Positions 1 through 26,031 are shown, counted from the first letter of the stretch. The stretch is 26,031 nt of DNA from Octopus sinensis (GCF_006345805.1 NW_021835646.1:1-26031); one strand, 5' to 3'. Translations and numbers: made by a program. The notes: generated by a model not told the origin, from the letters alone.

Positions 1-10
1 TATATATATC

Positions 11-48
<38 letters not shown>

Positions 49-71
49 TATATATATATATATATATATTA

Positions 72-120
<49 letters not shown>
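1..120. repeat. (TA)n microsatellite
   Basis: Near-pure TA dinucleotide run. Confidence 0.97.
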
Positions 121-127
<7 letters not shown>

Positions 128-405
128 GGGAATAAATCCCAACTTACAGGGAAAAATCAGATTTAGGATTGAATCCAATTTTATAGTAAAATATTACATT
201 ATATTAAATTAGAGACAAAACCACTATTATGCAAATCAAACAAAGAAAGACTCAAGCCAATACATAAATTAATTTATATTATTTAGAAATGTAACAATTA
301 TTAAATAATTTCTAAATAATAAATAATTTTATGTATTGGCCTTAAGTCTTTCTTTGTTTGATTTGCATAATAGTGGTTTGTCTCTAATTTAATATAATAT
401 AATAT
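121..405. mobile_element. Fold-back element between TA runs; possible Penelope-like terminal remnant
   Basis: 191-290 (attatattaaattagagacaaaaccactattatgcaaatcaaacaaagaaagact...) is the near-exact reverse complement of 308-405. TA microsatellite lies on both sides. The family assignment is inference. Confidence 0.6.
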
Positions 406-892
406 ATATATATATATATACATACACAGACACACAGACACACACAGACACACACACAGATATATATATATATATATATATCTATATATGATAATATATA
501 TATATATAATATATATATATATACCTGTTTTAGTCTTTAATGTTACTGCCCGTTAAAAACCGTGCTAAGAATAAAATTGTGAGGGAATATATAGAAATAG
601 TGGAGGTGGAAATATCACTAGAAACTTTTGATACAAGTTTTTCACACTTTTATTTTTCCCACGGTTTCAAAATATCTTTTTACATTGAATTTTAGAATAT
701 ATATCAAATTATTTATAATCATTATTTTTCTGTATGACTAACACCCATGAGAAAAGTCAATTCATTTCATACGATTGAGACTAGATTTTACAAATCTATG
801 TTTTTTGTTTTCTCCCTACTTACCATTTATAATAAATTTCGACCTGCTAGAAATAGTAGGTGATCTCTCTCAAATTACATAGCCCTACCGTT

Positions 893-1095
893 ACATGTAT
901 GCATATAAGTATGCATGTATATATGTGTGTGTATGTATTGTGTGTGTATGTATATATGTATATATGTATGCATATGTGTGTGTATGTATGTACGTATGTA
1001 TTACGTATTTATGTATGAATGTATGTAAATATGTAAATATACACCCACACATGTATACATTTATATATGTATATATATGCATATGTATGTATGTA
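893..1095. repeat. Degenerate (TATG/TG/TA)n low-complexity tract
   Basis: Composition; it produces the YIHT/MYVC-type spurious ORFs. Confidence 0.9.
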
Positions 1096-1119
1096 ATTGT
1101 ATTTTTATTTTGTATTTGT

Positions 1120-1595
1120 TTTTAACTGTATTGTTTTTACGTCCTGTTTTTGTCACTTTTTTTTCCTTGTTTTTACCCCTCTGCAAAGGAATTTTATTGA
1201 ATTCTTTCGCAGGAAGGATTAGTTCGACGAGACGTGTTCTGTCCTCACTTTCGAAACACGCTGCAGTTGAACTAGGGACAGCTGATGAAGGAGGATTTTT
1301 CCTTGTGTAGTTGTCTTGTACTCTGTTTTTTCGTTGTTAAAAAAATGGTCCGTTCCATGCTGTTTTTACGTTTTCGTTTCTCGTTGAGTTCTACGTCTAT
1401 TTGTGGTGTCCTGTACACACGTATATATATTTATATATGCATGTATATATACATGTAGATGTAGGTACGTACATATATGTTTGTATGTATGCATATATTT
1501 TATTTATTACACTATTGTATGACTGAGCGCCTTCGCGTCGATTCGATTCGATTCGTTTGGTTTCGTTTCGTTTCTTCTTCTTCTCTAAGCTGGTT
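1120..1595 (+). mobile_element. T-rich interspersed repeat remnant in microsatellite context, carrying CTGATGA and GAAA hammerhead-like boxes
   Basis: Bounded by TA/TATG tracts. Contains gaaacacg (1253-1260), ctgatga (1282-1288) and a (TTCGA/TTCGT) pentamer run at ~1538-1574. Confidence 0.4.
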
Positions 1596-1875
<280 letters not shown>

Positions 1876-2417
1876 AGGGTCTTCTTAAAAAATGTATACA
1901 CACTTTAACACCTGTTAACTCAGTTCTCATTTCTTTTTAGAACCCATCAGAAACAAAGGAAGCCAGACTAAGCTTCGAACAAGTGAAATTTTTTTCGTAA
2001 AGCGCTGCAAGAAGTTTGAAAACGCAGTTTAGGAGGGAATTTCAAGCAGATTCCTCAGTACGACTTATCATCATCAGAATTAGAGATGAAACTGTTCAGA
2101 ATGTTTGCAAGAAGTGTTCTGGAAGACCGTGCACGCGGACGAGCACTACAAAACAAGACAGAACACTAGAAACGTAGTGCCAAAGTTCCAGAAAATCCGT
2201 TCAGCAGGTGTGTCACGAGATAAGAATTTCAAAATCAAAATCACACTTTGAAGTGCTGTATGAGGAAATGTTTCATTCCAAGAATGTTCCTCTCAATGAT
2301 GATCCTGACCGAAGAGTGGAATTTTGGAAATGGTACTTGGCAAAATGTGTGGAATATGTACACCTTCCAACAAAGATTATTTGCACCAATTGCACTTACT
2401 GGAAACCTGAGGATCCA
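1876..2417 (+). pseudogene. Decayed Tc1/mariner-superfamily transposon, left end plus N-terminal transposase (DUF4817/HTH type)
   Basis: TIR-like start agggtcttcttaaaaaatgtatacacactttaac. Manual translation across frameshifts and a stop gives FENAV/FRREFQ...IRIRD...KKCSGRP...SRKSVQQV...LNDDPDRRVEFWKWYL...NCTYWKPEDPH, typical of this transposase group. It ends at an (ACAT)n run, and the catalytic DDE domain is essentially absent. Confidence 0.8.
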
Positions 2418-2468
2418 CATACATACATACATACATACATACATACATACATACATACATACATACAT

Positions 2469-2505
<37 letters not shown>
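2418..2505. repeat. (ACAT)n-(GT)n microsatellite
   Basis: Direct reading. Confidence 0.95.
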
Positions 2506-2507
<2 letters not shown>

Positions 2508-2993
2508 TATTCTGTTTATTTTCTCTTATTCCTTTCTTATTCCTTAATGAAAATATAGTGGTTGCTCCTTCGCTATCGGGTATGACCACCCTTTGCACTA
2601 TAATTACAGGTGTAATGCCTCCCTATCCCGAGGTCTGTCGATGTGCTTGACATACAACAATATGGCAGCATCGAGATTCTACCTCCTAGAAACAGACGAC
2701 ATTTCTATGAAAGATCCAGCTACGCGGACGACCGGAGTTTTGCGACTGCTGCCGCATATACCACATGTATCATGTGCTTTAACGAGCGAGGGACCTAAAG
2801 AAACGGTAGTATTTTTCATTGACACAGATACAAATGGTAGCTCTTTCGTATTTTTTTTTTGAGATTCCAACAAGCCCGAATCTTGTGTCTGTGTATTTGT
2901 GTGTGTGTGTGGAGGAGTCACGTCAGATTTTGTATCAACAAAAGGTTGTACGACATGAGTGTAACTATAAATATCTGCAGATATTAATCTGCC

Positions 2994-3077
<84 letters not shown>
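2994..3077. repeat. (CA)n microsatellite
   Basis: Pure CA run. Confidence 0.97.
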
Positions 3078-3081
<4 letters not shown>

Positions 3082-3084
3082 TAC

Positions 3085-3215
3085 TCATTGTTTCCGATTA
3101 AAGAACAAGGCTAGCAATTTTGAGGGGTGGGGTTTAGTCATCGACTCCAGTACTTGACCTGCACATTATGTCATCGACACCGAAAGGAAGAAAGACAAAG
3201 ATAACCGCGCGCCTT
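3085..3215 (-). mobile_element. Degenerate SINE family A fragment
   Basis: catcgactccagtacttgac...tcgacaccgaaaggaagaaagacaaag matches the body of the 7305-7886 copies. Confidence 0.65.
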
Positions 3216-3583
3216 CACATATATAATACACGCTTAGATAATCAAATGAAAGCCGCCATTTTGGTTGCTTTAGTCACAGCGATTTGGACGACAGACTTTC
3301 AAGAGTGTACATTGTGTGTGCATACACGAGTGTGTATATACATGCGTTTGTGTAGGTGTGAATGTAACTATGTATGTATGCATATATGCATGTGTGCTTA
3401 TAAGTTTTCGTGCAAAAACGTGCAAAAGTTTACATATTATATATTTATATAAATTATATATACGTTCATGCATATATATGTATAGGTATGTATAATATAT
3501 ATTATACACACATAATACATACATGTGTAGATATATTTATAGACACATATATATGTGTTACATAAGCGCACACACACACACAC

Positions 3584-3634
<51 letters not shown>

Positions 3635-4018
3635 CACGTGTGTCCATGTATATGCATTTGTATGCATGCATATATGCGTGTGCTATGTTGTGTGTGTGTG
3701 TAAAAGAGAGAGAGAGAGATAGATAGGGAGAAAAGGATAGAAAAAAAGGGAGTGAGCGGGAGTGAAAGACAGACAGACGGCAAAGTCTCTAGATATTTAT
3801 CCTTTTCTTAAAACCCACCGAAACATATCCCCTTCTACTTCCATTTCCTTCCCAGCCGATCGTGCGGTTGCCGTCCTTATCTAAAGAGACTGTTTCATGT
3901 TCAGACAATGTTATGCTTTCGTGTTGTGCTGTCAGTTACCGTTTGAAGCTTTGTGTCTGCTAACAGAAATAACACAGACCTTACCCAGAGGAATCAACGA
4001 TTGAAGAAGCCTCTAAGG

Positions 4019-4200
4019 TAGTGGTTCTCAACCGCAACTTCCAGGGCCGCATGTAGCCCTCAAGCATCCTTCCGTCGAATCCCGACGGTCTGCTCTCTAT
4101 AAATATAATACATTTTTTCTTTTACATTTTTTGGTGCGGGTCCCCTAAAAAGATTTAGGTTTTGGATCTGGCACAGATATTAAAAAGGTTGGGAATGTTG
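4019..4200. mobile_element. Old hAT (Charlie-like) MITE
   Basis: Ends tagtggttctcaacc ... ggttgggaatgttg. Flanking 8-mers ctctaagg (4011-4018) and ctttcagg (4201-4208) form a degenerate TSD. Confidence 0.6.
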
Positions 4201-4204
4201 CTTT

Positions 4205-4395
4205 CAGGTGTTGGTCGACCATGCAAGAAATAGCAGCCAAATCTCAACTGTAATCAATCCTCCTACTCCGTTGTTCTAAATATGGAAACTGAAACTGCGG
4301 CTTGGGTTGTATAGTATTGTATTTCCTTATAACAGGTGGGAGTTGTCATGGCTAGAAGGTCTTCGATCTGGAGCCAAGCGACAACTAAAAGAATA
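4205..4395 (+). mobile_element. Ancient interspersed repeat (family D: gacc..agaaatagcagccaaatct ... gtcatggctggaat)
   Basis: The same motifs recur at ~835-890, 10020-10560 (minus), 15840-16150, 21520-21675 and 25990-26025 (minus). Confidence 0.55.
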
Positions 4396-4399
4396 AGCT

Positions 4400-4642
4400 G
4401 TAGTAGTAACACGAACAACAGCAACAACAATAACAACAGAAAGTACAACATCAACAATATATGCAACTACGACAATATCGCCAATAACAACAAAACAACA
4501 ACGGGAAGAACAACATTACAGCAATAACAACAACAACAACAACAGCAGCAAGTACAACTGAGGCAGCAGCAACAACAACAATAACAAAAATAAGAACAAT
4601 AACAATATTAACAACAACAACAACAACAAAGATAACAATAAG
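4400..4642. repeat. Degenerate (AAC/AAT/AGC)n trinucleotide tract
   Basis: Direct reading. Confidence 0.9.
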
Positions 4643-4990
4643 ACAGTCGGGGCAATAGGAATGATAGAAGCCTTGTGAAAGTTTGTGGGGGTGGGGGAAA
4701 TGTGGGGTGGGGTGGGGAATAAGGGGTTGGATTGGAGAACTGAGGGGAAGATTTAGGGTGGAAAAGAGAAAATAAGAGAGACTAAAAGAAAACCGGAAAT
4801 TGTTTGTGTATGAATTGTGGAGGAAATCTGGGAGAATAATTAGAATTGGAAAATAATGGGGAGAGATCGGGTGGGTATTGGGTGGATGGATGTGTATGTG
4901 GTTATATATATATATATATAGTGAGATGCGTGAGGAAAGGTAAGTATATAGGGTGAGAATAAGGGGTAGAAAGAGAGAAAGGAAGAATAG

Positions 4991-5009
4991 TATCTCTATC
5001 TATCAATCA

Positions 5010-5070
<61 letters not shown>

Positions 5071-5152
5071 CTGTCTGTCTGTCTGTCTATCTGTTTATCT
5101 GTCTGTTTATCTGTCTGTCTATTTATCTATCCATCCATCCATCCATCCATCC

Positions 5153-5212
<60 letters not shown>

Positions 5213-5229
5213 GTCTGTCTATCTATCTA

Positions 5230-5324
<95 letters not shown>

Positions 5325-5427
5325 GTTTGTCTATTCATTTATCTGACTATCCACCTGTCTGTCTGTCTTATATTCCAGAGAGAAGAGAGAGAGAGAGAGG
5401 GGGAGATATGTAGCAGGGGAGCTTGTG

Positions 5428-5478
<51 letters not shown>

Positions 5479-5495
5479 ACACACACACACATACA
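4991..5495. repeat. Compound (TATC)/(TGTC)/(CCAT)/(GA)/(CA) microsatellite
   Basis: Direct reading; it explains the 182-aa SIYL-repeat ORF. Confidence 0.95.
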
Positions 5496-5689
5496 ACATG
5501 AAATGAGATGTTTTTACACAAAGACATAACACACCCCCGCCCTGGAATCGCTCTTTCGACCGTGGGTGCAGCAGCATAACCACAGGGCCACGCGCTTTCA
5601 CACACACACACACACATCTATATGTATATATAGGGAGTGAGTGAGAGAGAAAGAGAGGGAGAAAGAAAGGAGGCCGTCATGTACGTCTG

Positions 5690-5926
5690 TGTATGTGTGT
5701 CATTATGTTTACGTTAGCCCTGCCACCCTCACATCCGGCGTTGGTTTGTTTACGTCCACGTAATTTAGCGGGTAGTAAAAAAAAACCGATGGAATAAGTA
5801 CCAGAGTTTTTAAAATATAAATACTGGGTGGGGGCGGGGGTGAGGGAGTTGTTCGACTAAAATCCCTGAAGGCGGTGCCCCAGCATGGCCGCAGTCCAAT
5901 GGCTGAAACATGTAAAAAGAATAAAA
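5690..5926 (+). mobile_element. SINE family B, 3' half
   Basis: gtttacgtccacgtaatttagcgg...gttcgactaaa...ggcggtgccccagcatggccgcagtccaatggctgaaaca matches 20160-20322. Confidence 0.85.
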
Positions 5927-6542
5927 GTTATATATATAAAAAAAAAAAGAAGAACCGATGGTGGAGGTCCACATTTTGATGGGGAAAATAAAGAATCATT
6001 CATTTTACAAATTCTAAGGTATGCAACTGAAATTTAATTACTGTTTTAAACCGAGGGATTAAACAGATTCCGTTTTTTGTCCTTTTATATTCAGAAAGGC
6101 TTTCAAAGTATTTTGTCAATGGTAAGTTTCTAAATTGAATGCGGACGAAATTCGCCCGTGGTGATGGGTTCTCCGCCCCTGACACGGAGCTCTCTCGTTA
6201 GTTTGATATTTATTGCTTCGCTCTTGAAACGGTAGTTTTCTTTTACTGTTGTTGTTGTTATTGTAACGAACACTGTCGACAGCTGGTGTTACCCAATCAC
6301 CTTTTACCTTTTATATTCTCTCCTAAAAAAGCAACCAAACTACTTAACCGAGAATGTAAAGCACGCTTAAATTGTGCCCTTAGCAAAACAACACTAAGCT
6401 TTCGTTTTCGTCTGTGAACAATTGCGGGCTTCCCCCGGTTAAATATTTAGGGCAACATATACACTTCTCTATACTAGTCAGAAAAGCAAGGAATACATTC
6501 AGTTAAATACACACACATACATCCATCCAGGTACCCCACCTT

Positions 6543-6624
<82 letters not shown>

Positions 6625-6769
6625 TAGTATGTATGTATGTATGTATGTATGTTGGTATGTGTATTATGCATAAGTAATATTTTGTATGTATATATATGTA
6701 CATGTATGTATGATCATGCATGTGGATAGTATGTATATTTGTATGTATGTTATATGTATATATATATAT

Positions 6770-6802
<33 letters not shown>

Positions 6803-6948
6803 GTAAATACTTAATACATGCGTGTTGACAAACTTAACTGACCTTTTTCATGTTTGTCTTCACAATATATATATATATATAATATATATATATATAATAT
6901 ACACATACACACGTATACACACACATATATACACCCATACACGCGCGC

Positions 6949-6987
<39 letters not shown>
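6543..6987. repeat. (TA)n/(TATG)n/(CA)n compound microsatellite
   Basis: Direct reading. Confidence 0.93.
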
Positions 6988-6988
<1 letters not shown>

Positions 6989-7304
6989 GATAAACACACG
7001 TACATATTATTTAAGGAGATTTAGAAAGTATCTTAATCCGTTGCTGCGTTCATTTAAGGGATTAAAGGTGTGTGAGACTTGTCAGGTATTTTCCCATTCA
7101 TAGACATCAGAATGTTGTCACGTCACATGATTTAAGATATTCCAGGGAGGCGGGTGGCGGTGGTGGTGGTGGTGGAAGTAGCTCGGGGCCAAATAGTAGA
7201 ATATTTCAGCTAAAATTATAGTATTAAAACAAAAAAAAAAAAGATAGAAAAACAGAAAATTAATAATCATCGTAGATGTTGTTCAGCTCTAGTTTATATA
7301 ATCC

Positions 7305-7886
7305 TTTTCATTATAGGCACAAGGACAGAATTTTTTTTTTTTGGGGGGGGGGATTAAGACGATTGCAACGACCCCAGTACTCAACTGGTACTTAATTTAT
7401 CGACCCTGAAAGGAGGAAAGGTAAAGTCACTCTCGGCGGAATTTGAACTCAGAACGTAGCGAAATACCTATTTCTTTACTACCCACAAGGGGCTAAACAT
7501 AGAGAGAACAAACAAGGACAGACATAGGTATTAAGTCGATTACATCGACCCCAGTGCGTAACTGGTACTTATTTAATCGATCCCGAAAGGCTGAAAGGCA
7601 AAGTCAACTTCGGCGGAATTTGAACTCAGAACGTTGCAGCAGACGAAATACCTATTTCTTTACTACCCACAAGGGGCTAAATACAGAGAAGACAAACAAG
7701 GGCAGACAAAGGGATTAAGTCGATTACATCGACCCCAGTGCGTAACTGGTACTTAATTTATCGACCCTGAAAGGATGAAAGGCAAAGTCGACCTCGGCGG
7801 AATTTGAACTCACAACGTAACGACAGACGAAATACCGCAAAGCATTTCGCCCGGCGTTCTAACGTTTCTGCCAGCTCGCCGCCTTA
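7305..7886 (-). mobile_element. tRNA-derived SINE family A, tandem trimer (184-bp period)
   Basis: Minus-strand head ggcggcgagctggcagaaacgttag with B-box-like gagttcaaattcc. The junction motif gaaatacc recurs at 7461, 7645 and 7829, and the body (cgaccc.gaaagg.tgaaaggcaaagtc..ctcggcggaatttgaactc) occurs three times. Confidence 0.9.
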
Positions 7887-7919
7887 GCTTCATTTTATAT
7901 AATAACTGCGGTATTAATT

Positions 7920-8118
7920 CTTTCTACCACAAATACAATCCCTGTGCCCAGCTGGTACTTATTTTATCGACCCCGAAAAAATGAAAGGCAAAGTTGACCT
8001 CGGTAAAGTTAAACTTAGACTGTAAGGAGTCGAAAGAAATGCCGCTAAGAACGTAAAGACGGACGAAACGCCGCTAAGTATTTCGTCCGGCGTGAGAACG
8101 TTTCTGCCAGCTCCTCGT
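7920..8118 (-). mobile_element. SINE family A copy
   Basis: ctggtacttattttatcgaccccgaaaaaatgaaaggcaaagttgacctcgg...cgtttctgccagctc. Confidence 0.85.
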
Positions 8119-8139
8119 CGTTCTCCTCCTCCTAATAAT

Positions 8140-8370
8140 ATTCCTTTCTGCTATCAGCACAAGGCCTGAAACTTTTTTTTTGGGGGGGGGGGGGGGTCAG
8201 TCGAATACTTTGACACCAGTTCTTAGCTTGCTCCTTATTATATCGACCACGAAAAGATATAAAGGTAAAGTCGACCGTTGCAGAATTTGAACTCGGGGCG
8301 TAAAGAGTCGCAAGAAAACCTGTGCCCAGCAATATTTACCAGCGTCCTAACGATTTTGCCAGAATCACCA
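8140..8370 (-). mobile_element. SINE family A copy (diverged)
   Basis: gcacaaggcctgaaac...tcgaccacgaaaagatataaaggtaaagtcgacc..gcagaatttgaactc...aacgattttgccag. Confidence 0.8.
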
Positions 8371-8522
8371 CTGTTGTCTGCGATATTAATTAAAGTAATT
8401 AAAGCAGTAATCTCTGAGTGAGTCTTTCATCTACCTCAGTAGTTCACAGCATTTTATAGCCCGGCGCCCCCATTCACCAAAAGTAGATTTTACAAATGAT
8501 CCCTTCATATGTTGACTAGGGT

Positions 8523-8523
<1 letters not shown>

Positions 8524-8557
<34 letters not shown>

Positions 8558-8622
8558 AGAAGAAGAAGAAGAAGAAGGTGAAGAAGAAGAAGAAGGTGAA
8601 GAAGAAGAAGAAGAAGACGAAG
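8524..8622. repeat. (GA)n-(GAA)n microsatellite
   Basis: Direct reading. Confidence 0.95.
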
Positions 8623-8859
8623 ATTGTTTTAAATAAACAGAAGTTAATTTTGCCAAGTGGTTTATTTGCGATATTTTCTTGTCCCTATCCCATCCAGGAT
8701 TTGCCCCTTTTCAGATATTTCTGACCGTTGGTCGTCATGCTTGCTCATTATGTTAAGTTTTATGGCAATTATTAATTTTGGCGCAAATTATGCCGGACTA
8801 TGGCAAGTCATCGGTCATGTCTCTGCTTTTCATTAACAACACAATGTCGTATTAATTGT

Positions 8860-9216
8860 TTTTATTTTTTACTTGCTTCAGTCATTAGAGTGCAGCCATG
8901 CTGGGGCATCCAATTGAAAATTTTTTAGTCGTACTTATAATATTTTGAAAATCCCAGTACTTATTCTATCGGTGTCTCTTGCCGAATTGCCAAGTTACGT
9001 CTACATAAATACACCAATACCAGTTGTCAAGCTGCGGGGTGGGGCGGGCACACACACACACAACGGGTTTCTTTCAGTTTCTGTCTACCAAATCTACTCA
9101 CAAGGCTTTGGTCGGCCCGGGGCTATAGTTGAAGACACTTACTCAAAGTGCCACGCAGTGGGATTGAACCCGAAGCCATGTGTTTGGGAAGCGAGCTTCT
9201 TACCACACAACCACGC
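8860..9216 (-). mobile_element. tRNA-derived SINE family B, near full length
   Basis: Reverse complement of the 19732-20322 element: acttgcttcagtcattagagtgcagccatgctggggca ... gtgccacgcagtgggattgaacccg...cttcttaccacacaaccac. Confidence 0.9.
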
Positions 9217-9771
9217 ATGTTCTAATTATGGTAAAGAGTTTTAAAAAAAATATATTTAAAAGAAAAGAAGTTTTACCTGGTTCGAATGTTTTATTTCTAT
9301 GAAAAATCACGTCCCCTTTAAACACACAGTGCTCCCTATAGTACCCCCTTGGCATTTACTGCTAGGTTTTGAGCCCACAATGTCCCTAGAAGGGACACTA
9401 GAACCCAAGTAAAGGACCCTTGATATAACTGTTGTGTACTGTATAAAGTGTTTATGTCTGACGGGAGAAAATGGCATTGGCCATCATCCTTTTCAGAACA
9501 TCCTCGAGATTGGTGGCAGGAAGAGAAGAAAGTATCCTCAAATTGGAAGCCAAGTAAGAATTCTTGCAAAAGAATGAACTCGGCTAAAAGCACTCAAGAG
9601 CTAGTTGAGGGTTTTAAGTGGGCAATGTATTAAATGCCCTCCAGCAACAGGAACTGGTCTCTTTTTTTTTTTTTTTACCTATAACGATGTGTTTGCATTA
9701 ATTATGATGCATAAATGGCTATTTTAAACGTAATCGTCTGTTTCGATTCTAAACATTCGTTAGGTCCGAAC

Positions 9772-10005
9772 TTATTTCGGTTTCCGTTGCGTACAAGGGA
9801 TTGAGATTTAAAGGTTCCTCCAGTGCACGAGATGACACTCCGTCGCACGGTCAATCCTCAGCTGCTGCTGGTTCTAATTCCACAATATATTGGCGTAGAT
9901 TGAAGTATCTTGATCAAGGATTAAACACACCACCTGCTCCGGGAATCGAAACCTCGACTTTATGATCTTGCACTTAACAACCCCACTGCTAGGTCACGCG
10001 CGTCA
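9772..10005 (-). mobile_element. Old tRNA-derived SINE (diverged)
   Basis: tgaagtatcttgatcaagga...ccgggaatcgaaacc (reverse B box ggtttcgattcccgg). A related fragment lies at ~15388-15545. Confidence 0.6.
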
Positions 10006-10262
10006 CATATCAGTGAGTTTGGGTTAAGTCTGCTCAAGTAGATCTATGGTGCAAGCTATTCCACTCATGACCAGCCTGTAGAGGCTGTTTTCTCATTTAG
10101 CCCTTGGTCAACCATGATCTAGTAGCTGCTTGATTAAAGGTATATCATCCATGACCATCACGAGAGGATCTCTTGTTTAGCCTTGGTCAAATCAGATCCA
10201 GCAGAACTATGATCAAAAGGAATTCCAGTCGTGACTATCACATCTTTTTGTGTATCGGGTAC

Positions 10263-10458
10263 CAGCAGCAATCACGTGGCCAGAATGTATGCCGCCCGAG
10301 GCGTGGGGCGGAGCTTGAGTTTTACGCATCCCATTGGTGTATAAGCTTATACAGGTTTATTTTATGACACAGCAAACCCAAACGTGCAGCCTCCATAGAA
10401 GCGTCCCCCGGGGCGGATGGCTCTCTCATTGCCCCCACCCACCCAAGCCATGCTACTG
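10263..10458. mobile_element. Possible old hAT/Tip100-like GC-rich MITE inside a family D repeat
   Basis: Ends cagcagca ... tgctactg (inverted, 7/8), with internal gccgcccgaggcg and cccccggggcgg motifs. No clear TSD. Confidence 0.4.
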
Positions 10459-11119
10459 ATTAGCATTATAGTATGTGTTTGTTCCTCTTTTCAAGGTTGT
10501 AGAAGTGTGATTTGAGGGAAGATTAGGTTGTTATGACGAACGACCACGTGATGGATCCATTGTTGGTTTATGCATTAAGAATAAAACCTGTTCTTTTTTA
10601 TTGCAGAGTAACACGAAAGAAAAAAAAAACAATAACACTAACAACAACAACAACAGCACTAGCGCTAAAATAACAAACCTATCAGATAAAACAATAAGGC
10701 TGAGGGAAAATACCTCAGCTGGTGGCGGACGGTTGGTAGGTGGAAGGGGGGGGGTTGACGTCGTATGGAGTAAAAATGCAGATGGAAAACAATGGCGGTC
10801 GACGATCAGGCGAAAAAGGTAGAGAGAGATGTGGAGCAGATGGCTGAAGGAAAGACTGCACAGTTAGACATGTGTTGCTGATATTGGTAGTAGAGGGAGA
10901 GAGGGAGGGAGAGAGGGAGGGAGAGAAAAAGAGAATGCAGGAGAAAGGGAGAGAGACAGGGAGTAAGGGGGGGAGCTATAAAAAGAACAACCGACAATGG
11001 GTCTCTAAAAATATCCAGTTTGACAAATATTAACTTATTCAAGACAGGACTATTTTCCATATTTTAAAACAGAAGGCAAACGAGTGCAAATTTATAAATA
11101 GAATCATCAAATGATAGTT

Positions 11120-11131
11120 ATAATAATAATA

Positions 11132-11162
<31 letters not shown>

Positions 11163-11352
11163 CCTTTCTAATTTAGGCACCATGCCTGAAATATGAAGGG
11201 AGAGGATTAGTTGATTACAGTGTTTCACTGGTACTTATTTTTATTAACCCCGAAATGATGAAAGCAAAGTCGACCTCGGCGGAATTTGAACTTAGAACGC
11301 CAGACGATCGAAATGCCGCTAAGCACTTTTCCTTACGTGCTAACGATTCTGC
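11120..11352 (-). mobile_element. SINE family A copy with (AAT)n tail
   Basis: (AAT)n, then atcctttcta..taggcac...gcaaagtcgacctcggcggaatttgaacttagaacg...aacgattctgc. Confidence 0.85.
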
Positions 11353-11421
11353 TTAGGCAGAAGGATAAGGATTTTGAGGGAACTGACGTCACCAACCTCA
11401 GAACTGGTGCTTTATTTTATC

Positions 11422-12006
11422 GGATCTTTTCAGTTTCTGTGAAAGAATTGGAAATTTTAAAATGAAGAGACTAGTTATAAATTTGAGATATTGGTGCAAT
11501 TTTTCACACTGAATCCAAATTTGGATTTCATTTATTTCATAAAAGATACTTTGAAATCTGTTACAAATGTTCAAAGTTTGATCATTTTAAGCCAATCAGA
11601 AAACAGGAATCGGAAGTTAGCATTTTCTGCGTGATAGCTTGCTGTCACAAAATGATTCACGTCAAAGTTTTTAGTGTTGGTTGTAGCGGTGAAAGTGTCA
11701 TTCATGCAAGTACAGCGTCTTTGTTACAACCAATGCAAGGCATACTAGAGTTTTGCTTGTTACTATGGAAATAGACATCACTGTGATATTTACGGTCATG
11801 TGCATAAAGGTGGCCTTCGGTTGGCTAAGCTCACCCAATATTTTTCAAACTTTAAAAGCTATTAACTTTTTAGTTATTAATTTATGGCAAAAAGGAATGC
11901 CATTTTCATAATTAGCATACAAAACTAAATCGGTATTATTAGATTTGAAAACAACTGGAATAGAATTGAAAAAATACGAAATCTGTGACAGCAACTGAAA
12001 AGATCC
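11422..12006. mobile_element. Non-autonomous TIR DNA transposon (585 bp) nested in a SINE family A copy
   Basis: Perfect 14-bp TIR ggatcttttcagtt / aactgaaaagatcc, extendable to 25 bp with 3 mismatches. TSD ttttatc at 11415-11421 and 12007-12013. The SINE sequence resumes on both sides. Confidence 0.9.
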
Positions 12007-12420
12007 TTTTATCAACTGTGAAAGGCAAAGTTGATCACCGCGATATTTGAACTTTGAACGTAAAGAAGCAGAAAGTGTAACGCTGTAACGATTCTACAAA
12101 ACTCTTCGCCTCGAAATAACTGTTTCTAATTTAAAACGCAAGTACTAATTCCGCAGCGAAAGGTATCCCCACGTTCCACTGTACACGAACGTGCTAAATA
12201 TGATTGATCATGATAGTATTTTATTCAATACTGATTCTTGCGATTGTAGTTAAGTTCAGCTTGACCAAGCTTTACACATATCAGCGAAGTACATTATTTA
12301 CATTATTTACATTTGACAGATATTTGTCCTAATCTTGTTTATTGTTAACACAGCGTTTCGGGGAAATTTCGAACCTGGGTTCTCATTCCTAAGGTATTTT
12401 TTGATGCTGTTATTATTATT

Positions 12421-12964
12421 GAGTGAGCGAGCAGAGCATGCCATCAAAGTGACACTGGGGTAAAATATACGAAGCCCAGTATACCCATCATGACTACCCG
12501 TCTGATAAGGGTACACCAGGCACATGCATCACAACCATATGTGCGCGACATGGTGATCTCATATCAAGATAAACAGCACATGACCTTGCAGGTGGAGCCC
12601 AGTTAGAATTTTCTTCAGATCGAGTAACCCATCCCGCTCAAAAGGTCCCTGAATAAGGGTTGTTTAAGGACGTTGAACGAAACACCTATGTTTCCAGAGG
12701 TGAATTATTCAAACCCCAAAGAATCCTTCTCAACACATGGCTATGATGCTCCCCCACTACTTCTGCTCGTGATCAGAGATGCACATATCGTCAGCCACTA
12801 AGGGGCATGCTCAACTGGTTAAGGTCAAACAACTGACAAGCAAATCTGTGGTATTGAGCAGAATATTTGCTGTAGCCCATCTTTTATACCAAGACAAAAC
12901 AATGTACATGATAACATTGAGCAGAATATTTGCTGTAGCCCATCTTTTATACCAAGACAAAACA

Positions 12965-12966
<2 letters not shown>
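12421..12966. mobile_element. Retroelement-like fragment inserted in an (ATT)n tract
   Basis: High-complexity 546-bp block with (ATT)n on both sides, splitting the left arm of the inverted dimer. It has an internal exact 51-bp duplication. Confidence 0.65.
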
Positions 12967-13000
<34 letters not shown>

Positions 13001-13004
<4 letters not shown>

Positions 13005-13075
13005 TCACTGCTTTGAATTGAACTCGGAATCTTGGAGTTAGTAGCCCACGCTCTTAATCACTGCGCCATATGTCC
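13001..13075 (-). other. tRNA-derived head (Pol III A/B boxes); not a functional tRNA
   Basis: Minus strand reads ggacatatggcgcagtgattaagagcgtgggctactaactccaagattccgagttcaattc. A box at 13058-13068, B box at 13015-13025; the cloverleaf stems are imperfect. Confidence 0.7.
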
Positions 13076-13154
13076 GTGGGTATATGACATAGTGGTAAAT
13101 AATAACATCAAAAAGTACCTTGGGAATGAGAACCCAGGTTCGAAATTTCCCCAA

Positions 13155-13200
13155 GACACCTGATGAAGGCTGGAGGGTATATCAGCCGAAATGTTGTGTT
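13155..13200 (+). ncRNA. Minimal type I hammerhead ribozyme motif
   Basis: gacac-CTGATGA-a-ggctg-(gagggtatat)-cagcc-GAAA-tg-TT-gtgtt. Stems I and II and both core boxes are in register. The helix III palindrome aacgtt appears mutated to aatgtt. Confidence 0.75.
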
Positions 13201-13439
13201 AACAACAAACAAGATGAGGACAAATATCCGTCAAATGTAAATCATGTAAATAATTCCTTATCTCTTAAATATAGAACTGTAATATCAGCAAAGGTTCTAT
13301 TTTCTGTTCTTATATATGAAAGGTATTTTTCTTATAGGTTCATAAAACACAAAGTCGGTATCCGTTGCCCCAATCCCTGTTCATAACAACATCATCATCA
13401 TCAACAACAGCAACAACAATAGTAATAAGAAGAAGAATC

Positions 13440-13582
13440 TATTCTTCTGAAATTTGGGGGAGGGGGTAGTCGATTACATCGCCCCCAGTACCCCACTGGT
13501 ACTTATTTCATCGACCTCGAAAGGATGAAAGGCAAACTCGATGTCGGCGGAATTTGAACTCAGAACGTAAAGAACCGCCGGA
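13440..13582 (-). mobile_element. SINE family A copy (5'-truncated)
   Basis: gtcgattacatcgcccccagtac...tcgacctcgaaaggatgaaaggcaaactcg..gtcggcggaatttgaactcagaacgtaaa. Confidence 0.85.
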
Positions 13583-13586
13583 GATA

Positions 13587-13591
<5 letters not shown>

Positions 13592-13630
<39 letters not shown>

Positions 13631-13638
13631 TTTGTCGT

Positions 13639-13676
<38 letters not shown>

Positions 13677-13813
13677 ATATATATGTATATGTATATATAC
13701 CTACACACACACACACTCACAGACTCAGACACAGACACGCACACACACACATACACACAGACAGACAGACAGACAGACACACACACACACACATACACAC
13801 ACACACACACACA
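13592..13813. repeat. (GT)n-(TA)n-(CA/CAGA)n compound microsatellite
   Basis: Direct reading. Confidence 0.95.
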
Positions 13814-14406
13814 TCATGCCAGAGAAGATAAAGCCAAGCATAAGATAGAAGAACAATTACAGAATGGTATGCCAAACATTTGGCGCTGGAAAAGTTTTCG
13901 ATTGGGTTAGATTTAGTGTGTCAGGCAAAGCAGACTAGTTTTAGACCAATGAGAGCGAAATCTCGCCTGAAATAACTATGTCCATAAAAAGCTGAATTTA
14001 ATGGAGTCTAAACACCACGAATACTAAAAAAAGAAGAAAATTGTAATAAAATTAGCAATTAAATTGAAGTGAAGTATATTTGAGGAGAGCGTAGATGATT
14101 TAGTTTCTTTGGTGGCCTTTCGTAATGACTGGAAAGAAACACGTACAAACATGACAGGATGCCAAGGTATGTTTAGGAAAGATTATGGCGACAGGAGAGT
14201 ATAAATGAACGAATGGCTATTACGGTTTTAGAAGGACGTACTGGTTTCTGTGGCGGCCTTATTCGTTATAAATACATACATAAGTGCAAGCATAAACACA
14301 GGTCACACACACACACTCTCTCTCTCTTTTACACGAACATATTTACACACAGGCATTCACGCATTCGCACACGTCTCTCTCTCTCGCTCTCTCTCTTTAT
14401 ATATAT

Positions 14407-14614
14407 CAAAATGTGACCTCGTGTGTACCGTTGGCGATTTTTTTCCTCTGTCTTCCCTTCTCTGGATCTTTCCTTCTCCTATGTTTCCGACGAAGAGCTC
14501 CGCTCGAAACGTTAAACCCTCCTTCTTTCCTTCTTTCCTGAGCGTCCAATAATACTATATTTGTTCCACGTCCTCGCGTTGTGTTTTTTTGTGCTTTCTT
14601 GGTTGGATTAACTT
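14407..14614 (+). mobile_element. ~208-bp pyrimidine-rich element in (TA)n carrying a minimal hammerhead; Penelope pLTR-like
   Basis: TA repeats on both sides; HHR motif at 14483-14517. Confidence 0.7.
14483..14517 (+). ncRNA. Minimal type I hammerhead ribozyme motif (U4C core variant)
   Basis: gttt-CCGACGA-a-gagc-(tcc)-gctc-GAAA-cg-TT-aaac. Perfect 4-bp stems I and II, and palindromic aacgtt in place of helix III. Confidence 0.7.
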
Positions 14615-14652
14615 TATATATATATATATATATATATATAAATATATATATA

Positions 14653-14685
<33 letters not shown>

Positions 14686-15135
14686 CTATGTACAACACAA
14701 ATCAGAGGAACTGAAATAAATTTCATGTTATATACCCTGGATGAGGGTGTGGAAGAAGAGTGCAAACATATTTCTTATATGCTTTTAACGTGTAATAAAA
14801 ACAAACAAAAAAACAAAAAAAGAAAGAAAGGAAGAAAGAGAGGAGAGTTTTCTGACGGACCGTTGCATGTTTTCTTTCTTTCTGCCTCTCCTCAGAGTAG
14901 ACGGAGCAGTCTTCCTTCGTCAACCAATGGTATAGAATTTTACACTGCTAGTATGTGTAGTAGTCACACGAAATTCCACGAAATATTGGAGGTAAGGTAG
15001 TGTCTTCATTTGTTATAGGGAATAAAGAAACCTTCGATTAACTGAGATTATCCATGCAATAAGTAAACAGTAAGTAAACAAATAGCTAATATTACGAACC
15101 AATAACATTTTGTTGAGAATACAAGAACTTAGTCC

Positions 15136-15292
15136 ACCTTTACGTTCTGAGTTCAAATTCCGCCGAGGTCGACTTTGTCTTTCATCCTCTGGGGGTCGAT
15201 AAAAGAAGTACCAGTTGAGTACTGGGGTCGATTTAATCGACTTGTCGTCCCCTGCTCCGAAATTGTTGGCCTTGTGCCAAAAGTTAAAACTA
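15136..15292 (+). mobile_element. SINE family A copy (5'-truncated)
   Basis: ttacgttctgagttcaaattccgccgaggtcgactttgtctttcatcctctgggggtcgataaa...ggccttgtgccaaa. Confidence 0.88.
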
Positions 15293-15839
15293 ACATTTGA
15301 GTTCAATTACGACGCCAGTATCATAGGCAACAACGTCTGTAATAACAGGAAATTTTAAAAAGTGCGTTGGACAATTACTGCCTCCACTCTGTTTCCTGGT
15401 TTCCATAGCATATAAGTGGCCGAGATCACATCACTCCCCAGAACGGGACGCTAATCCGTTGCAAGGTTTCTCATTTAAAGCTAAGCGGACTGTCTGAGAA
15501 TCGAAACCATGATCTAACTACAGTCCAACCACCGTGCTATGCGCAGTCACGTGAGAGCAGAGGTTCTCCATTAATTCAGGATGAATTTGAAGTGCAGCGG
15601 TACCAATCTTGATTTCCGATTGTCAGAGCGTTTAGAATGACACCCTACCCCACCAACGATTGGCTGCGCAAGTCACAGAAAAAGGACGATGGTGGGGAAG
15701 GGAATAAACAAAAGATGGAACCTAAAGCGAAGACGGAAATGTAGCTGAGTTGTTGAAAAGTAATTTTCTACTTCCGTGATTTCAGGTTTAATCGTAGAAT
15801 ACGGTACCTCAGGTATGAGAGGAGGCCAGAGTTGACATA

Positions 15840-16206
15840 GAGCTAAACAACCCAGAGAGCTTCTACGGGAAGGTCATTTCTGGAAAAAAAACTTAGACCG
15901 TTTTCTGTTATCGCCTCGGGTCAACCGGATCCTCGGGAATGGAAATTGGTAGACGGAAACTACACAACCAGGACTAGACAACAAGGGAGCTCCAACAGGA
16001 TGGTCATGGCCGGAATAACTTTGATAGTTTTTTTATCATAGTCTTGAATTGATCGGTGCCTAGTGGTTGAAATTTACTTGACGCAAAATAAACAGCCAGA
16101 ACTAAGCAACCAAAAATTTTCTACGGGAGAGTCATGGCTGGAATAAATTTAATCCTCTTCTCTCTTAACCTCGGCCTTATGATTGAAATTTGCTAGACGG
16201 AAACTA
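15840..16206 (+). repeat. Three degenerate ~110-130-bp tandem units
   Basis: cta.acaac ... gtcat..ctggaa ... gaaatt..t.gacg.aaa recurs starting near 15843, 15974 and 16102. Confidence 0.6.
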
Positions 16207-16737
16207 TCCGGAAGCCTGTCGGTGAGACTTTTTCCTAGGGTTGTATACTTAATCCGTTTCCCTATTCAACTGCGCTCTCTCCTCTTCAACTGCCTTCAAC
16301 AAACTCCATATTGTTACAAGCTTTCGGGATAGGTCTCCTGTTTGAGGCGAACTCCCCCCCATCTTCTTTCACCTCACCAGTTTGGGTGGGGGTGGAGGAG
16401 CCCTAAAAGGGATCATAAATACTACCCTTCCTACTCTGACTATGCCATTAAAAAAGATAAATCAAGAGAAACGTGGGGCTTTTCTTCGAGGCAGGTGTTG
16501 TGTAAACGAGGTAAGAACCAGCTTAGAGACGACGGCCGTAGCCAAGAATAGATAAAAAAAACAAACAAAACAAAACAAAACGGCCTTTCTATGAATCGCC
16601 AGCTTTTCTCTTTTTTTTAATCCTATTTTCTTTTTCAGGAAAATAAAACAAAACACGGCTGATGCCGTTCAACAGTCTATAGAAATTCTTTGCCAACAAA
16701 GAACCAAGGTTCCTTATTTTCGTTCTTTCCTCCTTTC

Positions 16738-16942
16738 TTTTCTTCTTCTTCTTCTTCTTCTTCTTCTTCTTCTTCTTCTTCTTCTTCTTCTTCTTCTTCT
16801 TCTCTTCTTCTTCTTCTTCTTCTTCTTCACACGCTCACTCTTCTTTTTCTTCTTCTTCTTCTTCTCTTCTTCTTCTTCTTCTTCACACGCTCACTCTCAC
16901 TATGTATGTATGTATGTATGTATGTATGTATATATGTATGTA

Positions 16943-16997
<55 letters not shown>
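16738..16997. repeat. (CTT)n followed by (TATG)n/(TG)n
   Basis: Direct reading; cacacgctcactct occurs twice within the CTT tract. Confidence 0.95.
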
Positions 16998-16999
<2 letters not shown>

Positions 17000-17584
17000 T
17001 ACACCTGTCTGTCTTAATGTTATCCTTATTTCTCTGCAGTGCTACAACTCTTCTATTCATCAATAAACAGCCCCTCCCTTGCCTATGTGTGTGTGTGTGT
17101 GTGTGTGTGCCTTTGTCCCTTTATTTCCACCTCACATTTCAACATCTTCCACAAAGACAACCGCCGCAGGCCGACGGCGCTTCTGACACGTGGCTTCGAA
17201 TTACTTGCTCTTTTGTAAGGAGAAACAGGTCGCCGCCGTCTCCCAACAGCTGCATTATCTCTGCATTATAAACTTTAGCCTTACTCCGCCCCGCTTTATT
17301 TACTTATTTGGTATCGTTCTCTCGCCCATCTGTGCCTGAGCATTGAGATGAAGAAAGAAACTGGATCATCGATATAGAAAGGGGAGGAGGAGGTAGGCGA
17401 GAAATTTAAATTTTTGTGTATTTCAGTATTTTAGAAAGGAAAGTATGACAGAACTGTCTTGTTGCCGTTTCCTTCATTTAAATCAATGCTTCTTAATCGG
17501 GGTCCTTATGGCACTTGGGTGGGGTTCCATTCTCTTATTTTTTTTGTTCTTTTACTTATTTCAGTCATTTTGACTGTGGCGAAT

Positions 17585-17931
17585 CTTCAAAGCAAATCAT
17601 GACAGCTGTCTTGTGTATGAGAAGACTGAGGCGGCTTGGGCATGTCAGGAGAAATGATGACCATCGAATCCCGAAGCAACTGCTCTTTGGAGAACTGGTC
17701 CAGGGCAAGAGACCAAGAGGAAGACCAAAACTGAGGTATATGGACACTTGCAAAACTAGTTTGTCCAAGTGTGAGGTGGATGTCAGCACCTGGGAAGAGA
17801 GGGCTGAGGAGAGAACAACATGGAGGACTGTGGTGAAGGAAGGAACTGCTTCGCTGGAGAGCAGCTACAGAAACAAACAAGTTGAGAAGCGTCAGCAGCG
17901 AAAGGGAAGCAGCAGAAATGCAGAGCACTGA
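17585..17931 (+). pseudogene. 3' fragment of an RTE-clade (BovB-like) LINE reverse transcriptase ORF
   Basis: RRLRRLGHVRRNDDHRIPKQLLFGELVQGKRPRGRPKLRYMDTCKTSL...WEERAEERTTWR matches the RLRWxGHVxRM..R.PK..LYGEL..GKR..GRP..R.KD...W...A..R..WR signature of RTE C-termini. The N-terminal ~20 aa of the listed ORF come from unrelated repeat fragments. Confidence 0.88.
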
Positions 17932-18253
17932 GAGCTACCCTCTCGGTATACGGCAAATTGGATGAGTGAGACAGTCGGACGAAATGTAGTTCGCTGTTTG
18001 CTTCGGATGTGTAAGTCCTGTAGATGAAATCTGGCCAAAGTAAACTTTGTATTTCGTCCTTCCGGATCGATAAATCAGATGACAGTCAAATATAGAACAT
18101 TATTTCTCTCGTGTCCCTTTCTTTCGAGATGGAGAACGGGTAAGTGAGGGGTTTGCGTCCTTTCCTCATAGGAAAACTGGAACTGTTCAAAGATGGTGTG
18201 AAATACTGAACGGAAATAATGTGTTTGAATGTTTTGGTTACATACATAGATAC

Positions 18254-18439
18254 TTTTTTATCTTTTGTTTCAGTCATTGGATTGTGGCCATGCTGGGGCA
18301 CTGCCTTGAAGAAATTTGGCGAACACATCGATCCCAGTGCTTTTATTCTATCGGAGTATTTTGACGAGCCGCTCGGTTACAGAGATGTAAACAAACCAAC
18401 AACGGTTGTCAAACGGAGATGGGTGGCGACAAGCACACA

Positions 18440-18492
<53 letters not shown>

Positions 18493-18597
18493 TGTCGTCC
18501 ACCAAATTCACTTACGAGGCATTGGTCAGTGTGGAATTGTTGTAGAAAACATTTGCCTAAGGTGCAGCGTAGTGGGACAGAACCTGAAACCACGTGG
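18254..18597 (-). mobile_element. SINE family B copy with internal (CA)n
   Basis: gtttcagtcattggattgtggccatgctggggcactgcc ... tttgcctaaggtgcagcgtagtgggacagaacc. Confidence 0.85.
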
Positions 18598-18599
18598 TA

Positions 18600-18940
18600 A
18601 TAGGGTTACAGTGGCCCTCCGTCGGTTACGACGATGTGAGTTCCAGTAGATCCGATCAACAGAACAGCCTGATGCTCGTGAAATTAACGTGCAAGTGGCT
18701 GAGTACTCCACAGACCTGTGTATCCTTAATGTAGATCTCAGGGAGATTCAACGTGGCCCCGAATGTGACAAGGCTGGCCCTTTAGAATTACAGGTACAAC
18801 TCATTTTTGCCCGTTGAATGGTCAGTAGCAACGTGAAATAAAGTGCCTTGTCCAAGGACATAACGCGCGGCCGTGAATTGAACTCATGACCATACGATCG
18901 TGAGCCGAAGACCGTAACCATTAAGCCACGTGCCTCCACG
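18600..18940 (-). mobile_element. tRNA-derived SINE family C
   Basis: Minus-strand head gtggaggcacgtggcttaatggttacggtcttcggctcacgatcgtatggtcatgagttcaattc (A and B boxes), followed by gtgtccttggacaaggcacttt-like sequence. Confidence 0.8.
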
Positions 18941-18944
18941 GCAT

Positions 18945-19120
18945 GGCATTAGTCGATATCATCGACTTGAATTAGTACTTTATTTTAATGTACTTAATTG
19001 GTACTTTATTTTAATGACCTGTAAAGGATGAGAGGCAAAACCAGCCACGGCAGGATTTGAAATCAGAATATAAAGAGCCTGGAATTTTATCCGATGCCTA
19101 CGATTCTCTCAGGCACCACC
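18945..19120 (-). mobile_element. Diverged SINE family A copy
   Basis: agtcgatatcatcgac...ggtactttattttaatgacctgtaaaggatgagaggcaaa...ggatttgaaatcagaa. Confidence 0.7.
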
Positions 19121-19731
19121 CTATTCTAACCAATATATTTAATACGAATTAAGCAGATAACGCTTTTATTCAAGTGCCAGTCCAATTGCAGACTGGTCTG
19201 AACCCCCGCCCACCACGACCACCACCACTAAGGAGAAGTCATGGGTGACGGTGGTTTCACTGAACATTAGTATTCATTTGTAATCTTGCATTTAACCCGG
19301 TGTTCGTGCTTAATGGAGATGCCAAGAGATTTAAAACCAGAACAAACAACAGCTGAACGTCTTACTGGAAGATCTCTTTAGAGAGCTGTCAGTCTAAAAT
19401 TGATTTATAGTCGAATATGACACTGTAGTATTTAACAATATCAAATCGCCATTAAAGACCGCGCTGTCACATCTAACCTTTGACTGGATATTTTCTATAG
19501 GACAGTTTCGTTTAGAAAACCCCAATTTCTGCTCCCCCCCAATCCACGTCAGTTGCTATTTATTCACCCGTCCTCCTTGGTTATTATCCATCTAGTCTTC
19601 CTCACTGAGATAGCGAATGATAACAAATAAATCCCAATCAAAACAGTCATTTTTCCCGTGTCCAATTTCTGATCTGACATCAATTCATAATTACTAAAAC
19701 TTTTTATTTTATTTATATTATTTTATTGATA

Positions 19732-19953
19732 GGCGCAGGAATGGCTGTGTGGTAAGAAGCTTGCTTCCCAACCACAGTGGTTCCGGGTTCAGTCCCACTG
19801 CATGGCACCTTGGGCAAGTGACTTCTACCATAGCCTCGAGCCGACCAAAGCCTTGTGAATGGATTTTGGATTTGATCGACGGAAACTGAAAGAACCCCGT
19901 CGTATATGTATGTATATATATATATATATGCACACACACATAAGCATATATAT

Positions 19954-20035
<82 letters not shown>

Positions 20036-20056
20036 ATATGCACACACACACATACC

Positions 20057-20097
<41 letters not shown>

Positions 20098-20322
20098 TGT
20101 GCGTGCGTGTGTATGTGTGTATATGTTTGTGCGTTTGTGCCCCCAACATTGCTTGATAACCGATGGTGGTGTATTTATGTCTCCGTAAGTTAGCGGTTTG
20201 GCAAAAGAGAGGAGATAGAATAAGTACTAGGCTTACCAAGAATAAGTGCTGGGGTCGATTTGCTCGACTAAAGGCGATGCTCCAGCATGGCCGCAGTCAA
20301 ATCGCTGAAACAAGTAAAAAAA
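19732..20322 (+). mobile_element. tRNA-derived SINE family B, full length, with expanded internal (TA)/(TG) microsatellite
   Basis: ggcgcaggaatggctgtgtggtaagaagc (A box), gggttcagtccc (B box), accttgggcaagtg, and 3' end ctccagcatggccgcagtcaaatcgctgaaacaagtaaaa. Confidence 0.92.
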
Positions 20323-20669
20323 TGAGTAATGACTAATATGAACAATTTCCTCTCTCTGACTGCATGGAATGTAAATCTATCAGGAAAAGAACCATTCCAA
20401 CAGATCGCGAAGAAGCTACAAAGAATATTTTAGGTTGAGTTTTTAGATTTAATCGAGTTTCGTTAATATGTCGCGTGCTATTTTTCCATGATCCTCTTTC
20501 GTTTGACCTAGATATTGTATTTTCTGATCTTTCTGATGTCCAAGGATGGATATCGATGTCTCTGAGAGTGTCTTTCAAATGTTACTTTGGAGAACTGAAG
20601 AGGCAAATTTGCTTTATTTCGTCTTACTCATTTTGTGCCACCTAAATTTCTCTTTCGTATGCTCTAAAC

Positions 20670-21004
20670 CATAGGTTCTCAAAGTGGGCGCTATCGCCCC
20701 CCGGTGGATGTTGAGACGGTCTAAGTGGGCACTGGTGCCTAAGGGAGTGGGGGCGGTAGAGAAAAAGGAGGCGCTGGGAGGAAGGCATTGAATTGGGAGG
20801 GGACACTATAAATTTATTATGATATCATTATAGAATTGTATACAAACCATATAATATTAGATTAGATATCAAATGATTCATAGTATATATAAATTAGTAA
20901 AATATAAAATTTTTATTTATACATAAAAATAGGGGTGGGGGCGCTGAGGGTATTATGTGGCCATGGGTTGGGGAGCGGTGGCCCCAAAAGTTTGAGAACC
21001 TCTG
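20670..21004. mobile_element. hAT (Charlie-like) MITE, 335 bp
   Basis: TIRs cataggttctcaaa / tttgagaacctctg (13/14). 8-bp TSD ctctaaac (20662-20669) / ctctaaag (21005-21012). Confidence 0.88.
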
Positions 21005-21181
21005 CTCTAAAGGCGATATTTTACTGAAATATTGTTTTGAATACGTTATTGTTTTTAATGCATTTAAAGAAGGTCACTTGCTGATATAATAGACTTTGTA
21101 AGCGAGAGAACATATGTAAAAAATATAAAGTTTTCTCGAATTAAAAAATGCAGTAAATATTACTCATTATGCCCCTCCCTA

Positions 21182-21305
21182 ACTTATTTTATCGACTCCC
21201 GAGCGGATGAGAAGTAAAGTCGACTCCGGCGGAATTAGAACTCAGAACGTTAAATCGGACGAAATGTCGCCAAACATTAGGTTCGGCGTGCTAACGATTC
21301 TGCTA
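21182..21305 (-). mobile_element. SINE family A copy
   Basis: acttattttatcgactcccgagcggatgagaagtaaagtcgactccggcggaattagaactcagaacg...gctaacgattctgc. Confidence 0.82.
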
Positions 21306-21682
21306 AGATCACTCTTTTCAATAAGCTCACAGAACGAGACGCCAGTCCGTCGCAGGGTCGTCGTTTACAGCTGAATAAACGGGAGCAAAGTGAACAGAAG
21401 ACAGGCAGACAGACAGACCGATGGACAGACAGACAAACAGACAAAGAAATAGATAAATAGAGGGAGAGAGAGAGGGGAAATGGAAAGTGAGGGGGAGAGA
21501 TTTAGACCGAGGCTTAAGAGAGAGTTGCTTGACCTCCAAGAAATAGCAGTTAAATTTCCTAACGTTTCTAAAGAAGAAATGTCGTTCTAGGTTTACAAAA
21601 TTACAAAAATGGCCATGGTTGGAATACTTTTGATTATAGGTTTAGAGCTGACCGTCTGCTTGATCCGAGCTGCCTTTAAACG

Positions 21683-21691
21683 GACGACGAT

Positions 21692-21743
<52 letters not shown>

Positions 21744-21942
21744 ACGACGGTGAAGAAGACGATGATGACGATGACGACGACGATGACGATGACGACGACG
21801 ACGATGATGACGACGACGACGATGATGACGACGACGACGATGACAATGACGACGTTGACAATGACGACGACGACGACGATGACGATGACGATGACGACGA
21901 CGACGATGACGATGACGACGACGACGACGATGACGACGACGA
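21683..21942. repeat. (GAC/GAT)n trinucleotide repeat, ~260 bp
   Basis: Direct reading; source of the poly-T/M and poly-S ORFs. Confidence 0.95.
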
Positions 21943-22195
21943 CACAGCCTCCGTTACGTCTCCGTCGACACGCTATTACGTAAAACTAAAATGTGTCATC
22001 TTGATTCTATGTCAGTTGTTACATTTACTAAAGCAAAACATAACCAAAACACACACACACACACACGTTAGTCATTGAGAGAGAGGGGGGAGAGAGAGAT
22101 AGAAAGAGTTCACAGTAGCTTTAATTTAGCATTCTTTTAGATATTTAGGGCACAGTCAACAGTCGCTTCCTCAACTATGGTAGGATGGCATTGCT

Positions 22196-22734
22196 TAGAG
22201 AAATGAGGAGGAATGGCGAAGAGAATGGCATGAAGAAGAATACAGGAAGAGAGAGAGAGGGAGAAGGAGAGAGAGAAGGAGACAGAGACAGAAAGAGAGA
22301 AATGACAAGAGAGAAAAAGAAGGAAGAAAATGCTTCCGTCTAACTTAGCATCTGCAATTAGAGGAAGATAGCTAGAGAGACAGACAGACAGACAGATAGA
22401 TAGATAGATAAAGAGAGAGGGAGATAGATAGATAGCTAGATAGATAGATAGCTAGATAGATAGATATAGATAGATAAAGAGAGAGTAAGAAAGATTTAGA
22501 GAGATAGAGAGAGTAGGAGAGATTTAGAGAATGTGAGATTTAGAGAGTGTGAGATTTAGACAGAGATGTAGAGGGAAATTAAGGAGTATGAAAGATAGAT
22601 AGACAGAGAGAGAGAGAGAGTAAGAAAGATTTAGAGAGAGAGAGAGAGAGAGAGAGAGTAAGAAAGAGGAAAGAGAGAGAGAGAGGGAGAGGGAGAAGAG
22701 AGAAGGAGAGAGAGAGAAGATGAGAGTGAGAGAA

Positions 22735-22768
<34 letters not shown>

Positions 22769-22857
22769 CGGGAGGGAGAGAGAGGAGGAGAGGGAGAGAA
22801 GAGGGGAGAGGGAGGAGAAGGAGACTAGGGAGAAAAGAGGAGAGAGAGAGAGAGAGA
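22196..22857. repeat. Purine-rich (GA/GATA/GGA) tract
   Basis: The plus strand is strongly purine-skewed, and 22643-22857 is almost pure A/G. Confidence 0.93.
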
Positions 22858-23083
22858 TTGATTTAAGCATTTCAATGACAGTGACGCCACGAACTAGATT
22901 CTGGCATAGTTATTTTGTAACCTTGTTGTCAAAGCTAACTATTACATACATATACGATAGCATAATGTGGCCAATACATCGTCAGGCATACACGTACATA
23001 CCAACATACATAGGTCATGCACACGTACAAACCGATACACACATATATACATACATACTGACATACATCTGTGTGTGTGTCTC

Positions 23084-23117
<34 letters not shown>

Positions 23118-23349
23118 CGTGTGTGTATGTATGAAATAAGAATTATTAATTATATAAAAAAGTCAGTTAGAAAAATAGAAATAAACACACACGTGATGTG
23201 AGGGAGATTTTGTTTAAGCGCTTTTCGTTATTGTCAGCGTTTCAAACCTAAGATCGAACGTAAAAATTTTTAAAAAGCTTTTTACTGATATAATTAATAC
23301 TTTTTGATTTAAGAAAATCTTTTTTGGAACATTGCAACTGAATCGAGAA

Positions 23350-23395
<46 letters not shown>

Positions 23396-23524
23396 CGTGT
23401 GTATGTCTGTATATATATATGTAAATATATATGTATATGTATATACATACATATACACACACACATATATATAAGTTACCTGGAAGAGGATGCGTGGCGT
23501 TCAATTATATATATATATATATAT

Positions 23525-23675
23525 AAAGGATTGAGCGGACAGAACACAATAAGGAGAAAAAGTTAGACGAAAGCAGAGCAAACGGGAAACGAGACGAAAG
23601 CTTAACGAATGGGGAATATAGTCAAAGACACGATGCACGGATTCGCAGCTGAATCCTCGTCAGTCAACGAAACAT
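23525..23675 (-). mobile_element. Short element in (TA)n with a partial hammerhead-like motif
   Basis: TA runs on both sides. The minus strand has ctgacga-ggattc-(agctgc)-gaatcc, then a pyrimidine-rich tail ending caatccttt-atata, an architecture like 14407-14614. Confidence 0.45.
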
Positions 23676-23758
<83 letters not shown>

Positions 23759-23777
23759 TATAATATGTAATGTGGTA

Positions 23778-23975
23778 TGTGTGTGTGTCTTTGTGCTTGT
23801 CCCCACCGCTTGATAACCGGTGTTGCTTTGTTTACGTTCCGGTAACTGGCGGTTCGGTAGATAATATCGAGAGAAAAAGTAGCAGGCGCAACCATAATAA
23901 ATACTGATTTCAATTCGTTCATCTAAAACCCTTCAGCGCGGTGCTCCAGCATGGCCACAGTCCAATGAATGAAAC
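23778..23975 (+). mobile_element. SINE family B, 3' half
   Basis: gcttgataaccggtgttgctttgtttacgttccggtaactggcggttcgg...gcggtgctccagcatggccacagtccaatgaatgaaac. Confidence 0.85.
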
Positions 23976-24296
23976 TAATTTTTAGGAATAAAATCAACGA
24001 ATAAAGAGCAGTCCACACAGTTTGGTCCACGAAATATTGATGGCTTCTGTTTCACTCTTGTCTACATGACAGTCCTTCCCCACGAATGGCATCTTACCAT
24101 ATTTCTTACCATTTCGTCTTACGGCATTAGGAGGATTCTACCTCCAGGAAGATTCTCTTGCTGTGTGTCAAACCTTCCTTCATTTGCGATTTCGTAACAG
24201 ATTTGTTTAGAATTAGCTCATGATCCACATCTCTTTTATATATACATTCATACATACATATATATTATTATAGCATCGTATGTAAACATACATAAT

Positions 24297-24625
24297 GTGG
24301 CTGTGTGGTAAGAAGTTTGCTTCCCAACCACATGGTCCCGGGTTCAGTCCCACTGCATGACACCTTGAGCAAGTGTCTTCTAATAAAATCTTGGGCTGAC
24401 CAAAGCCTTGTGGGTAGATTTGGTAAATGGAAACTCAAAGAAGCCTATCGTATATATATATATGTACGATGTGTTTACGTCCCCATAACTTAGCGGTTCG
24501 GTAAAAGAACCGATAGAATAAGTACTAGACTTACTAAGAATAAGTCATGAGGTCAGTTTCTTCACTAAAGGCGGTGCTCCAGCATAGCCTTAGTCAAATG
24601 ACTGAAACAAATAAAAGAATAAAAG
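24297..24625 (+). mobile_element. SINE family B, near full length
   Basis: gtggctgtgtggtaagaagtttgcttcccaaccacatggtcccgggttcagtcccactgc ... aggcggtgctccagcatagccttagtcaaatgactgaaacaa. Confidence 0.9.
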
Positions 24626-24808
24626 TATATATACATATACATATATATATATAGCTCGAAACCTTGTGTGTATATATATAATATATTAATAAATAAAACC
24701 GTCACGTTGAAGTCTGCGCTGCAGAACCGGTCCACGTAAGTCCTATATATATATAAATATATATATAAATGTATGTACGTATGTATGTATGTATATACAT
24801 ACATTCAT

Positions 24809-24866
<58 letters not shown>

Positions 24867-25468
24867 GTGTGTGTGTGTATGTATTCTGGATGTTTAGATC
24901 GTATCTCTTGTCTTTGCATGATGAAGACATATTTTTCGATGCGCGAGGCGGGGTGGGGGAAGGAAATAGCGATCGTTCCTCCAAGATAAGCGACGATTCT
25001 TATCTCGGTTGGTGTCAAAATCCAACTAAAAAAGATAAATACATAAATATCCATGCAGGAACTTTTTTGCTTTTGACATGTCGAGAGACTTTTTCCTCCA
25101 AGACTCTGTTGAGATAATTCTACCAAACTCTTCTAGAATTACACTACATGTCAGCTTTGGCGAATTACTTTCAACTCTCGTTAATTAGAATTAATTGGAA
25201 TAACTCCCATCCCTGTCATTAATGAATATCTATCACATTAGTTCATGTGTGGTCTTCAGCATTATCAATGGCAATTCTCATAGACATCCAGCAACTTTCT
25301 GTCTTGCGGTCGGGTTATGTGGTTAACAAATTCCATTTGTATCTACCTTGTTCCAGGTTCGATCTCACAACGTAGGAGCTTTGGTATGTATGTTCTATAT
25401 TTTTGGATTCATCAATATTATCTTTCGAGTGTCATTTGGTAAACGACTAGACACTGTGTAGGGGCTAA

Positions 25469-25520
<52 letters not shown>

Positions 25521-25675
25521 AGGACGGCGAACTGGCAGAATGGTTAGCAGGCTGGGTAAAATGCTTAGCAGCATTTCGTCCGTCTTTCTGTTTTGATGTA
25601 TAATTCCGCTTTCATCCTCTCAGAGCCGATAAAATCAGTACCAGTTAAGTGCTGGGGTCGACGTAGTCGATTTAA
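25521..25675 (+). mobile_element. SINE family A copy, 3' end replaced by the fold-back element
   Basis: ggacggcgaactggcagaatggttagc...ttcatcctctcagagccgataaaatcagtaccagttaagtgctggggtcgacgtagtcgatttaa. Confidence 0.82.
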
Positions 25676-25987
25676 ATCGCCAAAAAAAAACAACACTGAT
25701 AAATACTACAGAAATCACCGGCCGTGAGCAAACGGGCTCGGACAATCTCTCAACATACTTTCAAGTATTAGGACTCACGTGGACCGGTTTCTGGACTGGC
25801 ATTATAGTCTCACCTTCCTCAACACGCGTTCCCATGATGGGAAGCCCCAGCCCGTCACGTTGAAGTCTGCGCTGCAGAACCGGTCCACGTAAGTCCTAAT
25901 TTGAATGTATGTTGAGAGATTGTCCGAGCCTATTTGCCCACGGACGGTTGATTTCTGTAGTTATCAGTGTTTTTTTCGGCGATTTAA
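25672..25987. mobile_element. Long-TIR fold-back element/MITE bounded by TTAA
   Basis: 25672-25793 is the imperfect reverse complement of 25875-25987 (e.g. ggctcggacaatctctcaacatac / gtatgttgagagattgtccgagcc). The spacer is ~81 bp, and ttaa lies at both outer ends. Confidence 0.8.
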
Positions 25988-26031
25988 TTAAGAGTTTTGA
26001 CTGTTATTTCCAGCAGGTAGACATATATAGA

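What the first reader, a model, noticed from the sequence alone, without database searches (positions are those of the whole stretch)
12278..13293. Palindromic head-to-head dimer of a tRNA-headed hammerhead retroelement, apparently integrated as one unit
Seen: combining the two arms reconstructs one ~250-nt monomer made of a tRNA-like head with A/B boxes, (AAT)n, a minimal hammerhead and a tail (gtcaaatgtaaataatgtaaataat). The two copies meet head-to-head across a 2-nt axis (ccatatgtcc-gt-gggtatatga, 13066-13087). The whole structure is flanked by a 12-bp direct repeat with one mismatch (12278-12289, 13282-13293). Known: Penelope-like elements carry minimal HHRs and often insert as inverted arrangements, while SINEs have tRNA heads. 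Inference: this is a Pol III-driven, self-cleaving, Penelope-mobilised SINE/retrozyme hybrid whose insertion product is a palindrome. I do not know whether it has been described.
Basis: partly seen in the sequence, partly recalled or inferred. Interest (0 to 1): 0.8.

Follow-up and report, generated by a model that had tools for sequence, protein, structure and literature searches.

The report
tRNA-headed Penelope transposon forming hairpin copies
This is one of many thousand back-to-back pairs of the end repeat of a Penelope retrotransposon, unusual because that repeat begins with a tRNA-like segment that may let the element be copied into RNA by the tRNA polymerase, and because the pair likely forms when the DNA copy folds back on a small built-in hairpin.

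Summary
The structure is real: two inverted arms, a 2-nt axis and a 12-bp target duplication. It is not a separate SINE/retrozyme. The 'monomer' (tRNA-like head, (AAT)n, minimal hammerhead, tail) is the terminal repeat (pLTR) of an autonomous Penelope-type element in the same genome (2.65-kb unit, RT plus GIY-YIG-type ORF). About 25,000 arms are estimated. Of 127 dimers, 88 have target duplications and 118 carry the ~30-nt tail on one end only, as Penelope insertions do. The axis is the element's own TGCCC-AC-GGGCA mini-palindrome, which points to fold-back self-priming. The unusual part is the head. It aligns in register with tRNA A/B boxes. Most copies stop within 7 nt upstream of it (24 of 30), and two near-complete ORF copies also begin there. 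The sense strand has no T4 run. None of 11 related pLTRs from other organisms has such a head. Pol III transcription is plausible but not shown. Self-cleavage is not shown, and copy ends do not mark the cleavage site. The window copy is damaged: a 546-nt insertion, one hammerhead deleted, one head cut to 19 nt. Verdict: new variant of a known kind.

The parts
12278..12289 (+). Left copy of the 12-bp target-site duplication
12290..12406 (-). Left arm, pLTR body without the tail; 35-nt deletion (body columns 49-83, joined at CC microhomology) removes the hammerhead core
12407..12420 (-). Remainder of the (AAT)n tract of the left arm
12421..12966 (-). Later insertion, not part of the family: 5'-truncated copy of an about 560-nt (AAT)n-targeting element, with a tandem duplication of its first 50-63 nt
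12965..13000 (-). (AAT)12 tract between head and body
13000..13075 (-). Complete 76-nt tRNA-like head; A-box-like 13058-13068, B-box-like 13014-13025
13076..13077 (.). 2-nt axis (GT on +, AC read toward the complete head); it is the loop of the element's native TGCCC-AC-GGGCA mini-palindrome
13078..13096 (+). 19-nt head stub of the right arm, followed by a jump into the (AAT)n tract
13105..13254 (+). Right arm, pLTR body (96% identical to the family's commonest letters over 13105-13281); holds the likely start ATG of the Penelope ORF at 13126
13155..13200 (+). Minimal type-I hammerhead motif: stem I 13155-13159 with 13196-13200, CUGAUGA 13160-13166, bulged A, 5-6 bp stem II, GAAA 13188-13191, stem III loop decayed from CG to TG; predicted cleavage after 13195
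13255..13281 (+). One-sided Penelope 'tail': the sequence that follows the 5' pLTR into the ORF in full-length copies
13282..13293 (+). Right copy of the 12-bp target-site duplication

Best explanation
The window holds an ORF-less, head-to-head pair of terminal repeats of an autonomous Penelope-type retrotransposon, inserted as one unit, likely made when the reverse-transcribed copy folded back on a 5-bp hairpin at the start of the repeat, and likely templated by an RNA that starts at the tRNA-like head. SHOWN: (1) the monomer is the pLTR of a 2.65-kb element with RT and a GIY-YIG-type C-terminus; (2) the axis is that element's own TGCCC-AC-GGGCA; (3) one-sided tail and 8-18 bp duplications; (4) copies break off within 7 nt upstream of the head far more often than anywhere else. 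INFERRED: (5) an ancestral element captured a tRNA-derived head plus (AAT)n just behind its stop codon, and this head acts as an internal Pol III-type promoter that sets the RNA 5' end 2-7 nt upstream of it (about even odds); (6) the element's RT copies the RNA from the tail end, reaches that 5' end, and the cDNA end GCCC-GT-GGGC(A) self-primes to start the second arm; (7) synthesis usually jumps by microhomology after 10-26 nt, or the perfect palindrome later loses that stretch, so most dimers keep only one full head; (8) the endonuclease resolves the intermediate and leaves the tail on one end, either one; a minority of second arms come from a second RNA. The hammerhead travels as part of the pLTR and the ORF start; it is predicted to cleave only weakly and as a dimer, and these copies derive from uncleaved or religated RNA.
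For: ORF directly upstream of the head in L230 and most of 30 further loci. 5' pLTR runs through the tail into the ORF (L304, L306, L312, L318). Direct pLTRs on both sides of the ORF in L529, L531, L534. RVT_1 E 1e-9; 141 homologues, nearly all of the 120 listed carrying PF00078 and PF26215, most also PF28514. Native junction 426 exact matches, palindromic axis 328, head start 3,041, tail 10,946. 24 of 30 head-selected copies lose native sequence within 7 nt upstream of the head; L304 and L322, which carry ORF sequence, also start there. Tail on one arm in 118 of 127 dimers; duplications in 88 of 127. Subfamily markers agree between arms (column 131: 114 of 117; column 60: odds ratio 12, p 5e-4). 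L170 has a 22-nt stub joined by TTAA microhomology back into ORF sequence. The head hits a profile of 20 genomic tRNAs in register (model 8-63 on head 8-63, 14.5 bits, E 4e-4). No T4 run in 2,648 nt of sense strand (4.7 expected, P 0.0075 by mononucleotide shuffle). Self-priming at junction palindromes was proposed for rotifer Penelope (PMC3846280).
Against: No RNA 5' end, polymerase or cleavage was measured; only assembled contigs of runs guessed to be RNA were available. The T4 absence is weak: dinucleotide-shuffle P 0.066, G4 runs are absent too, and 6 of 29 related elements elsewhere also have none. A TATA-like TTTATAA lies 30-36 nt upstream of the head, so Pol II could set the same start. 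The tail lies on the fold-back arm about as often as on the template arm (GT 7, AC 11, AT ambiguous 8), which plain target-priming plus fold-back cannot give. Column 60 differs between arms in 12 of 83 dimers (about 1 expected), and in L529 the inverted arm differs from both direct pLTRs. The full head sits on the GT arm in 9 of 26 informative cases (my count). 12 of 16 stub-only copies and 15 of 19 head-start solos lack a duplication, which suggests later deletion. The hairpin is only 4-5 bp.
Confidence: 0.7

Rival explanations
1. Ordinary Pol II Penelope. The RNA is made from the TATA-like box or host promoters. The head is a passenger relic of a tRNA-SINE insertion, and the sharp boundary arises because RT stalls and folds back at the mini-hairpin on long RNA.
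For: TTTATAA 30-36 nt upstream of the head. D. virilis Penelope has an internal promoter in the pLTR likened to LINE promoters (PMC2377424). L170 suggests fold-back while the template continues upstream. The ORF must be translated, which suits a capped RNA (established knowledge). T4 absence is not rare in relatives.
Against: A 4-5 bp hairpin would have to stop about 80% of cDNAs within 7 nt, while the stronger hammerhead stem II makes no such boundary. A and B boxes are in exact tRNA register and the boundary lies where a tRNA leader would. Copies that start at the head have lost the TATA-like box.
Confidence: 0.35
2. First reader's model. Solo pLTRs and dimers act as their own Pol III source genes, a SINE-like lineage moved in trans by the Penelope protein.
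For: ORF-less arms far outnumber ORF copies (10,946 exact tail matches against 426 native junctions and 383 candidates for the ORF 5' part). The column-60 A variant is in 58 of 298 ORF-less arms but 2 of 43 ORF-linked 3' pLTRs (p 0.017). Some solos start with the GT polarity of a fold-back arm.
Against: No variant is private to ORF-less copies, and ages are similar. The ORF-linked sample was chosen by likeness to one copy, so the 60A difference may be selection. Only 1 of 5 GT-polarity solos has a duplication, and it is low-complexity. Priming at the 5' pLTR/ORF border of full-length RNA would give the same products, tail included.
Confidence: 0.3
3. Twin priming by two RNAs. Each target nick primes its own cDNA, and the two cDNAs join at their 3' ends by microhomology; fold-back makes only the short stub.
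For: Arms discordant at column 60 in 12 of 83 dimers (5 of 56 with duplications). L529 inverted arm differs from both direct pLTRs, and inverted segments in L529, L532 and L545 are 3' ends of the element truncated at varied points. The tail can be on either arm.
Against: Independent templates predict about 28% discordance at column 60 (14% seen) and about 12% at column 131 (3 of 117 seen, near the mutation background); this is my arithmetic. It may account for a minority of events.
Confidence: 0.25
4. A DNA-transposon MITE with long terminal inverted repeats.
For: Inverted ends and a target duplication.
Against: Ends are asymmetric in 118 of 127, duplication length varies from 8 to 18 bp, about half of the arms have no inverted partner (42 of 90), and the repeat is the terminus of an RT element.
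Confidence: 0.02

Closest known systems
Penelope/Poseidon-clade PLEs with inverted pLTRs, e.g. Adineta vaga Pen2a/Pen2/Pen3a (PMC3846280, main text read) and the general PLE plan in PMC8557442 (passages)
   Same: [quoted passage not shown]
   Different: Those pLTRs are described with TATA/Inr-like promoters; here the pLTR starts with a tRNA-derived head and (AAT)n. ORF-less pLTR pairs dominate and number in the thousands.
Minimal hammerheads of metazoan PLEs (PMC4209133, parts 1-2 of 4 read)
   Same: Short stem I, bulged base before stem II, palindromic vestigial stem III, predicted dimer-only activity; that paper notes pairs of motifs 100-700 bp apart on opposite strands.
   Different: Nothing in the motif itself. 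Here it lies in frame within the first 30 codons of the likely ORF, as it appears to in homologue P0008.
Helenus / Ajax / Cassandra (TRIMp3; PMC10886601, part 1 of 6 and passages)
   Same: A tRNA- or 5S-derived sequence built into the terminal repeat of a retroelement and proposed as a Pol III promoter, possibly from a SINE insertion. Closest analogy for how the head works.
   Different: Those are non-autonomous LTR elements with PBS, PPT and 4-5 bp duplications; this is a Penelope pLTR attached to an autonomous ORF.
Schistosoma SM-alpha / Sj-alpha SINE-like elements (as reviewed in PMC6765202, passages; the original papers were not read)
   Same: Pol III-type promoter followed by a hammerhead.
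   Different: Tandem repeats with an active ribozyme that releases monomers; here an inverted pair, a minimal motif, and identity with an autonomous PLE terminus.
Non-LTR retrozymes (bioRxiv 10.64898/2026.07.22.740005, part 1 of 5 and passages)
   Same: ORF-less, hammerhead-bearing, related to PLE pLTRs.
   Different: Defined as tandem arrays with a hammerhead in each unit; no tRNA head is mentioned (0 hits for 'tRNA' in the text).
Octopus tRNA-derived SINEs OK/OR1/OR2 (Ohshima and Okada 1994; seen only as a citation; the names OK and OR1 are recalled)
   Same: tRNA-derived heads in an octopus-type genome (host group inferred from recalled repeat families, not tested).
   Different: Could not be compared: the paper, Repbase, Dfam and SINEBase were not available. 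The head may derive from, or be catalogued under, one of them.

Membership tests
EN+ Penelope-like element (Penelope/Poseidon) | Single ORF with PLE-type RT and C-terminal GIY-YIG endonuclease | tested here: met
   RVT_1; homologues with PF00078/PF26215/PF28514; VYSIPC..CG..Y.GET..EH motif in translations. Pfam GIY-YIG itself did not hit L269 at E 0.1. All copies seen are broken.
EN+ Penelope-like element (Penelope/Poseidon) | pLTRs flanking the ORF, direct and inverted | tested here: met
   L529, L531, L534 direct; L529, L532, L543, L545 inverted
EN+ Penelope-like element (Penelope/Poseidon) | 30-40 nt tail on one end that continues into the ORF | tested here: met
   118 of 127 dimers; continuation shown; length here about 27-35 nt
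EN+ Penelope-like element (Penelope/Poseidon) | Minimal hammerhead motif in the pLTR | tested here: met
   Motif scan, fold (z only -1.4); core intact in 210 of 422 arms (the pool includes loci picked by exact hammerhead patterns); no Rfam hit
EN+ Penelope-like element (Penelope/Poseidon) | No Cys-rich linker of Neptune/Nematis; placement in the Poseidon clade | tested here: inconclusive
   Linker lacks the Cys motif seen in the genome's Neptune-type ORFs; no tree was built
tRNA-derived SINE | tRNA-derived head with A and B boxes | tested here: met
   In-register profile hit, 14.5 bits; 42-47 of 73 letters identical to the best genomic tRNAs, z up to 7.8; no cloverleaf, parent tRNA not resolved
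tRNA-derived SINE | Transcribed by Pol III | not testable with these tools
   Indirect only: 5' boundary, no T4
tRNA-derived SINE | Non-autonomous lineage sharing only a 3' tail with its partner | tested here: not met
   The whole monomer, head included, is part of the autonomous element; separate masters are not excluded
Non-LTR retrozyme | Tandem head-to-tail units each with a hammerhead | tested here: not met
   Inverted pairs or solos dominate
Non-LTR retrozyme | Self-cleavage and circular RNA | not testable with these tools
   No raw reads; copy ends do not pile up at the cleavage site
TRIMp3 (Helenus) | True LTRs with PBS and PPT, 4-5 bp duplication | tested here: not met
   Duplications 8-18 bp; pLTR organisation
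MITE | Symmetric terminal inverted repeats and fixed-length duplication | tested here: not met

The most novel reading that the evidence does not exclude
An autonomous Penelope retrotransposon replaced its Pol II promoter with a captured tRNA-SINE head. Its 2.65-kb, T4-free genomic RNA is then made by Pol III, every solo pLTR becomes a potential SINE-like source gene, and a built-in 5' mini-hairpin turns insertions into ADAR-edited palindromes by the thousand. It would be the Penelope counterpart of TRIMp3 elements and, unlike them, protein-coding.
Probability: 0.3. Interest if true: 0.8.

Novelty: new variant of a known kind. Interest (0 to 1): 0.55.

Why it matters
The Penelope transposition cycle is described as unresolved (PMC8557442). 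This family offers thousands of copies with a polarity mark (AC or GT at the axis) that tells the template arm from the fold-back arm. It shows that the tail can end up on either arm, which constrains models of priming and resolution. A tRNA-derived promoter in an autonomous retroelement would extend Pol III capture beyond SINEs and TRIMs. Nine full-text searches of the open library found no such PLE, but Repbase and Dfam could not be checked. The pairs are ready-made double-stranded RNA: seven sites show A>G or T>C changes, up to 24% of depth, in two runs guessed to be RNA and at 1.2% or less in two other runs. They may contribute to the high dsRNA and editing reported for octopus (PMC5625713). 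For annotation, such copies would easily be misfiled as SINEs or MITEs.

Tried and rejected
Rfam and ARAGORN: no tRNA or hammerhead call. The partner was not among 30 top GIY-YIG loci or 5 extended loci, which are mostly Neptune-type families with other pLTRs; it was found through exclusion-pattern loci. The reading frame NIEKYLRNENPGSKFPQDT was first taken for a GIY-YIG end; rejected, because the real ORF uses another frame and ends upstream of the head. Column 18 A>G looked specific to the tail arm (10 of 11) but was a selection effect of the query (2 of 33 long arms and 1 of 53 others in unselected loci). Sharing of rare variants between arms: none in excess (1.5% within, 1.1% between; divergence 7.5% both), so no sign of gene conversion. 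A regex for A/B boxes failed its own positive control and was not used. Pile-up of 5' ends at the hammerhead cut: not found; the few nearby fit the TGTTAACA palindrome. Sequencing runs: no holder on record as RNA, contigs only, so no strand, start or level. Earlier scan notes: nothing found. Two papers (Lunse 2017, Ferbeyre 1998) were not held. No supplements were read; those of PMC4209133, PMC8557442 and PMC13282606 may list this family.

Full report
OBSERVATION. The window is a whole 26-kb contig of a 2.72-Gb animal genome, rich in microsatellites and repeats, with no long coding frame. I take the host to be octopus-like from recalled repeat families; this was not tested. The left arm has a full 76-nt head, a 546-nt insertion in its (AAT)n, and a 35-nt deletion through the hammerhead. 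The right arm has a 19-nt head stub, an intact hammerhead motif and 27 extra nucleotides before the duplication.

THE FAMILY. Exact matches in the genome: tail 22-mer 10,946, hammerhead 32-mer 3,412, head start 3,041, palindromic axis 328; reversed controls 0. Dividing by the share of arms expected to match exactly (6 of 48 for the hammerhead; about 0.43 for the tail, my product of column frequencies) gives about 25,000 arms. Forty evenly placed 10-kb stretches held 1 insertion, which is compatible. Of the first 90 tail matches, all on one chromosome and a few being two arms of one dimer, 48 have an inverted partner. Pooling all fetched loci, which were selected in several ways, gave 127 distinct dimers with both outer ends: tail on one arm 118, on neither 7, on both 2; duplications scoring 8 or more in 88, length 8-18, mode 12. 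The control was 41 of 1,406 mismatched flank pairs. Arms differ about 4% from the commonest letters outside CpG, so the burst is old.

WHAT IT IS. Locus L230 showed RT and endonuclease coding sequence running into the head. A search with that DNA gave 3,003 candidates, 40 scored; most of the 30 loci fetched continue through about 33 nt of 3' UTR ending TGCCCAC into the head and body. A search with the ORF's 5' part gave 383 candidates; several loci begin with head, body and tail and continue into the ORF. L529, L531 and L534 have direct repeats at both ends. The unit is 2,648 nt. The frame opens at an ATG inside the pLTR, runs through the hammerhead and ends near codon 833, with one frameshift in my majority string. 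RVT_1 matches. The nearest of 141 homologues are 52-66% identical and unnamed; the best named ones, at 40-45%, come from echinoderms and lizards. P0008 has the same hammerhead-overlapping N-terminus. The monomer is therefore this element's pLTR, and the tail is the start of its ORF, as described for rotifer Penelope (PMC3846280).

THE AXIS. The autonomous element reads ATAATTGCCC-AC-GGGCATATGG (426 exact matches). The dimer axis CCATATGCCC-AC-GGGCATATGG is what results if the cDNA end pairs TGCCC with GGGCA and copies itself. Among the first 50 of 328 axis loci, 37 keep exactly one full head, 2 keep both and 11 neither. The 55 short heads listed end 10-26 nt from the axis, often at 2-5 nt microhomologies. 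The lower limit is set by my pattern, the stub measure was capped at 26, and four arms of 40-49 nt were not listed. L170 joins a 22-nt stub back into ORF sequence, which fits a jump during reverse transcription. Against a purely insertion-time origin: only 4 of 16 stub-only copies have a duplication (control 22 of 240). Both processes probably act.

RESULTS THAT DO NOT FIT SIMPLE FOLD-BACK. The tail lies on the AC arm in 11 and on the GT arm in 7 dimers (8 ambiguous); in the window it is on the GT arm. A second arm copied from a cDNA without the tail cannot have it, so either the intermediate carries the tail on both strands and is trimmed at integration, as PMC8557442 suggests, or a second RNA is used. 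One marker (column 131) agrees between arms in 114 of 117 dimers. Another (column 60) disagrees in 12 of 83, with about 1 expected, and in L529 the inverted arm differs from both direct repeats.

THE HEAD. The commonest letters of 124 heads match the best of 20 fetched genomic tRNAs at 42-47 of 73 positions (Arg, Ala and Cys nearly tied). A profile of those tRNAs hits head 8-63 on model 8-63 (14.5 bits in L024; 8.5 bits, E 0.05, in the window). There is no cloverleaf. Of 30 copies picked by the head start, 24 lose native sequence within 7 nt upstream and 6 continue; genome-wide, 426 native junctions against 3,041 head starts gives about 14%. L304 and L322, which carry ORF sequence, also begin there. 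The sense strand has no T4 run: P 0.0075 (mononucleotide), 0.066 (dinucleotide), 0.03 (synonymous codons). Four Neptune-type ORFs in the genome have 29 in 8.3 kb. However, G4 is absent too, and 6 of 29 related elements from metagenome contigs have none in 1.7-2.3 kb. In 79 related loci the profile found one tRNA-like hit, a separate element upstream of L373. None of 11 relatives with 450 nt upstream of a hammerhead-like motif has a head, and 4 of them show TATA-like words. A TATA-like TTTATAA lies 30-36 nt upstream of our head. Pol III is thus about even odds.

THE HAMMERHEAD. It has the minimal PLE form with a palindromic ACGU stem III (decayed to AUGU in the window copy), reported to cleave poorly and only as a dimer (PMC4209133). 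Intact arms extend about 45-85 nt past the predicted cut, and 5 of 90 5' ends fall at columns 90-95. Cleavage does not define these copies. The core is slightly less changed than other columns (3.0% against 4.2%), but the pool includes loci picked by exact hammerhead patterns.

EXPRESSION. Twenty of 24 listed runs hold half or more of the words; they come from five coded organisms, and none is on record as RNA. In two runs guessed to be RNA, seven sites show A>G or T>C at 1.6-24% of depth, against 0.03-1.2% in two other runs from other organisms. This fits ADAR editing of read-through hairpins but needs matched DNA. ORF sequence is present in runs of three organisms.

COMPARISON AND VERDICT. 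It is a member of EN+ Penelope-like elements by all features tested except formal clade placement. It works like rotifer Pen2/Pen3 in its palindromic junction, and perhaps like Helenus (PMC10886601) in its promoter. It is not a SINE, retrozyme or MITE by the tests listed. Papers seen: PMC3846280 parts 1-4 of 5; PMC4209133 parts 1-2 of 4; PMC10886601 part 1 of 6 and passages; bioRxiv 2026.07.22.740005 part 1 of 5 and passages; PMC2377424 abstract and discussion; passages of PMC8557442, PMC6765202, PMC4758252, PMC13282606 and PMC5625713. Nine searches found no tRNA-headed pLTR; repeat databases and supplements were not seen. Palindromic insertion is known Penelope behaviour. The tRNA-like head and the polarity-marked axis are the new parts. 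New variant of a known kind, interest 0.55.

Noticed in passing
window 12421-12966 (-); L148, L197, L348, L350, L358, L326: An about 560-nt element with a fixed 5' end that inserts into (AAT)n tracts and ends in (AAT)n; hits in 27 fetched loci. Restriction-like endonuclease ORF ends (Dong/R4 type by recall) lie next to it in L326 and L355, so it may be their non-autonomous partner. It often interrupts the pLTR's AAT tract.
   Followed up: partly
window 25672-25987: A second, unrelated palindrome of about 316 nt with long imperfect terminal inverted repeats and TTAA at both ends; looks like a MITE.
   Followed up: no
window 7350-7836, 11218-11352, 13453-13573, 15138-15243, 21182-21307, 25525-25675: Many pieces of one very abundant SINE-like family, including a 184-nt tandem array of 2.7 copies.
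   Followed up: no
window 8865-9214, 19742-20323, 24297-24637, 18873-18909: A second abundant repeat family; four pieces hit the tRNA profile in its B-box half.
   Followed up: no
window 17497-17930 (+): A 144-codon frame resembling the end of an RTE/CR1-type LINE ORF (family name recalled).
   Followed up: no
L183:6286-7228 and L184:337-5581: Neptune-type PLEs of the same genome also form inverted structures: a 227-nt inverted pLTR pair with its own hammerhead, and a 1.75-kb palindrome at 99% identity. Several copies have open frames of about 780 codons, so these families are young.
   Followed up: partly
P0008, P0011, P0039, P0043 N-termini; window 13126-13200: The hammerhead core appears to be read in frame at the start of the ORF in several related PLEs. 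Subfamily changes in this family keep the frame: D/E at the free N7 base, a synonymous change, and a 9-nt repeat.
   Followed up: partly
L215:1391-1744: A pLTR dimer inserted into the ORF of a Neptune-type PLE.
   Followed up: no
L373:1973-2041: A tRNA-like element upstream of a partial PLE ORF in a metagenome contig; no pLTR link was seen.
   Followed up: partly
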